Positions 1-64,000 of a DNA stretch of 64,000 nucleotides are shown in pieces. The stretch is taken from positions 26,966-90,965 of the forward strand of contig SICV01000002.1 in NCBI GenBank assembly GCA_009694725.1, given 5' to 3'. Numbering within the stretch: position 1 is the stretch's first letter; each line of letters starts with the position of its first letter. A model generated the notes under the pieces. That model made no database searches. It was given only the letters and a program-made list of their open reading frames with translations, and was not told the DNA's origin. Position numbers and translations under genes: made by a program. The stretch comes from Candidatus Pacearchaeota archaeon. GTDB taxonomy: Archaea; Nanobdellota; Nanobdellia; Pacearchaeales; GW2011-AR1.

Positions 1-11
1 TTTATACTTTC

Positions 12-1544
12 TTAGAAGAACTTACTTATCTTTGTGTTCTTATTTTGTGCGTGGATTTCTTTTTGAATGGTTTCGATGGTGGTGTGCATCTTTTTTTCTT
101 TTCTGATGGATGAGTAGTGGTTAATTTCATCCCGGGTGTCCTTGGTGATGAGCATGATGAGTTTGCCGGGAGCGAGTCTCGCGGTTCTGCCCGCTCGCTG
201 GATTTTTCGGATTGCGGAAGCTACGGGTTCATAGAAGATGACCGCATTTACTTCAGGGATGTCGAGCCCTTCTTCTCCGATTGAAGTGGCTATGAGCACA
301 TTTTTTTCCAGGGCTTTGAATTGCTCGATGATTGCTTTTTGTTCTTTTTGGGAGAGTCCTCGTCCCGCTTTCTTTGCTTGACCGATGAACATGACTGGTC
401 GGGCGTGGAGTACTTTTTCTAATCGGGCTCTAATTGCCTCTGCTGTGTCTCTAAATTGGGTAAAGACAATAAGTTTTGCGTTTGTATTTTCTGTGAATTC
501 TTTTTCCGCGATTATTGCTAATTCTTCTACTTTGGGATGTTCGAATCCTTTGGCGAGGAGCTGGGTGAGGGAGAGTTGGGTTGCTCTGAATTCTGGTTGC
601 TTGACCAGTTGTTGGACTCCCTTACTTTGTTGCTCTTCTGCTTGCTTATCGAGGTTATCCAGGTATAATTTGAGCCCGGCGAGCGATTGGGTTTCTACGA
701 GTTCTATTGCATGTGCAATCTTCAGGGCTTGGGAGGTGAGAGACATACCTCGGAATTTCTGCACGCCTGCTCCTTGCATGGCGAGTCTTGCTTGGAGTGT
801 AATAAGGGTGATTCGATTGACCGGGCCGAAGAGGACGCCGAGGCCCCGGAGCTCGTCCGTTTTTTTATTATAGATTCGTGTGAGGAGCACTTTGAGCTCG
901 ATGAGTTCTGTGGGAAACGGGACTTCTACTTTTGTGAATTCTAGTTCTTTGAGGTACGGTTTGACATCCAAGGAGTCGCGGGTTCTCAGCTCTATTGTTT
1001 CGATGGCTAAGTGGTTGCAGATTTGTCTCACGATGTCAGGATCTGAGCCTGGGCTTGCAGTAAGTCCGAGAATGCGCGGATGGAGAGATTGTTGCTTGTA
1101 TGCTTGGACAACTTTGGTGTAATCGTATTGCTTGAGACAGCGATGGGCTTCATCAATAATAATGAGCGAAACATCGTGGAGTGAGTAGAGGTGTTTGGCA
1201 AGATCATTGGCAATGCATTGAGGAGTAGATAGGATTATTTCTCCCGTGTTGAAGAGTTTTTTTCGTTCAGGTGCTTTGATTTCTCCGGTAAACATGATGC
1301 GTTCGGCAAAGAGCTCAGGGAGTTGTTTGTTTACATAGTCGTAATGTTGTTCTACTAAGGGCTTGGTAGGGGCAAGAAAGAGAATCTTTGAACCGGGATG
1401 TTCTCTGAGTCGATGGATGAGGAGATGGAGTGCAATGAGGGTTTTGCCGACCCCTGTTGGTAATACGACAAGAGTGTTTTTCTCTTTGCATGATTCGAGA
1501 ATGGTTGCTTGATAGTCTCGTAATGTAAGTAGATTGGGGAGCAT
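12..1544 (-). CDS. SF2 DEAH-box helicase, Hef/FANCM-type
   Basis: 510-aa ORF. Motif I VLPTGVGKT, motif II IIDEAHRC, motif III LTASP, motif VI QRAGRTAR. TATA-like CCTTTATACC lies about 25 nt upstream of the ATG on the minus strand. Confidence 0.8.
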   Translation of the reverse strand: MLPNLLTLRDYQATILESCKEKNTLVVLPTGVGKTLIALHLLIHRLREHPGSKILFLAPTKPLVEQHYDYVNKQLPELFAERIMFTGEIKAPERKKLFNTGEIILSTPQCIANDLAKHLYSLHDVSLIIIDEAHRCLKQYDYTKVVQAYKQQSLHPRILGLTASPGSDPDIVRQICNHLAIETIELRTRDSLDVKPYLKELEFTKVEVPFPTELIELKVLLTRIYNKKTDELRGLGVLFGPVNRITLITLQARLAMQGAGVQKFRGMSLTSQALKIAHAIELVETQSLAGLKLYLDNLDKQAEEQQSKGVQQLVKQPEFRATQLSLTQLLAKGFEHPKVEELAIIAEKEFTENTNAKLIVFTQFRDTAEAIRARLEKVLHARPVMFIGQAKKAGRGLSQKEQKAIIEQFKALEKNVLIATSIGEEGLDIPEVNAVIFYEPVASAIRKIQRAGRTARLAPGKLIMLITKDTRDEINHYSSIRKEKKMHTTIETIQKEIHAQNKNTKISKFF

Positions 1545-1591
1545 ACGTTTGTTATTTTCTTCAGGTATAAAGGGTTATTGCTTGTCTCAAA

Positions 1592-1924
1592 TTATCTTTT
1601 TCTTTTCTTTTGTTGTTTTTTTATGCTTTCGTATATCTTTCCAATTCCAGTCCCGATTCCGAAAGCAATTGCCATACTACATAGAATTACTAAAATCATT
1701 AAGAGCGGTTCTATTTTATCACACGCCCCATTGTCCGCAAGGGGATTACATCCAAAAATTGAAGTAACTGTGAATGCAATTATGAGTGAAGGGATAAGGA
1801 TTACTGAAAGAATAGTGTTTAGAAAACTATTTTCTGTTGATTCATCTGAAGCGTTTAACCATATTGCACCGAGCCCAAGAAAAAAACTACCGCGATTATA
1901 CCTCCCCTCTTCCAATATGGCCAC
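1592..1924 (-). CDS. small membrane protein (hypothetical)
   Basis: 110-aa ORF with hydrophobic helices and a Lys/Arg-rich C-terminus. Same strand as its neighbours. The overlapping + strand ORFs look like antisense artefacts. Confidence 0.45.
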   Translation of the reverse strand: MAILEEGRYNRGSFFLGLGAIWLNASDESTENSFLNTILSVILIPSLIIAFTVTSIFGCNPLADNGACDKIEPLLMILVILCSMAIAFGIGTGIGKIYESIKKQQKKRKR

Positions 1925-1970
1925 TCTTTCCAGTTCATTCTTCTTCCTCTTTACTCTTCTTTAATTACTT

Positions 1971-2615
1971 TTAGAATTTTCCTGCGAGGAGGAGAGCGTA
2001 GATGACCAGGATAGTTGTGCCGAGGAGGCAGAGGGTATAGAGGACGCGTGAGCCGAAGAAGAGCTGGGTACCATCGAGCTTGGAGAATGGAATCATTGAA
2101 GCTACGGCATACCAGGCAGTCATTTGGACTAAGTATTCATGTCCTCCGAGGTAGGCGAGGAAGGCGAGAATCCAGAGTCCAAGCATACCGAGTGCTCCGA
2201 TGAGTGCGTTATGCCACTCAGTCATTGCGGCATAACTATAGAATCCAAATCGTTTTGCTGCACGATGGGTTGCTGCACGTGTTTCATAGGTGAGAAATGC
2301 AGGGAATTTAATGAGTCCCAGGGTGAAAAGCGAAAGGACAAGAGGGAATATCATTCCTGCGGGAAATCCTTGACTCAAGTAGTGATGTTTCTTGAATCCA
2401 AATCGATGAAGGGTCCAGAGTTCATGTTCAACGTCTGCATCTAAGAGGTGCGCACCTATTTTTTTGCTTGCTACTGCAACAGCGACAAGAATGAGGCTGT
2501 AGGTGAGTATTTGCGGGATGACTTCCGCTCCTTGTTCGAGGCTTGGGGCAAATGCGCTGGTGATTCCGAGGATGAGTATTGCGCCGAGTATGTGCAGGAA
2601 TTCACGTTTATTCAT
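1971..2615 (-). CDS. polytopic membrane protein, possibly degenerate M50 (site-2-protease-like)
   Basis: 214 aa with multiple TM segments. EHELW is an imperfect HExxH. IPFSKLDG resembles the M50 NxxPxxxLDG motif. Confidence 0.5.
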   Translation of the reverse strand: MNKREFLHILGAILILGITSAFAPSLEQGAEVIPQILTYSLILVAVAVASKKIGAHLLDADVEHELWTLHRFGFKKHHYLSQGFPAGMIFPLVLSLFTLGLIKFPAFLTYETRAATHRAAKRFGFYSYAAMTEWHNALIGALGMLGLWILAFLAYLGGHEYLVQMTAWYAVASMIPFSKLDGTQLFFGSRVLYTLCLLGTTILVIYALLLAGKF

Positions 2616-2727
2616 TCTTATCTACTTCTTTGGTTTTATATAAACACTCTGTTGGTGAGATGTAGTGTTTCATCATACGTGTTCTGTAAGCATAAAGTAT
2701 AAATAGTGGATTTTGAACTGCAGAGGT

Positions 2728-3021
2728 ATGTTACGAGTCAAAAAGATTAGTGAAGTTATTGGAAAGCATGTGTATACCGCTGATGGCGACTATTTTGGTC
2801 AGATTGAAGAGGTCACCTTAGTTGATAACAAAATTGAAGGGTGGCGCATTAAAGTTGGATCTGGATTGACTGCTGGTCTTGGTGGAGCTCGAGGAGTCAT
2901 TATCCCCCATCAATTTGTTCGGGCAATTGGGGATGTCTTTATTATTACGAAGGCGCAAGTGCCAAGTCGTGAAGAACCAATGGTTCCCGCTGCCGGTGGT
3001 AGCGATGATATGTTGATGTAA
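2728..3021 (+). CDS. PRC-barrel domain protein
   Basis: The sequence VIGKHVYTADGDYFGQIEEVTLVDNKIEGWRIKV is typical of a PRC barrel. The start was moved to the ATG 25 nt downstream of TATA GTATAAATA. Confidence 0.7.
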   Translation: MLRVKKISEVIGKHVYTADGDYFGQIEEVTLVDNKIEGWRIKVGSGLTAGLGGARGVIIPHQFVRAIGDVFIITKAQVPSREEPMVPAAGGSDDMLM

Positions 3022-3058
3022 GTAACGTTTTTGTTTATTTTCTTGATTATTCTTTAGG

Positions 3059-3093
3059 TATTTGATGTACGCTGAGATGTGAGGTTTAAGTAA
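3059..3093 (+). repeat. intergenic motif copy (TATTTGATGTACGC..GAGGTTTAAGTAA)
   Basis: Member of the recurrent motif family ATCTGATGTACGC-TTTGRTGAGRGGTTTAGGAAG. Lies 38 nt after the stop of the PRC-barrel gene. Confidence 0.5.
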
Positions 3094-3159
3094 TGGGTTT
3101 TTTGTTTGTTTTCATATTTTGAGCAGTATATTTATATAGGGGTTTTGGTTTTGCAGAGA

Positions 3160-3645
3160 ATGGATTTTTCCTTGTTCACGTCCTCGTTTGCACAAGCGCT
3201 GTTGGTGTTTGTATTGGTATTTGCCCTTATTTTTGCGATTTTACAGAAGACACAATTACTTGGTGCGAATAAGTCTCAGATTGATGCGCTTGTTGCGGGT
3301 TCGGCTGCATTGCTTGTTTTGAGCGCAGGGTATGCCCTTGAAATTATTCAAGGATTGATTCCGTTTTTAGCAGTTTCTCTTGTGGTGATTCTAGTGTTCT
3401 TGCTTCTTGCTGGCTTCTTTTGGAAAGAGTTTGAAGTTCCGGGTTGGATGAAGACGACTGCATTTGCACTTGCATTCGTTGCGGTTGTGATTGCGGTGTT
3501 GAATCTTACGGGGGGGTATGATCGTATTGCCGGATTCTTTAATGAATGGTCTTCTCTTTGGGGTAACGTATTACTGCTTGTTATTGTGGGTATTGCCATT
3601 GCAGTTGCACTTTCTTCGGGTAAATCCGGGGGAAAGAAAGACTAA
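3160..3645 (+). CDS. 4-TM membrane protein, tandem paralog 1
   Basis: N-terminus FALIFAILQKTQLLG matches FALVFGIMQKTKILG of the next gene. TATA TATTTATATAGG lies 25 nt upstream of this ATG. Confidence 0.6.
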   Translation: MDFSLFTSSFAQALLVFVLVFALIFAILQKTQLLGANKSQIDALVAGSAALLVLSAGYALEIIQGLIPFLAVSLVVILVFLLLAGFFWKEFEVPGWMKTTAFALAFVAVVIAVLNLTGGYDRIAGFFNEWSSLWGNVLLLVIVGIAIAVALSSGKSGGKKD

Positions 3646-3686
3646 CTAAACAGAAGATATAAAAAGAGGATTCACGAAACACAACT

Positions 3687-4169
3687 ATGGATATACAATC
3701 GATTCTGATGCAATGGCAGAGCGTTGGTGTGTTTGATTATCTTCTTCCGTTCTTATTGATTTTTGCCCTCGTATTTGGGATTATGCAAAAGACTAAGATT
3801 TTGGGTGATGAAAAAGGGATTAATGTTTTGGTGGGGATTGTTGTTTCGTTACTTGCACTTCAATTAGATCTTGTACCTCGATTTTTCCAGGAAGCCTTTC
3901 CTCGCCTGGCTGTAGGTCTTGTGGTCTTATTTTGTTTGATGATTCTTATGTATATGTTTATTGATGACAAGAGTGGCCCTGGACTTAATTATGGGCTTTT
4001 AGCTGTTGGTTTTGTCATTGCGATCGTCATCTTTAGTCAATCCTTTGAGCAATTTGGCTGGAGTGGCAGCTTTGGATATGATCAGTATGTGGGTTGGATT
4101 GTAGGGGCAGTGCTTTTGATTGGAGTGATTATCGCTATTTCCTCTTCGGGTTCAGGTAAACCGAAATAA
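3687..4169 (+). CDS. 4-TM membrane protein, tandem paralog 2
   Basis: 160 aa with the same topology and N-terminal motif as 3160..3645. Upstream TATA is GATATAAAAAG. Confidence 0.65.
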   Translation: MDIQSILMQWQSVGVFDYLLPFLLIFALVFGIMQKTKILGDEKGINVLVGIVVSLLALQLDLVPRFFQEAFPRLAVGLVVLFCLMILMYMFIDDKSGPGLNYGLLAVGFVIAIVIFSQSFEQFGWSGSFGYDQYVGWIVGAVLLIGVIIAISSSGSGKPK

Positions 4170-4175
4170 TGTCCC

Positions 4176-4670
4176 ATGGTTGTTGATATTTCTGGTCTTG
4201 GGTATTTATTGCCTATTTGGTCGTTCTTGTTAGTGTTTATTATTTCATTTGCTGTAATGGTTTCTACGAAGATTGTGGGGGAGAATAAGTTTTGGTTAGT
4301 GTTTGTGTCATTTGTGCTCGCGACGTTGTTTATTACCGCCGCTGGAGCGCGAGAATATGTTGAGACTACGGCTCCCTGGGCAATTGTGATGTTGATCGTC
4401 GGATTCTTTATTTTGATGATTACTGGCTTTCTTGGCGGTAAGGCTAAGGAAATGCAAGGACCAGTTGGTATCGCATTAGTTATTGTCTTATTACTTATCT
4501 TTTTATTTGCTGCACTTAATATGTTCAGTGATCAGTTGTGGCAGTATACGCCTGACGGGTCTTCGATGAATCCATTTCTTTCGTGGGTGTATTCAGGGCC
4601 CGTTGCAGGAATGGTTATCTTATTAGCGGTGTGCGCGTTAGTTGGCTGGGTTTTGGTTAAGGTCAAGTAA
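4176..4670 (+). CDS. 4-TM membrane protein, tandem paralog 3 (more divergent)
   Basis: 164 aa with similar length and topology. Motif FAVMVSTKIVG sits at the equivalent position. Confidence 0.6.
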   Translation: MVVDISGLGYLLPIWSFLLVFIISFAVMVSTKIVGENKFWLVFVSFVLATLFITAAGAREYVETTAPWAIVMLIVGFFILMITGFLGGKAKEMQGPVGIALVIVLLLIFLFAALNMFSDQLWQYTPDGSSMNPFLSWVYSGPVAGMVILLAVCALVGWVLVKVK

Positions 4671-4712
4671 CTTTGTTTGTGTATTGTAGGTTTGATTCTT
4701 TCGCTGTTATGT

Positions 4713-4918
4713 CAAGGAACTTGATAGAAAACCACACTCTTTAGAGTGTGGTGGTTCCTTGAGCACAAGAGAATTTTTATCTGAAATTCTCTGTGCAGCA
4801 AATCGATAGATTTGCATGCATCCAAAACACGAGTGCCTGTTTCAAACCATGTCCTAAAGGACATGGTGGCACATCGTGTTTATGATCTTGTGTATGTTTT
4901 GATGAGTGGTTTAGGGAG
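4713..4918. ncRNA. candidate structured RNA / repeat element 'A' (paralog of 25491..25700)
   Basis: Four hairpins plus conserved blocks GAGCACA, GCATCCAAAACACGAGTGCC and GGTGGCACATCGT shared with element B. Stems differ by compensatory changes. Strand is unresolved. Confidence 0.4.
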
Positions 4919-5012
4919 CGTATTGGAAGGTGTATTTTCTTGTGATGCATCTCTTTTTTGCTTTTGGGTTGTTCGGCATCTAATGTATTTTTTGATGGTC
5001 TTGTTTGCCTGA

Positions 5013-5053
5013 TATCTGATGTACGTTCTTGTGGGGTGTTGAGGGATCGTAGA
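5013..5053 (+). repeat. intergenic motif copy (TATCTGATGTACGTTCTTGTGGGGTGTTGAGGGATCG)
   Basis: Second motif copy in the 4671-5065 spacer. The first copy forms the tail of element A (4881-4918). Confidence 0.5.
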
Positions 5054-5065
5054 AATCGAATGTAT

Positions 5066-5737
5066 TTATTCTGATTGAGCTTGAGTTTGGCGTGTTCTAT
5101 TTGGTGTTTGGGCTTGTGCTTGTGTTTGTGTTTGTTGCCCTCGGGCACCCATGGATTTGACTGTCTTTTGGGTTTCGATGAGTTCTCGCTTGACATCTTC
5201 AACATTGGTGAGATAATCCCCGACGCGTTGGAGGAGAGAGAGTTGGAGTTTATCAATGATGTTTTCAATGCGCTTGAGACGTTCATCAAGTGAGCGTAGT
5301 TGCGATTCGCTTGTTCCTTTGAAGATGGAGAGTTGATTGAGGGTGTTCTCTACACGGCTCATTTTTTCTGTTACAACTTGTTCTGCTATTTCTGTAATGG
5401 TGTCTCCGCTTACTCCCCCACTTCCTCCTCCTGAAGTATACGCATATTGTTGACTCTGATCTTGATAGGCTTGATCGGCGTATTGTTGTTGTGGTTGAGG
5501 TTCGGGTTGAGGGATTGCCATGGGGGTTGTATCCTGAGAGTATCCTGTTGCGGAGAGCGAGGGTTGAAGGTCTTGCTCATTTTGAGCAGGAGCATTGACT
5601 GCGTCTCGGATTGCTGAGGTTGCAAGCGCTTCAGTCACTTCTTGTGCGCGATATCCCCTTCTTGTCAGTAATTGACTAATTACTTCATCTGATGTGCCTT
5701 GTTGGCGTAATTGATAGACTTCATCTGTGAGGGTCAT
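5066..5737 (-). CDS. coiled-coil protein with Q/P-rich linker (hypothetical)
   Basis: 223 aa. Small helical N-domain, low-complexity PQPEPQPQQQ linker, heptad-like C-terminal half. Overlaps the upstream ORF by 1 nt. Confidence 0.6.
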   Translation of the reverse strand: MTLTDEVYQLRQQGTSDEVISQLLTRRGYRAQEVTEALATSAIRDAVNAPAQNEQDLQPSLSATGYSQDTTPMAIPQPEPQPQQQYADQAYQDQSQQYAYTSGGGSGGVSGDTITEIAEQVVTEKMSRVENTLNQLSIFKGTSESQLRSLDERLKRIENIIDKLQLSLLQRVGDYLTNVEDVKRELIETQKTVKSMGARGQQTQTQAQAQTPNRTRQTQAQSE

Positions 5738-6012
5738 TATGCTCTGAGCATATCCATTTGTCTTTGGATACTAGCTACCTCCTCTTTTCGTGCACTATTA
5801 TTTGCTTGTTCAGCAAGATTACGAGTGAGTTCTTTGAGGCGTTGGGTATCACTTTGCAGAGAAACGACTATTTTTTTTGTCTCTGTCAATTCTTGAATAA
5901 GTCCGTCTCGTAATTCAACGAGGGTTTGTCCTATTAAGAGCACCCTTTCTTTGAGTAGACGCTGTCGTTCCTCTGTATCACGAATACGTGCATCTGTTAT
6001 CACCTCAGACAT
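5737..6012 (-). CDS. small coiled-coil protein (hypothetical)
   Basis: 91 aa, entirely helical/heptad-like. TATA TTTTTAAACC lies 25 nt upstream. Divergent from the pilus ATPase. Confidence 0.6.
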   Translation of the reverse strand: MSEVITDARIRDTEERQRLLKERVLLIGQTLVELRDGLIQELTETKKIVVSLQSDTQRLKELTRNLAEQANNSARKEEVASIQRQMDMLRA

Positions 6013-6095
6013 AGGACAGTATGGATGGAGGGGTTTAAAAATTGTTGTGGAGCAAACCCTTTTAATGAGAGGAGTCTAGACCGTTTTAGGTGATT

Positions 6096-8360
6096 ATGTT
6101 ATTCAAAGAAAAAGCCCTCTTGTATGCAACCGAATTGGAACGAAAACAAGGTGAAACGCTCTTGTATGTGAATTATTTACAAGCGCCCTTTGTTCCCAGC
6201 CTTATCGATGGTCCCGGGGTCATGGCACGGACAATTGATGCTTTGATTCAGCATCCCGAGGTGAGTGGTCTTGTATTTGTACAACAACGACACTATGCGT
6301 ATACCCATGCACAAGTGCGTCTTTTGAGTGAAATTGCACGTTTACACACTTTTTTAACTAAACATGAAAAGATCCTTTCTCTTGAACTTTTGAATTTGTT
6401 TGGATCGGGGGAATCTCTCTTTGCCGATATGCATTACCTTATGGATTTACTTCGACAAGACCCGATGAGTTGTTATACTGAAGTGAAACGACGAGCAGTA
6501 CAGCTACGAGTACAGGTGACAAGTGGACAGGTAGCTAATCAACAAGGACTTTTAGGGTATGTGCGTTTACTTGAGCGAATACAGGGATTATTAGAGGGAA
6601 CTACCCTCATTGGGCAGGGCATTACACGAGGAATTATTTCGGGGAAAGTTTTGTATCAAGAAGTATTTCGTCCTGCCATCTTGCCGAACTTTAGTTTTAC
6701 TCGTCTTGCTGCTCAATTTCCGTTACATTCTAAACTTGTTGATCAATATACTATTCGAAGTGGAGAGGAAGAAGCAACGGTTACTTTATTACAAGTTCCC
6801 AATGATGCAAAATATATTTATCATGTATTACCTCCTGAATACCTGTTATCTGAAGAGCACCATCTTCTTTTGATGGTTGCTCGTCAAGTATTAATTGAAC
6901 ACCGACCTAAGGCCGAAGAATTCACTGATCCTGAAAAAACGCGCTCTATCTTTATACAAGTTGCACGAGATTTGTTAATGGAGTTGGGGGGACAGCGAAA
7001 CATTGCCCTTTCTTATTCAGATCTTGAACGATTAAGTCATATTCTTGTTCGACATACTATTGGATTTGGTATTTTGGAAGTGTTGCTTTGGGATCAAAAA
7101 TTGCAAGACATTGCTTTGAATGCTCCTATTGCGCAAAATCCTATTTTTGTTCGGCATGAAACGTTTGATGCCTGTGTAACCAATGTTGTGCCGAGTTATG
7201 AAGATGCAGATTCCTGGGCAGGAAAATTACGTTTGCAATCAGGAAGACCTTTGGATGAAGCAAATCCTATTTTAGATACTGATTTAGTATTCGGAGGTAT
7301 ACGGGCGAGAGTTGCTGCTATCAAGGAACCGCTTTCTCCTGCAGGCTTGGCGTATGCATTACGTCGTCATCGTGATCAACCTTGGACACTTCCTTTGTTT
7401 ATTCAGCGTAAAATGTTGAATCCCCTTGCTGCAGGTTTATTGAGTTTCTTAATCGATGGAAGTCGTACGTTACTTGTCGCGGGTACGCGGAGTTCAGGGA
7501 AAACAAGCTTATTGGGAAGTTTATTGTTAGAAGTCATGCCCCAGCATCGTATTGTGGTTGTAGAGGATACGTTAGAATTGCCCGTTGATGCTTTGCGAGA
7601 GATAGGGTATGATATATTACGTATGAAAGTTCGTTCTGCTTTGGTTACGGGAAGTACCGAGGTGGAAGCATCTGAAGGTATTCGTACTTCGTTACGTTTA
7701 GGAGATTCGGCCCTTATTGTAGGAGAAGTACGAAGTGGAGAGGCAAAAGCATTGTATGAAGCAATGCGAGTTGGAGCTCTCGCAAATGTTGTTGCAGGGA
7801 CCATTCATGGCGATTCTCCGTATGGAGTATTTGATCGTGTGGTGAATGACTTGGGTGTGCCCACGACCAGTTTTAAGGCAACAGACATCATTGTGGTTGC
7901 CAATCCGGTACGCACACCCGATGGGCTTCACTCGGTTCGTCGCATTATGAGTATTACCGAAGTACGTAAACATTGGACAAAGGATCCGGTCGCTGAAGGG
8001 GGATTTGTTGATTTAATGCGGTATAATGTTGAAACTGATCAGCTTGAACCGACACCAGAATTATTAAATGGAGATTCTGAAATTGTGAAAGCGATAGCTG
8101 GAACGGTTAAAGGATGGGCAGGGAATTGGGATGCCGTCTGGGATAATATTTTGTTACGTGCTGATATGAATCAGGCATTAGTGGGAATTGCCGAACGATT
8201 GAAAAAGCCACTGCTTCTTGAAGCTCCGTTTCACGCTTTAGCGAATCATCATTTTCATCGCATTGCTGAACAGGTACACATTGAACGAGGATTACCTGAT
8301 AGAATCCTTGTTTTTGCTCGATGGGAAGCCTGGTTAGGACAGGCTGCGCAGGCGTTTTAG
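6096..8360 (+). CDS. type II/IV secretion-family ATPase (FlaI/ArlI-PilB-like) with ~450-aa N-terminal extension
   Basis: Walker A GTRSSGKTS, Asp box/Walker B RIVVVEDTLEL, His box VVAGTIHGDSP. ATG at 6096 chosen over GTG at 6090. Confidence 0.85.
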   Translation: MLFKEKALLYATELERKQGETLLYVNYLQAPFVPSLIDGPGVMARTIDALIQHPEVSGLVFVQQRHYAYTHAQVRLLSEIARLHTFLTKHEKILSLELLNLFGSGESLFADMHYLMDLLRQDPMSCYTEVKRRAVQLRVQVTSGQVANQQGLLGYVRLLERIQGLLEGTTLIGQGITRGIISGKVLYQEVFRPAILPNFSFTRLAAQFPLHSKLVDQYTIRSGEEEATVTLLQVPNDAKYIYHVLPPEYLLSEEHHLLLMVARQVLIEHRPKAEEFTDPEKTRSIFIQVARDLLMELGGQRNIALSYSDLERLSHILVRHTIGFGILEVLLWDQKLQDIALNAPIAQNPIFVRHETFDACVTNVVPSYEDADSWAGKLRLQSGRPLDEANPILDTDLVFGGIRARVAAIKEPLSPAGLAYALRRHRDQPWTLPLFIQRKMLNPLAAGLLSFLIDGSRTLLVAGTRSSGKTSLLGSLLLEVMPQHRIVVVEDTLELPVDALREIGYDILRMKVRSALVTGSTEVEASEGIRTSLRLGDSALIVGEVRSGEAKALYEAMRVGALANVVAGTIHGDSPYGVFDRVVNDLGVPTTSFKATDIIVVANPVRTPDGLHSVRRIMSITEVRKHWTKDPVAEGGFVDLMRYNVETDQLEPTPELLNGDSEIVKAIAGTVKGWAGNWDAVWDNILLRADMNQALVGIAERLKKPLLLEAPFHALANHHFHRIAEQVHIERGLPDRILVFARWEAWLGQAAQAF

Positions 8361-8386
8361 GTTTTCTTTTTATTTTTCTCGTCTAT

Positions 8387-8422
8387 TATCTGATGTATGT
8401 ATTTGATGAGAGGTTCAGAGAA
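8387..8422 (+). repeat. intergenic motif copy (TATCTGATGTATGTATTTGATGAGAGGTTCAGAGAA)
   Basis: Follows the T-rich tract after the ATPase stop codon. Confidence 0.5.
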
Positions 8423-8455
8423 AAAGGAGATACCTGTGAAAGATAGGGTCGTTGG

Positions 8456-8498
8456 TATCTGATGTATGATTTGAGCATCTTTTTCAGAAGGGGCTTAG
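8456..8498 (+). repeat. intergenic motif copy (TATCTGATGTATGATTTGAGCATC..GGGGCTTAG)
   Basis: Second tandem copy in the same convergent spacer. Confidence 0.45.
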
Positions 8499-8513
8499 TT
8501 GGTTTTCTCTTAT

Positions 8514-10634
8514 TTACAAATCGCTAATAACTGTAAGGGCCAGGATAGTCAGAGTGAGGGTGGCGAGGAGCGTTGTACCTATGTAGAGAGCGAGACCGGT
8601 ACGGATGTTTTGTGCGCGTTCATATTTTTCTTTGAGTTGATCTTTTCCTGCGTCAACGGTGACAAGTGCGTTGGTGAGGATGAAAATAACTTGCAAGATA
8701 TAGATTCCAATCGCGAGTTGGATGAAATAAGGTGGAATCATTTCGCTTACTTTGAAAAGATCAGTTATGTTAAGGATACTGGAAAATCCTGACTCTTGCC
8801 CACTCGGAAGGGCATCTTTGAATGCTTCGAGTTTATTGAGAATTGCAGTGATCATGACGCTTAATCCCACTACAATTCCAGATAAGAGGGGCGCGAGGAA
8901 GGTCATATTGGAACGCATATCTGATACGACTTCTGCAAGAAGGTCGTGGAGACGTTGATTTATTTTTTCTACGTTTTTAATGTATTCAGATATTGACATC
9001 AGGGATTGGGCAGCCACCTGTAATCCCTTTTTTACTGATTCAACCAGGATACGCATGCTTGATGCAATGAGATTTGAAGGGAAGTAGGTGATTGCTCCTC
9101 GACGTTTATCAAAGAGGGCTTGTTCTAAGGACATGCCTGCTTGCTGGATATTGCTATTGACTAATGCAAAGAATTCATGTGTTTGTTGATTTTGTGTGAC
9201 TTCCGCTACTTTGGCGAATGCAATTTCTGCAGGGACATTATCGCCTAATCGATTACCGAGTTGGAAGAGGGAGGTTGTAAATTCTTGTTCTAATTGTTTT
9301 GTTTGGTCTCGGGCTTTAATGAGTTCTTTTGTTTTTGTCCGATAGACGAAATAGAGATAGAGGCCCAGTGCTGCAGGGAAACAGAGCCCCAGGAGGGTTG
9401 CAATCGGGCTAAAGGGCCCTACTTGTGCCCCGTTCACATTTTTGAAATCGAACAGTTTTTGATTTTCAAAGAAGGGAATATTTAATTCTTGGAATGTATA
9501 CTCTGCTTGAAGTCCGAATGTTTGTTGCACAAACGTGAGTTGCATGATGAAGGGGAGAAGCGTGGCACAGAGTCCAAGGAAGAGAATGGGTGAATAGGTA
9601 ATCCAGGGTTTATTTGAGGCGTATTGGGGATAGGCAGGGTTCTGTTCAAGAATGGTTGTTTCTCCATACCCTCCGGGGCGTTTGAGGAGTGCTTGATTGA
9701 CTAAATATACTACAACGAATGGAATGAGGAGGTTAAATCCGAGAAAGACATGATACCATTGTATGACGCCCCCCAACAATGTTGAAGCAAGGGGGAGCAT
9801 GGCCAATCCGAGGGTAGGGAGAATGATACCCAGCATGTAGACGTTTGTTAAGGGGGCACGCACTTCTCGACTATACTTGAGCATTTTTTCGTAGACGCCA
9901 TCAAGCATGACTTGGAGTGATTTTTCTAAAATCTGGATTCTGCGTGCTTCTGCTGGTTCGTACAGACTTGATTCAATTAAATGAAATGCTTCAATGAATT
10001 CGGGAGCATCTATTCGCCAGGAATCGAGATAGGTATCAAGTGATTGTTTGAGTGTGGAATATTTTCCGACTTCAACATCATAGATTACTTTTTGGAGTTC
10101 TTTTGCTAATGGTCCTGAGAGATTGTTTGCCGTGAAGGTGATTGCGCGTTCAAAATTTGACGTGTGTTTCATATAGATAACGGTGTAGAGTATTGCTGGA
10201 ACCATTTCTGCGCTTGCGGCTAATTTCCATTCGTGTGCAAGTCGGGCAGGGTAGGAAGAGAGGTAATAATAGAGGAAGATGCCTGCGATGATCCCGAGAG
10301 AGGCGAAGAGCACGGGGATGGCGGACGTTATGAAGAAGATCCCTGTGCTGATCAGGGTGGTGAGTAGAAATGTGCCGAGGAATCCGGTGAGGGCGAGACC
10401 GAGTGCTTGAGGTGGAGTGACATTGATGTGTGCTTCTTTGAGGGCTTGGGAGACTTTGAGTTCATCTTTCGGAGAGAGTTTGAAGGCAAGGATATTGCCC
10501 AAGGATTGGGCAAGACGTTCGTATTGCGTTAGTTCAGGAGTTACATCTTGTTTAAACTGTTTATATTCGTTTGATGTCTGACTCGTTTCGAGTCGAGCAA
10601 GGTATCGTTTGGCAAGGTCAGGAGGGGCACCCAT
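8514..10634 (-). CDS. polytopic membrane platform protein (FlaJ/PilC/TadC-like, putative)
   Basis: About 700 aa with many TM segments separated by two soluble helical blocks. Convergent with the ATPase and adjacent to the pilin genes. The start was moved from 10724 to the ATG at 10634, because the longer ORF would run through the divergent TATA and ATG of 10710..10856. Confidence 0.5.
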   Translation of the reverse strand: MGAPPDLAKRYLARLETSQTSNEYKQFKQDVTPELTQYERLAQSLGNILAFKLSPKDELKVSQALKEAHINVTPPQALGLALTGFLGTFLLTTLISTGIFFITSAIPVLFASLGIIAGIFLYYYLSSYPARLAHEWKLAASAEMVPAILYTVIYMKHTSNFERAITFTANNLSGPLAKELQKVIYDVEVGKYSTLKQSLDTYLDSWRIDAPEFIEAFHLIESSLYEPAEARRIQILEKSLQVMLDGVYEKMLKYSREVRAPLTNVYMLGIILPTLGLAMLPLASTLLGGVIQWYHVFLGFNLLIPFVVVYLVNQALLKRPGGYGETTILEQNPAYPQYASNKPWITYSPILFLGLCATLLPFIMQLTFVQQTFGLQAEYTFQELNIPFFENQKLFDFKNVNGAQVGPFSPIATLLGLCFPAALGLYLYFVYRTKTKELIKARDQTKQLEQEFTTSLFQLGNRLGDNVPAEIAFAKVAEVTQNQQTHEFFALVNSNIQQAGMSLEQALFDKRRGAITYFPSNLIASSMRILVESVKKGLQVAAQSLMSISEYIKNVEKINQRLHDLLAEVVSDMRSNMTFLAPLLSGIVVGLSVMITAILNKLEAFKDALPSGQESGFSSILNITDLFKVSEMIPPYFIQLAIGIYILQVIFILTNALVTVDAGKDQLKEKYERAQNIRTGLALYIGTTLLATLTLTILALTVISDL

Positions 10635-10709
10635 CTTTTCGTAGTATGCTCTTCCGTCGTTATAAACCTTCGGGGGAATGTATTTAAGGAAGGGGAGAAT
10701 GGAAGCATT

Positions 10710-10856
10710 ATGAAAAAAGCACAAACGCAGTCTGTGATTATTGGAGTTGTTATTGCCTTACTGGTATTAGCGTTATTTTTTGGACTTTACTTAACGCTTA
10801 GTGGTAAATTAGGGGGCGTTGTTGATACACTTCGAGGGTTTGTTCGAAAACCATGA
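10710..10856 (+). CDS. minimal pilin-like protein (class III signal peptide)
   Basis: 48 aa, below the ORF-track cutoff. MKKA|QTQSVIIGVVIALLVLALFFGLYL. TATA TATTTAAGG lies 22 nt upstream. ATGA overlap with the next gene. Confidence 0.55.
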   Translation: MKKAQTQSVIIGVVIALLVLALFFGLYLTLSGKLGGVVDTLRGFVRKP

Positions 10857-11623
10857 GGGGAGCATTACCACAAGATGAGCTGGGCAAATGGACAATTGGT
10901 TTGGTCTTGCTTTGCCTTGTCGCCGTTGCGTTAGTAACGCAATACAATTCAGGCGTTTTTTCTTTTTTTCAACAGATTCCCACTAATTTAACCAGTTATG
11001 ATACGGGGGATGGATATGCATATGTGCGCTATAACCCGGCCACTTTGCAAGTTGAATATCGTCAGACAGACACATGGGTTCGGTTTGGAGATGAAAGCAG
11101 ATCGTTTACGTTGGGGAAGGTAGATGTTGTGCCGGGGGAAGTGAAAGAAACGTTTCGACGGTATTGGTTTGGAGGGGTGCGAGGGAGTAATACTTTCTAT
11201 TTCTTGCAAGGAGAATTATCTTTAGTAAATGCCCCGGCCTATGTTTCTAGTGAAGTTTCTGACGTTTCTTTGTTTCCTTGGCCTAAACAGGTATATGTTT
11301 GTGCTACTCCGTGTATTAAACGAGGGGATTTAACTGGCGCTTATTTACTTCCAGGAGGGATTTCACCAGGAGTTTTCATTCTTCGGTCAAATAATGCGAT
11401 TGAATTTGTACGGAATACAGGAAGTACCTTTACGTTGCTGCAGAAAGAGTTGGAAGAAGCAAAGAAAGTGATGCTTGCGTATCGCGATGGCTATTTGGAT
11501 ATTCCTTTGAGTTATGGCGGAAAGGCATATTGTATACAGTATCGAGTTTCGGGGAAGGAAGGACATCTGGTTATTGATGTCGCACGACCTGTGGAGGATA
11601 CGACCGTATGCGCCGGGCAGTAG
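10853..11623 (+). CDS. pilin-like protein (N-terminal MRG|A + hydrophobic helix)
   Basis: MRGALPQDELGKWTIGLVLLCLVAVALV. 256 aa. Confidence 0.55.
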   Translation: MRGALPQDELGKWTIGLVLLCLVAVALVTQYNSGVFSFFQQIPTNLTSYDTGDGYAYVRYNPATLQVEYRQTDTWVRFGDESRSFTLGKVDVVPGEVKETFRRYWFGGVRGSNTFYFLQGELSLVNAPAYVSSEVSDVSLFPWPKQVYVCATPCIKRGDLTGAYLLPGGISPGVFILRSNNAIEFVRNTGSTFTLLQKELEEAKKVMLAYRDGYLDIPLSYGGKAYCIQYRVSGKEGHLVIDVARPVEDTTVCAGQ

Positions 11624-11715
11624 GGGGGGAGTCGATTGTTGGGGTGGGGATGTGGATCTTGTTTGCACTTATTGGTTTTTTTGCTGTGCGGTACTTACTC
11701 AAGGTTCTGACGTAA
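11608..11715 (+). CDS. possible 35-aa membrane peptide
   Basis: MRRAVGGESIVGVGMWILFALIGFFAVRYLLKVLT. Overlaps the upstream gene by 16 nt. Found by eye, not in the ORF track. Confidence 0.3.
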   Translation: MRRAVGGESIVGVGMWILFALIGFFAVRYLLKVLT

Positions 11716-11746
11716 TTGTTATAAAGTGCTTTCTGCTTGCTTGGAG

Positions 11747-12778
11747 ATGAAACGAGGGGATTTAGCTGCTGGTCAGATTGTGTTAGTGGTTTTGGCGATT
11801 GCTGCGTTTCTTGTGTTGGGATTATTTTTATGGTCATTACAAAGTGCTGCGGATGGGGGAGCACAAGCATGTAAATTATCGGTGTTGACTCGTGCGTCTG
11901 TTGGGGCGACAGGAGGGCAAAGCGTTCCTTTGAGTTGTGCAACTGAAAAGATTTGTATGGGGGAGAGAGGGGCAACCTGTGCTGAAAGTATGGCGGGAGA
12001 GGATATGACTTTGGTGAAATTGCCGAAGGATGCGAAGGATGCAACTACGTTAATTGAAGCAACTACTGCTGAAGCGATGTATCGCTGTTGGGATATGATG
12101 GGTAAAGGGCAATTGGATATTTCTACCGGCTATTTGGAATCACGCGGATTTAAGGAAGGCGATCCGATGTGTGTTATCTGTTCTCGTATCGCGGTTGATC
12201 GTAACGTTTCAGAGGGGGTGCTCAAGAAATTGGACTTTAGTGAATACATGCGTACAATGAAGGTGCCTGGGACTGGTTTAACCTATTTACAAGCATTTAG
12301 TGATAAGGATGTATCTGCGTATCCGGCTACTCCTTTTTTACGCGTTCCTCCTGCTGAAGGAGTCAGTAGATTTGATGCCCGTGGACAACAGATTGCGATT
12401 GTGTTTATGCAGGTTAAGACGACTTCCTGGGGAGATGCGACACAAAATACGCTCAGTGATCTTTTTGTAGGAACGACTGCTGCCGCAGGAGGTGCTTTTT
12501 ATGTTGCTCCGGTGAGCGCCGGTTTGAATGCGGGGCGTTTAATACAAGTTATTGGTAAAAATTTGAAAGTTTTCTCTATCGGTGTAGTGGTGGTTGGAAT
12601 AGGGGTTGCGGCTACTCAATATTTTGTTACCGGAGCGAGCCAAGATCTTGCTGCTGGACACTGTGGCCTCTATGCTGGTTCAAAGAATACGCAGGGATGT
12701 TCGGTGGTGCAGGCTGTGCCGTATGATGCGAAGGCAATTAATGCGTTGTGTAAAGGTAATATTGAAGGGGTCGCGTAA
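11747..12778 (+). CDS. Cys-rich pilin-like protein
   Basis: MKRG|DLAAGQIVLVVLAIAAFLVLGLF. The extracellular part has many Cys. A second hydrophobic segment lies near the C-terminus. Confidence 0.6.
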   Translation: MKRGDLAAGQIVLVVLAIAAFLVLGLFLWSLQSAADGGAQACKLSVLTRASVGATGGQSVPLSCATEKICMGERGATCAESMAGEDMTLVKLPKDAKDATTLIEATTAEAMYRCWDMMGKGQLDISTGYLESRGFKEGDPMCVICSRIAVDRNVSEGVLKKLDFSEYMRTMKVPGTGLTYLQAFSDKDVSAYPATPFLRVPPAEGVSRFDARGQQIAIVFMQVKTTSWGDATQNTLSDLFVGTTAAAGGAFYVAPVSAGLNAGRLIQVIGKNLKVFSIGVVVVGIGVAATQYFVTGASQDLAAGHCGLYAGSKNTQGCSVVQAVPYDAKAINALCKGNIEGVA

Positions 12779-13359
12779 TGAGAAAGGGCGATTTACTTAC
12801 CGATAATTTCTTGGAGATTTTGTTGGCAGTGATTGGATTAGTATTAGTAGGATATGTTGCGTATCAGATTTATCAGGTGACGGTGAATCAGGATGTGACC
12901 ATTGCGAAAAAGATGCTTGATTCTTTGGAGGCGAAGATTAATGTGCTGAAAGTGGGAGAAGAAGGGGAGTTCAGTCTTCGTACACCTTATTCTTCGAAAG
13001 AGGCATCTAATTGGTTTATCACTGGCTGGTCAAATACCGATTTACATCGACCTGAAAAGTGTTATTTTGAGAGTTGTGTGTGTGCATGTAGAGGTATTGG
13101 TAATGGGGGCGGATGGGAAGATAATCTACGAACGCGTACTTGTCAAGAATCAGGCTATTGTCGTTTTTTTGATGATTCTTTGATAGTAGTTAAAGGGATT
13201 GACGAAGTATCAATAATTGGAAATGTAGGGACAGACCCTATTCCTACATTACAAAAGACAGGTCAAACTAAAGAAGAACCGTATATTCGTTTACAGCAAG
13301 GGCTTATGCTTTTCAAGGTGAGTAAGACTACTGAGGGAGTGACTATTCGGTCAACATGA
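12778..13359 (+). CDS. pilin-like protein
   Basis: MRKG|DLLTDNFLEILLAVIGLVLVGYV. TAATG-type overlap with the upstream gene. Confidence 0.6.
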   Translation: MRKGDLLTDNFLEILLAVIGLVLVGYVAYQIYQVTVNQDVTIAKKMLDSLEAKINVLKVGEEGEFSLRTPYSSKEASNWFITGWSNTDLHRPEKCYFESCVCACRGIGNGGGWEDNLRTRTCQESGYCRFFDDSLIVVKGIDEVSIIGNVGTDPIPTLQKTGQTKEEPYIRLQQGLMLFKVSKTTEGVTIRST

Positions 13360-13766
13360 GCATGAAACGAGGAGAGGGAAATGGCTTGTTAGAAGGGACG
13401 GTGATTTATTGGGTGATATTATTGATGTTTGCCGGTATTTTGGGGTCCTTTGTGTTGCGGCATCAGGGCACGACCGATCGATGGGAAGACTATTATGCGT
13501 TTGTGATTGCACAGACGATTGATAAAGCTCAACCAGGGGATGTGATTGTGCTTGATGTGAGTGCGCCGGTACAGATCGGTGCACGAAATAAAGTTGCCAC
13601 GGTTGATGAGATGTTTGTGTTACAAGAGGGGAGACAGGAAGTGGGAGTACGTTTGCGTGCGGGAAAAGCGCATTGGTACTCATATCTTCGTGATGTGTCT
13701 GTGAGTAATTGGCATGTTGATCGAGCAGGTGAGAAAGTAACGTTAGTGTTTGAGGTCGGAGCATGA
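13356..13766 (+). CDS. pilin-like protein
   Basis: MSMKRG|EGNGLLEGTVIYWVILLMFAGIL. 4-nt overlap with the upstream gene. Confidence 0.6.
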   Translation: MSMKRGEGNGLLEGTVIYWVILLMFAGILGSFVLRHQGTTDRWEDYYAFVIAQTIDKAQPGDVIVLDVSAPVQIGARNKVATVDEMFVLQEGRQEVGVRLRAGKAHWYSYLRDVSVSNWHVDRAGEKVTLVFEVGA

Positions 13767-14191
13767 GCGCAGGGAATCAACTTTCCTTTTTTTCATTCTT
13801 TTTGTTGTTATTGATTGTAGGGGGGGGAATTGTAGGGGGGGTGTATCTCTATTATGGCGGGGGAGCAGATTATCGTGTTACTCAGAGTGGGGCATTTGCG
13901 TATATGCTTGAACGATGTGTACAACAGGGCCTTTTTGATGGGACGTTTGGTTCGTGTGGTATCGATGAGCAGGTGGTGACGCGAGAAAAGTATATTGTTG
14001 CGGTGTGTGCCGATGATTGTTTTGGAAATGGGGGAACGACCTTATTACGCGCAGGAGATCATGTTGAGCAATGTCGATTTGGGGTGAAACAATCTGCAAC
14101 GTATCCGAAGTGTGCTGAACGTGTGTTTACTGTTGATGGAAAGAATTATCAGATTGTGGTGGGAACTACGTATCGCGGGAGAAATGCATAA
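13763..14191 (+). CDS. pilin-like protein
   Basis: MSAG|NQLSFFSFFLLLLIVGGGIVGGVY. 4-nt overlap with the upstream gene. Confidence 0.5.
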   Translation: MSAGNQLSFFSFFLLLLIVGGGIVGGVYLYYGGGADYRVTQSGAFAYMLERCVQQGLFDGTFGSCGIDEQVVTREKYIVAVCADDCFGNGGTTLLRAGDHVEQCRFGVKQSATYPKCAERVFTVDGKNYQIVVGTTYRGRNA

Positions 14192-14805
14192 TGCGTGGGC
14201 AACTAGCTAAATTGTTGGGGACTATTCCTATTTTGCTTGCAGTTGTGTTTCTCATGGGCTTGTTTCTTGTAGGGGCGAAATTACTTGCTGTGCACACTTC
14301 ACCCCCTTCTGCTTCGTTATATGTGGTACCTGAAGGTTCTTTGTTAAGTGAACACATTGTGTTTGGAGGAAGGAATAGGAGTGTGCTTGAAGTATTGTTC
14401 TTATCTTATTTTGACAAACCTTCTGAACTGGCATTTATGCAGGGTGTACGTGGACTTGCGACCGCTTCGCTCCCGAGCACGATTTACTATGATCCGTTGG
14501 CTTTGACGACATCGTTTAGTTCATCCTGTGTGTTTTTTACGATTGATGAAGTGAGTAAGGGACGGGACGGGATTCGCTATCTCTTTCGACGAACTGCGTC
14601 GGGGAATGTAGCTGAAAGTATTACGTATGCTGCGTTAGAACCTTATTCTTCTGCCGGTGCGGTGCCGTTACCTCCTTGGCAACGTTTCCGAGATGATTCT
14701 AATAACAATATTCGTCCCGCTGAACCAGTTGTGCGTGTCTTTTTGACGCGTGAAGGACAAGAATTTGAGTTGATCGCATATGCGGGGAAATGTGACCGTG
14801 CGTAG
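14191..14805 (+). CDS. pilin-like protein
   Basis: MRG|QLAKLLGTIPILLAVVFLMGLFLVG. 1-nt overlap with the upstream gene. Confidence 0.6.
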   Translation: MRGQLAKLLGTIPILLAVVFLMGLFLVGAKLLAVHTSPPSASLYVVPEGSLLSEHIVFGGRNRSVLEVLFLSYFDKPSELAFMQGVRGLATASLPSTIYYDPLALTTSFSSSCVFFTIDEVSKGRDGIRYLFRRTASGNVAESITYAALEPYSSAGAVPLPPWQRFRDDSNNNIRPAEPVVRVFLTREGQEFELIAYAGKCDRA

Positions 14806-15259
14806 AGGAGATTCACCCACCATTGGGGTGTTGCTTGTTGCGGTTTTATTGATTATTCTTGCAGGGATGGGGATGACCCGTTCTCCACAGGTGGTAAGTA
14901 ACGTTGTGATTGATGATGTGCAGTATTCTGTTGATGTATTGGAACTATTCGTACAAGAACGATTGGAACAGCTTGCTCAGGATGCATTGGTATGTACAAC
15001 TTGCACGGGGGTCGATTTGAAAGAACGTATGATCGAATTACGTCGAGAGTTGCATCTGACGAATACTAATTTTTATGGGAAGGTTCGTTCGGGTGATTTT
15101 ACTGTTGCCGTGGATGAAGAAGGATTTTTTGTTGTTCGATTTGAGGGCCTGTGGGTTACGGCACACAAAGGGGAAACCAAAGTTACTCGTACCTTTAATG
15201 GGGAGCTTGTTCTTGATGAGAATGGGCAGCTAGTGCGGAAGATTTATAAACAAAAATGA
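14780..15259 (+). CDS. pilin-like protein
   Basis: VRRG|DSPTIGVLLVAVLLIILAGMG. The true start may be GTG at 14798 rather than ATG at 14780. Confidence 0.55.
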   Translation: MRGNVTVRRGDSPTIGVLLVAVLLIILAGMGMTRSPQVVSNVVIDDVQYSVDVLELFVQERLEQLAQDALVCTTCTGVDLKERMIELRRELHLTNTNFYGKVRSGDFTVAVDEEGFFVVRFEGLWVTAHKGETKVTRTFNGELVLDENGQLVRKIYKQK

Positions 15260-15271
15260 TTGGGGGAGAGT

Positions 15272-15763
15272 ATGAAACGAGGAGGTTTGGCTGATGAGAG
15301 TGGGGGCTCTATGATTTTAACGCTTGTGCTTATTGTTGTTGTTATTGGTGGGATTTACATTGCGTATAATGCTTATCGAGGATTGGATACAGCGAATATT
15401 CCTCTTACCACTATTGTTACTACGTGTAATGCAGTTGCAGGTGTTGAACAAGGTAAGGCTGAATATTGTACCCTTGTTTCTAAAAAATATACAGAAATTG
15501 ATGGTCGTTCACGGTATGTTGATTGTGAGTTTCTGGCTAGTAAGAATCTTTTAGATTCTCCTACTCCTGTGTTCGGTGCTTGTCCAACTGTTGCTAGTGG
15601 TGAACGAGAAAAGTCATTTTGTAATGCTCTTCTTGCTCAGCGGAAGATTGCACGAGATACGTTTGTGAATAATAAAGCCTGCTTTATAGATGCAGATGCT
15701 ACTAATAATTGGTTGGGTGAAAGCTATCAAACTGCTACTGCTCGTGCCTCTCAAAAACCATAA
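15272..15763 (+). CDS. pilin-like protein
   Basis: MKRG|GLADESGGSMILTLVLIVVVIGGIY. ATG at 15272 is preceded by GGGGGAGAG. Confidence 0.6.
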   Translation: MKRGGLADESGGSMILTLVLIVVVIGGIYIAYNAYRGLDTANIPLTTIVTTCNAVAGVEQGKAEYCTLVSKKYTEIDGRSRYVDCEFLASKNLLDSPTPVFGACPTVASGEREKSFCNALLAQRKIARDTFVNNKACFIDADATNNWLGESYQTATARASQKP

Positions 15764-15771
15764 TTATTCTC

Positions 15772-15900
15772 ATGGATTACGCAGTACCTGATCGACGAAA
15801 GACCAAGAATGATAAACGTGCGAAGGGGAAGTTCACCCGATATAAGCGGGGTGGGCAACATCGAGTTGATGTAATTGTGGTTCGTTCTGAGAAGAAATGA
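15772..15900 (+). CDS. possible 42-aa basic protein
   Basis: MDYAVPDRRKTKNDKRAKGKFTRYKRGGQHRVDVIVVRSEKK. Last ORF of the operon, followed by a T-run. Confidence 0.3.
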   Translation: MDYAVPDRRKTKNDKRAKGKFTRYKRGGQHRVDVIVVRSEKK

Positions 15901-15913
15901 TTTATTTTTTTTA

Positions 15914-15939
15914 GCGCTTTTGGTGAGAGATTTAGGAAG
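15914..15939 (+). repeat. intergenic motif, 3' half only (GCGCTTTTGGTGAGAGATTTAGGAAG)
   Basis: Directly follows a T10 tract after the pilin operon. Confidence 0.45.
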
Positions 15940-16096
15940 TTGTACATAGAAAGGCAGGTTGTTTGTGGGGCTAGTCTATTATCCGATATACGTACTTGTT
16001 CTGCATTCAGATGATACCGACTTTCTGAATAATTGGCTCACCCTGGATATGAGATACTTCCGCGTATTTTATTAACTCCTTTTTAGTATACTGAGT

Positions 16097-16921
16097 ATGT
16101 TCGAAGTGGTGTTTGGATTTGTGTTGGTATTGTTGGGGTTTGCTGCGATACATGATTGGAAGACGACGTTTGTGAGTGATTGGGTGGTGTATGCATTGTT
16201 TTGTGTTGGTCTTGTCGGACTGGTGGTGCAGGGGCATGTATTGGAAGGTTTGAGTGTGACTGCGGGGCTTGCGGTACTTGCTCTTCTGTTTTATTACGGC
16301 GGGGTGTTCGCTCAAGGGGATGCGCGTTTATTGGTTGCCTTGGGACCTGTCTTGCCTGGGCTTGACCTTCTTTCTCGTGGGTGGTATGCGAGCGGATTTG
16401 TATTGACACTTCTTTTTGTTGGACTGGTATATACGTTGGCTATCAGTGGGTGGCATGCCTGGAAGAGTGCGACGTATGGGAAAGCATGTGAAGGTTTCTT
16501 TGAACAGTATGTGGTTGTTTTCTGGATATTTGTCTTTGGGGGATTGGTGAGTTCGTTTTTCCTTTCAAGTATGGCCTGGGGACTGATGTGGAGTGGGGCG
16601 TGGGTGTTATTTGGTTTATTTCTTCATGCAAAAGCGGTGGAAGAAACATGTTTCATTAGACTTACTCGTCCTGATGCATTATTGGAAGGGGATTGGCTTG
16701 TTTCCTCGGTGAAGGTGGGCTCACACACGTTCTCGCCTTCTGCTGCGGGATTGTCTCGGGCAGATATTGCATTGTTACGTCGGTATCGACGGTCTGTGGT
16801 CATTAAACAGGGGATTCCGTTTGTGCCTGTCTTTTTTATTGCGTATGGACTTATGGGATACGTCGTTTTAGGAGGATATGCTGCAGATGTGTTGAGGTTG
16901 GTGCGAGGAGTACTTTCTTAG
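16097..16921 (+). CDS. A24-family prepilin/preflagellin peptidase (PibD/FlaK-like)
   Basis: First catalytic Asp context AAIHDWKT. Second context VFAQGDARLLVALG, which resembles the GxGDxKL motif. Polytopic. TATA TTTTATTAA lies 25 nt upstream. Confidence 0.7.
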   Translation: MFEVVFGFVLVLLGFAAIHDWKTTFVSDWVVYALFCVGLVGLVVQGHVLEGLSVTAGLAVLALLFYYGGVFAQGDARLLVALGPVLPGLDLLSRGWYASGFVLTLLFVGLVYTLAISGWHAWKSATYGKACEGFFEQYVVVFWIFVFGGLVSSFFLSSMAWGLMWSGAWVLFGLFLHAKAVEETCFIRLTRPDALLEGDWLVSSVKVGSHTFSPSAAGLSRADIALLRRYRRSVVIKQGIPFVPVFFIAYGLMGYVVLGGYAADVLRLVRGVLS

Positions 16922-17483
16922 TGCGTTTTCGGGGGGAAAACGCTATTTTTGTTTGTATGTGTTTGAGTTCTTGTTCTGTTGCTTTAGTCCTTTGGGAAAG
17001 GAGAGTCTTTTTTTCTTTGTAACTGGGGATGATGTGGATGACTGCTTCTCCAAAGAGTTCTTGTGTTGCTAGTTCGATGCTCGAAGCTTTGAGATTTTTG
17101 GTGATGGTGAGGCCTATTTGTTTTGCTCGCTTAAAGAGTGCCGTGGGCATTTTGGTTGCTTTGGTGATTGCTGTGCGTGGAATGAGGAGGGTGTGCCCGG
17201 GAGATACGGGATTGATATCTAACACGGCAACTCCTTCAGGTAAGTCGGCTATCACTTGTGAAGGTATTTTTCCCGTTACAATCTTTCTAAAGATGGAACC
17301 TTGTCCTTCTTCGGCGGTTGTTTCTCGTTCTTCGCTTTGTTTGACGAGTTCTTCTAATGCTTCAGGTGAGAGTGCTTCAATTTGCTTATAGGCTTGGGCT
17401 TTCTTCTCATCAGGTAATTGGGCAACTTGTTCGCGGAGTTGGGAGCGTATTTCGTCTTGTTGTTCGGGTGTAAGGGGCATCAT
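16851..17483 (-). CDS. HIT-like protein with N-terminal helical extension and degenerate His triad
   Basis: IFRKIVTGKIPSQVIADLPEGVAVLDINPVSPGHTLLIPR is HIT-like. The HxHxH position reads AVIHIIPSY. The 3' end overlaps the peptidase gene by 71 nt. Confidence 0.55.
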   Translation of the reverse strand: MMPLTPEQQDEIRSQLREQVAQLPDEKKAQAYKQIEALSPEALEELVKQSEERETTAEEGQGSIFRKIVTGKIPSQVIADLPEGVAVLDINPVSPGHTLLIPRTAITKATKMPTALFKRAKQIGLTITKNLKASSIELATQELFGEAVIHIIPSYKEKKTLLSQRTKATEQELKHIQTKIAFSPRKRTKKVLLAPTSTHLQHILLKRRIP

Positions 17484-17510
17484 CTAGAAAGGGGAAGGGG
17501 GTTTATAGGA

Positions 17511-17846
17511 TTATTCGTTTAGAAACCAACTTACTATTGTGACAATTCCACTTATTCCAAGCACTACTAGGGCTAGTGGGAAAGTGATCTCAATTATTGC
17601 TAATGCTTTGTCCCCTGCTACACTCCTCGCTATTCCTAATCCTAGTAATAACAGAATTGTTCCACTCATTAATCCCCATTCGCCCCAACTGTTTACTTTA
17701 TTACTTTTTCCTAACTTCAAATTTAGAAGAACTACGACTAGGAGTGGAATAATTGTCCACGCTAACATTGTTCTTGGAAATGTTTGAGAAATAAATCCAA
17801 TTATTGCAAGGATACAAGAGATTATTAGAAGAATGTACTGCCTCAT
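17511..17846 (-). CDS. 4-TM membrane protein (hypothetical)
   Basis: 111 aa in an AT-rich segment. TATA AAATATATAAAG lies 25 nt upstream. Confidence 0.55.
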   Translation of the reverse strand: MRQYILLIISCILAIIGFISQTFPRTMLAWTIIPLLVVVLLNLKLGKSNKVNSWGEWGLMSGTILLLLGLGIARSVAGDKALAIIEITFPLALVVLGISGIVTIVSWFLNE

Positions 17847-17928
17847 ACCTTAGTTATTCTTTGGTTCTTTATATATTTATCCGAATGCACTTATTGCCTT
17901 TGTGCTCGTTGATGACTAAGAATTATTC

Positions 17929-18204
17929 TCACCCAAAAGCTCGACGATAATCTTCAATAGTGGCGGATGAGACGCCGGGGATTGAGGCTAATTGAGCTTC
18001 GACGGCATCAGTGCCTTTTTCTTCAGGCATATCTGTTTTGACATGGACTGACTTGAGGCCGAAGGCTATTGGTTTTTCGGTGATTGAGATATTACTTCCA
18101 CCCAAGGCTTTGATGCGTATTTCTGCTTCGTGCTTGATTGCTTCAAGATTGGTATCTGGCGCTTCAGGCATGAGTTTGGTGATGATTACTACAATTGGTG
18201 GCAT
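17929..18204 (-). CDS. ef1b: elongation factor aEF-1 beta
   Basis: 91 aa. The pattern KLMPEAPDTNLEAIK..EKPIAFGLKSV..PEEKGTDAVEAQL..IPGVSSATIEDYRR is typical of the family. Confidence 0.85.
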   Translation of the reverse strand: MPPIVVIITKLMPEAPDTNLEAIKHEAEIRIKALGGSNISITEKPIAFGLKSVHVKTDMPEEKGTDAVEAQLASIPGVSSATIEDYRRAFG

Positions 18205-18290
18205 ACCTGCCTGATTGAAAATTGGTTTATAAGGCTTCCGTATAAAAAATCCCTACTGTAAAAAAAAGTAACGGTTGCCGTGTGAAGTCA

Positions 18291-18482
18291 TTAATTGAAG
18301 GTGTCGTATAACATCTTCAAGCCAGACAAACCGACTAAGACATAGACTACCATTTCAACTCTTGGCAATCCACCGAGAAGCATACTTACTACATTCCAAT
18401 CGAATGCAGTAAGGCCCCAGTTGATTGCACCAACAATGACAAGTGTTTTGACAACATTATCTACTGTGTTCATTTTTCCCAT
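18291..18482 (-). CDS. DUF378-family small membrane protein
   Basis: MGKMNTVDNVVKTLVIVGAINWGLTAF..VYVLVGLSGL. Start trimmed to the ATG downstream of GGAGGGGG and TATA GTTTATATAG. Confidence 0.65.
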   Translation of the reverse strand: MGKMNTVDNVVKTLVIVGAINWGLTAFDWNVVSMLLGGLPRVEMVVYVLVGLSGLKMLYDTFN

Positions 18483-18592
18483 TTTCCCCCTCCTTTCACG
18501 ATGGTTATGTGGCATTTCTGCTATATAAACCCTTTGAGCTGAATTGTTCTGGTATAACAATCCTTTTATACTGTTTTGAAAATGTGAAGGGT

Positions 18593-19519
18593 ATGGATCC
18601 ATATATACAACTCTTGGAACGTATTGCACAGGCTGCAAAACTTTCTCAAGAGGAAGTTGAACGTAAAGTTGAAGCAAAACGAGCAAAGTTATCTGGTTTG
18701 GTAAGTCGTGAAGGGGCTGCGCAAATTGTTGCTGCTGAACTAGGGGTTAATTTTGATAAAGAACAATTTACTATTGCAGAATTGCCGGGTGTGAAGCGAG
18801 CCAATTTTGTTGCGCAAATTTTAGCTATTGCTCCTGTACGTAGTTATAGTAAAAATGGACGAGAAGGAAAAGTGGGTAATCTTACCTTAGGTGATGCAAG
18901 CGGAACGATTCGGTGTGTGTTGTGGGACACGGCACATATAGGGTTGGTTGAACAAGGAACGTTGCATGTAGGGGATACTTTGGAGATTAGCAATGGAATG
19001 ATGCGTAATGGGGAAGTGCATCTTTCTTCGTTTGCAGATATCAAACAAAGCTCGATGAAGTTGGCAGGTGTACAATTGACTGCGATTGTTTCTCCGAAAC
19101 GGATTGGAGAATTACAACCGGGAATGAAAGCGCACGTTCGAGCATTTATTGTGCAGGCGTTCGATCCTCGTTATTTTGAAGTATGTTCTGAATGTGGGAA
19201 GCGTTTAGGTGAGGGTGGGTGCGCAGTGCATGGTCAAGTGACTCCTAAGAAACGTGCATTACTTTCATTGGTATTGGATGATGGGACTGAATCGTGTCGT
19301 GCGGTTTTATTTCAAGATCAGCTACTTCAATTGGGGTTGCAGGAAGCAGAAATTTACTCTTTAGAAGCTTTTTTAATAAAGAAAGCTTCTTTGTTGGGAG
19401 AAGAACATTTTTTTACTGGTTCTTTTAGACAAAATACATTATATAATACGACTGAATTTATGGTTGACTCTATTGCTCCTGTCGTTCCTGTAACGTTGCT
19501 CGCTTCTTTCCAAAAGTAG
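18593..19519 (+). CDS. replication protein A-like ssDNA-binding protein (OB folds + zinc ribbon)
   Basis: N-terminus KLSQEEVERKVEAKRAKLSGLVSREGAAQIVAAELGV. OB-fold segments. CSECGKRLGEGGCAVHG zinc ribbon. TATA CTTTTATAC lies 25 nt upstream. Confidence 0.7.
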   Translation: MDPYIQLLERIAQAAKLSQEEVERKVEAKRAKLSGLVSREGAAQIVAAELGVNFDKEQFTIAELPGVKRANFVAQILAIAPVRSYSKNGREGKVGNLTLGDASGTIRCVLWDTAHIGLVEQGTLHVGDTLEISNGMMRNGEVHLSSFADIKQSSMKLAGVQLTAIVSPKRIGELQPGMKAHVRAFIVQAFDPRYFEVCSECGKRLGEGGCAVHGQVTPKKRALLSLVLDDGTESCRAVLFQDQLLQLGLQEAEIYSLEAFLIKKASLLGEEHFFTGSFRQNTLYNTTEFMVDSIAPVVPVTLLASFQK

Positions 19520-19544
19520 TATTTATTAAGGTCTGTTCTCTCTT

Positions 19545-19763
19545 TTGTATATGCCTGAGGTGATGACGCAACCTGTGCAACAACCTGTTCTGCAGGTTGC
19601 TCCGATTGTACCTCCCAGTACTCTTCCTCCCTCTTCTCTGTCTACACTTCCTGTTTCTCCACCCTCTTCTGAAGGGAGTTCGATGAAATGGTGGATTCTC
19701 GCAATGGTCCTTTTTCTTATTTTTGTAGGTATTGTTGTCTGGTATTTCAGCACTCGGCCGTAA
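19545..19763 (+). CDS. small Pro-rich protein with C-terminal TM anchor
   Basis: 72 aa. Its stop abuts the next ATG. Confidence 0.4.
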   Translation: MYMPEVMTQPVQQPVLQVAPIVPPSTLPPSSLSTLPVSPPSSEGSSMKWWILAMVLFLIFVGIVVWYFSTRP

Positions 19764-19764
19764 T

Positions 19765-20214
19765 ATGCTTGTTCGTACTCATTTTTTATTTGGCATTGTA
19801 CTTGCACTGTTCTTTTTGCCATTGGTAACCCACCCCTTTTGGTTTGTGCCTCTTGTTTTATTTACTTCTTTACTGCCTGATGTAGATAGTATGCATTCCC
19901 TTTTGGGGAGGAGTATGTGGTTTCGTCCTTTTCAGTGGTTGACTAAACATCGAGGATTTTTACACAGCCTTACTTTTTGTATTATCATTAGTTTTCTTTT
20001 GGTCTTGTTCTTTCCTCTTGTTGCCTTTCCTTTTTTCTTAGGGTATACTGGGCATTTATTGCTTGATGCATTTACCGTTGAAGGGATTCGCCCCTGGTGG
20101 CCAGGGAAGGATGAATGGAAAGGGAGCATTACTACGGGAAGCAGTATGGAAACGGGATTTTTTTATGGGCTGATTTTGATTAGTTTGGCTTTGGGTGTGG
20201 TGCGATTTTTCTGA
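19765..20214 (+). CDS. membrane-bound metal-dependent hydrolase (YdjM/DUF457-like)
   Basis: Motifs THFLFG, LLPDVDS, FLHSLTF and GHLLLDAFTVEGIRPWWP. Confidence 0.65.
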   Translation: MLVRTHFLFGIVLALFFLPLVTHPFWFVPLVLFTSLLPDVDSMHSLLGRSMWFRPFQWLTKHRGFLHSLTFCIIISFLLVLFFPLVAFPFFLGYTGHLLLDAFTVEGIRPWWPGKDEWKGSITTGSSMETGFFYGLILISLALGVVRFF

Positions 20215-20345
20215 AGTACTTTCACGATAAAGAGTTTAGAGGAGTTTGGATTATATCTCGGTATATTTCTTTTCTAACGATAGTGTTGTATTATTGTCAT
20301 CTTTAGTGCTATAATGTTTATATAGCGCTTTCCGTGTTTGTTTGT

Positions 20346-21362
20346 ATGGTTAAAGCGAGTGAAGAAAAAGAGGAGAAGAAAAGTAAAGTTGAGGGAGACG
20401 TGAGTGATGCTGAACCTGCATTAACTGATATTCCAGGGATTGGTCCCGGGATTGCTTCTAAGCTTGAAGCCGCAGGGGTGTATGATTTGATGGGGCTTGC
20501 TGTGATGAGTCCTTCTGCACTTTCTGAACTTGCTGGAGTGGGTGAAGCAGTTGCTCGTAAAGCTATTCAAGCTGCGCGTAGTATGATGAAACTAGGGTTC
20601 TCAGACGGGATTGAATTTTCTAAAAAGCGCGATGATGTGTTCTTTTTAGGAACGGGAAGCTCAAATTTGAATGGGCTCCTGGGAGGAAGAGGAATTGAAA
20701 CCAAGGCCATAACCGAGTGTTATGGCGCCTTTGGTTCAGGTAAGACGCAGCTCGGGTTAACTCTTGCGGTTCGTGTGCAGTTACCAAAAGAACAGGGTGG
20801 AGCAAATGGGAAAGCAGTTTTTATCGATACGGAGGGAACATTCCGTCCTGAACGTATTCGACAAATTGCAGAAGGTTTGGGAGCAAACCCTGAAAAAGTA
20901 CTCAAGAATATTTTGGTTGCTCGGGCGTTCAATAGTGATCATCAAATTTTATTGGCTGATAAAATTGGAGAGTTAATTAAAGGAGGAGAACCTATTCGTA
21001 TTGTTATTATTGATTCGTTAACTGCACATTTTAGAGCAGAATTTGCGGGACGAGGGCAGCTTGCAGATCGACAGCAAAAACTTAATCGATATCTTCATGG
21101 TCTTATGAAGTTGGCTGAACAACATAATCTTGCCATTTATGTGACAAATCAAGTTATGGCTAATCCTGCTATGATGTTTGGAGATCCTACGACTGCAGTT
21201 GGTGGGAATATTGTTGCACATGCAAGTACCTTTCGTCTCTATCTTCGTCGAGGGAAACAAGGGAGTCGAGTTGCCAAATTGATCGATAGCCCTAATTTGC
21301 CCGATGGAGAAGCTGTCTTTTTTGTTACCAAGAATGGTGTTGTTGATGAAGATAAGGATTGA
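20346..21362 (+). CDS. radA: DNA repair and recombination protein RadA
   Basis: HhH segment [16 protein letters not shown], Walker [10 protein letters not shown], Walker [22 protein letters not shown] lies 25 nt upstream of the ATG at 20346. Confidence 0.95.
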
Positions 21363-21428
21363 GTAGTTTTATTTTGTCTTCTTAAATCTACTCGTAATGA
21401 TTAAATAGTTCTTTTTCTTGATGTAGTT

Positions 21429-22040
21429 ATGCGAGAGACAGTGAATGACGTAGTGCTTTCTGGGGACTATGTTGCAGATAAGATGAAAGAATTTGGGAAA
21501 GGAAAACCGTTTTCTCACGTAGTATTTGATGGTTTTTTACAGAAAAAAGTTGTTGAGGGATTACTTACTGGGTTTGAGAAGGAGTTTTTTGAACAGAAAC
21601 GAGCCGATTTATTCCAGTTTTCTCAGACTTCTGATTTGCATGGGTCAAAACAGAAGGCACTTAAAGCATTTGTGCACTTTCTTGATAGTCCCGAATTCGC
21701 CGAGTATTTGATTCGGATAACTGGTGTGAAGATGAAGGCAGGGGCAAGTGACGTGTTTGGGAGTCGTTATTCTTCAACTGATTACTTGCTCTGTCATGAT
21801 GATCAGCTTGAGGGCAGGAAATTAGCCTTTATTTTTTATTTGAACACGTTGCGGGAGACCCAGGGTGGTGCGCTTGCTTTCCGGGCTGATATGAAGGGTG
21901 TACCGGGGAAGATTGTAAAGCGTATTCATCCCAAAGCCGGTCGCTTGGTCGTTTTTCCGGTTTCATCACAGAGTTGGCATGAGGTTGAGGAAATAGTGAG
22001 TGAAGTTAATCGGTATGCGATCGGGGGATGGTTACACTAA
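21429..22040 (+). CDS. 2OG-Fe(II) oxygenase, OGFOD1/Tpa1/Ofd1-like catalytic domain
   Basis: ADLFQFSQTSDL, HxD in LLCHDDQLEGRKLAFIFYLN, distal His in SWHEVEEI, RYAIGGW. Confidence 0.7.
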   Translation: MRETVNDVVLSGDYVADKMKEFGKGKPFSHVVFDGFLQKKVVEGLLTGFEKEFFEQKRADLFQFSQTSDLHGSKQKALKAFVHFLDSPEFAEYLIRITGVKMKAGASDVFGSRYSSTDYLLCHDDQLEGRKLAFIFYLNTLRETQGGALAFRADMKGVPGKIVKRIHPKAGRLVVFPVSSQSWHEVEEIVSEVNRYAIGGWLH

Positions 22041-22597
22041 TGTTGCAAGAAACGTACTTATTACTTGATACGAAAGAACAATTACGCTTGGCCTGGCAAT
22101 CTGAGGGGTACGTACAAGTTGATCATTTGCTTTCTGTTGAGGACTATATTCGTTTAGCAAAATGTGCTTGGGGAAAAGGGAAACAAGTTGAACGACCTGC
22201 GCGGTATTCTTATGGTCTTGTATCTTCTGTACCTTTAGTCTCTGCATTTAGTGGGTCGGTGCTCAGTGGCTGGTTGGGAAGTATAATGGGGGGGAAAGTG
22301 CGTATCAAAGACGTTTCTATTCGGCATTTTGGACATGGAGATTATACGTTATTACATGATGCCGTGTATACTGCGGGAGTTGCACAGTTCTTTTTCATTT
22401 TTTCAGGGATGTGGGATCCTGCGTGGGGAGGGGGATTGACAGTACATCGAGATAAAGCTTCCCCCTTACAGGTTGGGTTGAAGGGTAATCGATTCTTTTT
22501 AGTTCGTTCGCGTGATGAATGGAAACCGTTTGTGCAGTATATCAATCATCTTGCGGGAAAAGAGACTTTTGTACTCGTGCAGGGTACGATTTCGTAA
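22040..22597 (+). CDS. Ofd1/Tpa1 C-terminal (non-catalytic DSBH)-like protein
   Basis: RHFGHGDYTLLHDA and GGGLTVH. Starts at a TAATG overlap with the preceding gene. Confidence 0.5.
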   Translation: MLQETYLLLDTKEQLRLAWQSEGYVQVDHLLSVEDYIRLAKCAWGKGKQVERPARYSYGLVSSVPLVSAFSGSVLSGWLGSIMGGKVRIKDVSIRHFGHGDYTLLHDAVYTAGVAQFFFIFSGMWDPAWGGGLTVHRDKASPLQVGLKGNRFFLVRSRDEWKPFVQYINHLAGKETFVLVQGTIS

Positions 22598-22613
22598 TGT
22601 TTCTTGTTTAGAG

Positions 22614-22650
22614 TATCTGGTGTACGCTTTGATGAGGGGGGTTCAGCAAC
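22614..22650 (+). repeat. intergenic motif copy (TATCTGGTGTACGCTTTGATGAGGGGGGTTCAGCAAC)
   Basis: 17 nt after the stop at 22597. Confidence 0.5.
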
Positions 22651-22724
22651 GTTTTCTTCTTTCTTTTTCCCTTTTTGCTCGGTTACCCCATAGCTTTAAA
22701 ACCCTTTTACCTACCTTTTCTTAA

Positions 22725-22796
22725 GCCTCTATAGTTTATCGGATAGAATACAACCTTGCGGAGGTTGGGGGCGAGGTTCAATTCCTCGTAGAGGCG
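22725..22796 (+). tRNA. tRNA-Arg (anticodon GCG)
   Basis: Hand-folded cloverleaf. Acceptor GCCTCTA/TAGAGGC, anticodon arm CAACC-TTGCGGA-GGTTG, T arm CGAGG-TTCAATT-CCTCG. TATA GCTTTAAAAC lies 25 nt upstream. A T-run follows. Confidence 0.9.
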
Positions 22797-22797
22797 T

Positions 22798-23049
22798 TTA
22801 TTTTTTCTTTTTCCATTGCCAACGCGGTCTATCTCCTGTGCACCAGCATATGAGCCAGATGATAAACGTGTAGAGTGTCCAGGGGTGTAGTACGGTATAG
22901 AGTGTATCGCTTATTGAATAGGAGAAGCGATTTGCGAGTGCATACGAATAATACATTCCAATAACCCAGAGTCCGATCATGAGTTTTCCTTGCCAGGTTG
23001 CTGGTTTCCAGCCCCAGCCATAATCTTTGCGTTTGAACCAGTATTTCAC
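22798..23049 (-). CDS. small Trp-rich membrane protein (hypothetical)
   Basis: 83 aa. KDYGWGWKPATWQGK followed by two TM segments. Confidence 0.55.
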   Translation of the reverse strand: MKYWFKRKDYGWGWKPATWQGKLMIGLWVIGMYYSYALANRFSYSISDTLYTVLHPWTLYTFIIWLICWCTGDRPRWQWKKKK

Positions 23050-23081
23050 TCTTTTTTATTGTTTTTCTACTTTTTAGATGT

Positions 23082-23651
23082 TTAGAAGTGTTTATCTAAT
23101 TCTTTGGTGTACTGGTGAAGTTCAGTGTTATTGAACCAGAGAGCAATTTCTCGCTTGGCATTTTCTACGGTATCAGAGGCGTGGATGAGATTTCGTAATA
23201 CTCTTTGTTTTTTATCTGCGAGGGCATAGGACTCTAAGAGTGCGAAGTCTCCGCGGATGGTGCCGGGAGGAGATTGGCGAGGTTCAGTTGAGCCAACCAT
23301 TTTTCTGACGAGTTCGACGGCGTGGGGACCTTCAAGGACTAGGGCTACAACTGGTCCTTCACTGAGGAACGTCATATTCCAGGATTGAATGGTTTTTCCA
23401 AGGTGCATGTGATCTTTGTATTCCATTGTTTTACCTTCTTTATCGTATGAAGCTTTTGTTTTATCATAGACATTTTTTGCCCAGGTTTCATCAAGGTGAT
23501 AATGTTTCTCCGCGTGTTTCTCATCTGCCCAGACTAGTTTCATTGCGGCGATTTTGAATCCTGCTTCTTCGAATCGTTGGATAAGTCTTCCGAGGAGGTT
23601 TCGTTGGACGGCGTCATGTTTCAAAAGGACAAGTGTTTGTTCAGTAGTCAT
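23082..23651 (-). CDS. ndk: nucleoside diphosphate kinase (with internal insertion)
   Basis: EQTLVLLKHDAVQRNLLGRLIQRFEEAGFKIAAMK, GTIRGDF, NLIHASD. Confidence 0.85.
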   Translation of the reverse strand: MTTEQTLVLLKHDAVQRNLLGRLIQRFEEAGFKIAAMKLVWADEKHAEKHYHLDETWAKNVYDKTKASYDKEGKTMEYKDHMHLGKTIQSWNMTFLSEGPVVALVLEGPHAVELVRKMVGSTEPRQSPPGTIRGDFALLESYALADKKQRVLRNLIHASDTVENAKREIALWFNNTELHQYTKELDKHF

Positions 23652-23671
23652 GATTCGCTCTGGAGGGGAGG

Positions 23672-23683
23672 GGTTTTAAAGAT
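23672..23683. promoter_or_regulatory. shared bidirectional TATA box (GGTTTTAAAGAT)
   Basis: Lies about 25 nt from the ndk ATG (23651, minus strand) and about 25 nt from the udg ATG (23702, plus strand). Confidence 0.5.
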
Positions 23684-23701
23684 TACTGTATGATTTTTTG
23701 T

Positions 23702-24298
23702 ATGGACAAAACTACGTTACTTGCAGATGTTGAAGAACGTTGTAAGGCTGCGGACTTGCTGTTGAAAGTTGGTTCTACACATTTGGTTTTTGGAAAGGGG
23801 AGTGCGGATGCTTCGATTGTGTTTATTGGGGAGGCTCCGGGAGCGAAGGAAGATGAGCAAGGAATGCCGTTTGTGGGTGCGGCAGGTAAGAATCTTGACA
23901 AGTTGCTTGCAGGGGTAGGGCTTTCACTGGATCAGGTGTATGTAGCGAATGTATTGAAATATCGTCCCCCAGAGAATCGGAATCCCTCCCCTGAGGAAAT
24001 TAGAGCTCATGCTCCTTGGTTGGCTGAGCAGTTACGCGCTATACGGCCAAAAGTGGTGTGTTCGCTGGGGAATTTTGCCACGAAGTTGGTGTTGAGAGGG
24101 TTTGAGGTTGAGAAGATGGATAGTGTTGCGGGGATTACTGCTCTCCATGGTAAGGTACAGATACTTCAGTGGGAAGGAATGACGTTTACGTTGGTGCCGT
24201 TGTTTCATCCTGCGGCAATTATCTATAATCAACGGTTAAAACCGTTGTGGGAAATGGATATGGACGTCGTGAAGGGGATTGTTGCTCAACATACATGA
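23702..24298 (+). CDS. udg: uracil-DNA glycosylase, family 4
   Basis: VFIGEAPGAKEDEQGMPFVGAAGKNLDKLL and HPAAIIYN. Confidence 0.9.
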   Translation: MDKTTLLADVEERCKAADLLLKVGSTHLVFGKGSADASIVFIGEAPGAKEDEQGMPFVGAAGKNLDKLLAGVGLSLDQVYVANVLKYRPPENRNPSPEEIRAHAPWLAEQLRAIRPKVVCSLGNFATKLVLRGFEVEKMDSVAGITALHGKVQILQWEGMTFTLVPLFHPAAIIYNQRLKPLWEMDMDVVKGIVAQHT

Positions 24299-24309
24299 TT
24301 ACTCCCTTT

Positions 24310-24345
24310 TATCTGATGTACGCTTTTGGTGAGGGGTTTAGGAAG
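24310..24345 (+). repeat. intergenic motif copy, closest to consensus (TATCTGATGTACGCTTTTGGTGAGGGGTTTAGGAAG)
   Basis: 12 nt after the udg stop, in the convergent spacer with nop10. Confidence 0.55.
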
Positions 24346-24379
24346 TAAACGTATTGTAGGGGGTGAGGGGAAAAAGGAG

Positions 24380-24529
24380 TTATTTCTCAGGAAAAGGTGT
24401 GTCGTGTTTGGGGGCGGTGAGATTTTTGTATTTGTAATGTGCTGAGGATGTTGGTTTGTTACAGAGTGGACAGAGAGTCTTGAGCGTGTAGTTCTTTTTG
24501 GTGTGGTTGGGGCAGACAGCAAGGTTCAT
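24380..24529 (-). CDS. nop10: H/ACA RNP protein Nop10
   Basis: 49-aa ORF below the track cutoff, translated by hand: MNLAVCPNHTKKNYTLKTLCPLCNKPTSSAHYKYKNL... Sits at the canonical position downstream of aIF2-alpha. Confidence 0.65.
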   Translation of the reverse strand: MNLAVCPNHTKKNYTLKTLCPLCNKPTSSAHYKYKNLTAPKHDTPFPEK

Positions 24530-24533
24530 GAGG

Positions 24534-25235
24534 TTATTGTGCTTCCTTTACAACGCAGGCAATCTTCTTTTCCTTTGCTTCTTGGACGAGTTTTGTGACG
24601 ATTTGTTGAAGTTTATAGTGTGCTTTCTTGTATTCAGTGTCTTCTACGCTCAATGAGAATTGTCCTGAACCTAAATAATGGGCCTTGACTTCTTTTTTAG
24701 AAAATAGATTCCTAATATCTTCTACCCCATTTTCACTATGGGTCGTCAAGACCACCACTTGACGTACTTCTTTTTTATTTTCATCTTTAGTAGACATAGC
24801 AGCAATTATTTTCTCTGCCTCCTCTTTTCCAACAAAAGGTTTAATTGCTGCCGGATTTGCTTTCAAGGCGTCAAAAAAATCGGCTAAGGTTTGCTCGTTG
24901 AGTATCTTTTCAATAATTGTTTCTGGATTTTTAGTAATTGATTTAAGCATTGTACGAATGGTACGTTCTTTCTTTGCTTGTTCTTGCGCTTCTTCACGTT
25001 CTTTTCCAGTTACTCTTCGTCGTGAAAGTTCAAGATGGTCTTTTTTGACTGTAAGTATCTTACATATGATTTGTTTATTGACGAATACATATTCTCTGAG
25101 ATTACGAATTCTTCCTGCAGCAATTTCAGACATCACAATTGCGCCTTTCTCACCCGTATTTGTTTCCACATGTACTGAAGCACTTTCAATTGATTTTACA
25201 TGACAGGTAATAATGTCCCCTTGTTTGTGTATCAT
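24534..25235 (-). CDS. eif2a: translation initiation factor aIF2 alpha subunit
   Basis: N-terminal S1 domain with SEIAAGRIRNLREYV. Lies in the conserved S27e-aIF2alpha-Nop10 order. Confidence 0.8.
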   Translation of the reverse strand: MIHKQGDIITCHVKSIESASVHVETNTGEKGAIVMSEIAAGRIRNLREYVFVNKQIICKILTVKKDHLELSRRRVTGKEREEAQEQAKKERTIRTMLKSITKNPETIIEKILNEQTLADFFDALKANPAAIKPFVGKEEAEKIIAAMSTKDENKKEVRQVVVLTTHSENGVEDIRNLFSKKEVKAHYLGSGQFSLSVEDTEYKKAHYKLQQIVTKLVQEAKEKKIACVVKEAQ

Positions 25236-25399
25236 GCTTTAATGACTCCACTGACTTTGGCGTGCATGCGCGCTTTTCCGCCAGATGTTTTTGCAAGAAG
25301 ATGGTTACATTTAGCGCATTTAACGAGCATAGAAGGTCTGCTAAAAATAGTTTGATGGTTCTTACAGCGAGGACATACAGTTTTGAGGAATACACTCAT
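25232..25399 (-). CDS. rps27e: ribosomal protein S27e (eS27)
   Basis: 55-aa ORF below the track cutoff: MSVFLKTVCPRCKNHQTIFSRPSMLVKCAKCNHLLAKTSGGKARMHAKV (C4 zinc ribbon). ATGA overlap with aIF2alpha. TATA TCTTTAAAAC lies 25 nt upstream. Confidence 0.85.
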   Translation of the reverse strand: MSVFLKTVCPRCKNHQTIFSRPSMLVKCAKCNHLLAKTSGGKARMHAKVSGVIKA

Positions 25400-25490
25400 G
25401 AGAAAGGGTGGTTTGAGGGTGTTTTAAAGATTGTTATGTCTCGAACGTTTAAAACTTGCCTCATCAAGAATTTTAATTCTTGACCGCTAT

Positions 25491-25700
25491 CAAGGACCTG
25501 TGTCCTTTAGGTTTAAGGCAATGACGTTTGTGAGCACAGAGAATCTACCGATTCTCTGGTCAGGAAACTAACTGATAGTTTCCTGCATCCAAAGAACGAG
25601 TGCTTGTTCAAATCACGTACTTCAGTGCGTGGTGGCACATCGTTTTTCTGATGTGCCCTCTTGAACATTCGCTTGTGAATTTTTATATGAGGGGCTTATA
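25491..25700. ncRNA. candidate structured RNA / repeat element 'B' (paralog of 4713..4918)
   Basis: Shares GAGCACAGAGAAT..ATTCTCTG, GCATCCAAAGAACGAGTGC and GGTGGCACATCGT with element A. TATA-like boxes occur on both flanks (CGTTTAAAAC on +, CATATAAAAAT on -). Confidence 0.4.
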
Positions 25701-27000
25701 CGGTTATCTTTAGAGAAGATTGGAGTTCAGTAATAAAAAGTTGTTCTTTGTCTTTATCAATAAGTCCCCCCGTAGCAAAGGGCTGGCCCCCTATTTCTCC
25801 TCCTAACTTGATGATTATATTGTGTACTAGTTCATGCACATTTCTTCCTTGTTTTCCCACCATTTGTGCTGAAATTTTAATTTTATTATTTGCATATGCT
25901 AATCCGATAAGTGCAGTCCCTTCTTCAAAGGCGGGGGAAGCAGAAAGCATGCTCGTTACTGTTCCAATAATTGTATCTTTTATTTTATCTTGTGCATTGA
26001 TGATTGTATATAGGGGCCCGGTAATATGCGTATTTTCTTGGGCATATTTAAGACCCGCAATAAGATGTTGTTTATATTCAGTGTACAGACGTTCTGCTTG
26101 CTCCTTTGCTTCTTTATTTCCTAAACAAAATGAGAGAGCTAATGCAGGTTGGTCCATTCGACTACAAGCATTAATAAGTGCTGAAAGTTCTCGAGCGTCC
26201 GCTTGTTGATTAAAAAACTTGATAATATACAGATTGCCGATATTTTGTTCAAGCGTTCGTTGCGGTATACGCATGGCAATTGCAGTAATTAAACGGCCCA
26301 TTTCATTATCGGATAACTCTAACAATGATTTGAATTTATCTTGTTCTCGTACTATATGTGCATCCCTTAGGAGTTCAATAACTCCTCGATAGGAACCGGT
26401 TACATTGGGAATATATGGATTTGAACAATATTCAAGGGTCTTATCCAGAGGCCTTGTTGCGGGATAGAGTAATAATCCTCGCTTGATAACTGTTTCAGCT
26501 TCACGAAGTATTTCTTCATATTGCGGGGAGATATTTTTTTCTAATTGATTACCCACCATGCCTAAGACTGCTAGATAGGCAAGATCCTTATTTTGTGCCG
26601 CTAGAGTTCGAGCGGTGAGATAACAAATGGCTGCAGATGAGAGTGGCTCTGCTTGTACTAACTGAAGATTGATTATTGTTATGTTTTGAGGAATATCAGC
26701 ACTTATTTCATGATGATCAAAAATAAATATTTCTGTTTTCTTTTGTGCTAGGGCAGATAGGCTTTCTGAAGCTAAACCTAGGAAAATAAGAATATGCGTT
26801 TCTGGTAGTTTTGCAATAAATGATTCTTCAAGCTCTTTGATAATTTGGAGAGAATATGTTTTATGCCAGCGTTGCAGCATACGTCCAAAAATCGCTGCGG
26901 AGGTTATCCCATCGGTATCTAAATGACTGATTATTTTAATTGGCTTGGTTTTACTGAGTGTATCTATTTTTGCCAGTGCGTTACTAATTGCTTGTTGCAT
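25696..27000 (-). CDS. DHH-family RecJ-like protein (GAN/Cdc45-like)
   Basis: DHH motifs SHLDTDGITSAAI, FLGLAS and IFDHHE. Adjacent to rps15. Confidence 0.75.
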   Translation of the reverse strand: MQQAISNALAKIDTLSKTKPIKIISHLDTDGITSAAIFGRMLQRWHKTYSLQIIKELEESFIAKLPETHILIFLGLASESLSALAQKKTEIFIFDHHEISADIPQNITIINLQLVQAEPLSSAAICYLTARTLAAQNKDLAYLAVLGMVGNQLEKNISPQYEEILREAETVIKRGLLLYPATRPLDKTLEYCSNPYIPNVTGSYRGVIELLRDAHIVREQDKFKSLLELSDNEMGRLITAIAMRIPQRTLEQNIGNLYIIKFFNQQADARELSALINACSRMDQPALALSFCLGNKEAKEQAERLYTEYKQHLIAGLKYAQENTHITGPLYTIINAQDKIKDTIIGTVTSMLSASPAFEEGTALIGLAYANNKIKISAQMVGKQGRNVHELVHNIIIKLGGEIGGQPFATGGLIDKDKEQLFITELQSSLKITV

Positions 27001-27027
27001 ACCATACCTCTTTGAATATTATCTTTT

Positions 27028-27348
27028 TTATTTAAGTTTTTTAACGTGCCATAATTTCTTGGCAAGGGCCTTTTTGGCAGTGTAGTCATGTTTGTGTTGA
27101 GCAGAATGTTTTTTTACATTTTCGATACTTGCTTGATAGAGTTCTTTTTCTGTGGTGTAGGTAATTTTCCTTTCAGCAAGAATCTGGCTTACTTTTTTAC
27201 CAAGCATTTTTACTCGAGGAATGCCTTGTTGGTCCCGAAGAATAGCCCCTATTTTACTGGGAGTGTTTCCTTTTTGTGCAAGTTCAACTACTAATGCTTC
27301 AACTTCGGAAGGTTTCATTTTCATCCAATCTGTTTTTGTTTCAACCAT
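27028..27348 (-). CDS. rps15: ribosomal protein S15 (uS15)
   Basis: TPSKIGAILRDQQGIPRVK..GKKVSQIL..HKHDYTAKKAL. Confidence 0.85.
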   Translation of the reverse strand: MVETKTDWMKMKPSEVEALVVELAQKGNTPSKIGAILRDQQGIPRVKMLGKKVSQILAERKITYTTEKELYQASIENVKKHSAQHKHDYTAKKALAKKLWHVKKLK

Positions 27349-27494
27349 TCTTTCTGCTACTAAAGAGGCATTAAAAAGCTTTCTGTAGGTAAACGATAAG
27401 GTTTAAAAAGCGGTTTAGTAACGAACATTTGCGTCAATCCAACACCTTACTGGTCGGTTTGTTGGGGAGCATCTCTTATGACCTTATTCACACT

Positions 27495-27824
27495 ATGAAA
27501 TTTCCAAAGGAACTCAAACGATATTGTCCGTATTGTAAAAAGCACACTACTCAGTTGGTAACCACCGCAAAACAACGTTCTCGTTCAGCGACGCATCCTC
27601 TTTCCAGAGGGAGTCAACCTCGTGAATATTTACGTGGTGTACGTGGTGGATTTGGAAATCAAGGTAAACGTAGCAAGAAAGGGGCAAAAGATTGGAAGAG
27701 AAAGACTAAGACTACGAAACGCATTACTGTTCTTTATCGTTGTACTACTTGTAAAAAGGCAAAGGGGAGCATTACTGCCATTCGTTCTTCCCGTATTGAA
27801 GTTGGGGAGAAGGTAGCGAAGTAA
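27495..27824 (+). CDS. rpl44e: ribosomal protein L44e (eL42)
   Basis: MKFPKELKRYCPYCKKHTTQ...YRCTTCKK. Start trimmed to the internal ATG. Confidence 0.85.
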   Translation: MKFPKELKRYCPYCKKHTTQLVTTAKQRSRSATHPLSRGSQPREYLRGVRGGFGNQGKRSKKGAKDWKRKTKTTKRITVLYRCTTCKKAKGSITAIRSSRIEVGEKVAK

Positions 27825-27878
27825 TGATAATACACATATTTTCAAATACTCACAATAAGAGGTATTGTTTCGTATAAC

Positions 27879-28439
27879 ATGGCTGAACAACAAATGAAAA
27901 AACGGGATATGCGAGCATTCTTTGATGTGAAAGCACCGATGACCGGTACAAAGATTCAGTTATATGGTCAAAGTCCTGAAGCACTTGTGGGTAAAGTCAT
28001 TAAACTTGATTTAACGCGTAATCTTCGAGGGAAGGGTGCTGAATTACAGTTACGTACCCACCTTGTTGATGGGGCCCTTATTGCGAATCCTATTGCATTT
28101 ATGGTGTTTGGTTCGTATATTCGTCGTTCTATGCGTAATAATGTGAGTTATATTGAAGATTCGTTTGTAGTTAAAGCGAAAGATACTTCGGTTGTGATTA
28201 AGCCTTTCTTATTAACTCGTCGTAAAGTGTCTCGTGCATTAAAGAATGCTCTTCGTGTTGCTGCAAAAGACTATTTGACTTCTTTGTGTACGATTCGCAC
28301 GTCTCAAGAATTATTTACCGACCTTATTTCAAATAAGATTCAGAAAGAGATGAGTTTGAAATTAAAAAAATTGTACCCTCTTGCTTTGTGTGAAGTACGT
28401 ACGTTCAAATTGATTGAAGTGCTTGGGAAGAAAGCGTAA
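27879..28439 (+). CDS. rps3ae: ribosomal protein S3Ae (eS1)
   Basis: FDVKAPMTGTKIQLYGQSPEALVGKVIKLDLTRNLRGKG. 186 aa. Confidence 0.75.
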   Translation: MAEQQMKKRDMRAFFDVKAPMTGTKIQLYGQSPEALVGKVIKLDLTRNLRGKGAELQLRTHLVDGALIANPIAFMVFGSYIRRSMRNNVSYIEDSFVVKAKDTSVVIKPFLLTRRKVSRALKNALRVAAKDYLTSLCTIRTSQELFTDLISNKIQKEMSLKLKKLYPLALCEVRTFKLIEVLGKKA

Positions 28440-28451
28440 TTTTTTATTCCG

Positions 28452-28892
28452 ATGGCTTCCTATACTCTTTCCCTTGTTTCTCGACGTTCACCCGCTGGTT
28501 CTTTTATTGCAGATCCTGTTTTTTTAGCAGCTCAACAATTATTATTTACTGCTTTTCCTGATCATTCGAATGCTTTAGTTGCTGCACTTCATTCTCGTAA
28601 TCCTCAACTTTGGAATTATTCTAACGGTGCTTTGGTGGGAGCGGCAATTACGAGTCACCCTACTCCGCTTGAAGGGGAATTACATTTTTTTGCAGTTGCT
28701 CCTGAAGCTCAGAAACAAGGAGTAGGGCGTGCTTTTTATGAAGCGCTTGAAGCCCGGGCCTTTACGAATCAAGCGCGTGTTACAGCTGTGAGTTATGTAC
28801 CTGGCTTTTTTGAGCGTATTGGGTTTGTTAATAAGGGCCCCACACATACCCATGTTGGATGTCTCGATCATTATTTGATTAAGGTCAAGTAA
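28452..28892 (+). CDS. GNAT-family N-acetyltransferase
   Basis: Acetyl-CoA motif FFAVAPEAQKQGVGRAFYEALE. Confidence 0.7.
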   Translation: MASYTLSLVSRRSPAGSFIADPVFLAAQQLLFTAFPDHSNALVAALHSRNPQLWNYSNGALVGAAITSHPTPLEGELHFFAVAPEAQKQGVGRAFYEALEARAFTNQARVTAVSYVPGFFERIGFVNKGPTHTHVGCLDHYLIKVK

Positions 28893-29049
28893 CCTTTATC
28901 TTCTGAAGAAGTCCAGCTGTTTTTCTATTTGTTTAACTTCTTCTTGTAGATCATACCCTCTACTTCTTCTAAATAAGAGACTAAATGGCGCACCAGTGAT
29001 ACGTTCATAGTGCTGTTGTTCGCCTCCCTTTCTTCTCTCCTTAGAGAAT

Positions 29050-29064
29050 AAATAGCCCTGCCCG
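29050..29064. repeat. 15-bp duplicate of the tRNA-Gln 3' end (AAATAGCCCTGCCCG)
   Basis: Identical to 29121..29135, which is the last 12 nt of the tRNA plus 3 nt of trailer. The two copies are separated by a 56-nt hairpin-containing spacer. Confidence 0.7.
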
Positions 29065-29123
29065 TTGAAAAAACTTTGTAGTTTTTAGTACGGTCAGTGC
29101 TTCCCTATCTTCGATAGGAAAAA

Positions 29124-29196
29124 TAGCCCTGCCCGGATTCGAACCGGGGTCACCGGCGCCAAAGGCCAGTATACTTGACCACTATACGACAGGGCT
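29124..29196 (-). tRNA. tRNA-Gln (anticodon TTG)
   Basis: Hand-folded. Acceptor AGCCCTG/CAGGGCT, anticodon arm CTGGC-CTTTGGC-GCCGG, T arm CCCGG-TTCGAAT-CCGGG. Confidence 0.85.
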
Positions 29197-29251
29197 ATAC
29201 CGGCTAGTGGCTCGGGATGATTTATAAGGGTTTGGTTAGACTTTAGAGGAT

Positions 29252-29869
29252 ATGGCACCGAAGAAGGTCTTGGTCTTTGATTATGATGGTACGATTGTGG
29301 ACAGTTATCGAGCGTATGCTCGGCGTTTTGTTGCGATTGCAGGGAAGTATAGCCTTCAGGCTTCTGAACACTTTTTTCAATCGTTATATACCGGTAATTT
29401 TGCTGCTTCTTTACAAGATCATGCTTTAGACAAAAAGGATGTGATTGCATTAATTCATGATATTCGCGTACCGTTTAATGGGAAGCCTGAAGCGATTGAG
29501 CCATTTGAGGGGATGGTGCAGCTCATGAATACGCTTACGAAAAAGTATCGGGTGTATGTGGTGACGTCTAATCTTACTTCTGTTATCAAAGAATCTTTAG
29601 CGTATTGGAAGATATATGGGGTGAAGGAAGTGATTGGAGGGGAGATGGAATTGAGTAAAGTAAACAAACTGGTACGTATTCGTAAACGGTATCCTCGTGC
29701 TGAGTTGTTCTATATTGGGGATACAGCGGGAGATGTGCATGAAGCGAAAGAGGCAGGATATGTTGCCATTGCTGTTTCGTGGGGGTATCATACGAAGGCG
29801 CAGTTGGAAGGGGAACATCCTGATATTTTGTTGAGCAAGGTGAGCGAGTTACGGGCGTTGTTTGTTTAG
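29252..29869 (+). CDS. HAD-superfamily phosphatase (phosphoglycolate phosphatase-like)
   Basis: Motif I VFDYDGTIVDS, motif III K, motif IV YIGDTAGDVHEAKEAG. Confidence 0.8.
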   Translation: MAPKKVLVFDYDGTIVDSYRAYARRFVAIAGKYSLQASEHFFQSLYTGNFAASLQDHALDKKDVIALIHDIRVPFNGKPEAIEPFEGMVQLMNTLTKKYRVYVVTSNLTSVIKESLAYWKIYGVKEVIGGEMELSKVNKLVRIRKRYPRAELFYIGDTAGDVHEAKEAGYVAIAVSWGYHTKAQLEGEHPDILLSKVSELRALFV

Positions 29870-30525
29870 AATTGTTGTTTATATCGTCCGCGAAGTTCTA
29901 CTTTTGCTAGTTGTGTGATGATTTGTTTGTTAGTGGTTGCTTTTGTATAACTGGCGAGGAAGGTTGTCCAGAGTGTTTCAGCATGCCGGTAGTGCTTTGC
30001 TTCTAAGGCTTCTTTGAAGACATGGAGGTCAGTTGCTTTGTCTTCTATTTTATTGGATTCGTACCCGAGACCGAAGTCGATGAGTGTTAGTCTGGTATCT
30101 GATATACGTTTTGGGGAGGGGTTCAACTTCGATGGTTTCCTTGCCTTCGATACTATGGTGATGAGGATGTTGGAGGTAGTGAGGTCGCCGTGGATGAGGT
30201 TGGCGTTGTGCAGTTTTGCTATTATTTTTCCGAGTTCTTTTATTAGGGCTTGCTTGTTTGAGGCTGTGTCGAGTGTGTCGGCGAGCTTTTTTCCTTTGAT
30301 TTCTTCTAAGAGGAGGGTTGTTTCGGTTTGTTGGAGGAGTTGCGGGACTGGGATTCCTGCCTGGAGGGCTTTGGTGAGGAGACGTGCTTCGGCTCGTGTT
30401 CGCATTCTTCTTATTTTGAGGTCTAATTGTGGATGGCGATAGGTTTTTTCGATGCGGTCTTTGAGAATGCCTTCCTTTGTTTGGTAGAGTTTTGCTTCTG
30501 CGGCGTGGAAGAGGATTTTTTTCAT
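29866..30525 (-). CDS. bud32: Kae1-associated kinase Bud32 (KEOPS subunit)
   Basis: AKLHNANLIHGDLTTSNILI and LIDFGLGY. Confidence 0.8.
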   Translation of the reverse strand: MKKILFHAAEAKLYQTKEGILKDRIEKTYRHPQLDLKIRRMRTRAEARLLTKALQAGIPVPQLLQQTETTLLLEEIKGKKLADTLDTASNKQALIKELGKIIAKLHNANLIHGDLTTSNILITIVSKARKPSKLNPSPKRISDTRLTLIDFGLGYESNKIEDKATDLHVFKEALEAKHYRHAETLWTTFLASYTKATTNKQIITQLAKVELRGRYKQQF

Positions 30526-30869
30526 TTCTTTCTATATCCAAATAGTTTATCGTAGGTTGGATGATCACTTATTGTTAAGATGAAAATGAATATTTCAACC
30601 CTATTTCCTTCAATTGTATATAACATTCTCCAAAAATTAGATAATTCCACCCTATATATCTTTTTTATACCCTGTTCTTTAAACTTTTCAGGTATAAGCT
30701 CTTTTTTGATAGAGTCACCATATTGTGGGTTTGTCTTTAATAATTCAATTTTCTGATGTATAGAACGTAGCAGTGTTTGAGCTTCTTTATCGGTTCGTTG
30801 TTTAAGCATTATATAGCTTTCTTTTGCCTCTCCCTTCAATATTATACGTACCTCTTTTCCTAGAAACAT
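30522..30869 (-). CDS. RelE/ParE-superfamily-like toxin (putative)
   Basis: LKTNPQYGDSIKKELIPEKF..IYRVELSNFWRMLYTIEGNRVEIFIFILTISDHPTYDKLFGY. AT-rich. 1-nt overlap with the upstream ORF. Confidence 0.5.
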   Translation of the reverse strand: MFLGKEVRIILKGEAKESYIMLKQRTDKEAQTLLRSIHQKIELLKTNPQYGDSIKKELIPEKFKEQGIKKIYRVELSNFWRMLYTIEGNRVEIFIFILTISDHPTYDKLFGYRKK

Positions 30870-31183
30870 TATACCTCCAGACCATTTTGCAGCATTTTTT
30901 GCAAATGTTCTGGTTCAGCGTAAATCCATTGTATTCCTTTTGGACCGTATATAATTTTTCCTGATCTCCAGAGATATTCTAAAATAAGGGCAAGTGTTTG
31001 GTGCATTATTTGTTTTGGGAGTTTTCTTTTTACTTCTGCTATTTTAAGAGGTATATCTTGATTTTTTTGCAAAGTAGTTTCTACCATCAGAATTGTTTGG
31101 AGCGTGGGATATCTCTTTATTTTCCCTTTGTCCATGATTTGGAATTCTGTTTCTGTTTCTTTATTTTTTACTATCTTTTGCAT
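30869..31183 (-). CDS. winged-helix-like small protein, putative cognate antitoxin
   Basis: 104 aa, upstream of and overlapping the toxin-like ORF. AT-rich. Confidence 0.4.
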   Translation of the reverse strand: MQKIVKNKETETEFQIMDKGKIKRYPTLQTILMVETTLQKNQDIPLKIAEVKRKLPKQIMHQTLALILEYLWRSGKIIYGPKGIQWIYAEPEHLQKMLQNGLEV

Positions 31184-31258
31184 ATCAACTGATACTTTTT
31201 ATGTATATAAATGCTTGTATTTAGGAGGATTTATATTGCTTTCTTTTTTACAGGAGTT

Positions 31259-31624
31259 ATGGAATGGAATGCCTTGTGGAAGATAACGCGGATTCCTATT
31301 TTGATAGCGAGTTTATGTTGTGTAACGCCTTTGGTGTTGGTCTTAGTAGGGATTTCTACTGTGAGTTTTGCTGGTTCGCTGGCGGATACGTTATATGGCG
31401 ATTATAAGTGGGTCTTTCGATTGATGGGATTGCTTGCTCTTATTGCAAGTTTAGTTGTGTATTTCAGAAATAAAGGTATTTGCACGTTAGATCAAGTTCG
31501 TCGAAAACGGAATCAGGTAGTAAATATGATTCTCGTTGCTTTGATTGTTGCGGTTATGGGGTATGTTGTGTGGCTGTATGTGGTTGTGGAACTTATTGGG
31601 AAATTGGTCGGTATTTGGGGTTAG
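31259..31624 (+). CDS. membrane protein with MerT-like CC motif
   Basis: IASLCCVTPLVLVLVG sits in the first TM, and a further Cys occurs in GICTLD. TATA GATTTATATTG lies 25 nt upstream. Confidence 0.4.
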   Translation: MEWNALWKITRIPILIASLCCVTPLVLVLVGISTVSFAGSLADTLYGDYKWVFRLMGLLALIASLVVYFRNKGICTLDQVRRKRNQVVNMILVALIVAVMGYVVWLYVVVELIGKLVGIWG

Positions 31625-32976
31625 ACCTTCATCTTTTTGCCGAACTTCTTGGCAAGTTTCATCATGGCTTTTTGATCAAGGGGTTTGCCTTCAAGCGATG
31701 ATTGGGATTTGAGCATGTCTTTGAGCATGTCGTATTGTTTCAGAAGGGCTTTAATTTCTGCATTTGATGTGCCTGATCCTTTTGCAATTCTTCCAATCCG
31801 TCCTGGTTCTGTATCAATGAGCTCTGGATGTTCAATTTCATTTTTTGTCATGGAGTTAATAGCATGCTTCCAGCGTTTGACTTTTGCTTGTTGTTCTTCT
31901 AATGCTGCTTGCGGGATTTTTGCTTTGCCTAAGCCTGGAATCATGCCTATCAGTTTGTCCATGCCCCCCATTGATTCCATACTCTCTAATTGCGTTTGGA
32001 GATCACGGAGGGTGAATTTTCCTTCTTCTAGGCGTTTTTGTTGCGCTTCGATGGTATCTTTATCTATAACGGAATGAATTTTTTCTATGAGTGATGTAAG
32101 ATCACCCATACCTAGTAATCTACTGAGAAATGCATCGGGGTCAAATGTTTCAAGATCTGCGGGTTTTTCTCCGGTACCAATAAAGAGAATTGGTGCTTTG
32201 ACTTCTGCACAAGCGGTGAGTGCTCCGCCTGCTTTTGCGGCGGAGTCCATCTTTGTGATGATGACTCCAGTGATCTGGGCAGTTTCTGTGAATGCCTGGG
32301 CTTGTTTCTTGGCTGTTTGTCCGATATCTGCAGCCATAACCAGGAATGCTTCGGTTGGTTTGGTGAGTTTGACGACTGTTTTAAGTTCGGTGATGAGGTC
32401 TTCAGATAATGCATCACGTCCTGCAGTGTCGATGAGCACGAGATCAAATGATTTGAGATCGTTTTGAAAGTGTTTGTATATTTTTGAGGGGTTTTTTTCT
32501 TCTGGAAGGATGAAACAAGGAACTTTGAGTTTGTCGGAGAGTTGTTTGAGTTGCAAGGCAGCGGCGGGGCGATGGACGTCTAATGAAAGCGTACAGACTT
32601 TTTTGCCGCGTTTGGTGTAATAGCTGGCGAGTTTGCCGATGGTCGTTGTTTTTCCTTGCCCATACAGACCAAGGACGATCCAGACGTTTTTTTCTTGAAG
32701 TTCTAAGGTGCGTTTTTCTCCTAAGAGCGCACGCAGTTCATCATGGAGGAGCTTGATGAGATGTTCTTTCTTTTCGATACCGGAGATGCGTTCGTCCAAG
32801 GCGGTCTGTTTTATTTTCTTTGTGATTTCGAGGACGAGTTTGACGTTGACGTCTGCCTCTAAGAGTGCACGTTGAAGGTCCTTGACCATTTGATCTACGA
32901 GGTTCTTATCAAGAAAGAGGGCGTTTGCTATCTTGTCTGTTGTTTTCTTGAGTGTTTCAGAGAGCTTTTCAAGCAT
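31621..32976 (-). CDS. srp54: signal recognition particle protein SRP54
   Basis: GLYGQGKTTTIGKLA, DTAGRD, Met-rich M domain. Confidence 0.95.
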   Translation of the reverse strand: MLEKLSETLKKTTDKIANALFLDKNLVDQMVKDLQRALLEADVNVKLVLEITKKIKQTALDERISGIEKKEHLIKLLHDELRALLGEKRTLELQEKNVWIVLGLYGQGKTTTIGKLASYYTKRGKKVCTLSLDVHRPAAALQLKQLSDKLKVPCFILPEEKNPSKIYKHFQNDLKSFDLVLIDTAGRDALSEDLITELKTVVKLTKPTEAFLVMAADIGQTAKKQAQAFTETAQITGVIITKMDSAAKAGGALTACAEVKAPILFIGTGEKPADLETFDPDAFLSRLLGMGDLTSLIEKIHSVIDKDTIEAQQKRLEEGKFTLRDLQTQLESMESMGGMDKLIGMIPGLGKAKIPQAALEEQQAKVKRWKHAINSMTKNEIEHPELIDTEPGRIGRIAKGSGTSNAEIKALLKQYDMLKDMLKSQSSLEGKPLDQKAMMKLAKKFGKKMKV

Positions 32977-33193
32977 AGGATTTGGAGTTTGGGGAAGGTA
33001 TTAAACATTATGGGTTAAGGATATTATCCTATCCCAATTATTCCTCGATACCATCCACACCAACGTACGGGCCCGTCTGGGCCCATTGTGGATGAACATT
33101 GATAGAAGGGAACTATTCCCTTTATCCATAATAGGCCATATATTAAGATAATAACTACGGTAATTATTACACTTTTTTTAATTATTCTTTGGT

Positions 33194-33559
33194 TCATTTG
33201 ACAAACTCCACATTTTCTAGTTCTTCAAACTCTTTGTCTCCAGTGAGGAAGGGGATGCTGAGCTTCTTTGCCATTATGTATCCTACGCAATCAGTAATCG
33301 ATACTCCTCTGTCTTTCCATTTGAGACGAAATTGCATCGCCTCTTCTATCCATTCAGGTTTGACTGATGAAATATGTTTTGCATATTTTTTGATTTGTTC
33401 TTTTGCTTGCTTATATTTATCTCGATACAGTACGTAACATATTTCTGAGAAAATGAAGTTATTAATAATTATTTCACTTTCTTGATATGATTCATATGCA
33501 GGATTGCCCTCGATTAATTCCATTATCGCATATGTGTCAAAAAGATACTTAGATGTCAT
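33194..33559 (-). CDS. vapC: PIN-domain toxin VapC
   Basis: YLFDTYAIMELIEGN...FLTGDKEF. 121 aa. Confidence 0.8.
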   Translation of the reverse strand: MTSKYLFDTYAIMELIEGNPAYESYQESEIIINNFIFSEICYVLYRDKYKQAKEQIKKYAKHISSVKPEWIEEAMQFRLKWKDRGVSITDCVGYIMAKKLSIPFLTGDKEFEELENVEFVK

Positions 33560-33770
33560 ATAGTTCTTTGTCCACTTCTTTCATGAGCTTTGCTATCGGT
33601 TTTGAAAACTTATGTGTACCAAATGTTTCTCTGAGGACATTGCTCTTTTTGATAATGATCGCTTCTATTTCTTCTCCTTCTTTGAGGTTCTTGCTTTCCA
33701 TAATTGCTTGCGGGATGATGAGGCCGTAGGAGTTACCCCACTTGCGTACTTTCGTTATTAGTTCTGGCAT
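33549..33770 (-). CDS. vapB: AbrB/SpoVT-type antitoxin VapB
   Basis: VRKWGNSYGLIIPQAIMESKNLKEGEEIE. Overlaps vapC. Confidence 0.8.
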   Translation of the reverse strand: MPELITKVRKWGNSYGLIIPQAIMESKNLKEGEEIEAIIIKKSNVLRETFGTHKFSKPIAKLMKEVDKELYDI

Positions 33771-33808
33771 GTTTAAACGGTATATACGGCGGTATAAATA
33801 GATTTCGG

Positions 33809-34597
33809 TTAGACCTCTCGTTGTTCAGTAAGCCAGCGTGCTCCATCTTCAGGTGCATGTTTGAGGATCGTTGCTTTCCAGAAATCGTACTGAGGGAGAC
33901 CAGTTGGTTGGGTGAGTGATTGAGAGGTGTGAGGTTTTTGCGTCTTGAGTAATGACTCGACGTCTGGTTTCGAGAAAGGGGGAAGAAACGGATGCTTTTT
34001 TGCGAAGAAGGGGGAGATGAGCGTATACTTTTCTACTAGTTCTGCAACATTCGTGCCTGCGTAGGGTGGGCGTTTTCGTTCGGCACGCCAATTATGATGA
34101 AACTGGTTGTTTCCTGCGTACAATTCGTGCAATGATTCACATAGTGCACTACATTTGTCAAGGTAGCTCAGCACTTGTGTTTCGATGGTTGCTTTCTTTT
34201 TTGCTTCTTCAAGAAGAGATTGATAATTATATCCTTGCACTGTTTGTGGCCAGCGTGCAAGAAGCGTTTTGATTGCTTCGCTTTCTTCTTGTTCAAGTTG
34301 TACTAATTCTTGTGGAGACATATTGAGTTTTACATTGAGTTCTACATCTCCGTTTTTGCTCACTATTTCCGGATCATCATGTACTAATGCAATGATTCCT
34401 GCTCGTTCAAAATTGAATCCTGGAAGGGTCTGGCGTATATGGGGGGCAACGGCTTCAAGGAGGTAGCGTAGTTCGAGGGTGTGCATTTCTAAATCGTGTC
34501 GGTACCAGGCAGGTGAGAATGATTTCCAGCGCTTGATGGAACGTAATCCTGCAATTCTTCCTTGAAAGCCCTGTGCTTCGATTGCTTCATGGTACAT
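33809..34597 (-). CDS. HD-domain phosphohydrolase (putative)
   Basis: MHTLELRY...IIALVHDDPEIVSKNGDV. Confidence 0.5.
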   Translation of the reverse strand: MYHEAIEAQGFQGRIAGLRSIKRWKSFSPAWYRHDLEMHTLELRYLLEAVAPHIRQTLPGFNFERAGIIALVHDDPEIVSKNGDVELNVKLNMSPQELVQLEQEESEAIKTLLARWPQTVQGYNYQSLLEEAKKKATIETQVLSYLDKCSALCESLHELYAGNNQFHHNWRAERKRPPYAGTNVAELVEKYTLISPFFAKKHPFLPPFSKPDVESLLKTQKPHTSQSLTQPTGLPQYDFWKATILKHAPEDGARWLTEQREV

Positions 34598-34636
34598 GGT
34601 GAAAGAGTTGTGAGGGGCTTTTTATTGATTTGGGGA

Positions 34637-35722
34637 TTATAGGCCTAAGTTCTTTATCACTGTCTTTTTCGTGAAGGGGAGGAGGTCTTCGTATTTTTGG
34701 CCGGTGCCGAGGAAGTAAATGGGCTTGTTGGTGATGTGGGCAATGGAAAGAATAGTGCCTGCTTTTTCATCAATGTCTGCTTTCGTGAGGATGGAACCGT
34801 CGATTCCTGCGGTTTCGTTGAAAGTACGTGCTTGCTCAAGAGCGTCGTTCCCGGTGATTGATTCTCCGACGAAGAGTTTGAGGTTGGGCTTACTAATACG
34901 GATTATTTTTTCCATTTCTTTCATGAGATTTGTTTTGGTGTACATTCTTCCTGCCGTATCTATCAGTACCACTTGAATCTTGTGGGCTTTTGCGTATTCT
35001 ATGGCATTGAATGCGATGCTTGCAGGATCTGCTTCGTATGTGCCCTTGATGCAGGGGACGTTGAGGGCTTTGGCGTGATGGTCCAGTTGTTCAATTGAGG
35101 CTGCACGGAAGGTATCGCCGGCTGCGAGTACGACTGAGATATTGTTTTGTGTGAGATAGTGTGCCACCTTTGCGATACTGGTTGTTTTACCCGTGCCGTT
35201 AATACCAAAAAAAAGAATCACATAGGGTTGGGCAGTGGTCACTTGTTTGAGGAATGCGGGAGGTTCTTGTAAGATGGAGAGGATTGCGCCCTGGAGAGAC
35301 GCAAGGATTTTTTGTTGTGCTTCGTTTTTTTTACAATTGAGTCCTACCAGATCTTTTTGGAGCGATGATTTGATTGCGTCTATTGCTTCAACCGCTGTAT
35401 TGTTTTCGAGGAGGGTGATTTCAAGGTCTTCAAATGCTTCATTGAAATCTGCTTCTGAGAGTTGGGAGGTAGTGAGCTTTCTGACCAATTTTGAGAAGAA
35501 TGATTCTTTTGGTTGTTCTGCATATGTTTCTTCTTTTGTTTCGGGAGTGAGAAGGGTTTCTATTTCTTGTTCGGTTTGTTGTTCTGCTTTTGTTTGAGTC
35601 TTCTTAGAGGGTTTTGTTTTTTGCTCTTTTTTCTTGGTATTCTTGCTTTCTTTCTTCTTCGTGGGCTTTGTTTCTTTGGTTCCTACCCAGGATTTGATTG
35701 TTTTTTTGAGGAAATCGAACAT
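34637..35722 (-). CDS. ftsY: SRP receptor FtsY
   Basis: Lys/Glu-rich N-terminus, GINGTGKTTSIAKVA, DTAGRM, TKADID. Confidence 0.9.
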   Translation of the reverse strand: MFDFLKKTIKSWVGTKETKPTKKKESKNTKKKEQKTKPSKKTQTKAEQQTEQEIETLLTPETKEETYAEQPKESFFSKLVRKLTTSQLSEADFNEAFEDLEITLLENNTAVEAIDAIKSSLQKDLVGLNCKKNEAQQKILASLQGAILSILQEPPAFLKQVTTAQPYVILFFGINGTGKTTSIAKVAHYLTQNNISVVLAAGDTFRAASIEQLDHHAKALNVPCIKGTYEADPASIAFNAIEYAKAHKIQVVLIDTAGRMYTKTNLMKEMEKIIRISKPNLKLFVGESITGNDALEQARTFNETAGIDGSILTKADIDEKAGTILSIAHITNKPIYFLGTGQKYEDLLPFTKKTVIKNLGL

Positions 35723-35814
35723 GTTTCTTTGAGAGTAGCGACGGTATTTAATCGTACTGGTTTCTTCATTCCAGTATACTCATTTTTATATAGCTCGGAG
35801 GGGGTTCTTTACGT

Positions 35815-36369
35815 ATGCTGAGCTATACTGACTTGTATGAAGTGGTACGAAAAGAGAAATATGGGGATGTGTTACAAAATTTACCTAAAGAGTTCTTAGG
35901 AGATATCACTGCCTTTTTACAGGAGAAGCGAGGACAGGCTCCGAAGGATGATGGGTTGTTTCAAGAAGAAGTAGTGAAGCAACGGAAGCAATTAGATAAT
36001 TCATTGGCTTTATTTAAAGAATTGATGCGTTTGCGTCGTAAGAAACTATTACAATTAGTGCATATTGCGACTGAAACGGGCATTATGAAACGCGATTATG
36101 AGAATATGCTTTCGTTTGAGCGCACTATGTTTGACGCGTTTGTACAGGCTGCTGAACGAGCAGAGAAAGAGATGCAGAAAGTATTGCATAGTCCTGCGCT
36201 TGCTGTACCCACTCAAAAACTTATTTTATTTACGCAGCCCGTTGAACCATTTGTCAGTATGAGTGGGGAGATGTTGGGCCCCTATGTCACGGGAGAATTA
36301 GCGAATTTAGATGGGCAGATTACAGATGTATTGGTACAGGGTGGAAAAGCTACGTATGTTGATCAGTAA
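35815..36369 (+). CDS. GINS subunit (Gins51-like), putative
   Basis: N-terminus SYTDLYEVVRKEKYGDVLQNLPKEFLGDITAFLQE is typical of archaeal GINS. 184 aa. Confidence 0.45.
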   Translation: MLSYTDLYEVVRKEKYGDVLQNLPKEFLGDITAFLQEKRGQAPKDDGLFQEEVVKQRKQLDNSLALFKELMRLRRKKLLQLVHIATETGIMKRDYENMLSFERTMFDAFVQAAERAEKEMQKVLHSPALAVPTQKLILFTQPVEPFVSMSGEMLGPYVTGELANLDGQITDVLVQGGKATYVDQ

Positions 36370-36372
36370 TTG

Positions 36373-36579
36373 TTATACTGGAAAGATACTTCTTATTTCT
36401 CGTGTTATGTTTTTTCCAAGATAAGTCTGTGAACTTCCTGAATCGTATATTGCTGGAGCAGTGAGCATCCAGTTTGTTGCTTCTTCGTCGTCAGTGCATT
36501 CTTTTGTCTCAAATAGTTCTCTTCCCGTTCCTGTGAGTGTTTTACCATCTGGGTATTGACATTCAGTACGTACGAGCAT
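36373..36579 (-). CDS. small hypothetical protein
   Basis: 68 aa. TATA-like TTCTTTTAAAC upstream. Confidence 0.35.
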   Translation of the reverse strand: MLVRTECQYPDGKTLTGTGRELFETKECTDDEEATNWMLTAPAIYDSGSSQTYLGKNITREIRSIFPV

Positions 36580-36633
36580 ATATTTAATACTTTTTGGTTT
36601 ATTAGTTCGTTTAAAAGAATTATTGTGGTTTCT

Positions 36634-37140
36634 TTAGATCCATCGCATGAGCTTATTGGGGACTCGTCCGGTGTCGTTACAGTGATAGACCTTATGGAGT
36701 GATTGGCCGAGGGGGCCACTTATGCCATAGCTTTTTTTGAGCCAGGCTGCATTTTCTGAAGAGAGGGCGAGTCGGGGTGCTTTGAACAGGGCAGGTGTTT
36801 GATTGAAACAGTCTTGGAATGCTTTGATCCCTGGTTGGAGATAAGATTCATTTCTGAGTGTATCAAATTCATTATAGGTATGGTGAATGCCATGAAGGCC
36901 GAGGGTTTTGTTTAAGGAGAGGATTTCTGCACACCATGTTTTGTTAGTGGCGATGCTTTCATCGTTGAAGAAGGGGACGATCCAGAGTACGTCTACTTTG
37001 TTGAGGAGTGCTTCTTCACAGGGGATGCCGGGGGTGACGTCATCTATTTCTTGAGGGGAGAGGCTACGAATAAGGAAGAAGATGAACAGAAGACACCCCA
37101 CGGTTTGGAGACTTCTTTTTACGAGCTTTGCTTTGTGCAT
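36634..37140 (-). CDS. signal-anchored secreted protein (DUF2334/deacetylase-like?)
   Basis: N-terminal TM, LGLHGIHHTYNEF. The ATG lies 5 nt downstream of the tRNA-Thr 3' end. Confidence 0.55.
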   Translation of the reverse strand: MHKAKLVKRSLQTVGCLLFIFFLIRSLSPQEIDDVTPGIPCEEALLNKVDVLWIVPFFNDESIATNKTWCAEILSLNKTLGLHGIHHTYNEFDTLRNESYLQPGIKAFQDCFNQTPALFKAPRLALSSENAAWLKKSYGISGPLGQSLHKVYHCNDTGRVPNKLMRWI

Positions 37141-37145
37141 TGGTA

Positions 37146-37269
37146 AGCCTCCAGGGGGAATCGAACCCCCGACCCTTAGTTTTTCTGCGTGTTCACCGTT
37201 TGGGTGAAGCGTGAGGGGTGAAACCCCTACGCTACAAAACTAATGCTCTGCCAACTGAGCTATGGAGGC
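37146..37269 (-). tRNA. tRNA-Thr (anticodon TGT) with 51-nt intron at 37/38
   Basis: Hand-folded. Acceptor GCCTCCA/TGGAGGC, D arm GCTC-AGTTGGCA-GAGC, anticodon stem TTAGT/ACTAA with loop TTTGTA[intron]A, T arm GGGGG-TTCGATT-CCCCC. Confidence 0.85.
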
Positions 37270-37286
37270 ATTCTAGAACCAAGGTT

Positions 37287-37395
37287 CTATAACTCCTTTC
37301 TCTCCTTTGAAAAGAAAAGGGGAACCAGGCCCTATAACTCCTTTCTCTCCTTTGAAAAGAAAAGGGGAACCAGGCCCTATAACTCCTTTCTCTCC
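37287..37395. repeat. 45-bp tandem repeat, 2.4 copies
   Basis: Unit CTATAACTCCTTTCTCTCCTTTGAAAAGAAAAGGGGAACCAGGCC at 37287, 37332 and 37377 (partial). The copies are perfect. Each unit carries GGAGTTATAG (minus sense), a TATA-like box facing tRNA-Thr. Confidence 0.9.
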
Positions 37396-37501
37396 AGATA
37401 TGGAAAGAATCTTGTCTGTATTGGGTGATTTTGAGCGTTCAAAAAGCTTTGTTTTTCTTCTAACGGTACGCTTAAATAGGGTTTTTTATATTGTTTTTTA
37501 C

Positions 37502-37573
37502 GGTCCTGTCGTCTAACGGTTATGACACATCTTTGACGTGGATGGGGCCCCAGTTCAATTCTGGGCAGGACCA
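37502..37573 (+). tRNA. tRNA-Val (anticodon GAC)
   Basis: Acceptor GGTCCTG/CAGGACC, anticodon arm CATCT-TTGACGT-GGATG, T arm CCCAG-TTCAATT-CTGGG. TATA GCTTAAATAGG upstream. Confidence 0.8.
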
Positions 37574-37617
37574 CTTCTTTCTACATTTTTCCTTCCTTTG
37601 TTGTCTGTGTGATTTTA

Positions 37618-37662
37618 CTTACTAAGTAAGATAGTAAGTAAGTTACTAATAAGTTTTATATA
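37618..37662 (+). promoter_or_regulatory. two TTACT/AGTAA palindromes abutting a TATA box
   Basis: CTTACTAAGTAAG (37618-37630, perfect palindrome), AGTAAGTAAGTTACT (37634-37648), then TTTTATATA (37654-37662). Confidence 0.45.
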
Positions 37663-37694
37663 GTAGGGTAGAGTGTGGATGCAGAGGAGAGAGG

Positions 37695-37829
37695 ATGAAG
37701 AAATACTTACTATTAGTTGAGGATGAGCGCATATGGGAGCAGTTTAAGAAAGTGATTAGCCAGGATTTGAATACAGAGATTTTGCAGTTAATTCGCGAGA
37801 AGGTGGGGGTATCACATGGGAAAAAATAG
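37695..37829 (+). CDS. 44-aa protein, possibly RHH-type regulator
   Basis: MKKYLLLVEDERIWEQFKKVISQDLNTEILQLIREKVGVSHGKK. Preceded by GGAGGAGAGAGG. Overlaps the next ORF by 14 nt. Confidence 0.4.
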   Translation: MKKYLLLVEDERIWEQFKKVISQDLNTEILQLIREKVGVSHGKK

Positions 37830-39639
37830 GGGGCAGACGGTCACGCTCTTTGTTATCATTGCGTTGGTCTTTGTGGGTGGTATTGCTGGATATTTTGCGG
37901 TGCAGAAGGGATTGTTAGGTACTCAAGACACTGAATCATTTAGTGCGGTGTATCAGTATTATGATCAGTGTGTACAACAAGCCCTTCAGGAAGGGGTTGA
38001 GCTTGCAGGATTGCAAGGGGGATGGATATATGTCCCGGATTATATTGAAGGAAGTACGCGGTATCCAAGTGGATCGCAGCTTTCTTTCTTAGGACAAGGC
38101 ATTCCCTATTGGTTATATGTTTCTGGAAATGGACAATTAGTTGAGCAGGTACCGACTAAAACGCAGATGGAACAAGGTATTGCGCGCTATATCAAAGAGG
38201 AAGTTGCTTTGTGTGATTTTGGTCCTTTATACGTACAAGAGTATGAAATTGGATCAACGGTTGACACGGTGACGGTCAGGGTTGGTGAAGGAACGGTTGA
38301 TGCTGTGGTAAAGGGAGAACTTTTGGTTGCGCGCGATGGACAGGAAGCACGAGTTTCTTCTCGTAGTTATTCAGAAGCAAGTCAGTTAGGTGCACTGTAT
38401 CTTCAAGCACTTGCCTGGTATCAGTCTGAAAAAGAAAGTGCTCTTTTGGAAAATTATACTCGTGATGTGTTGGTTAATTATGCTCCGGTTGATGGGGTTG
38501 AAGTGAAGTGTGGTCCGCAGGTATGGGAAACACGAAAGGTAGTGGATACACTTCGTGAAGGAATAAGTGCTAATCTGGGGGCATTGTCTTCCGAACGAAC
38601 AGGGTATTTCAAAGTAGTTGGAGAAGGAACGGCTCCGGTTCGTTTTATGAGTGATTCTTCCTGGCCAGGGCGAGTTGAAATTTATGGGGAGGGCGTTTCT
38701 CAGGAAGTGATGCTTGCACAGCCCATTGGTACACAACAGGGATTAGGGGCACTTGGCTTTTGTTATGTGCCGTATCATTTTGTGTATGATATTGTTCATC
38801 CAGTGCTAGTACAATTTGGAGAAGGAGATGGTGATCTTTTTCAATTTCCGTTGATTCTTGTTATTGATAAAAACCTTCCTCGTCAGGGATTGAGTGGAGA
38901 GATTGAGCAAGGGCCTTCTCAGGATTTGTGTTTACAGCTAACTGAGGAACTTTCTATTCGTGTTTCAGATGTTGCTTTAGAACCTGTCCTCAATGTAACT
39001 GTTTCTTATTCTTGTTTTGATCAGGAGTGTCGGGTTGGAGAAGGGAATGGCGTTGTGCAGGGTAAGGCACCAGGATGTGTGAATGGACAGCTCGTTGTTC
39101 GTGCTCCCGGTTATCAGGAGAAATCACTTTTGTTTTCTTCTACTGAGGAAGAAGAAGCAGATATTATTCTTGATAAAACGTATCCTGTTCGAGTAGCATT
39201 GTTTGCGGGGGGGAAGGAAGTTGGGGAGACAGGGATTGTTTCGTTCCACGGTACTGCACAGTCTACTGCAGTTGTTCCTTCTCAAACCGAGGTTTCTTTG
39301 GTTGAAGGTTTGTATAATGTGAGTGTATTGGTGTATGGGAATACGAGTATTCAGCTTGAAGCTTCAACAACTCAGCAGTGTGTGGATGTACCTATTGGAG
39401 GGATCGGGGGACTCTTTGGGGGAACAAAGGAGCAGTGCTTTAGTGTGACTATTCCTGCAAGTACGGTTGAGTATGCATTATTGGGTGGAGGAGAGAGTAC
39501 CGTGTATTTGTTCCCTGCAGATTTAGAAGATGGACAAGTGCGTATTGATATCCCTGCTCTTCAGAAACCAACCTCTTTGACTCAGTTACAAACCTTTTAT
39601 GATCAATTTACTACTCAATCTGCGATGGTGACTCCATGA
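37816..39639 (+). CDS. 607-aa surface protein with pilin-type class III signal
   Basis: MGKNRG|QTVTLFVIIALVFVGGIAGYF. No recognisable domain in the remainder. ATGA overlap with the giant gene. Confidence 0.7.
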   Translation: MGKNRGQTVTLFVIIALVFVGGIAGYFAVQKGLLGTQDTESFSAVYQYYDQCVQQALQEGVELAGLQGGWIYVPDYIEGSTRYPSGSQLSFLGQGIPYWLYVSGNGQLVEQVPTKTQMEQGIARYIKEEVALCDFGPLYVQEYEIGSTVDTVTVRVGEGTVDAVVKGELLVARDGQEARVSSRSYSEASQLGALYLQALAWYQSEKESALLENYTRDVLVNYAPVDGVEVKCGPQVWETRKVVDTLREGISANLGALSSERTGYFKVVGEGTAPVRFMSDSSWPGRVEIYGEGVSQEVMLAQPIGTQQGLGALGFCYVPYHFVYDIVHPVLVQFGEGDGDLFQFPLILVIDKNLPRQGLSGEIEQGPSQDLCLQLTEELSIRVSDVALEPVLNVTVSYSCFDQECRVGEGNGVVQGKAPGCVNGQLVVRAPGYQEKSLLFSSTEEEEADIILDKTYPVRVALFAGGKEVGETGIVSFHGTAQSTAVVPSQTEVSLVEGLYNVSVLVYGNTSIQLEASTTQQCVDVPIGGIGGLFGGTKEQCFSVTIPASTVEYALLGGGESTVYLFPADLEDGQVRIDIPALQKPTSLTQLQTFYDQFTTQSAMVTP

Positions 39640-42600
39640 GATATTGGCTTTTTCTTTTTGCTTGTCTGTTTGTGTTGCCCTCTGTGTATGCTGGATCTGC
39701 GTCATTTGTTACGAATCAGTATACGCAGCCTAGTTTCAATACGTATTATGGGGGGAGTATTGGCACGTATTGGCCTATTTTGGATGAGAAAGAGCAATGT
39801 TTGGCTCGGCAAGATGTCTTGATGCAGGTTGCTCCTGCAGGCTGTCAACCGTCGGTTGTGCGGAGTGATCTTCTTGCTGAACAAAATGTGCCCGTGTTCT
39901 GTCAATTGAATGCGTTACAGATTAATCCGTTAGTGACTATTAAGGAACTTGAAAGCATACGATTCACCGGGAATTATCCGAAAGAAGTGAGCAGTGTCGG
40001 GTTCCACCCTGCTCGTGCAGCATTACGAACACGAGACCAATTATTGGGAGATCCGTTACTGAATAATGTAGGGTATGTCGTGATTGTATTAAAGAAACAA
40101 CCGAAAGAATCAGAGTTGCCCAGTTCAGTGAAGCTGATGCTTTCTGCAAACATCAAATATGATGCGGGGAATGCACGCGGGGTAGGAAAATCTGAATTTT
40201 TATTGACTGAACAGAGCGATGAGGAATGGACGCAAGCACAAAAAGAGGGGAGACAGGGATTTTTCAATGGTAAGTATCAGGTTCGACTTGAAGATGCAGA
40301 TGTGCGCGGAGCGACAGTCGGTATTTATTCAGGAGTACGTAAACTTGGAGAAGCACAGGTTGAGCAAGGGAAACAATCTTCTGAAATCTTTTTACCCGGT
40401 AGTTATTGTCGTGCAGGCGTACGTGCTGAATTGCTGGGCTATGAGATTGGTAAAGAACGAGCAACCTTACGTATTACTGGAACATACGGGACTGAAACTG
40501 TTGATGTGTACCAAGGGAGTAGTTTCTTACAGGGGCAGTGTCGCTTGACCCGGTTAGTGATTGATAATCGTACGGGGAGAACGGGAGAAGTGGAGATTAA
40601 ATGTGCGAGTGCTAAAGCGTTCAAATTGAAATTATTGCCGAATGCAGGGGTGTATGAGGTCTTTACTCTTGATGATGGTTCGTTGATTACTCCTTCTCAA
40701 ACAGGGGAGATTGATTTCGGACAACGAACTCCTGCTTATACCTCAGGGAGATTTCGTCTGAGCAGCATTGGAGCATTGCAACATTATAATCAAACAGCTC
40801 AAGGACAGGGATGGGTGAATCTCTCTTTGACTGGTTCTGGAGAACAGGTTCTCTGGTATCGAGCTTTGTTGGTTGGTTTGCAAGAGCATCTGAAACAACA
40901 GAAAACACAGAATACTCCCACTCCGAAGGTATTACGTGAAAAGAGTTATGCTTCAGATATTGAAGCAAACTTTAGCGCCACCATTGCTTCATATCGTGCG
41001 GTTGCGCAGCAGTATCCGGGAGAGAAAGGAACTGACTTGGAAGGTATTGAAACGTATGGGGAGCAAGCCTTGTACCGTGCGGCACAGCTTGCAGGTTCAT
41101 ATGGAAAACAAAGTACACAAGCGACGTTATTACAAGAGTTACTGACTACGTACCCCGACTCTGTATCCTTTATTCGTTATCAACAAGAATTGACTCAGTT
41201 AAGTGAGATTGATGGGTCTGAATCAAGTGCCGTACTTTCTCTGCAAAATGTGTATCGTACGATTACGCTGACGAGCTTGATTCGTCCTGCTCAAACTGCC
41301 TCCGTTCGATTACAGATTAATAATGAGCCGGTGATTTTACACGTTGGGGAAAATTGGACACGAGATTCTGGGTTTATTCGATTGTCTCGTTTAGAAGCAG
41401 ACCGGGTTTTACTTGAAACAAATTGTGCGTTTAATGTGCGTCGTGCTGAAACTTCCTTTGTTCAAGTAGAAGAACGTTCAGGAAGGGGAGGGGTACGAAC
41501 GGTAACAATGGGTGAAAATGATGATGGGACGATTTGTGGGCGGGGAGTACGTATTGCTGAAATTGATAGTGAGAAACTTGCACGTATTCGATTGACGACG
41601 AGTGCTGAACGTACTGAGACGACTACGAATGTGTCTGTGCAGATAGGGATTGAAAAACGTGCAATTCAATTATCTCCCGCGAAAACTGCGGAACGTATTG
41701 GAAACTTGAATAAAAGCATTCAGAAATGGGATCAATTGAACAAAAATGTGGGGAAGGTTGTTACGACCATGAAAGCAGCCTGTTTTGCTACGGCTGGGGT
41801 GTTGACGGTGAAGAATTTCTTTGCTGGTTTAAGCGGGAAAGGATTCGCGCGGAAAGAAGCGATGAACGGAGCGAATGGGTGGACTGAATTCTGTCGGAAA
41901 CAGGTTGGTGCTGGAACAGATGGTTTGCGGACGTTTGATCAGTGTTATCTCAAGTATGCTCCCGATATCGATGCAGATGTAGCGAAGCGAGATGCTGCGG
42001 TGAAACAAGTAAATGCACGTATTACGGCCATTCAAAAACAGGACGGGGTGAAGACTTCGGAAGGGTTCTTTGGTGATTCTGTGAATACTGATGAAGCTGC
42101 GAAGCGGTATCGTACGGAGTTACAAAATACCTATGGCGATACATTAAAGGGTGTTTCTCTTGAACATGCAAGTTACACTGAATTACGTGAATTAGATATG
42201 AATCTCTTACTCCAACAGCAGGGAGGAGGGAGTGAGCAATTACAGAAAGATGCGCGTGTCAAATTAGAAGGTATTCAGAAGAGTGCGGCTGGTCAAGCTC
42301 TTCTTGCTCAACAGCTTAAAGCGGATGCAGAAGTTGCACAACGGGGAGATATTCGAGGGTTGGTTGTTGCTCCAAATTCTCAATTACCTCGACAAGCAGC
42401 GATTATTTCTCAAGCTGCGGTGAATACGACTGGAGCACTGTATTATGCAGGAGACTTCAAGTATTATACAAAAGTTATTGCAACAGGTTCGTCTGATGCT
42501 CAAGGTAATACCTATGGTTCTGATACCTATGGATTAGGACTTGCTAAGCAATCTGACGGCACGTATGTTGTACAAGAAGTCTTTCAATCAGATGGCACTC

Positions 42601-45600
42601 CCTTACCTGCTGGTGAACGAGAACGCTTTATTACGCAGTATAATGTTGGCTCCTTCAAAGATAGTGCCTCTTCGAATTGGGAGAAGTACAAGTGGGATAA
42701 GCCAGTTATCCAGTATTATGAGACTGATCCGTATAAAGGGTTGCCTGCATTAGTGCCAGTTGATCCTGATCATGGGTGGTATGCAGCAACGAAACAAACC
42801 TTGCCTGCCTTTGGAGGGCTTGCAGGGTGGGAGAGTTCAGGCAGAGTAGCGAGCTTTTACTTATGTAATGTGGGAGAGAATCGAAAACCTGATGTGTTCA
42901 ATGGGTATAATGATGATAGTTGTACGTTGATTAATCTTGCTTCTGGCCAAGCAGCTGATAAAGTGCCCGGTGTTTCAGAAACACGTGCACAACAGTTAGT
43001 GAAACAAGCTCGTGAAGCATTAGAAGAAGCTGCTCGGGCGCATAAGCAGGGAGCAAAGAGCCTACGACTGCAAGGAAGTCAGCATAAAACGCCTTATGCA
43101 GTTGAGAAACCTGCTGTTTCGGTGCCGGGTGTGCAATGTCAAGACTTTATGAGTCCAACCGAATGTAATTTGTTGTTTAATGTGTGTGATCCGGTGATTT
43201 GCCCGGCGAGTCGGTGTGATTTTGGAGGGAAATATCCTGTCCAGGATGTTATCCAATCAGGTATTATTGGAAGTACGTTGTTGTGTATGCCTAATTTCCC
43301 TGAAGTGAAGATACCGGTGTGTTTGAGCGGTATTCATGCAGGGATTGATGCGTATACGAAGATTTTGCAAGCGCATCGGGATTGTTTACAGGAAAGTTTG
43401 ACATCGGGACGAATGGTGGGCATTTGTGATCAAATTTATTCGATTTATAGCTGTGAATTCTTCTGGCGGCAACTTAGTCCGATTGCTAATTTAGTGGTAC
43501 CTAAATTATTTGAACAAGCTCAAGGGCAGGGAGCACGAGGAGGGGGAGAATATTTGACGGTTCAGAATGCTTGGACAAACACAAAGCAAAGTACGGATTA
43601 TTTGACTACTGTATATGGGGTGAATGCGTTTAAAGCATTCCAGGCACGAAGTACCGAGGAAGTTGGTGGGGAAGTGTGTAAAGGGTTTATATCTGGTACC
43701 TTCCCTGGGAGTTTCAAAAGTTTAGTACAACCCGATAGTCCAGTGCAATTTAATGCTTTTTTCAGCACTATTAAGTATACGGATGCAACGGTACCGGCGA
43801 CCTCCCAGTATAAGGTGTTTTATCATATTTATGCGGGGAAGGATCAGGGCATTAGTTATCGTGTGTTTTTGAAGAATCCCCCTGCAACGAGTTATTATGC
43901 TTCTCAGCCCACTATTCAAGTGAGCTCGGGTTTCATTGGGAAAGGATTGTTTAAAGATGAGACCAAAGACTTCACGGCTCCGGAAGGATACCAAGAATTA
44001 TGTGTCGTCATTAATGGGGATGAACGGTGCGGATTCAAACAAGTGTCTACTTCCTTTGCGGTGAATCAATTGCGGGATGCAGTGGTGGCAGATGAATTGA
44101 AGAATACCAATATTGCGAGTGAACAAGCGTGTATTTCAGGTACGGTGAGTGCGGCTGCTTTGTTGAATCCTAATTTGAATCAAATGGCTGATGAAGCTGC
44201 TGATCCGGCGATCTATCGCCGCGGGATCATTCGAGTGTGTTCGAGTGGGAACCCAGGTCAAACAACTGATCCGAGTCGGTTTGCGGATGTGGGATATTGT
44301 GGGGATATGAAATTGCGGTGTTGGTTAGATCGACAAAGCGTGCAGAATGCTATCACTGATGTCAATAAAGGGGTTAAGAATGAAACCTATCAGTGGTTTG
44401 CGAATCAAACTCTTGCCAATCTTCAGAAAGATGGGAAAGTATTAGGTGCTGATGCGGGCTTTTCGGAATTGACGCGTCTTGAGGGTGTGGTGAGTGGCCT
44501 TGAGAATTATCAAGGGCAGAAATCGAGGTTATCTGCTGATCAGTCTACTCGTCTGGGATTGTTATTCCTTGAATTTGGACAGACGAAAGAAGCGTTGTTC
44601 TTTAATCATCATCGTGCACGTTTGGGGTGGTTAGTGGGACGAGCACAGGAAGTCTTGTTTAAACATACGTTTGCGGCACGGGCGGACGATACTAGACAGA
44701 CTGGGCAATTGGATAAGGGGATATTGGTACGTGAGAATGGGCGTGTGTGGGAAATTCGTTTTGATCGATCGCAACCGTGGGAGTCTTTTGATTCATTCTT
44801 GTCTAGTAACGATTATGCTCAACAATTAAGTGCATTCCAGAGAGCATTGGTTGATTATCTTCAGATTACTGATCCTGAAGAAGCACATATTACGTTACTT
44901 GGAGGTTCGGGCAGGGCGCAAGGAGTTACGGTAACTTCGACAAATGAGACTGAACAAGCATATTACTATATCCCCTTTGGTGATTCGCCGAGTTCTTCTG
45001 ATGTGGGGACGAATGGTAATCCTGCGGTTGCTGCTCAAGATGCTGCTGGTGCGGGTTCTTCTGGAACGGCGGGAGTTGGTGGCGCTCAGGGAGTTACACC
45101 CGTTATCTCAGTTTCTCGTATTATTTGTACGTTAGCTACGACGAGTGAACTTGATGCTCCTGCGGTTCATTTTGGCTTTAATACGGTGATCAGTAAATGG
45201 GAATGGTCTTTCGACAAAAAGAATTGGAATGCATTGACTGAAATATATGGAATACACGAAGACACCGACCAATCTTTTCAATTGTCTGGGAATGCTTCTT
45301 TAGTTGCTCAAGCATTGCAGTCTACGTCTTCCTTTGCTGTTGGAAAAATTGATTTACAGAAGTATGGGGCGACGGGAGAATGTCTTACTGCTTCGACACC
45401 TGTTGTAGCCGGAACAACTTCTCCTTCTGGAATAGCTGCGGGTTCTTCTCTTTCTGGAGAGTTATTTTTACATTTCACTTCTCAAGGAGTATGGAAGGTT
45501 TCTTTGCGAAGTGCAACTGGCATAGCTTATTCTCTTGACGCTTTCAATGAGCTTTTCTTGGGTTCCGCAGGTCTTTCTCTTGAATATCTTCCCCTTCTTG

Positions 45601-46226
45601 AATCACTCAAAGAAACAACGTCTTATTTAGAAGCCCAATCGATTTTACGTAGTGAATGGGAACCTCGAGGATTTACTATTCAAGAACGTAGTTCAGACAA
45701 TCTTTTTGCGATTACGTATGGTAATGCTCCTGTTGTCTCCCCTACGTCTGGGGTTACCCCTTCGGGAGCTACCCCTCATACTCCTCGTACTTCTAACGTT
45801 GCTAAGCCTTTAGGCGCATTTCGTTTAGATACCTCTTTGCCTCGCATGGGCGCTGAGGAAAATCGCATTTCGGCGATAAGTTCTACCAAGAAACTTATTG
45901 ATACTTCTTTTTATATTGTTAAGAAAGGGACGTTGTTTACGGTGAAATATCGTGCGACGGTATCAGGGGCTAATTGGTTTGGAAGAGATTTGGAAGTTGG
46001 GCGAGCATTTATTGGGACAGAGGGCGGAACGGGAGATGGGGGAGTGCTTGAAGTTACGTTACAACCGGTGTTGAGTCGTATTCCAAGTGCTGAACGAACT
46101 GATGCGGTGAAGTATGCACGATTATTACATGAAGGAATTATTGATGGGGTTGAGATTTACTCTCAAGATGCATTACCACAAGAACAGACAATTACTGGTG
46201 GAAAAACTGGCGGAAAAGGGTTCTGA
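39636..46226 (+). CDS. giant secreted protein (2196 aa), function unknown
   Basis: Uninterrupted 6.6-kb ORF. Sec-type signal MRYWLFLFACLFVLPSVYA|GS. Cys-rich block CQDFMSPTECNLLFNVCDPVICPASRCDFGG. Ala/Gly/Ser-rich linker. No C-terminal TM. Confidence 0.85.
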   Translation: MRYWLFLFACLFVLPSVYAGSASFVTNQYTQPSFNTYYGGSIGTYWPILDEKEQCLARQDVLMQVAPAGCQPSVVRSDLLAEQNVPVFCQLNALQINPLVTIKELESIRFTGNYPKEVSSVGFHPARAALRTRDQLLGDPLLNNVGYVVIVLKKQPKESELPSSVKLMLSANIKYDAGNARGVGKSEFLLTEQSDEEWTQAQKEGRQGFFNGKYQVRLEDADVRGATVGIYSGVRKLGEAQVEQGKQSSEIFLPGSYCRAGVRAELLGYEIGKERATLRITGTYGTETVDVYQGSSFLQGQCRLTRLVIDNRTGRTGEVEIKCASAKAFKLKLLPNAGVYEVFTLDDGSLITPSQTGEIDFGQRTPAYTSGRFRLSSIGALQHYNQTAQGQGWVNLSLTGSGEQVLWYRALLVGLQEHLKQQKTQNTPTPKVLREKSYASDIEANFSATIASYRAVAQQYPGEKGTDLEGIETYGEQALYRAAQLAGSYGKQSTQATLLQELLTTYPDSVSFIRYQQELTQLSEIDGSESSAVLSLQNVYRTITLTSLIRPAQTASVRLQINNEPVILHVGENWTRDSGFIRLSRLEADRVLLETNCAFNVRRAETSFVQVEERSGRGGVRTVTMGENDDGTICGRGVRIAEIDSEKLARIRLTTSAERTETTTNVSVQIGIEKRAIQLSPAKTAERIGNLNKSIQKWDQLNKNVGKVVTTMKAACFATAGVLTVKNFFAGLSGKGFARKEAMNGANGWTEFCRKQVGAGTDGLRTFDQCYLKYAPDIDADVAKRDAAVKQVNARITAIQKQDGVKTSEGFFGDSVNTDEAAKRYRTELQNTYGDTLKGVSLEHASYTELRELDMNLLLQQQGGGSEQLQKDARVKLEGIQKSAAGQALLAQQLKADAEVAQRGDIRGLVVAPNSQLPRQAAIISQAAVNTTGALYYAGDFKYYTKVIATGSSDAQGNTYGSDTYGLGLAKQSDGTYVVQEVFQSDGTPLPAGERERFITQYNVGSFKDSASSNWEKYKWDKPVIQYYETDPYKGLPALVPVDPDHGWYAATKQTLPAFGGLAGWESSGRVASFYLCNVGENRKPDVFNGYNDDSCTLINLASGQAADKVPGVSETRAQQLVKQAREALEEAARAHKQGAKSLRLQGSQHKTPYAVEKPAVSVPGVQCQDFMSPTECNLLFNVCDPVICPASRCDFGGKYPVQDVIQSGIIGSTLLCMPNFPEVKIPVCLSGIHAGIDAYTKILQAHRDCLQESLTSGRMVGICDQIYSIYSCEFFWRQLSPIANLVVPKLFEQAQGQGARGGGEYLTVQNAWTNTKQSTDYLTTVYGVNAFKAFQARSTEEVGGEVCKGFISGTFPGSFKSLVQPDSPVQFNAFFSTIKYTDATVPATSQYKVFYHIYAGKDQGISYRVFLKNPPATSYYASQPTIQVSSGFIGKGLFKDETKDFTAPEGYQELCVVINGDERCGFKQVSTSFAVNQLRDAVVADELKNTNIASEQACISGTVSAAALLNPNLNQMADEAADPAIYRRGIIRVCSSGNPGQTTDPSRFADVGYCGDMKLRCWLDRQSVQNAITDVNKGVKNETYQWFANQTLANLQKDGKVLGADAGFSELTRLEGVVSGLENYQGQKSRLSADQSTRLGLLFLEFGQTKEALFFNHHRARLGWLVGRAQEVLFKHTFAARADDTRQTGQLDKGILVRENGRVWEIRFDRSQPWESFDSFLSSNDYAQQLSAFQRALVDYLQITDPEEAHITLLGGSGRAQGVTVTSTNETEQAYYYIPFGDSPSSSDVGTNGNPAVAAQDAAGAGSSGTAGVGGAQGVTPVISVSRIICTLATTSELDAPAVHFGFNTVISKWEWSFDKKNWNALTEIYGIHEDTDQSFQLSGNASLVAQALQSTSSFAVGKIDLQKYGATGECLTASTPVVAGTTSPSGIAAGSSLSGELFLHFTSQGVWKVSLRSATGIAYSLDAFNELFLGSAGLSLEYLPLLESLKETTSYLEAQSILRSEWEPRGFTIQERSSDNLFAITYGNAPVVSPTSGVTPSGATPHTPRTSNVAKPLGAFRLDTSLPRMGAEENRISAISSTKKLIDTSFYIVKKGTLFTVKYRATVSGANWFGRDLEVGRAFIGTEGGTGDGGVLEVTLQPVLSRIPSAERTDAVKYARLLHEGIIDGVEIYSQDALPQEQTITGGKTGGKGF

Positions 46227-46233
46227 TTAAAGA

Positions 46234-47058
46234 TTATAATCCGCGACCAGTTGATGCTGGAGGGTTGGTTGTAGGTACTTGGTTTGTACGCGCGAAGTAT
46301 TTTTCTTGAGGGATTGTAACTGCGCGGTATACGATTGCATTTGTGCCTTTTCGTTGCATACGCATGATTCCTTCAGGGGAATAGGTTTGTTGTGCATCTG
46401 TTTTAATGAGCGCAAAGGGTACTGCGTTTGTTGCAGGGAGTGCTTCTGATTGCTTGGTAAGGTCATTGTCAACATGATAGGGTGTGCCGTTGAGTGTCGC
46501 AATTTCAAGTGTGCGATTCATACGTACTTTAAGACCTTGTGCTGTCCCGGAGTGTTTGGCATTAAGGTTTGTATTGAGATAGGTTCGGGTTGCAGAGAGT
46601 TTGTCTGATCCGTTGGTGGGGAATTGCCAGCCTTTGATTGGTTCACCGTTTGCAGTGTAGTTAACCGGAACGAAGACGTAGAGAGGGCTATCAATAAGAG
46701 CGGTGTTAGTACCGTTGTTCAGGACAAGGGTGCTGTTATTGAGTGCTTGGAGCGTGAAATCAAGTTCTCCTGCGTGGGGGCGATCATTCGTATTAACTAC
46801 ATAGGGCTTTCCTTCCCACATGAAGAGACGCGCGTTTACTTTTTGTGTGGTGTGGTCTTGATGGAATCCTACTGAAGATTCAAGAGAAGAGGGTACGTTA
46901 TAGGTATTGGTATGTGTGTGTGTTACGATTGCAGGTTGTGCTTGAGATTGAGGTTGCGAACTTTCAGGTGTAGATGATTTCTTACAGGATGCTGCACCTA
47001 CAATTGCACCGACAACAGTCAGTCCAAGTATCGTTGGTATTGCGTTTCTTATAGCCAT
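46234..47058 (-). CDS. putative lipoprotein
   Basis: Lipobox-like LTVVGAIVGAASC followed by an S/Q/P-rich linker. 274 aa. Confidence 0.6.
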   Translation of the reverse strand: MAIRNAIPTILGLTVVGAIVGAASCKKSSTPESSQPQSQAQPAIVTHTHTNTYNVPSSLESSVGFHQDHTTQKVNARLFMWEGKPYVVNTNDRPHAGELDFTLQALNNSTLVLNNGTNTALIDSPLYVFVPVNYTANGEPIKGWQFPTNGSDKLSATRTYLNTNLNAKHSGTAQGLKVRMNRTLEIATLNGTPYHVDNDLTKQSEALPATNAVPFALIKTDAQQTYSPEGIMRMQRKGTNAIVYRAVTIPQEKYFARTNQVPTTNPPASTGRGL

Positions 47059-47081
47059 ATGTTTTTTTACTTCTCCACCTA

Positions 47082-47132
47082 TTTAAATCTATCTCTTGTT
47101 GTATCTTTTAAGGAGTTACAGATAGATTTAAA
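47082..47132. promoter_or_regulatory. 13-bp perfect inverted repeat carrying two divergent TATA boxes
   Basis: TTTAAATCTATCT (47082-47094) and AGATAGATTTAAA (47120-47132). Each TATA lies 24-33 nt from the start of the lipoprotein gene or of tRNA-Leu. Confidence 0.55.
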
Positions 47133-47158
47133 GGGAGATTTTGTGAGCTTCTTATAAC

Positions 47159-47242
47159 GCGGGGATGCCGGAGCGGTCTAACGGGCTTGGCTTAGGACCA
47201 AGTGGCTTAGTGCCTTCGGAGGTTCGAATCCTCCTCCCCGCA
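47159..47242 (+). tRNA. tRNA-Leu (anticodon TAG)
   Basis: Acceptor GCGGGGA/TCCCCGC, anticodon arm CTTGG-CTTAGGA-CCAAG, long variable arm, T arm GGAGG-TTCGAAT-CCTCC. Confidence 0.9.
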
Positions 47243-47358
47243 TATTCTTTTCAGAATAAGGGTGAGGAGATAGATTCTCACCTTACCAACTCTGTCGAGT
47301 TGTAAGCACTCATGAACTGATCGTTCCTGGTGGCATGCAAAACAAGATGTTTTGCAGC

Positions 47359-47380
47359 GTTCGAATCCTCCTCCCCGCAT
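47359..47380 (+). repeat. 22-bp duplicate of the tRNA-Leu 3' end (GTTCGAATCCTCCTCCCCGCAT)
   Basis: Identical to 47222..47243. It lacks the 5' T-stem strand, so it is not a tRNA. The spacer is 115 nt and contains hairpins. Confidence 0.8.
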
Positions 47381-47422
47381 TTCATCATAACTTATATAAA
47401 GTAAGGAAATTCTTACTTTACT

Positions 47423-47656
47423 ATGGAAACTAAAATTATTCGCGTTACAGATAAAGGGCAGATTTCTTTACCGGTGAGTATACGAGATTCTTTATCTATT
47501 AAGCAAGGAGACGAATTACTTATTACTGCTGGTACAGAAACGGTTGTATTGCGGAAAGTGCGTAAAGAAGATTTTTCTGATTTATTGAAGCATTCTGAAA
47601 AGGTTGCAAGGAAGTTGTGGGATAATACCGAGGATGACGTTTGGAATGAAGTATAA
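47423..47656 (+). CDS. mazE: AbrB/MazE-type antitoxin
   Basis: IIRVTDKGQISLPVSIRDSLSIKQGDELLI. The palindrome GTAAGGAAATTCTTAC lies between the TATA and the ATG. Confidence 0.8.
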   Translation: METKIIRVTDKGQISLPVSIRDSLSIKQGDELLITAGTETVVLRKVRKEDFSDLLKHSEKVARKLWDNTEDDVWNEV

Positions 47657-47981
47657 GCAAGGAGATATTCTCATCGTACCTTTCCCCTTTTCTGATTTGA
47701 GTAGTTTTAAACAACGACCTGTTTTGGTTCTCTCAAAGACGGAAGATAACGAAAAATCTGAAGATCTTATTACCTGCGGTATTACCTCTCGTTTAAAGGA
47801 ATCTTCATACGGTATTGTTATTGATTCTTTATCTTTATCTGAAGGTAGTATCCCCGGGCGTAGTAGGGTTAAAGTTGATAAATTGTTTACTCTTAGTAAG
47901 GATATCGTTATTAAAAAAGTTGCACGAGTTAATCAAGCAACTTTTGCCTTAGTGAAAACGGCATTCACGCAATTGGTATAA
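47646..47981 (+). CDS. mazF: MazF/PemK-family toxin
   Basis: MKYKQGDILIVPFPFSDLSSFKQRPVLVLS. Overlaps mazE by 11 nt. Confidence 0.8.
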   Translation: MKYKQGDILIVPFPFSDLSSFKQRPVLVLSKTEDNEKSEDLITCGITSRLKESSYGIVIDSLSLSEGSIPGRSRVKVDKLFTLSKDIVIKKVARVNQATFALVKTAFTQLV

Positions 47982-47985
47982 TTCT

Positions 47986-48921
47986 TCATTTCTTACTGGC
48001 TTTTTCAGCAGACGCGAGGACTTTTGCTTTTAATTTGTCCTCGAGTTTGAGACGATCAATGAGCTCTTTGTATCTGTTTCTGATGGTGACTTCAGTGATG
48101 CCTGCGACATCTGCTACTTCACGTTGGGTCTTTTTTTCATCGTTGAGGAGGGCGGCTACGTAGAGGGCAGCTGCGGCGATGCCTGCTGGTCCGCGTCCTG
48201 AGGTGAGTTCGGAGATATCAGCACGTTTGAGGATTTTGAGAGCTTCATTCTGGGCTTTTGGTGAGAGATGGAGGATGGATGAAAATCGTGAGATATAGTC
48301 TTTGGGAGAGCTCGGTGTGACTTTTATTTTGAGCTTGCGTACGATGAAACGGTAGGTTCGTCCGATTTCTTTGCGCTCCACATCTGAGGCATTTGCAATT
48401 TCATCAAGGGTGCGAGGAATGTTGTAGGAACGACAGGCTGCGTAAATACAGGCTGCAATGACTGATTCCATACTTCTGCCACGGACGAGACCACGTTGGA
48501 GGACATAATTGTATACTCGTGAGGATTCATCCCGCACTACTGAAGGTAAGTTGAGGAAACTGGCGACACGGCGAAGTTCGGACATGGCTAATCGAAGGTT
48601 ACGTTCAATACTGGTGGAGACACGTTCTTGCCATTTTTTTAACCGAAGGAATTTTCGGGTTTGACCTGATTCAAGACGATAGATATCTGAAATTTCTCCG
48701 ACGTTCGTGGTCAGACCTTTGTCGAATTTCTGCATCGAGATGGGTGCTCCCCCTCGTCCTTTCTTTTCGTTTTTATCAAATGAACCCCCTGGATCGTGAC
48801 CTGTGTCGACCATTTTATCTTCTACAATTAATCCACAATCGTTACAGATAAGTTCGCCCCGATGATCGTCATACGTAAGCGACGTACTGTTACACTCGGG
48901 GCAGCGTTTTTGGTGACTCAT
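47986..48921 (-). CDS. tfb: transcription initiation factor TFB
   Basis: Zn ribbon CPECNS..CNDCG, two cyclin-fold repeats, C-terminal HTH VADVAGITEVTIRNRYKEL. Confidence 0.95.
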   Translation of the reverse strand: MSHQKRCPECNSTSLTYDDHRGELICNDCGLIVEDKMVDTGHDPGGSFDKNEKKGRGGAPISMQKFDKGLTTNVGEISDIYRLESGQTRKFLRLKKWQERVSTSIERNLRLAMSELRRVASFLNLPSVVRDESSRVYNYVLQRGLVRGRSMESVIAACIYAACRSYNIPRTLDEIANASDVERKEIGRTYRFIVRKLKIKVTPSSPKDYISRFSSILHLSPKAQNEALKILKRADISELTSGRGPAGIAAAALYVAALLNDEKKTQREVADVAGITEVTIRNRYKELIDRLKLEDKLKAKVLASAEKASKK

Positions 48922-48957
48922 GAAGGAAAAGGTTTAAGTAGCTTATCGTTGATCCTT

Positions 48958-49443
48958 TTATAAAGCTTTGTATTGGTCTCGACGAGAAGGGAGGAGGAGC
49001 GGGAGAAGCCCGGCAAGTGAGGTTATGATGTGTTGTGGTTGCTCATATTCGTTTTCTGGCTCTTCTGTTGCATAGACTCCGTCTCTGAGCCAGATGGTGG
49101 TGCATCCAGCTTTTCTAAAGGGGGGAAAATTACGTATACGGTCATCGACTACCCAGCATTCTATGCCTCCCACTTGTAACCCTTTGAGTGCGGCAGCGAC
49201 GACTTCTTCGTTTTTTTCACGGCAGGTTTGGATGTGTTGGAAATAGCAGGCGAAAGGGAGTGCTTGGAGCTCATGGATACGTGCATCAGGATTTTTTGTT
49301 TTTGAGATAACGCCGAGGCGATAGTGTTGTGCGAGTTTTGTGATAATGTGTTTTGCTTCTGGCCGGACTATATTGGCTGATTCATCTGCTTTCGCGGTTA
49401 ATGTTCCGACATAATCGCAGAGGCCTGCTTGATAGACGATCAT
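48958..49443 (-). CDS. HAD-like protein with degenerate motif I
   Basis: CDYVGTL in place of DxDGTL. VVDDRIRN. Confidence 0.45.
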   Translation of the reverse strand: MIVYQAGLCDYVGTLTAKADESANIVRPEAKHIITKLAQHYRLGVISKTKNPDARIHELQALPFACYFQHIQTCREKNEEVVAAALKGLQVGGIECWVVDDRIRNFPPFRKAGCTTIWLRDGVYATEEPENEYEQPQHIITSLAGLLPLLLPSRRDQYKAL

Positions 49444-49484
49444 ACATTTTGCTTGAAGAGGCTCTTTTAAAAGAATATGGTGAC

Positions 49485-49844
49485 TTATTGTACTAAGACT
49501 GCGTTCACTTGGCCTTCTTGACCTGGACGATTGGTAATGCGAGCTTTACCTGCTTCTGTTGTGATTACTGCGCCTTTCATTAAACGATTTTGACGAGCAT
49601 AGAATCGATTTGCAGGGGTTTCTTCCACATTGGTGATTTTGACTTGTTTGATTTTACCTTTGACAACGACATTAGCGATGTCAGTCTTGAGTGTGATTGT
49701 TTTCATACTTCCACCACGGATTCTTAATTGTTTGACTTTTGTTTCACCTAAGAGTGTGTGACGTTCAGGATTATGAAGTTCATACTTCTTACTCTTGCGT
49801 TGTTTGTGATAGCGTCCGCCTGAAATCTTTCGACCATATGCCAT
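49485..49844 (-). CDS. rps8e: ribosomal protein S8e (eS8)
   Basis: GRKISGGRYHKQRKSKKYE...RIRGGSMK. Confidence 0.85.
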   Translation of the reverse strand: MAYGRKISGGRYHKQRKSKKYELHNPERHTLLGETKVKQLRIRGGSMKTITLKTDIANVVVKGKIKQVKITNVEETPANRFYARQNRLMKGAVITTEAGKARITNRPGQEGQVNAVLVQ

Positions 49845-49971
49845 GATTATCGTTGGATTTCAATGCTTTATAAAGATTTGTTTCAAGAATTTATTTCTTT
49901 TTCTCCCAACAGTACGTTCCTTTCCTTTTTTATTACGATATCTTTATATAGGAACTTTTGAAGGGGACTAT

Positions 49972-50217
49972 ATGGCTACCAAAATTGAACGACCTTTGGA
50001 CCTCTTGAATGCCTCTCGAGGAAAAGAAGTGTTGGTTCAGCTGAAGGGCGACAAGCAATATGTCGGAACGCTGTTGGCGTTTGACATCCACATAAACGTT
50101 GTCTTAGACAACGCAAAGGAATTGCTTGACGGTCAGGTAAAGAAAAGTATTGGAATCACGTTCCTACGTGGCGATACGATTATCTTTATCTCACCTGCTT
50201 CTACTGCTGCTAAATAA
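49972..50217 (+). CDS. Sm-like archaeal protein (SmAP/LSm)
   Basis: PLDLLNASRGKEVLVQLKGDKQYVGTLLAFDIHINVVLDNA..FLRGDTIIFI. TATA TCTTTATATAGG lies 25 nt upstream of this ATG. Confidence 0.9.
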   Translation: MATKIERPLDLLNASRGKEVLVQLKGDKQYVGTLLAFDIHINVVLDNAKELLDGQVKKSIGITFLRGDTIIFISPASTAAK

Positions 50218-50297
50218 TTAGGGTTTATTTTGATTTACCAGAAAGCGGCGTTTCGGATTGAAACGAAGTAGTGGGAGCTTTCTCGGTTATTTTTTGT

Positions 50298-50338
50298 TCT
50301 GATATCGTGTGCACGTTTTGGTGTGATGGTTTAGGAAG
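50298..50338 (+). repeat. intergenic motif copy (TTCTGATATCGTGTGCACGTTTTGGTGTGATGGTTTAGGAAG)
   Basis: Lies in the convergent spacer between SmAP and RNase Z, after a hairpin (GAAAGC...GCTTTC) and a T-run. Confidence 0.45.
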
Positions 50339-50359
50339 ATAAGGGATACTCTTTTTTAT

Positions 50360-51259
50360 CTACAACGTCAGCACATCAAAGTCATTCGCTGCTTTAACGT
50401 TCTTGAAGACTTTCTTTGCTTCTTTGATGAGAAGGTCGGTGCGATGTTCATAGCGTTGAGAAATGTGCGTGAGCATGAGTGCTTTGGCTTTTGCTTGTTT
50501 TGCTATTTGTGCAGCTTGTGCAGCTGTAAGATGATGGTATTCTTTGGCTTTTTCTGTTTCTTCTTGTGCGAAACTTGCTTCAGTAATTAAGAGGTTTGCA
50601 TCTTGGGCATGTTTGGCAAGGTGAGGGTGGAATCCTGTATCTAAGATAATAGTTACTTTTCTTCCTGGCTCTTGGTAGGTGACTTGGGATGGTTTGATTG
50701 TTTTACCATTGATAGTAATTGTTTTCCCTGCGGCTAATTGCCCCAGTTGCGGGGTATTGGGGAGCTTGAGTTTTTTGAGTTTTGCTTTATCTAATCGCGT
50801 TTTCTCTTTAATGATAAATGAGTAGCCGAGTGCGGGGCAGTCATGGTGGACTGAAAATGCCTCTACGCTCCATTCAGGCGTTTCCATGATTACTCCTGGA
50901 TTGATTTCATGCACTTCGAGTTTGATAGGCATGCCAGTCATGAGTTGAGTAATTGCGTGCATGAAATGATTGCTTCCTTTAGGGCCATAGAGATGGAGGG
51001 TTTTTGCATAGTCTGACATGCCTAGACTTTGGAGTAATCCGGGAAGTCCGAGTATATGGTCGCCATGCCAGTGAGTTATACAGATGTGGGTTATCTTATG
51101 AGGGCTGAGTGATGCTTGAGGAAATTGGCGTTGGGTGCCTTCTCCACAATCTACCAAAAGTCCAAGGTTTTTGTAGGTAAGTAGCATTGATGTATGGTTA
51201 CGCTGAGGGGTGGGAATTGCGTTTCCCGTACCGAGAAAGGTGAGCGTGATTGGTTCCAT
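50360..51259 (-). CDS. rnz: ribonuclease Z (tRNA 3' endonuclease)
   Basis: Metallo-beta-lactamase motif ITHWHGDHILGLPGLL. Start trimmed to MEPITLTFLGTGNA, 25-30 nt downstream of TATA CATATTAAAAC. Confidence 0.85.
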   Translation of the reverse strand: MEPITLTFLGTGNAIPTPQRNHTSMLLTYKNLGLLVDCGEGTQRQFPQASLSPHKITHICITHWHGDHILGLPGLLQSLGMSDYAKTLHLYGPKGSNHFMHAITQLMTGMPIKLEVHEINPGVIMETPEWSVEAFSVHHDCPALGYSFIIKEKTRLDKAKLKKLKLPNTPQLGQLAAGKTITINGKTIKPSQVTYQEPGRKVTIILDTGFHPHLAKHAQDANLLITEASFAQEETEKAKEYHHLTAAQAAQIAKQAKAKALMLTHISQRYEHRTDLLIKEAKKVFKNVKAANDFDVLTL

Positions 51260-51310
51260 TTTGTAGGGAGACAAGGAAGGTTTTAATATGTTCGTGCTTC
51301 TTTCTTTGGT

Positions 51311-51901
51311 ATGAGAGTTGCACTGATTGTTTCTGTACTTCTTTTTTTGATAGTGGGGACTGGATTTTATGCAGGGATGCATGTTGCTTCATTTACTGGT
51401 CATGTGGTGAGTGATGAATATCGAGTGTTCGACAGCGTTACTAGTAATGCGGGAACAAAGGCGCGTATTGTCAGTATTGTTGGAGGAGATGAACGTGTGT
51501 TGATTACTTTGGAAGTGCAGGATCTAGTTCTTCGTGAACATAGCATGACCTTTGTTAGTGTGTTCTCTGTTGCAGGAGAAGAAGTTGGGCGAGCTACTGA
51601 AGAAGTGCTTGTGCCGTATAGTGCTATAACCCTTGTAGCCCTTTCTGTACCTGTGCGTCCACTTACCGGACAGGAAGCCACGCTTCGTATCGAGGGCACA
51701 GATGATTTGGGTACGTTATATATCGAAGGAACAACCAGTCTTACGGTTACTTCTGTCTCCTATACTCGATTATGGTGGGGATTTGGAGGTTTTTTTGTAT
51801 TACTCGTTCTTATTTTCTTAGTCGTTCGCCATTTATTGACCCGTGCGAACGTTGCCTCTTTTGCACAAGTACATTCTGATGGCTTGATACACTTACGTTA
51901 G
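51311..51901 (+). CDS. membrane-anchored protein (hypothetical)
   Basis: N-terminal and C-terminal TM segments. Shares the bidirectional TATA with rnz. Confidence 0.55.
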   Translation: MRVALIVSVLLFLIVGTGFYAGMHVASFTGHVVSDEYRVFDSVTSNAGTKARIVSIVGGDERVLITLEVQDLVLREHSMTFVSVFSVAGEEVGRATEEVLVPYSAITLVALSVPVRPLTGQEATLRIEGTDDLGTLYIEGTTSLTVTSVSYTRLWWGFGGFFVLLVLIFLVVRHLLTRANVASFAQVHSDGLIHLR

Positions 51902-51931
51902 TCTTAAAAAGAAGGTTTTGGTAGAGTTTCT

Positions 51932-52474
51932 ATGGGTGAAGTGAAAGTGACCTCTGAGTCGCTCCGCGCTGCAGAAATTAGTTTACAATTAGATATGTAT
52001 GATGATATCTTTTCTGATTTCGATCCTCGCCCTTTTTCACAACGAGCGCTCTCTGATGATTTTTTATTGGAAGCTCGGCGTGCAAGTAGGGATAAACCAA
52101 ACGGGGCCTTTGAAATACGTTTTATGATGCCCAAAGAAGATCGTAATCCTGCGGAAGAACAACTCATTAAACGTCGATTGAAAGATCATTTTCATAAACA
52201 TTATGTAGAAACGGTCGGGAAGACAACTGCCGTTACCCGAAAAGGATATACCTTAATTATTCTGGGTATTTTCGTTGCTTTGGGCGGAGGGTATATTGCG
52301 TTATATGAACATTCTTTTTTTGCGAAGGTTGCGATTATTGTATTAGAACCCGCGAGCTGGTTTTGTATTTGGAGTGGGTTTGATCATTTAGTCTTTAATG
52401 GGAAAGAATATGAAGAGGATCTTGTATTTTACGAGAAAATGCGTAACGCTGATATTTTATTTGAAGGATATTAA
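51932..52474 (+). CDS. hypothetical protein with two C-terminal TM helices
   Basis: 180-aa ORF. Confidence 0.55.
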   Translation: MGEVKVTSESLRAAEISLQLDMYDDIFSDFDPRPFSQRALSDDFLLEARRASRDKPNGAFEIRFMMPKEDRNPAEEQLIKRRLKDHFHKHYVETVGKTTAVTRKGYTLIILGIFVALGGGYIALYEHSFFAKVAIIVLEPASWFCIWSGFDHLVFNGKEYEEDLVFYEKMRNADILFEGY

Positions 52475-52845
52475 TCATCTTGATCAATAATGAATTCATT
52501 GCCATCTGGGTCTGCAATAACTGCGTTCCATCCACCCCAGAATTGTTGTACTGGTTGCACACTGATTGTTACGTTTAGTTTTTTGCATTTCGCTATGAAT
52601 TGTTTGATATTTGAGACGCGTATCACCGCTGAGGACCTTCCCCCTATGTTAAACTCTTCTTCAAATCCCTTTGCTCGCTTTGGGTTTTTTGTTTCAATAT
52701 AAAATGTATTTTTCCCCAAAGTCATTTCTAAGAATTCAGGTGGACGGCATTCGACAGTTTTCATTCCAAAGACTTTAGTGTACCATACTTTTGCTTTGGT
52801 GATATCTTTTACTCCAATGAGGTTTGCACCCAATTCAATTTTCAT
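52471..52845 (-). CDS. VOC-family (glyoxalase/bleomycin-resistance) protein
   Basis: NLIGVKDITKAKVWYTKVFGM and ADPDGNEFII. Confidence 0.75.
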   Translation of the reverse strand: MKIELGANLIGVKDITKAKVWYTKVFGMKTVECRPPEFLEMTLGKNTFYIETKNPKRAKGFEEEFNIGGRSSAVIRVSNIKQFIAKCKKLNVTISVQPVQQFWGGWNAVIADPDGNEFIIDQDD

Positions 52846-52917
52846 TCTTTAGCTCATGGTTTCTTATTTAAGTAGTTTTAGAAACGTTTATAGAGCTTCT
52901 CCTTGTCTTTTGTCTAT

Positions 52918-53008
52918 GCCCTCGTAGCTCAGCTTGGATAGAGCAGCGGACTTCTATTACCTCATAGGGGGAATCCGCAGGTCGCAGGTTCAAATCCTGT
53001 CGGGGGCG
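52918..53008 (+). tRNA. tRNA-Arg (anticodon TCT) with 16-nt intron at 37/38
   Basis: Acceptor GCCCTCG/CGGGGGC, D arm GCTC..GAGC, anticodon stem GCGGA/TCCGC with loop CTTCTA[TTACCTCATAGGGGGA]A, T arm GCAGG-TTCAAAT-CCTGT. TATA CGTTTATAGAG lies 25 nt upstream. Confidence 0.85.
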
Positions 53009-53071
53009 TGTAGGATTTGAACATCCAGAGAATGTTCTATTCTCTGTCCCTTCGGTTAGTAAACCTTCAGG

Positions 53072-53099
53072 AATCCTGTCGGGGGCGTGTAGGATTTGA
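53072..53099 (+). repeat. 28-bp duplicate of the tRNA-Arg(TCT) 3' end plus trailer
   Basis: AATCCTGTCGGGGGCGTGTAGGATTTGA is identical to 52993..53020. The 51-nt spacer contains the hairpin CAGAGAAT-GTTCT-ATTCTCTG. Confidence 0.85.
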
Positions 53100-53271
53100 T
53101 TACCCATTTTTTATAAAGTCTCTTTTTAGTATATCCTTATGAGGGTGCTTTCTCTTGCTTGATTATTTCTCGGGTGTTCTTTAGTTGGGGTGTGATGTTT
53201 TTCCTCTCCGTGTTTCTTCAGGCGTTGCTCCACGAGTGAGTGATGTTTCTATTGCACAGGAATGAGGACAT

Positions 53272-53532
53272 ATGGGAATTGCCCATGTCTGGTCTGATCC
53301 TGCAGGGTATGGTCGAGTAGGGAGTTATACGCTTGTTGATTGGAGTGATGATCATGTGATTGATGAAGTATGGAAAGGGACGGGTGCCTCACGTAAGGTT
53401 TTTGCGCCTTCTGCTCCTGAATTTAAGGAAGTTGCACCTTATTTTGAGAGTATTCTTGCTCGAGCACCTCGCGATCGGGAGTATTGGCCAGAAGATGCGC
53501 CTTCTCGCGGATATATGGAGTTTCTTGCTTGA
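53272..53532 (+). CDS. hypothetical protein
   Basis: 86-aa ORF preceded by AGGAATGAGGA. Confidence 0.45.
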   Translation: MGIAHVWSDPAGYGRVGSYTLVDWSDDHVIDEVWKGTGASRKVFAPSAPEFKEVAPYFESILARAPRDREYWPEDAPSRGYMEFLA

Positions 53533-53560
53533 CAAAACGTATTAAAATAGGCTTGCTTCT

Positions 53561-53998
53561 CTATTCTTCAGCGTAGTTCGTATGTTCTATTTTGTAGGTT
53601 CCCGTTATGAGATCAAGGTAGAGTGTAGTGAGACCATCATCCGTGCCCCAGTCTATATGTGTTGCTTTTTGAGGAAGCTTTTTTTTGAGTATTTTTCCAA
53701 GATAGCTTCTACTTTTTTTTGTTGCTTGATCAATGGTTTGATCTTGGAGTTTGGGATCATATGAACCTCCAGTTACGATTGCTTGTAGTTGTTTTCTTGT
53801 TCCGTATGTTTGGGCTGTGGTAAGCATTGCTTCAAGTGCTTCATGTTCGATCATAGGGGTATGGATGAGCCACCCTATTTTCAGGTGAGGGAAGTAAAGG
53901 CCAAGACCAATACAGTTTGCAAGACCTCGTGTCCAGAGCATGCACTCGTTTCCTTGGACCCACCCTTCACATTGTTCTACTTCTCGTTCTTTTCCCAT
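53561..53998 (-). CDS. hypothetical protein, weak CheD-like pattern
   Basis: TRGLANCIGLGLYFPHLKIGWLIHTP resembles the T.LGSCV..LyD...G..H segment of CheD. No chemotaxis genes are nearby. Confidence 0.4.
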   Translation of the reverse strand: MGKEREVEQCEGWVQGNECMLWTRGLANCIGLGLYFPHLKIGWLIHTPMIEHEALEAMLTTAQTYGTRKQLQAIVTGGSYDPKLQDQTIDQATKKSRSYLGKILKKKLPQKATHIDWGTDDGLTTLYLDLITGTYKIEHTNYAEE

Positions 53999-54095
53999 CT
54001 TTTTATCTTTCGAGGTCAGTATAAAAGGGTATCCCTTTTCTTGGAAAGAGAGATTATAGCTATGTTTAAAAGTCTCTTTCTGTGGTGAGCATGGT

Positions 54096-54168
54096 GCGCA
54101 CGTGGCACAGCGGTTACTGCGGTCGCCTGCAGAGCGACTTTTCCCCGGTTCAAATCCGGGCGTGCGCT
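54096..54168 (+). tRNA. tRNA-Cys (anticodon GCA)
   Basis: Acceptor GCGCACG/CGTGCGC, anticodon arm GTCGC-CTGCAGA-GCGAC, T arm CCCGG-TTCAAAT-CCGGG. TATA TGTTTAAAAG lies 30 nt upstream. Confidence 0.9.
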
Positions 54169-54176
54169 TTCTCTTC

Positions 54177-54917
54177 TTAGGTTTTTTGTATCTTGGTAAT
54201 GTCTAAAAGGTGTTTTGTTTTTTTGTTTCCTGCTTGTATCAGCGTTTGTTTTTTATGCAACATATGTAGGGGTTTTATGACTCGTATTGTATTGCCCAGG
54301 GATAGTTGCATAGAGGTGGTAATCATTGTTTCTTTTGGAAAGAGGAGCGCATCCTCTAATGAATAATATCCTTCTTCTCTTCTTTCATACATATGAATGT
54401 GTAAATGATTAACAGGGCTATTGCCCACCATTATTTGATCGTCTCTGATTTGGAGAAGTATTGGATTTCTGTTAGGACGAAGATCGTATACTAATTGATG
54501 CGGGTTAATTGGTTCAAGTAATTCTTGTTTTGTATCTGATCCGGGAAGTAATTTCCAACTTGCTTTACGTTCAAACCAATAATATCCTCTTTTTTCTGCT
54601 TGTTCAGTCATTTTATTGATGAGTGAAGGATTGCGCATTACCCCAATGTCGAGGTTTGTATGTGTTCGATCATACCCGCATTGTAAGGATATGCTTGGGG
54701 CACCTGAAAACCACCAACCGTTTAACTCTTTCCACCAGGAAGCGATTTCACTCATTTGTTCTTCTAACATGCGCAGATTTTGTTGTGGAGGATGTTTGTA
54801 TCCTTTTTCTTCTGCGAGATAATAGTTTTGTATTGGCCTTCGTTTTCCCGTTACTACATCTAATTGCCATTTCACTCGCTTATGGGCAAGTCCCCAAAGA
54901 ATTGAATCTTCAGTCAT
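54177..54917 (-). CDS. hypothetical protein, possible nucleotidyltransferase fold
   Basis: 246 aa. SGAPSISLQCGYDRTHTNLDIGV resembles a GS..D.D NTase motif. Confidence 0.45.
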   Translation of the reverse strand: MTEDSILWGLAHKRVKWQLDVVTGKRRPIQNYYLAEEKGYKHPPQQNLRMLEEQMSEIASWWKELNGWWFSGAPSISLQCGYDRTHTNLDIGVMRNPSLINKMTEQAEKRGYYWFERKASWKLLPGSDTKQELLEPINPHQLVYDLRPNRNPILLQIRDDQIMVGNSPVNHLHIHMYERREEGYYSLEDALLFPKETMITTSMQLSLGNTIRVIKPLHMLHKKQTLIQAGNKKTKHLLDITKIQKT

Positions 54918-55004
54918 CTCTTTTTTGAAGAGGTTCGGTTCTTAAGCTTTTTTGTGGTAGAGTAGGGTTTAAAAGGAGAATTTCCTCAAGAGATATGGGA
55001 GGAA

Positions 55005-55157
55005 ATGATGGCAACACAAGGATATTGCGTAAAGTGTAAGAAGAAAGTTGACATACAAGGAGCAAAAGAGTCGCTTACTTCAAAAGGCACAAAAATCGCA
55101 AAAGGTTCATGTCCAAACTGCAAGACTACGGTCTGTAGAATGGGCGGTTTGAAATAA
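55005..55157 (+). CDS. DUF5679-like small zinc-ribbon protein
   Basis: 50-aa ORF below the track cutoff: MMATQGYCVKCKKKVDIQGAKESLTSKGTKIAKGSCPNCKTTVCRMGGLK. TATA GGTTTAAAAGG lies 27 nt upstream. Confidence 0.7.
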   Translation: MMATQGYCVKCKKKVDIQGAKESLTSKGTKIAKGSCPNCKTTVCRMGGLK

Positions 55158-55212
55158 GTATTTTATTTCTCATCCGTATCTTTTATATACCCTGAGCGTA
55201 GCCTAGCTTGGT

Positions 55213-56682
55213 ATGGTTAGTTCTGCTTTGACGATTGATGAACTTGCACAGTTTTGCAAGCGTAAAGGGTTTATCTTTCGTTCGAGTGATATCTATGGGG
55301 GATTTTCTGGTTTTTGGGATTATGGGCCACTCGGGGTTGAATTGTTTCAGAAGGTCAAACAGGACTTCTGGCGATGGTTTGTAGCTCGGGATGATATGGC
55401 CGGTATTGAAGCGAGCGTGATTAGTCATCCGATGACCTGGCAGGCTTCAGGACATATTGCTTCATTTTCTGATGTTGCTGTTGTGTGTACAAAGTGTAAG
55501 CAAGCAACAAAATTGGACAAGAGTGAAGTGGGCAAAGTGACGTGTGCGTGTGGGGGAGCGTACGACGTGCAGGGCGAGTTTAGTTTAATGTTTAAAACAC
55601 ATGTGGGCGCGTTGAAGCCGACGGAAGCGTATTTGCGAGGGGAGACTGCTCAGGCCATGTTTATGGATTTCAAATTGGTGCAAGAAACTGCTCGTAAACA
55701 GTTGCCGTTTGGGATTGCTCAAGTCGGGCGCTGTTTCCGAAATGAAATTGCCCCTCGTGATTTTATCTTCAGATGCCGAGAATTTACGATTGGAGAATTT
55801 GAGTTCTTTATTCATCCCGATGAAAAGATGTGTGCATTGTTGGACAAGGCACATACGAAGGTGAAGGTACGTTTGTTGGATGCGGAGACTCAGGTGAAAG
55901 GAAAAGAAACGTTGAGTGAGACGACGATTGGAGAGATGGTGAAAGAAGGGCGATTAGATGAGTGGCATGCGTATTGGTTAGCGGAACAATTATTGTGGTT
56001 TGATTCTCTTGGACTTGCTGATAAGATTAAGATTCGAGAACATATGAAAACTGAATTGAGTCATTATTCGTCTGCTACCTTTGATTTAGACTTTGAATAT
56101 CCGTTCGGAAGTAAAGAAGTTGGAGGGAATGCGAACCGGGGACAATATGATTTGGGGCAGCATGCACAATTCTCGAAACAGAAGTTGGAATTGTTTGATG
56201 AAAAGACAAAGCAAAAAGTAGTTCCTCGTGTGATTGAACCTACCTTTGGGATAGATCGTATCGTGATGGCATTATTATGTAACGCGTACGATCATGATAC
56301 CGCACGGGATAATGTTATCTTACATTTACCTGCTCGGCTTGCTCCTGCTCAAGTTGCAGTTTTTCCTTTAACTGGAAAAGGGAAGGAAGAAAGTATTGCT
56401 CGTGATCTGGTCAAAGCGTTGCGTACTGAAGGATGGGGTGTGGTGTATGATGAGAGTGGAAGTATTGGGAAACGATATGCTCGGCAAGATGAAAGTGGAA
56501 CCCCTCTCTGTATTACCATTGATCCTGAGACCGAAAAGACTTCGAAAGTGACTGTGCGAGATCGAGACAGTACGAAGCAGGTGACGATTAAGGTTGATGA
56601 AGTTGTGGATGTGGTCCGGAAGGTTATTCGGGGAGAGTCATTGGTAAAGTTAGGGAAAGCGGTTGAGACGCGTGTAAAATGA
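55213..56682 (+). CDS. glyS: glycyl-tRNA synthetase (class II, archaeal/eukaryotic type)
   Basis: KRKGFIFRSSDIYGGFSGFWDYGPLGVEL, FRNEIAPRDFIFRCREF, GIDRIV. Confidence 0.9.
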   Translation: MVSSALTIDELAQFCKRKGFIFRSSDIYGGFSGFWDYGPLGVELFQKVKQDFWRWFVARDDMAGIEASVISHPMTWQASGHIASFSDVAVVCTKCKQATKLDKSEVGKVTCACGGAYDVQGEFSLMFKTHVGALKPTEAYLRGETAQAMFMDFKLVQETARKQLPFGIAQVGRCFRNEIAPRDFIFRCREFTIGEFEFFIHPDEKMCALLDKAHTKVKVRLLDAETQVKGKETLSETTIGEMVKEGRLDEWHAYWLAEQLLWFDSLGLADKIKIREHMKTELSHYSSATFDLDFEYPFGSKEVGGNANRGQYDLGQHAQFSKQKLELFDEKTKQKVVPRVIEPTFGIDRIVMALLCNAYDHDTARDNVILHLPARLAPAQVAVFPLTGKGKEESIARDLVKALRTEGWGVVYDESGSIGKRYARQDESGTPLCITIDPETEKTSKVTVRDRDSTKQVTIKVDEVVDVVRKVIRGESLVKLGKAVETRVK

Positions 56683-56755
56683 GTTTGTTAGTTGCAGATA
56701 TTAGAATGGAGGCCCAAGCATTAGGGGTCGCTAGAGACGAACTTTTGAAATAAAT

Positions 56756-57619
56756 ATGATAACAAAAATATACAAATTCATACTACTTACACTGCTCGCG
56801 CTATTTGTCTTCGCTCCGAGTCTTGCCTCCGCACATCAACCTCGAATTACAGAGGAGAGACTTACATCAGTTACTGATCCCGAAGTTTCCAAAGCATATT
56901 ATGGCAAGCTCACTGGCGTGCAGGATGTATATACTATAGAGTCGAAGGAAGCATTTAATCTGTATGTTGGAGTCTTGGTGCCAGATATAGCAGGGCAAAA
57001 GAAAGACGTCTCGGTTGTGATAATGAAAGATGGCAAGCAAATAGTTGTGCTCGATGGCGCGACATTTACCTGGAAACAGGTTTTTGAACCATTCGGCCAT
57101 GACACCTACTGGCAAGGGCCGGAGTATAAAGCGCGTGCTGATGCAGGCATCTACGAGATCCGTGTGACAAGCCCCAAGAACGACAGCAAGTACTCGCTCG
57201 CCACTGGTGAGATAGAGAAGTTTGACGGCAAAGAAGGCATGAATGCGCTGATCCTCATCCCCCAAATAAAAAAGAACTTTTTTAACGAATCGCCAATCGG
57301 CTTTATCTTCTCTCCCTTCGGCTGGGGGCTTATTGTTATTATGTATATTCTCGCGTTCATCGCGGGCTTTATCTATCGCACAATTTTGAAAAAGTTTGCC
57401 CAAAATTCTCCCCGCGGCTTTGCCAAAAACATCGGCAAACCTGACCGTTTACTTCGCCTAGCTATCGGCGTAGCATTACTATTGTGGGCTATCACTACCA
57501 CCTGGAGCCCCATCCTCCTCTTCTTCTCCGGCTTCGCATTTTTTGAAGCGATATTTAGCTGGTGTGGCTTCTATGCCGCGATGGGTAAAAACACCTTCTT
57601 GTGGAGTAAAAATTTATGA
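56756..57619 (+). CDS. secreted domain with predicted N-terminal His, fused to a DUF2892-like membrane domain
   Basis: Signal peptide ...APSLASA|HQPRI. Beta-rich domain of about 150 aa. C-terminal LLRLAIGVALLLWAI...FFEAIFSWCGFY is YgaP/DUF2892-like. Confidence 0.6.
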   Translation: MITKIYKFILLTLLALFVFAPSLASAHQPRITEERLTSVTDPEVSKAYYGKLTGVQDVYTIESKEAFNLYVGVLVPDIAGQKKDVSVVIMKDGKQIVVLDGATFTWKQVFEPFGHDTYWQGPEYKARADAGIYEIRVTSPKNDSKYSLATGEIEKFDGKEGMNALILIPQIKKNFFNESPIGFIFSPFGWGLIVIMYILAFIAGFIYRTILKKFAQNSPRGFAKNIGKPDRLLRLAIGVALLLWAITTTWSPILLFFSGFAFFEAIFSWCGFYAAMGKNTFLWSKNL

Positions 57620-57724
57620 CCCAAGTATCTTTTGCCACTGAAGGCCGAGGTTCGCAAAAAGGAGGGAATAGTAGCTCGGGAGAAAATAAAGTCTATAATA
57701 GAAGTAAGGACTGAAGAGAAATAA

Positions 57725-57991
57725 ATGGATACTATAACCATACACACGATTGCCGTCATTGCATTTATTATCTGGAGTTTTCCTTTGGGATTGTTTCGCA
57801 GTCGATTTAGGAAGATGATATATAAAACTGATAGCTGGTGGATTAATGTAAAGCCCGTTTTTTGGGAGGAGATCAAAGTGCTTTTTGGCTTTCATCAGCG
57901 CACGGACAGGGCAGAGTTGCGGGTGATTAATTTCTATCGTTTTTATCTGATCGTATACTTCGCTATTTTAACTTTAATACTATCAACCTGA
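57725..57991 (+). CDS. small membrane protein (hypothetical)
   Basis: 88 aa with 2-3 TM segments. Confidence 0.45.
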   Translation: MDTITIHTIAVIAFIIWSFPLGLFRSRFRKMIYKTDSWWINVKPVFWEEIKVLFGFHQRTDRAELRVINFYRFYLIVYFAILTLILST

Positions 57992-57994
57992 TCA

Positions 57995-59455
57995 ATGAAT
58001 ACTATGAAAGAAGCAACATTAGTCTATCCTCATCAACTTTTTATAAAATCACCAGCTATACAAAAAGGACGGATTATTTTTTTGATTGAAGAGTCATTGA
58101 TTCTGTCGCGGAACCCGATTCATTATCAAAAGCTAATTTTTCACAAATTAAGTATGAGTGCATATGGTGAGCTTTTGAAAAAAGAGGGTTACAAAGTAAA
58201 ATGTCTGACGATTGAACAGTATCCGAAGACTGAAGATATTTTTGATTATTTAAAAAAAGAAGGAATACAAGAAATTCATATTGTCGATACTACTGACTTC
58301 TATTTGGAGCGGATTATAACCGCTTCCAAGATAAAGCGAGTTTGGTATGAGTCACCACTTTTTATTTTGCCAAAGGAGGAATCAATAGCAAGATACAAAA
58401 GCTCAAAGAAAAATATGGCGATGTTCTACAAGAAAATTCGAGAGGACTTGGGTATCATGATGGACGGATATAGAAAGCCCAGAGGGGGCGCGTGGAGCTT
58501 TGATGCAGATAATCGAAAAAAACTTGCTCGAGATACAACTCTACCCAAGGATATTGTTTTTGAAAATGATTTTGATGTATCAAAAATGAGGAAGTGGCTT
58601 GATACAGTACAAGCTGAAAAATATGGAGAGATAGCGTGCTGGCTACCATGTACACACAAGGATGCCAAAAAATTTTTGCAGGTATTTTTAGAAGATCGCT
58701 TTGTACATTTTGGTGTGTATGAGGACGCGCTTTCTACGAAAAGCGTAAGGCTCTTTCATTCTACATTGTCACCCCTCATAAATATTGGATTGCTCGAACC
58801 GAGACAGGTAATCGATATGGCAATAGTGTATGCAGATACTCACGCTATACCTATAAATTCGCTCGAAGGTTTTGTACGACAGATTATTGGGTGGCGTGAG
58901 TTTATGCGCGCTTCCTATGAGTGTGATGGTGTTGTCATGCGCACTAAGAATTTTTGGAAACATTCCCGTAGCTTGCCAATAGGATTTTGGACTGGAGATA
59001 CTGGTATTGCTCCGGTCGACAGTGCTATCAAGAAAGCTTTGCACTATGGATACAATCATCACATCGAGCGATTAATGGTTCTCGGTAACTTTATGTTGCT
59101 TTCTCAAGTTAATCCCGATTATGTGTATCGGTGGTTTATGGCAATGTACGTGGATGCGTATGATTGGGTAATGGTACCAAATGTATATGGGATGAGTCAG
59201 TTCGCTGATGGTGGTATTTTTGCCACCAAACCATATATCTCGGGTAGCAATTACATTAAAAAAATGTCAGATTATCTTGGTGGTGATTGGGAAGAAAAGT
59301 GGACTGCACTGTATTGGAATTTCATAGCTAATCACCGTGACTTTTTCACAAGTAATCATCGACTATCGATGATGCCGAGACTTTTTGATAAGATGGAAAA
59401 GAAGAAAAAAGAAAATTATTTAAAAATTGCAAAGGAGTATCTGTCTAAAAAATAA
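57995..59455 (+). CDS. cryptochrome/photolyase-related protein (COG3046-like)
   Basis: FVRQIIGWREFMRASYE, HHIERLMVLGNFMLL, PNVYGMSQFADGGIFATKPYISGSNYIKKMSDY. The Cys cluster expected in FeS-BCP members after MSDY is not present. Confidence 0.8.
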   Translation: MNTMKEATLVYPHQLFIKSPAIQKGRIIFLIEESLILSRNPIHYQKLIFHKLSMSAYGELLKKEGYKVKCLTIEQYPKTEDIFDYLKKEGIQEIHIVDTTDFYLERIITASKIKRVWYESPLFILPKEESIARYKSSKKNMAMFYKKIREDLGIMMDGYRKPRGGAWSFDADNRKKLARDTTLPKDIVFENDFDVSKMRKWLDTVQAEKYGEIACWLPCTHKDAKKFLQVFLEDRFVHFGVYEDALSTKSVRLFHSTLSPLINIGLLEPRQVIDMAIVYADTHAIPINSLEGFVRQIIGWREFMRASYECDGVVMRTKNFWKHSRSLPIGFWTGDTGIAPVDSAIKKALHYGYNHHIERLMVLGNFMLLSQVNPDYVYRWFMAMYVDAYDWVMVPNVYGMSQFADGGIFATKPYISGSNYIKKMSDYLGGDWEEKWTALYWNFIANHRDFFTSNHRLSMMPRLFDKMEKKKKENYLKIAKEYLSKK

Positions 59456-59564
59456 TTTCATATACACCGGTTACTCACAACTTATCAAAGCATGAGTGTG
59501 GGGGTGTATACCGCGAGGGGTAAAAAAACCTGCCCGGTGGAATAAAAAATGGTATACTAATTGT

Positions 59565-60056
59565 ATGGACATTATCTCTCATGGATTATATGGGGGTGTG
59601 GCATTTGGTCGCATGCGCAGGCGGGATTATGTGACTGCATTTCTCTTTGGTATAGGGCCAGACCTCTTGGCGTTCGCGCCTCTTTTTATAATAAATATAG
59701 TTTCTGGTGGCACGATGGGTCGGCCAAGCTTAGAAACGATTCCGCCGCACGTCTTCACAGTCTACGGTATCACTCATAGCTTTGTCGTTTACGCAGTATT
59801 CTTTGTATTTCTCTGGTTTCTTGGCAAGAAGCATTTTGCCAAGCTTACACTCGCGTGGCCACTTCATATTTTAGTTGATATACCTACACACGATGCTACC
59901 TTTTTCCCAACGCCTTTTTTGTGGCCGATTTCAGACTTCCACATCAATGGAATATCCTGGGGTCAACCAATCATATTTATTCCGAATGTCATCCTTATCC
60001 TTTCGCTCTATGTGTACTGGTATATGAAGCAAAGAAAAACTCGAAGCCAACGCTAA
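59565..60056 (+). CDS. membrane-bound metal-dependent hydrolase-like protein (DUF457-like)
   Basis: MDIISHGLYGG, ITHSFVVY, HILVDIPTHD. Start trimmed to the internal ATG. Confidence 0.5.
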   Translation: MDIISHGLYGGVAFGRMRRRDYVTAFLFGIGPDLLAFAPLFIINIVSGGTMGRPSLETIPPHVFTVYGITHSFVVYAVFFVFLWFLGKKHFAKLTLAWPLHILVDIPTHDATFFPTPFLWPISDFHINGISWGQPIIFIPNVILILSLYVYWYMKQRKTRSQR

Positions 60057-60089
60057 GTAAAATGAGTCCGATAATGCTAAAATAAATGT

Positions 60090-60467
60090 ATGAATACCTA
60101 CAACTGGTACTCAACTTTAATCAAACCCGCATGGGCACCATCGAGTTGGCTCTTTGGGCCGGTGTGGACTGGGTATGCTATTATCGCTGTTTCTTTTGGC
60201 ACGGTGTTTTATAAGGCATTTACCAAGCAGATTCCTTGGGTTGTCGCCTTACCTTTTGCTCTCAATCTCGTTTTCAACTTCGCTTTCACACCAATACCCT
60301 TTGGACTCAAAAATAATCTCCTCGCCTCGCTCGATATCTTGCTCGTCTTCGGCACACTCATCTGGGCACTCTACACCGTTTGGCAAGCATCGCTCGAACT
60401 CCGCTGGGTCGTCTATGCCAATATCCCGTATCTCTTGTGGGGGTATTTGCTACTTGTTTATAATTAA
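60090..60467 (+). CDS. tspO: TspO/MBR-family protein, short (lacks TM1)
   Basis: WYSTLIKPAWAPSSWLFGPVWT, NLVFNFAFTPIPFG, IPYLLW. 125 aa, against about 150-160 aa as I recall for the family. Confidence 0.7.
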   Translation: MNTYNWYSTLIKPAWAPSSWLFGPVWTGYAIIAVSFGTVFYKAFTKQIPWVVALPFALNLVFNFAFTPIPFGLKNNLLASLDILLVFGTLIWALYTVWQASLELRWVVYANIPYLLWGYLLLVYN

Positions 60468-60504
60468 CCACAGCTTTTATAAATAAAGAATATAGGACAT
60501 TTAT

Positions 60505-61083
60505 ATGTCATTAAATATCAAAATAATTTTAGCAAGCGTGAGAGAGGGCAGATTTGGCGACAAGCCCGCAGAGTGGATTACTATGATTGCCAAAGAAAAA
60601 GAAGGACTTGCTGTAGAGCTGCTGGACCTAAAAGAGTATCAACTGCCTGTTTTCGCAGAGGCAGTTTCACCACTCCAAATTAAAGGAGAGTATAGAACTC
60701 CGGAAATAAATCGCTGGGCAAAAAAAATTGCTGAGGCAGATGCTTTTATTATCGTTGCTCCCGAATATAATCACGGCTACCCATCCTCCTTAAAAAATAA
60801 TATCGATTATCTATATAAGGAATGGAGCAATAAACCAGTTTGCTTTGTCGGTTACGGTTCAACAGGCGGCGCTCGTGTGATTCAGCAATTACGCCAAGTT
60901 TTTACCGAACTACAAATGGCCCCTATTAGAAATAGTGTGCATATTATGTCTCCGTGGTCTTTGACCGAGACCGACGGCACCCTGAAAGCTGGAGTGTTCG
61001 ATGTTCATGTGAAGCCGGCTGAAAGTATGTTGATGCAACTCATATGGTGGGCCAACGCCTTAAAAAAGGCTAGAAAACAATAA
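60505..61083 (+). CDS. NAD(P)H-dependent FMN reductase family oxidoreductase
   Basis: ILASVREGRFGDKPAEWI and FIIVAPEYNHGYPSSLKNNIDYL. Confidence 0.85.
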   Translation: MSLNIKIILASVREGRFGDKPAEWITMIAKEKEGLAVELLDLKEYQLPVFAEAVSPLQIKGEYRTPEINRWAKKIAEADAFIIVAPEYNHGYPSSLKNNIDYLYKEWSNKPVCFVGYGSTGGARVIQQLRQVFTELQMAPIRNSVHIMSPWSLTETDGTLKAGVFDVHVKPAESMLMQLIWWANALKKARKQ

Positions 61084-61180
61084 GATGAATACAAAACTAT
61101 AAACTGAGGCTTTTAGTGTCTAATCAATACAAATAAAAAAAACTCTAACAAAAGTTAAAGTTTTTTATTTGTAAGGGTAT

Positions 61181-61582
61181 TTATTTTGGCATCAATACTG
61201 AGTCGATGACATGGATTATTCCGTTTGAACATTCGATGTCTGCTTTTACTACTTTGACATTATTTATCATAACCCCATTTACAGTATTGATTTTAATTTC
61301 ACCGCTTTGTACTGTCTTTGCAAAAGTTAGACCCATTATATCAGAAGCCATTACTTTTCCTGCCACCACATGGTAAGTAAGTATAGTTGTTAACTTCGCT
61401 TTATCCGCGAGTACTGCATCGAGAGTTTCTTTTGGAATTTTGGCGAAAGCCTCATCTGTCGGAGCAAATACAGTGAATGGCCCTGCCCTAGATAGAGTGT
61501 CTACTAATCCTACTGCTTGTACTGCAGTGACCAGTGTTTTAAATAATCCTGCTGCGACAGCTGTTTCTACTATATTTTTCAT
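61181..61582 (-). CDS. fasciclin (FAS1) domain protein
   Basis: [23 protein letters not shown] and [13 protein letters not shown]. Confidence 0.9.
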
Positions 61583-61688
61583 ATATTTATATTAATTATT
61601 GTTAATGCATATACAAACGAGTATTGCATAGTTAGTATAATGGGAGATATTATATACTGATAGAGACCAATTATCTGTGCATAAACCT

Positions 61689-62327
61689 ATGATCAAGATT
61701 TTTATCGCCCTCGTTATACTTATTGGACTCTGGTCTATCTTGGGATTTTTCAGCTCTCGTGTGGAGCAGGCAGACTATACTGTGATAAAGAAAATGAAGG
61801 GATATGAAATACGAGAATATCCGGCGCATATCATCGCACAGACTACGGTAAAGGGTTCTTATGGAGAATCTATGAATAATGGTTTTAGAATTGTGGCTGG
61901 GTATATCTTTGGCGGGAATACAAAAAAAGAAAGTATAGCCATGACCGCTCCAGTCGTCTCGCAAAGTGGCAAAGGTGAAAAAATATCAGAAAGCATAGCC
62001 ATGACTGCGCCGGTAGTGGTGACTGCTGAGGGCGAATCGCAAATAATATCTTTTGGTATGCCTCGATCTTATACGCTTGAGACGCTGCCTACACCAAATG
62101 ATCCTCGAGTAAAAATTGTGATGATTCCCACCAAGAAATATGCAGTACTGCAGTTCTCAGGGTATCGCTCGGATGCTCGGGTAAAAAAAATGCAAGAAAA
62201 ATTAGCTTCATCACTTGTTCGTGATGGAGTGTCGACAGAGGGAAGCACTGCATACGCTGGATACAATGCACCGTGGACTCCACCGTGGATGAATCGTAAT
62301 GAAGTATTGGTGGAGGTTATTAATTAA
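61689..62327 (+). CDS. SOUL heme-binding family protein
   Basis: YEIREYPAHIIAQT, IAMTAPV (twice), GYNAPWTPPWMNRNEV. Start trimmed to the ATG at 61689. Confidence 0.85.
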   Translation: MIKIFIALVILIGLWSILGFFSSRVEQADYTVIKKMKGYEIREYPAHIIAQTTVKGSYGESMNNGFRIVAGYIFGGNTKKESIAMTAPVVSQSGKGEKISESIAMTAPVVVTAEGESQIISFGMPRSYTLETLPTPNDPRVKIVMIPTKKYAVLQFSGYRSDARVKKMQEKLASSLVRDGVSTEGSTAYAGYNAPWTPPWMNRNEVLVEVIN

Positions 62328-62338
62328 TCTTATTTTTT

Positions 62339-62734
62339 ATGTTCATAAAACTTTATGCAATCGCATTATCTGTTTTCTTTGCCATCGATATGATCTGGCT
62401 TGGGCTAGTGGCTAAGGATTTTTATCGCGCACAAATTGGCATGCTCTTGAAGCCGGATGTAAATTGGACGGCAGCCATACTCTTCTATCTTTTATTTATT
62501 ATTGGTCTTGTGGTATTTGTCATCACTCCGGCCATGGAAAAAGGCTCATGGGTGCACGCGCTTATTTTTGGCGCGCTATTTGGCCTCGTTTGTTATGCCA
62601 CTTATGATCTGACCAATTTGGCGGTTGCCAAGCACTGGACACTTTTGGTAACAGTTGTTGATTTAGCTTGGGGCGCAGTCTTGTCGGCTTCTGTATCTAC
62701 TATTACTTACTTTATTGCAAGTAAATTCAGCTAA
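62339..62734 (+). CDS. DUF2177-family membrane protein
   Basis: 131 aa, 4 TM. DMIWLGLVAKDFYRAQIG and ATYDLTN. Confidence 0.65.
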   Translation: MFIKLYAIALSVFFAIDMIWLGLVAKDFYRAQIGMLLKPDVNWTAAILFYLLFIIGLVVFVITPAMEKGSWVHALIFGALFGLVCYATYDLTNLAVAKHWTLLVTVVDLAWGAVLSASVSTITYFIASKFS

Positions 62735-63501
62735 TGAATTATTTTCTAACTCTCATTTTAATATTGTTCGCATACATGAGCATGTGGTTCATTGCCTCTT
62801 TGATCAAAAAGAGGAATGATGTGGCCGATGTGGCGTGGGGGCTTGGTTTTGTGCTCATGACCTGGGCGTCTTATGTTCTTTCAGATGATTCTGGTGTGCG
62901 AGGAATACTGGTAGGTATTTTAGTAAGTGTTTGGGGCTTGCGTCTGTCGTGGCATATACACACACGCAACAAGGGGAAGGCAGAGGACTATCGCTATCTC
63001 GCATGGCGCAAAGAATGGGGCCAGTGGTTTTATATCCGTACTTATTTTCAGGTGTATCTTTTGCAAGGTCTGTTTTTGTTTCTCATAGTCTTGCCCGTGT
63101 TGCTTATTAATAAAAGCGCGGGAGTCCAGCTTGGCATTCTTGATTTTGTCGGTATCGTAGTTTGGCTTGTTGGTTTTTATTTTGAAGCTGTTGGGGATGC
63201 GCAACTTGCACGGTTTATTAAAAATCCAGAGAACAAAGGCAAACTTATGCAAAGTGGTCTCTGGGCATATACTCGCCACCCGAATTATTTTGGAGAAGTT
63301 ACACAGTGGTTGGGCATTTGGCTTGTCGCGCTTTCCGTGCCGAGCGGAGTACTTGCAATAATTAGTCCGATTACAATTACCTTTTTAATATTGAAAGTTT
63401 CAGGCATTCCGATGTTGGAAAAGAAAATGGCAGAGCACTCAGATTTTGCGGATTATAAAAGACGGGTTAGTGTTCTTATACCCTTGTTATCTAAAAAGTA
63501 G
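62734..63501 (+). CDS. DUF1295 / steroid 5-alpha-reductase-like membrane protein
   Basis: DVAWGLGFV, EDYRY, GLWAYTRHPNYFGEVTQWLGIW. TAATG overlap with the upstream gene. Confidence 0.8.
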   Translation: MNYFLTLILILFAYMSMWFIASLIKKRNDVADVAWGLGFVLMTWASYVLSDDSGVRGILVGILVSVWGLRLSWHIHTRNKGKAEDYRYLAWRKEWGQWFYIRTYFQVYLLQGLFLFLIVLPVLLINKSAGVQLGILDFVGIVVWLVGFYFEAVGDAQLARFIKNPENKGKLMQSGLWAYTRHPNYFGEVTQWLGIWLVALSVPSGVLAIISPITITFLILKVSGIPMLEKKMAEHSDFADYKRRVSVLIPLLSKK

Positions 63502-63547
63502 TATAATAAAAATGTCGATAAATTATATTAATTAATTAAAAAAATAT

Positions 63548-63691
63548 ATGAAAAATTATTTTATTATAAGTGCTGGTCTTTCCCTTTTATTTGCTGCATA
63601 TTTGTGGTTTAATGGCCAAACCGATCAAGGTTTGTTTGTCGGTCTTTGGGTTCCTTCCATCCTTTCGCTTGGTGTTCTTTTAATAAAATAG
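63548..63691 (+). CDS. possible 47-aa two-TM peptide
   Basis: MKNYFIISAGLSLLFAAYLWFNGQTDQGLFVGLWVPSILSLGVLLIK. Found by eye. Confidence 0.35.
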   Translation: MKNYFIISAGLSLLFAAYLWFNGQTDQGLFVGLWVPSILSLGVLLIK

Positions 63692-64000
63692 AAATTATGC
63701 CAAGACGTATATTTTTATTGTTGGAATAATAATCACAGCAATAGTCCTTTTTGGTATCTAAAAGAACAGATAATCTATTATTTTAGATTTTGTTGGATTT
63801 TTCTGAGGCTCGCAAAGTGGTGCATCATTTTCAATTGGAACGCCGTCAGGCCGTGTTGAATCCAGGTTTACGTATTGTTGGTTGGCCGCGTTTGTATGAT
63901 TGGATTTAAAATAGTTTTATAAAATTTTTATTATTAGCATAGGTATGATGGATAGTTTATTCTGGTTTCCCTTTATGGCCGTAGGCTTTGGAGCAATGAT

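Follow-up and report, generated by a model that had tools for sequence, protein, structure and literature searches.

The DNA analysed here, called the window throughout, is a stretch of 64,000 nucleotides from a Candidatus Pacearchaeota archaeon, in which a scan with Rfam 15 at gathering scores matched seven tRNAs only. One of these genes, tRNA-Arg(TCT), had been described in a sequence-only reading as being followed by a perfect copy of its own 3' end, and the features of its locus are the following.

52918-53008, + strand: tRNA-Arg(TCT) gene (Rfam tRNA, 56.7 bits; also called by ARAGORN), folding to a cloverleaf plus an intron helix
52957-52972, + strand: 16-nt intron of tRNA-Arg(TCT), a 16-nt gap against the intron-less orthologue of the relative L032
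52988-53022, + strand: dyad GTTCAAATCCT - 13 nt - AGGATTTGAAC, with 11-nt arms that are 100% complementary
52993-53020, + strand: first copy of the 28-nt repeat, exact match
53021-53071, + strand: 51-nt spacer (insert body) between the two 28-nt copies
53026-53046, + strand: spacer hairpin CAGAGAAT-GTTCT-ATTCTCTG
53072-53099, + strand: second copy of the 28-nt repeat, exact match, no tRNA (ARAGORN negative)

The 28-mer AATCCTGTCGGGGGCGTGTAGGATTTGA occurs exactly twice in the window, at 52993-53020 and 53072-53099 on the + strand, and the exact repeat reported earlier is thereby borne out, with 0 matches across 100 shuffles and practically none to be expected by chance. The first copy comprises three T-loop bases (AAT), the T-stem 3' strand CCTGT, the acceptor 3' strand CGGGGGC, the discriminator G and a 12-nt trailer, which is the content given before except that only two T-loop bases had been counted. 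That the second copy is not a tRNA was likewise upheld, as ARAGORN gave no match there at thresholds of 100, 85 or 70%, the last of which produced matches in 31 of 210 shuffled controls. The complementarity of trailer and T arm, also remarked upon previously, proved to be an exact 11-nt inverted copy lying 13 nt away, so that in the dyad the T arm and its inverted copy in the trailer flank the acceptor 3' strand.

In silico folding of the precursor with its trailer predicted that the T arm is supplanted by a 12-bp trailer hairpin, and when the full precursor is folded, the second copy becomes the predicted partner of the 5' acceptor strand. The fold of the insert has a z-score of -0.87, no better than shuffles. 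The first oligo-T run is a T6 at 53107-53112 and thus lies beyond the second copy. The duplicates are present in independent assemblies, a check that had been proposed with the original observation: six independent assemblies, made by MEGAHIT or held by NCBI, agree on every base of the 263-nt locus, and the duplication is therefore not an assembly artefact. Three Logan contigs stop at the first copy.

The same architecture had been claimed for tRNA-Leu and tRNA-Gln of the window and was indeed recovered there as a 22-mer and a 15-mer repeat, respectively.

47159-47242, + strand: tRNA-Leu(TAG) gene, upstream part of a filled site
47222-47380, + strand: 22-nt repeat with insert, copies at 47222-47243 and 47359-47380, enclosing a 115-nt hairpin-rich spacer (fold z -5.7)
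29124-29196, - strand: tRNA-Gln(TTG) gene, upstream part of a filled site
29050-29135, - strand: 15-nt repeat CGGGCAGGGCTATTT, copies at 29121-29135 and 29050-29064, enclosing a 56-nt spacer (fold z -5.0)
29101-29120, 29091-29101 and 29069-29086, - strand: parts of the Gln insert, namely hairpin A, an imperfect inverted copy of the 3' strand and hairpin B; one long 22-nt hairpin, 77% complementary

The Leu insert holds GGTGAGGAG at 47261-47269, which is complementary to both copies of the Leu repeat, and a T5 run lies between tRNA-Gln and its insert. Fold z-scores for the Gln and Leu inserts ranged from -3.6 to -5.7. Just past the second copy, a MazEF pair follows at tRNA-Leu and two orphan ORFs without counterpart in L032 follow at tRNA-Arg. 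No 3'-end copy was found behind the other four tRNAs of the window, in agreement with what had been stated about them.

The 16-nt intron of tRNA-Arg(TCT) marks the organism as an archaeon, and GlyRS, together with contigs sharing sequence, puts the window among Pacearchaeota- or Nanoarchaeota-type DPANN archaea; relatives were represented by contigs, L-numbered below. Over the window and these related contigs, a direct 3'-end copy was present downstream in 10 of 68 distinct archaeal tRNA loci, a partly biased sample in which some loci were fetched as orthologues and the Glu and Ala cases are bystanders on other contigs. The loci came from a metagenome scan for the 5' part of tRNA-Gln and from contigs fetched via GlyRS homologues, and a copy was counted when the last 12 nt of the tRNA recurred with at most 2 mismatches within 300 nt downstream. 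The same 68 loci, used as controls, gave 0 copies upstream and 0 inverted copies downstream. Five isoacceptor families are affected (Arg, Leu, Gln, Glu and Ala). In all ten cases the copies lie 25-170 nt apart, and none was found at kilobase distance in any locus or in the 64-kb window. The repeats measure 11, 13, 15, 15, 17-18, 18, 22 and 28 nt, neither their left nor their right edge being constant, and those matching 28/28, 22/22, 17/17 and 15/15 are perfect.

Among the filled sites, the tRNA-Gln of L010 shares its insert with the window, both hairpins being kept by compensatory changes, and its downstream copy follows an A-to-G change of its own acceptor strand. By a hand count of window against L010 over the 3' two thirds, the Gln insert is 82% identical as opposed to approximately 65% for the flanks. 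Further filled sites are the tRNA-Gln of L041/L049, the tRNA-Glu of L042/L044 and of L038, and the tRNA-Ala of L056, L065 and L068.

Orthologous loci were inspected for empty sites, as had been suggested, and these were found for Arg, Gln and Ala. The closest relative found was L032, whose GlyRS is 91% identical. Promoter and tRNA-Arg(TCT) are the same there, the intron and the second copy are missing, and tRNA-Cys begins just 55 nt downstream; where L032 has these 55 nt, the window has about 1.1 kb with the two orphan ORFs. The tRNA-Arg(TCT) also lacks a copy in the more distant L033/L034, L066 and L068, and the Arg duplication is consequently a lineage-specific insertion. The contigs that carry P0004, P0006, P0008, P0009 and P0013, consulted for tRNA-Arg in closer relatives, stop short of that locus. 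At the tRNA-Gln of L055, promoter and downstream gene are as in L010, but the 70-nt insert is missing. The three tRNA-Gln lineages are mutually equidistant at about 65%, so that one gain is indistinguishable from a gain plus a loss. The tRNA-Ala site is empty in six loci (L033, L057, L063, L064, L066 and L067). The Arg duplication is thus real, an insertion, and one case of a recurrent, always tiny event in this clade that is specific to tRNA 3' ends.

The most elaborate of the filled sites is the tRNA-Ala of L065, which has four 3'-end copies counting that of the tRNA itself. The second copy follows a 67-nt insert, with a run of N in between that possibly hides more units; the third, with two mismatches, follows a second and identical 67-nt insert, giving an 84-nt period; and the fourth, of 13 nt, follows a different insert of 65 nt. 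This outermost copy, TCGGCAGGTCCAT, agrees with the 3' end that tRNA-Ala has in other lineages, for it reads GGCAGG like the tRNA-Ala of L033, L057 and L063, the L065 tRNA itself now being GGCGGG. The simplest reading of the array is one of successive events beside the tRNA, by which older copies were shifted downstream and kept an earlier sequence state.

Every insert opens with a hairpin 1-17 nt past the tRNA, and the right edge of the repeat falls 0-12 nt beyond the discriminator. The left edge lies in the T loop for Arg, Leu, Glu-L038, Ala-L056 and Ala-L065 and in the T-stem 3' strand for Gln and Glu-L042. T-loop and T-stem sublocations are reportedly typical of integrase att sites in tRNA genes, according to the classification attributed to Williams in 2002. 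Most inserts include a stretch that could pair with their own tRNA, either with its T arm or with its 3' strand, with exact inverted T-arm copies of 10-11 nt directly after the tRNA in Arg of the window, Ala-L056 and Ala-L065, and with the order target copy, inverted copy, target copy in the Gln and Glu-L042 inserts. Shuffle tests of these inverted copies gave p = 0.008-0.04 in 6 of 10 inserts, the first seven combining to about 1e-4.

Short motifs are common to inserts at different tRNAs. The Leu insert of the window contains CAACTCTGTCGAGT, which matches CAACTCTGACGAGT in the Ala insert of L056, and the loose motif G[TC]AC.AA[AG]AA[CT] stands 31-38 nt after five different tRNAs and has about 33 matches in 1.15 Mb, both strands counted. 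An all-against-all nhmmer comparison gave no cross-matches within 0.57 Mb (of which 64 kb are from the source genome), each insert finding only itself or its orthologue; with no high-identity family among the inserts, a separate cassette lineage would be needed for each tRNA. No terminal inverted repeats were found at the insert ends, the inverted repeats that were found involving the tRNA sequence itself. A C box is absent in all ten inserts, and D-box-like CTGA is sporadic.

The spacer hairpin had further been said to recur in two intergenic elements of the window, which proved to be members of a structured multi-copy family of about 170 nt.

4709-4886, + strand: copy A of the ~170-nt multi-copy structured element, with the 7-nt stem AGAGAAT/ATTCTCT at 4768
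25436-25652, + strand: copy B of the ~170-nt element, its first hairpin enlarged by additional sequence

For copy B this holds, its second hairpin at 25537-25558 having the exact CAGAGAAT/ATTCTCTG stem of the Arg spacer; for copy A it holds in part, the stem being present there in a 7-nt version. Perfect hairpins with a stem of at least 8 bp number only about 20 in the 64-kb window, and by our own estimate from that number the coincidence of the Arg stem with hairpin 2 of the element has a chance probability of about 1e-3. Family members stand directly behind tRNA-Ser in L012 and tRNA-Arg(TCT) in L065, and in the latter the 5' end of the element and the T loop form an imperfect inverted repeat. 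In Rfam the element finds nothing stronger than E = 0.009, well short of the gathering score. The notion that the spacers are truncated ~170-nt elements was rejected, as an nhmmer profile of the element matches no spacer even at E = 100; common to both are only the 8-bp hairpin stem and a weak likeness of the element's 5' end to the inverted T loop.

Genes that could account for insertion were sought across the window. No integrase, transposase or Cas1 was found by Pfam in more than 35 window ORFs, and neither Cas1 (casposase) nor PolB was present among the window ORFs scanned. The one Cas-related signal in these ORFs came from a DEAD-box helicase, which resembles the Cas3 C-terminal domain at 21.6 bits and so stays under the threshold of 27. 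Between the copies there are no genes, just 51 nt (Arg), 115 nt (Leu) and 56 nt (Gln). An exact-pattern scan of IMG/VR returned no match for the core of the ~170-nt element, for the Arg att or for the 3' end of tRNA-Arg, and a protein scan with the 145-aa orphan ORF returned nothing relevant; no virus or plasmid partner came to light in these scans. When compared with what defines an att-type integration, the loci have a direct repeat that includes the 3' part of an intact tRNA and single-copy empty sites in relatives; recombinase or element genes between the repeats are lacking.

Several known classes were rejected on the same material. A casposon or its remnant does not agree with the inconstant duplication length, the lack of terminal inverted repeats and the lack of Cas1/PolB in the scanned ORFs. 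A MITE family would call for near-identical copies, which were not seen in 0.57 Mb (64 kb of it source genome). With regard to CRISPR, the window has no match to a Rfam CRISPR repeat, Arg, Leu and Gln have two copies only, and the four-copy array of L065 has two identical "spacers". A decayed tRNA as the second unit was dismissed, since the likeness to a 5' end perceived by eye was non-significant in shuffles except in L010 (p = 0.029) and ARAGORN reported nothing. A C/D box sRNA co-transcribed with the tRNA is not compatible with ten inserts devoid of a C box, and a known RNA family is not indicated because only tRNAs pass the Rfam gathering score in the window.

Typically, att repeats are left by integrase-mediated elements in tRNA genes, among them archaeal and bacterial viruses, plasmids and ICEs, and come with partial tRNA copies (PMC9897764). 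The present loci resemble integrase attL/attR in having a direct repeat over the tRNA 3' end from the T loop or T stem, an intact tRNA, empty sites and a distal copy that may keep an older variant. They differ in that the DNA enclosed by the repeats measures 27-115 nt instead of kilobases and contains no gene, in the inverted T-arm copy beside the tRNA and in the arrays of 84-nt period.

Casposons, which are driven by Cas1, use tRNA 3' ends and form tandem arrays sharing the target-site duplication, with solo terminal repeats and with repeated insertion at a tRNA-Leu (PMC4779613). An archaeal tRNA 3'-end target, a duplication of about 14-35 bp and a reuse of the site that leads to tandem arrays parted by the duplicated site are the points of likeness. 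In contrast, the inserts described here are without Cas1/PolB and without terminal inverted repeats, their duplications are 11-28 nt, and the duplicated block lies mostly within the tRNA rather than starting from its last bases.

Among the streptococcal ICEs, CIMEs, which are cis-mobilisable or decayed integrative elements, are non-autonomous, att-bounded stretches of DNA that are mobilised in trans and accumulate in tandem at the 3' end of a tRNA or other gene by site-specific accretion. Known CIMEs are kilobases long and visibly ICE-derived, whereas the units here are shorter than 150 bp and have no known parent element. Integron attC and CTX phage attP are folded single-strand recombination sites. 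The inserts are akin to these in their imperfect hairpin with one arm mimicking the target, and in the target-inverted-target order of Gln and Glu-L042 (22-nt stem, 77% paired); they depart from them in having no linked IntI or Xer-type enzyme, a tRNA end instead of attI/dif, and a single-stranded intermediate that is putative here. Closer to the present organism in kind, Nanoarchaeum equitans has dicistronic tRNA-sRNA genes with mobile C/D box sRNAs, whose mobility via circular intermediates has been proposed (PMC3491384). In both instances a small structured non-coding sequence stands directly behind a tRNA in a DPANN archaeon; however, the inserts here have no C box, and the N. equitans genes have no following copy of the tRNA 3' end.

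Taken together, the two 28-nt copies are tentatively read as junction repeats of the att type, left by miniature non-coding cassettes which would enter tRNA genes at the 3' end and be moved by a recombinase from elsewhere, a reading that we favour at somewhat under even confidence. The attL/attR-like direct repeat with tiny inserted DNA recognised earlier is sustained, and of the three explanations then offered, a tiny tRNA-targeting non-autonomous element fits best, given the empty sites, the 10 of 68 loci, the 25-170-nt spacers, the Ala array and the shared motifs. Under the cassette reading, tRNA-Arg(TCT) would have taken up a 79-bp insertion in its 3' end, the insert being a putative member of a loose population of non-coding, hairpin-rich cassettes of about 40-140 bp directly behind tRNA genes of Pacearchaeota-type archaea, each having a copy of that tRNA's 3' end as its distal border. 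The site has the character of a dyad, in which the T loop plus T-stem 3' strand and their inverted copy, located shortly after the tRNA, enclose the acceptor 3' strand. The cassette would bring along a 3'-end copy of its own, and a site-specific recombinase with its gene elsewhere would act in trans. Arrays could then grow by the entry of new cassettes beside the functional tRNA, older copies being displaced downstream.

Some observations count against the cassette reading: the scanned window ORFs gave no enzyme and the IMG/VR scans no free form, the inserts are idiosyncratic, and they have no terminal inverted repeats. Cassettes of 40-140 bp are too small for circularisation as double-stranded DNA, and since they are small and hairpin-rich, the intermediate may be a folded single strand. 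The repeat length varies from 11 to 28 nt, which means that there is no fixed target-site duplication. The better conservation of the Gln insert relative to its flanks could point to function rather than mobility. A wider proposal, which we consider rather doubtful, is that of a new class of ~40-140-nt cassettes in DPANN archaea, kin to the ~170-nt family, that would integrate as folded single strands at tRNA 3' ends via a tRNA-mimicking hairpin att, with small arrays recording insertions and past 3'-end variants.

Other origins have to be weighed against the cassettes. Local duplication by replication or repair, in which DNA breakage or fork stalling where the tRNA ends (3') would be followed by error-prone template switching, by inverted and then direct copying plus snippets from elsewhere, and by slippage amplifying the unit, appears rather unlikely, although much of the insert anatomy would suit it: the T arm is a natural palindrome, the inserts hold inverted copies of their own T arm or 3' strand, the copy always fits the local tRNA (including the lineage-specific A to G in the tRNA-Gln of L010), adjacent L065 units are identical, and the inserts are idiosyncratic without forming a repeat family. 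Tools for such a process may be at hand, as a RadA gene is present in the window and free-standing LAGLIDADG endonuclease ORFs adjoin tRNA-Arg, tRNA-Ala, tRNA-Cys and tRNA-Met in L065, L068 and L057; yet among the ORFs scanned no LAGLIDADG gene lies beside the three affected tRNAs of the window. It is further opposed by the short motifs without evident tRNA origin that inserts at different tRNAs and in different genomes have in common, by the Arg junctions, for which no simple (snap-back) microhomology path could be constructed by hand, and by the inserts not being significantly similar, in direct orientation, to the 5' half of the tRNA. Scars of a kilobase-sized integrated virus or plasmid with a tyrosine integrase, the interior of which has since been deleted, had been listed among the original explanations and are quite improbable. 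Reduced genomes delete DNA quickly, and variable or orphan genes do stand just past the second copy (the two ORFs after Arg, MazEF after Leu). Integrase insertion into tRNA 3' ends yields such repeats, and partial tRNA copies are common in archaea (PMC9897764). What disfavours scars is the narrow size range, with 25-170 nt between copies in 10 of 10 cases and no kilobase interior, together with repeats that are still perfect though more than 95% of the interior would be gone; the identical 84-nt periods of L065 and the lack of any integrase remnant in the ORFs scanned speak in the same direction.

The third of the original explanations was a functional trailer, and it can be widened to an RNA or DNA element in which trailer and second 3' end are selected, be it as a processing or termination signal or as a competitor of the T arm and acceptor stem during maturation. 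Its better part is the Gln insert, kept in two genomes amid flanks of about 65% identity with compensatory hairpin changes and a copy that tracks the acceptor change, along with the low fold z-scores of Gln and Leu (-3.6 to -5.7) and the predicted Arg folds in which the trailer hairpin ousts the T arm and the 5' acceptor strand pairs with the second copy. As the first oligo-T run comes after the second Arg copy, the insert is probably co-transcribed, and Nanoarchaeum is known to have dicistronic tRNA-sRNA transcripts that RNase Z processes (PMC3491384). Thus the Gln conservation and the in silico competition with the T arm speak for that explanation, but the same loci in close relatives do without the insert, which is hence dispensable. 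The Arg insert folding no better than shuffles, the T5 run that parts tRNA-Gln from its insert, the want of a C box and of any non-tRNA Rfam match at gathering scores in the window, and the arrays of identical units, which are hard to account for by function, also weigh against it, and an explanation by function is held to be improbable. An intron-like insertion into the T loop, where either copy would complete the mature tRNA and 79 nt would be removed at the RNA level, is scarcely credible. The Arg repeat does begin inside the T loop, the pairing of the 5' acceptor strand with the second copy in the predicted full precursor would agree with it, the same tRNA-Arg has gained a canonical intron relative to L032, and non-canonical introns are cut by certain types of archaeal endonuclease (PMC5829648). 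However, duplication of an exon end is nothing that an intron requires, and the repeats of Gln and Glu-L042 have their left edge in the T-stem 3' strand and extend into the trailer; arrays do not fit either.

Viruses and plasmids that integrate classically leave a duplicated tRNA 3' end as their footprint, and here this footprint encloses almost nothing, at about one in seven of the sampled tRNA loci. The partial copies break short-read assemblies, as seen from the Logan contigs that stop at the repeat and the N run in the L065 array, and can mislead tRNA annotation. If they arose from repair instead, tRNA 3' ends would be fragile or targeted sites in these reduced genomes. If the cassettes truly move into tRNA ends, they would rank with the smallest known mobile units that are site-specific and would offer a handle on the mobile elements and recombinases of DPANN archaea, with the arrays serving as a small fossil record of acceptor-stem evolution.

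The structured element of about 170 nt recurs in the window and in contigs of this and related archaea fetched for comparison (designated by L numbers):

Window 4709-4886 and 25436-25652, ~170-nt element
L001, L004, L012, L013, L020, L002, L021, L010, L019 and L065:3920-3975, ~170-nt element outside the window

The element is non-coding and consists of five hairpins, its order being ATGTC, the hairpins, GAGCAC, CTGCATCCAAA and GGTGGCACATCGTTTTTTTGAT, with the inner hairpin of the first domain nearly identical to that of the last. Multiple copies were found in several Pacearchaeota MAGs, including five of about 95% identity in JACPLS01. Its fold is reflected in compensatory changes at 15 base pairs and in z-scores of -6 to -9, and comparison with Rfam returned no match. 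The edges are marked by T(T/G)AT at the left flank and TTGAT at the end, an appearance that resembles PATEs of the IS200/IS605 type or guide-RNA scaffolds.

In relatives, free-standing ORFs with a LAGLIDADG domain adjoin tRNA genes or overlap them (Arg, Ala, Cys, Met):

L065:3036-3770, LAGLIDADG ORF
L065:14486-15451, LAGLIDADG ORF
L068:5800-6474, LAGLIDADG ORF
L057:6680-7459, LAGLIDADG ORF

Both ORFs of L065 and that of L057 scored above the Pfam cut-off on rescanning, while the LAGLIDADG_3 hit of the L068 ORF derives from precomputed annotation. Two of the four stand before tRNAs followed by an insert or by the 170-nt element.

The tRNA 3'-end repeats are also break points of short-read assemblies: three Logan contigs (L029-L031) terminate directly after the tRNA's own 3' end (copy 1) at tRNA-Arg, and a run of N lies inside the tRNA-Ala array of L065 (15549-15647).

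The following features lie near tRNA-Leu and tRNA-Arg(TCT) in the window:

47423-47981, MazE/MazF toxin-antitoxin pair
47986-48921, TFIIB gene beyond it
51932-52474, 180-aa orphan ORF upstream of tRNA-Arg
53272-53998, two orphan ORFs (86 aa, 145 aa) unmatched in Pfam

The MazE/MazF pair begins 43 nt past the downstream repeat (copy 2) of tRNA-Leu, and the TFIIB gene is oriented toward the tRNA. In VGKT01 (L019), TFIIB is located upstream and points the same way as tRNA-Leu, so the two arrangements differ by an inversion or rearrangement with its breakpoint at the tRNA. The two smaller orphan ORFs occupy the roughly 1.1 kb from tRNA-Arg copy 2 to tRNA-Cys; in the closest relative found (L032) only 55 nt separate the two tRNAs and the 180-aa ORF is likewise missing.

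Near tRNA-Val, a further tRNA was missed by ARAGORN but detected by Rfam, and a tandem repeat lies upstream of it, before the divergent tRNA-Val:

37146-37269, minus strand, intron-containing tRNA (intron about 50 nt)
37282-37416, 45-nt unit repeated in tandem (2.5 copies)

Strand asymmetry is strong and uniform throughout the window (1-64000), although both strands carry genes: GC skew ranges from +0.09 to +0.30, and AT skew is negative in 15 of 16 4-kb bins, mostly about -0.1 to -0.26.

Insert-like sequences lacking a recognisable second copy were also encountered:

Window 28895-29050, minus strand, second hairpin (TTCTCT-AAGG-AGAGAA) followed by AGCACTATGAACGTATCACTGGTG, directly after Gln copy 2
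L063:2526-2600, hairpin and GTACAAAAAC-type motif behind a tRNA
L038, tRNA-Gln CTG, +38, hairpin and GTACAAAAAC-type motif

AGCACTATGAACGTATCACTGGTG is similar to AGCACTCATGAACTGATCGTTCCTGGTGG of the Leu insert, the match not being significant by nhmmer. Together with its hairpin it may represent a second insert of greater age, the copy belonging to it having decayed. The tRNAs of L063 and L038, with an insert-like trailer and no recognisable second copy, show that the trailer can exist without the duplication or outlast it.
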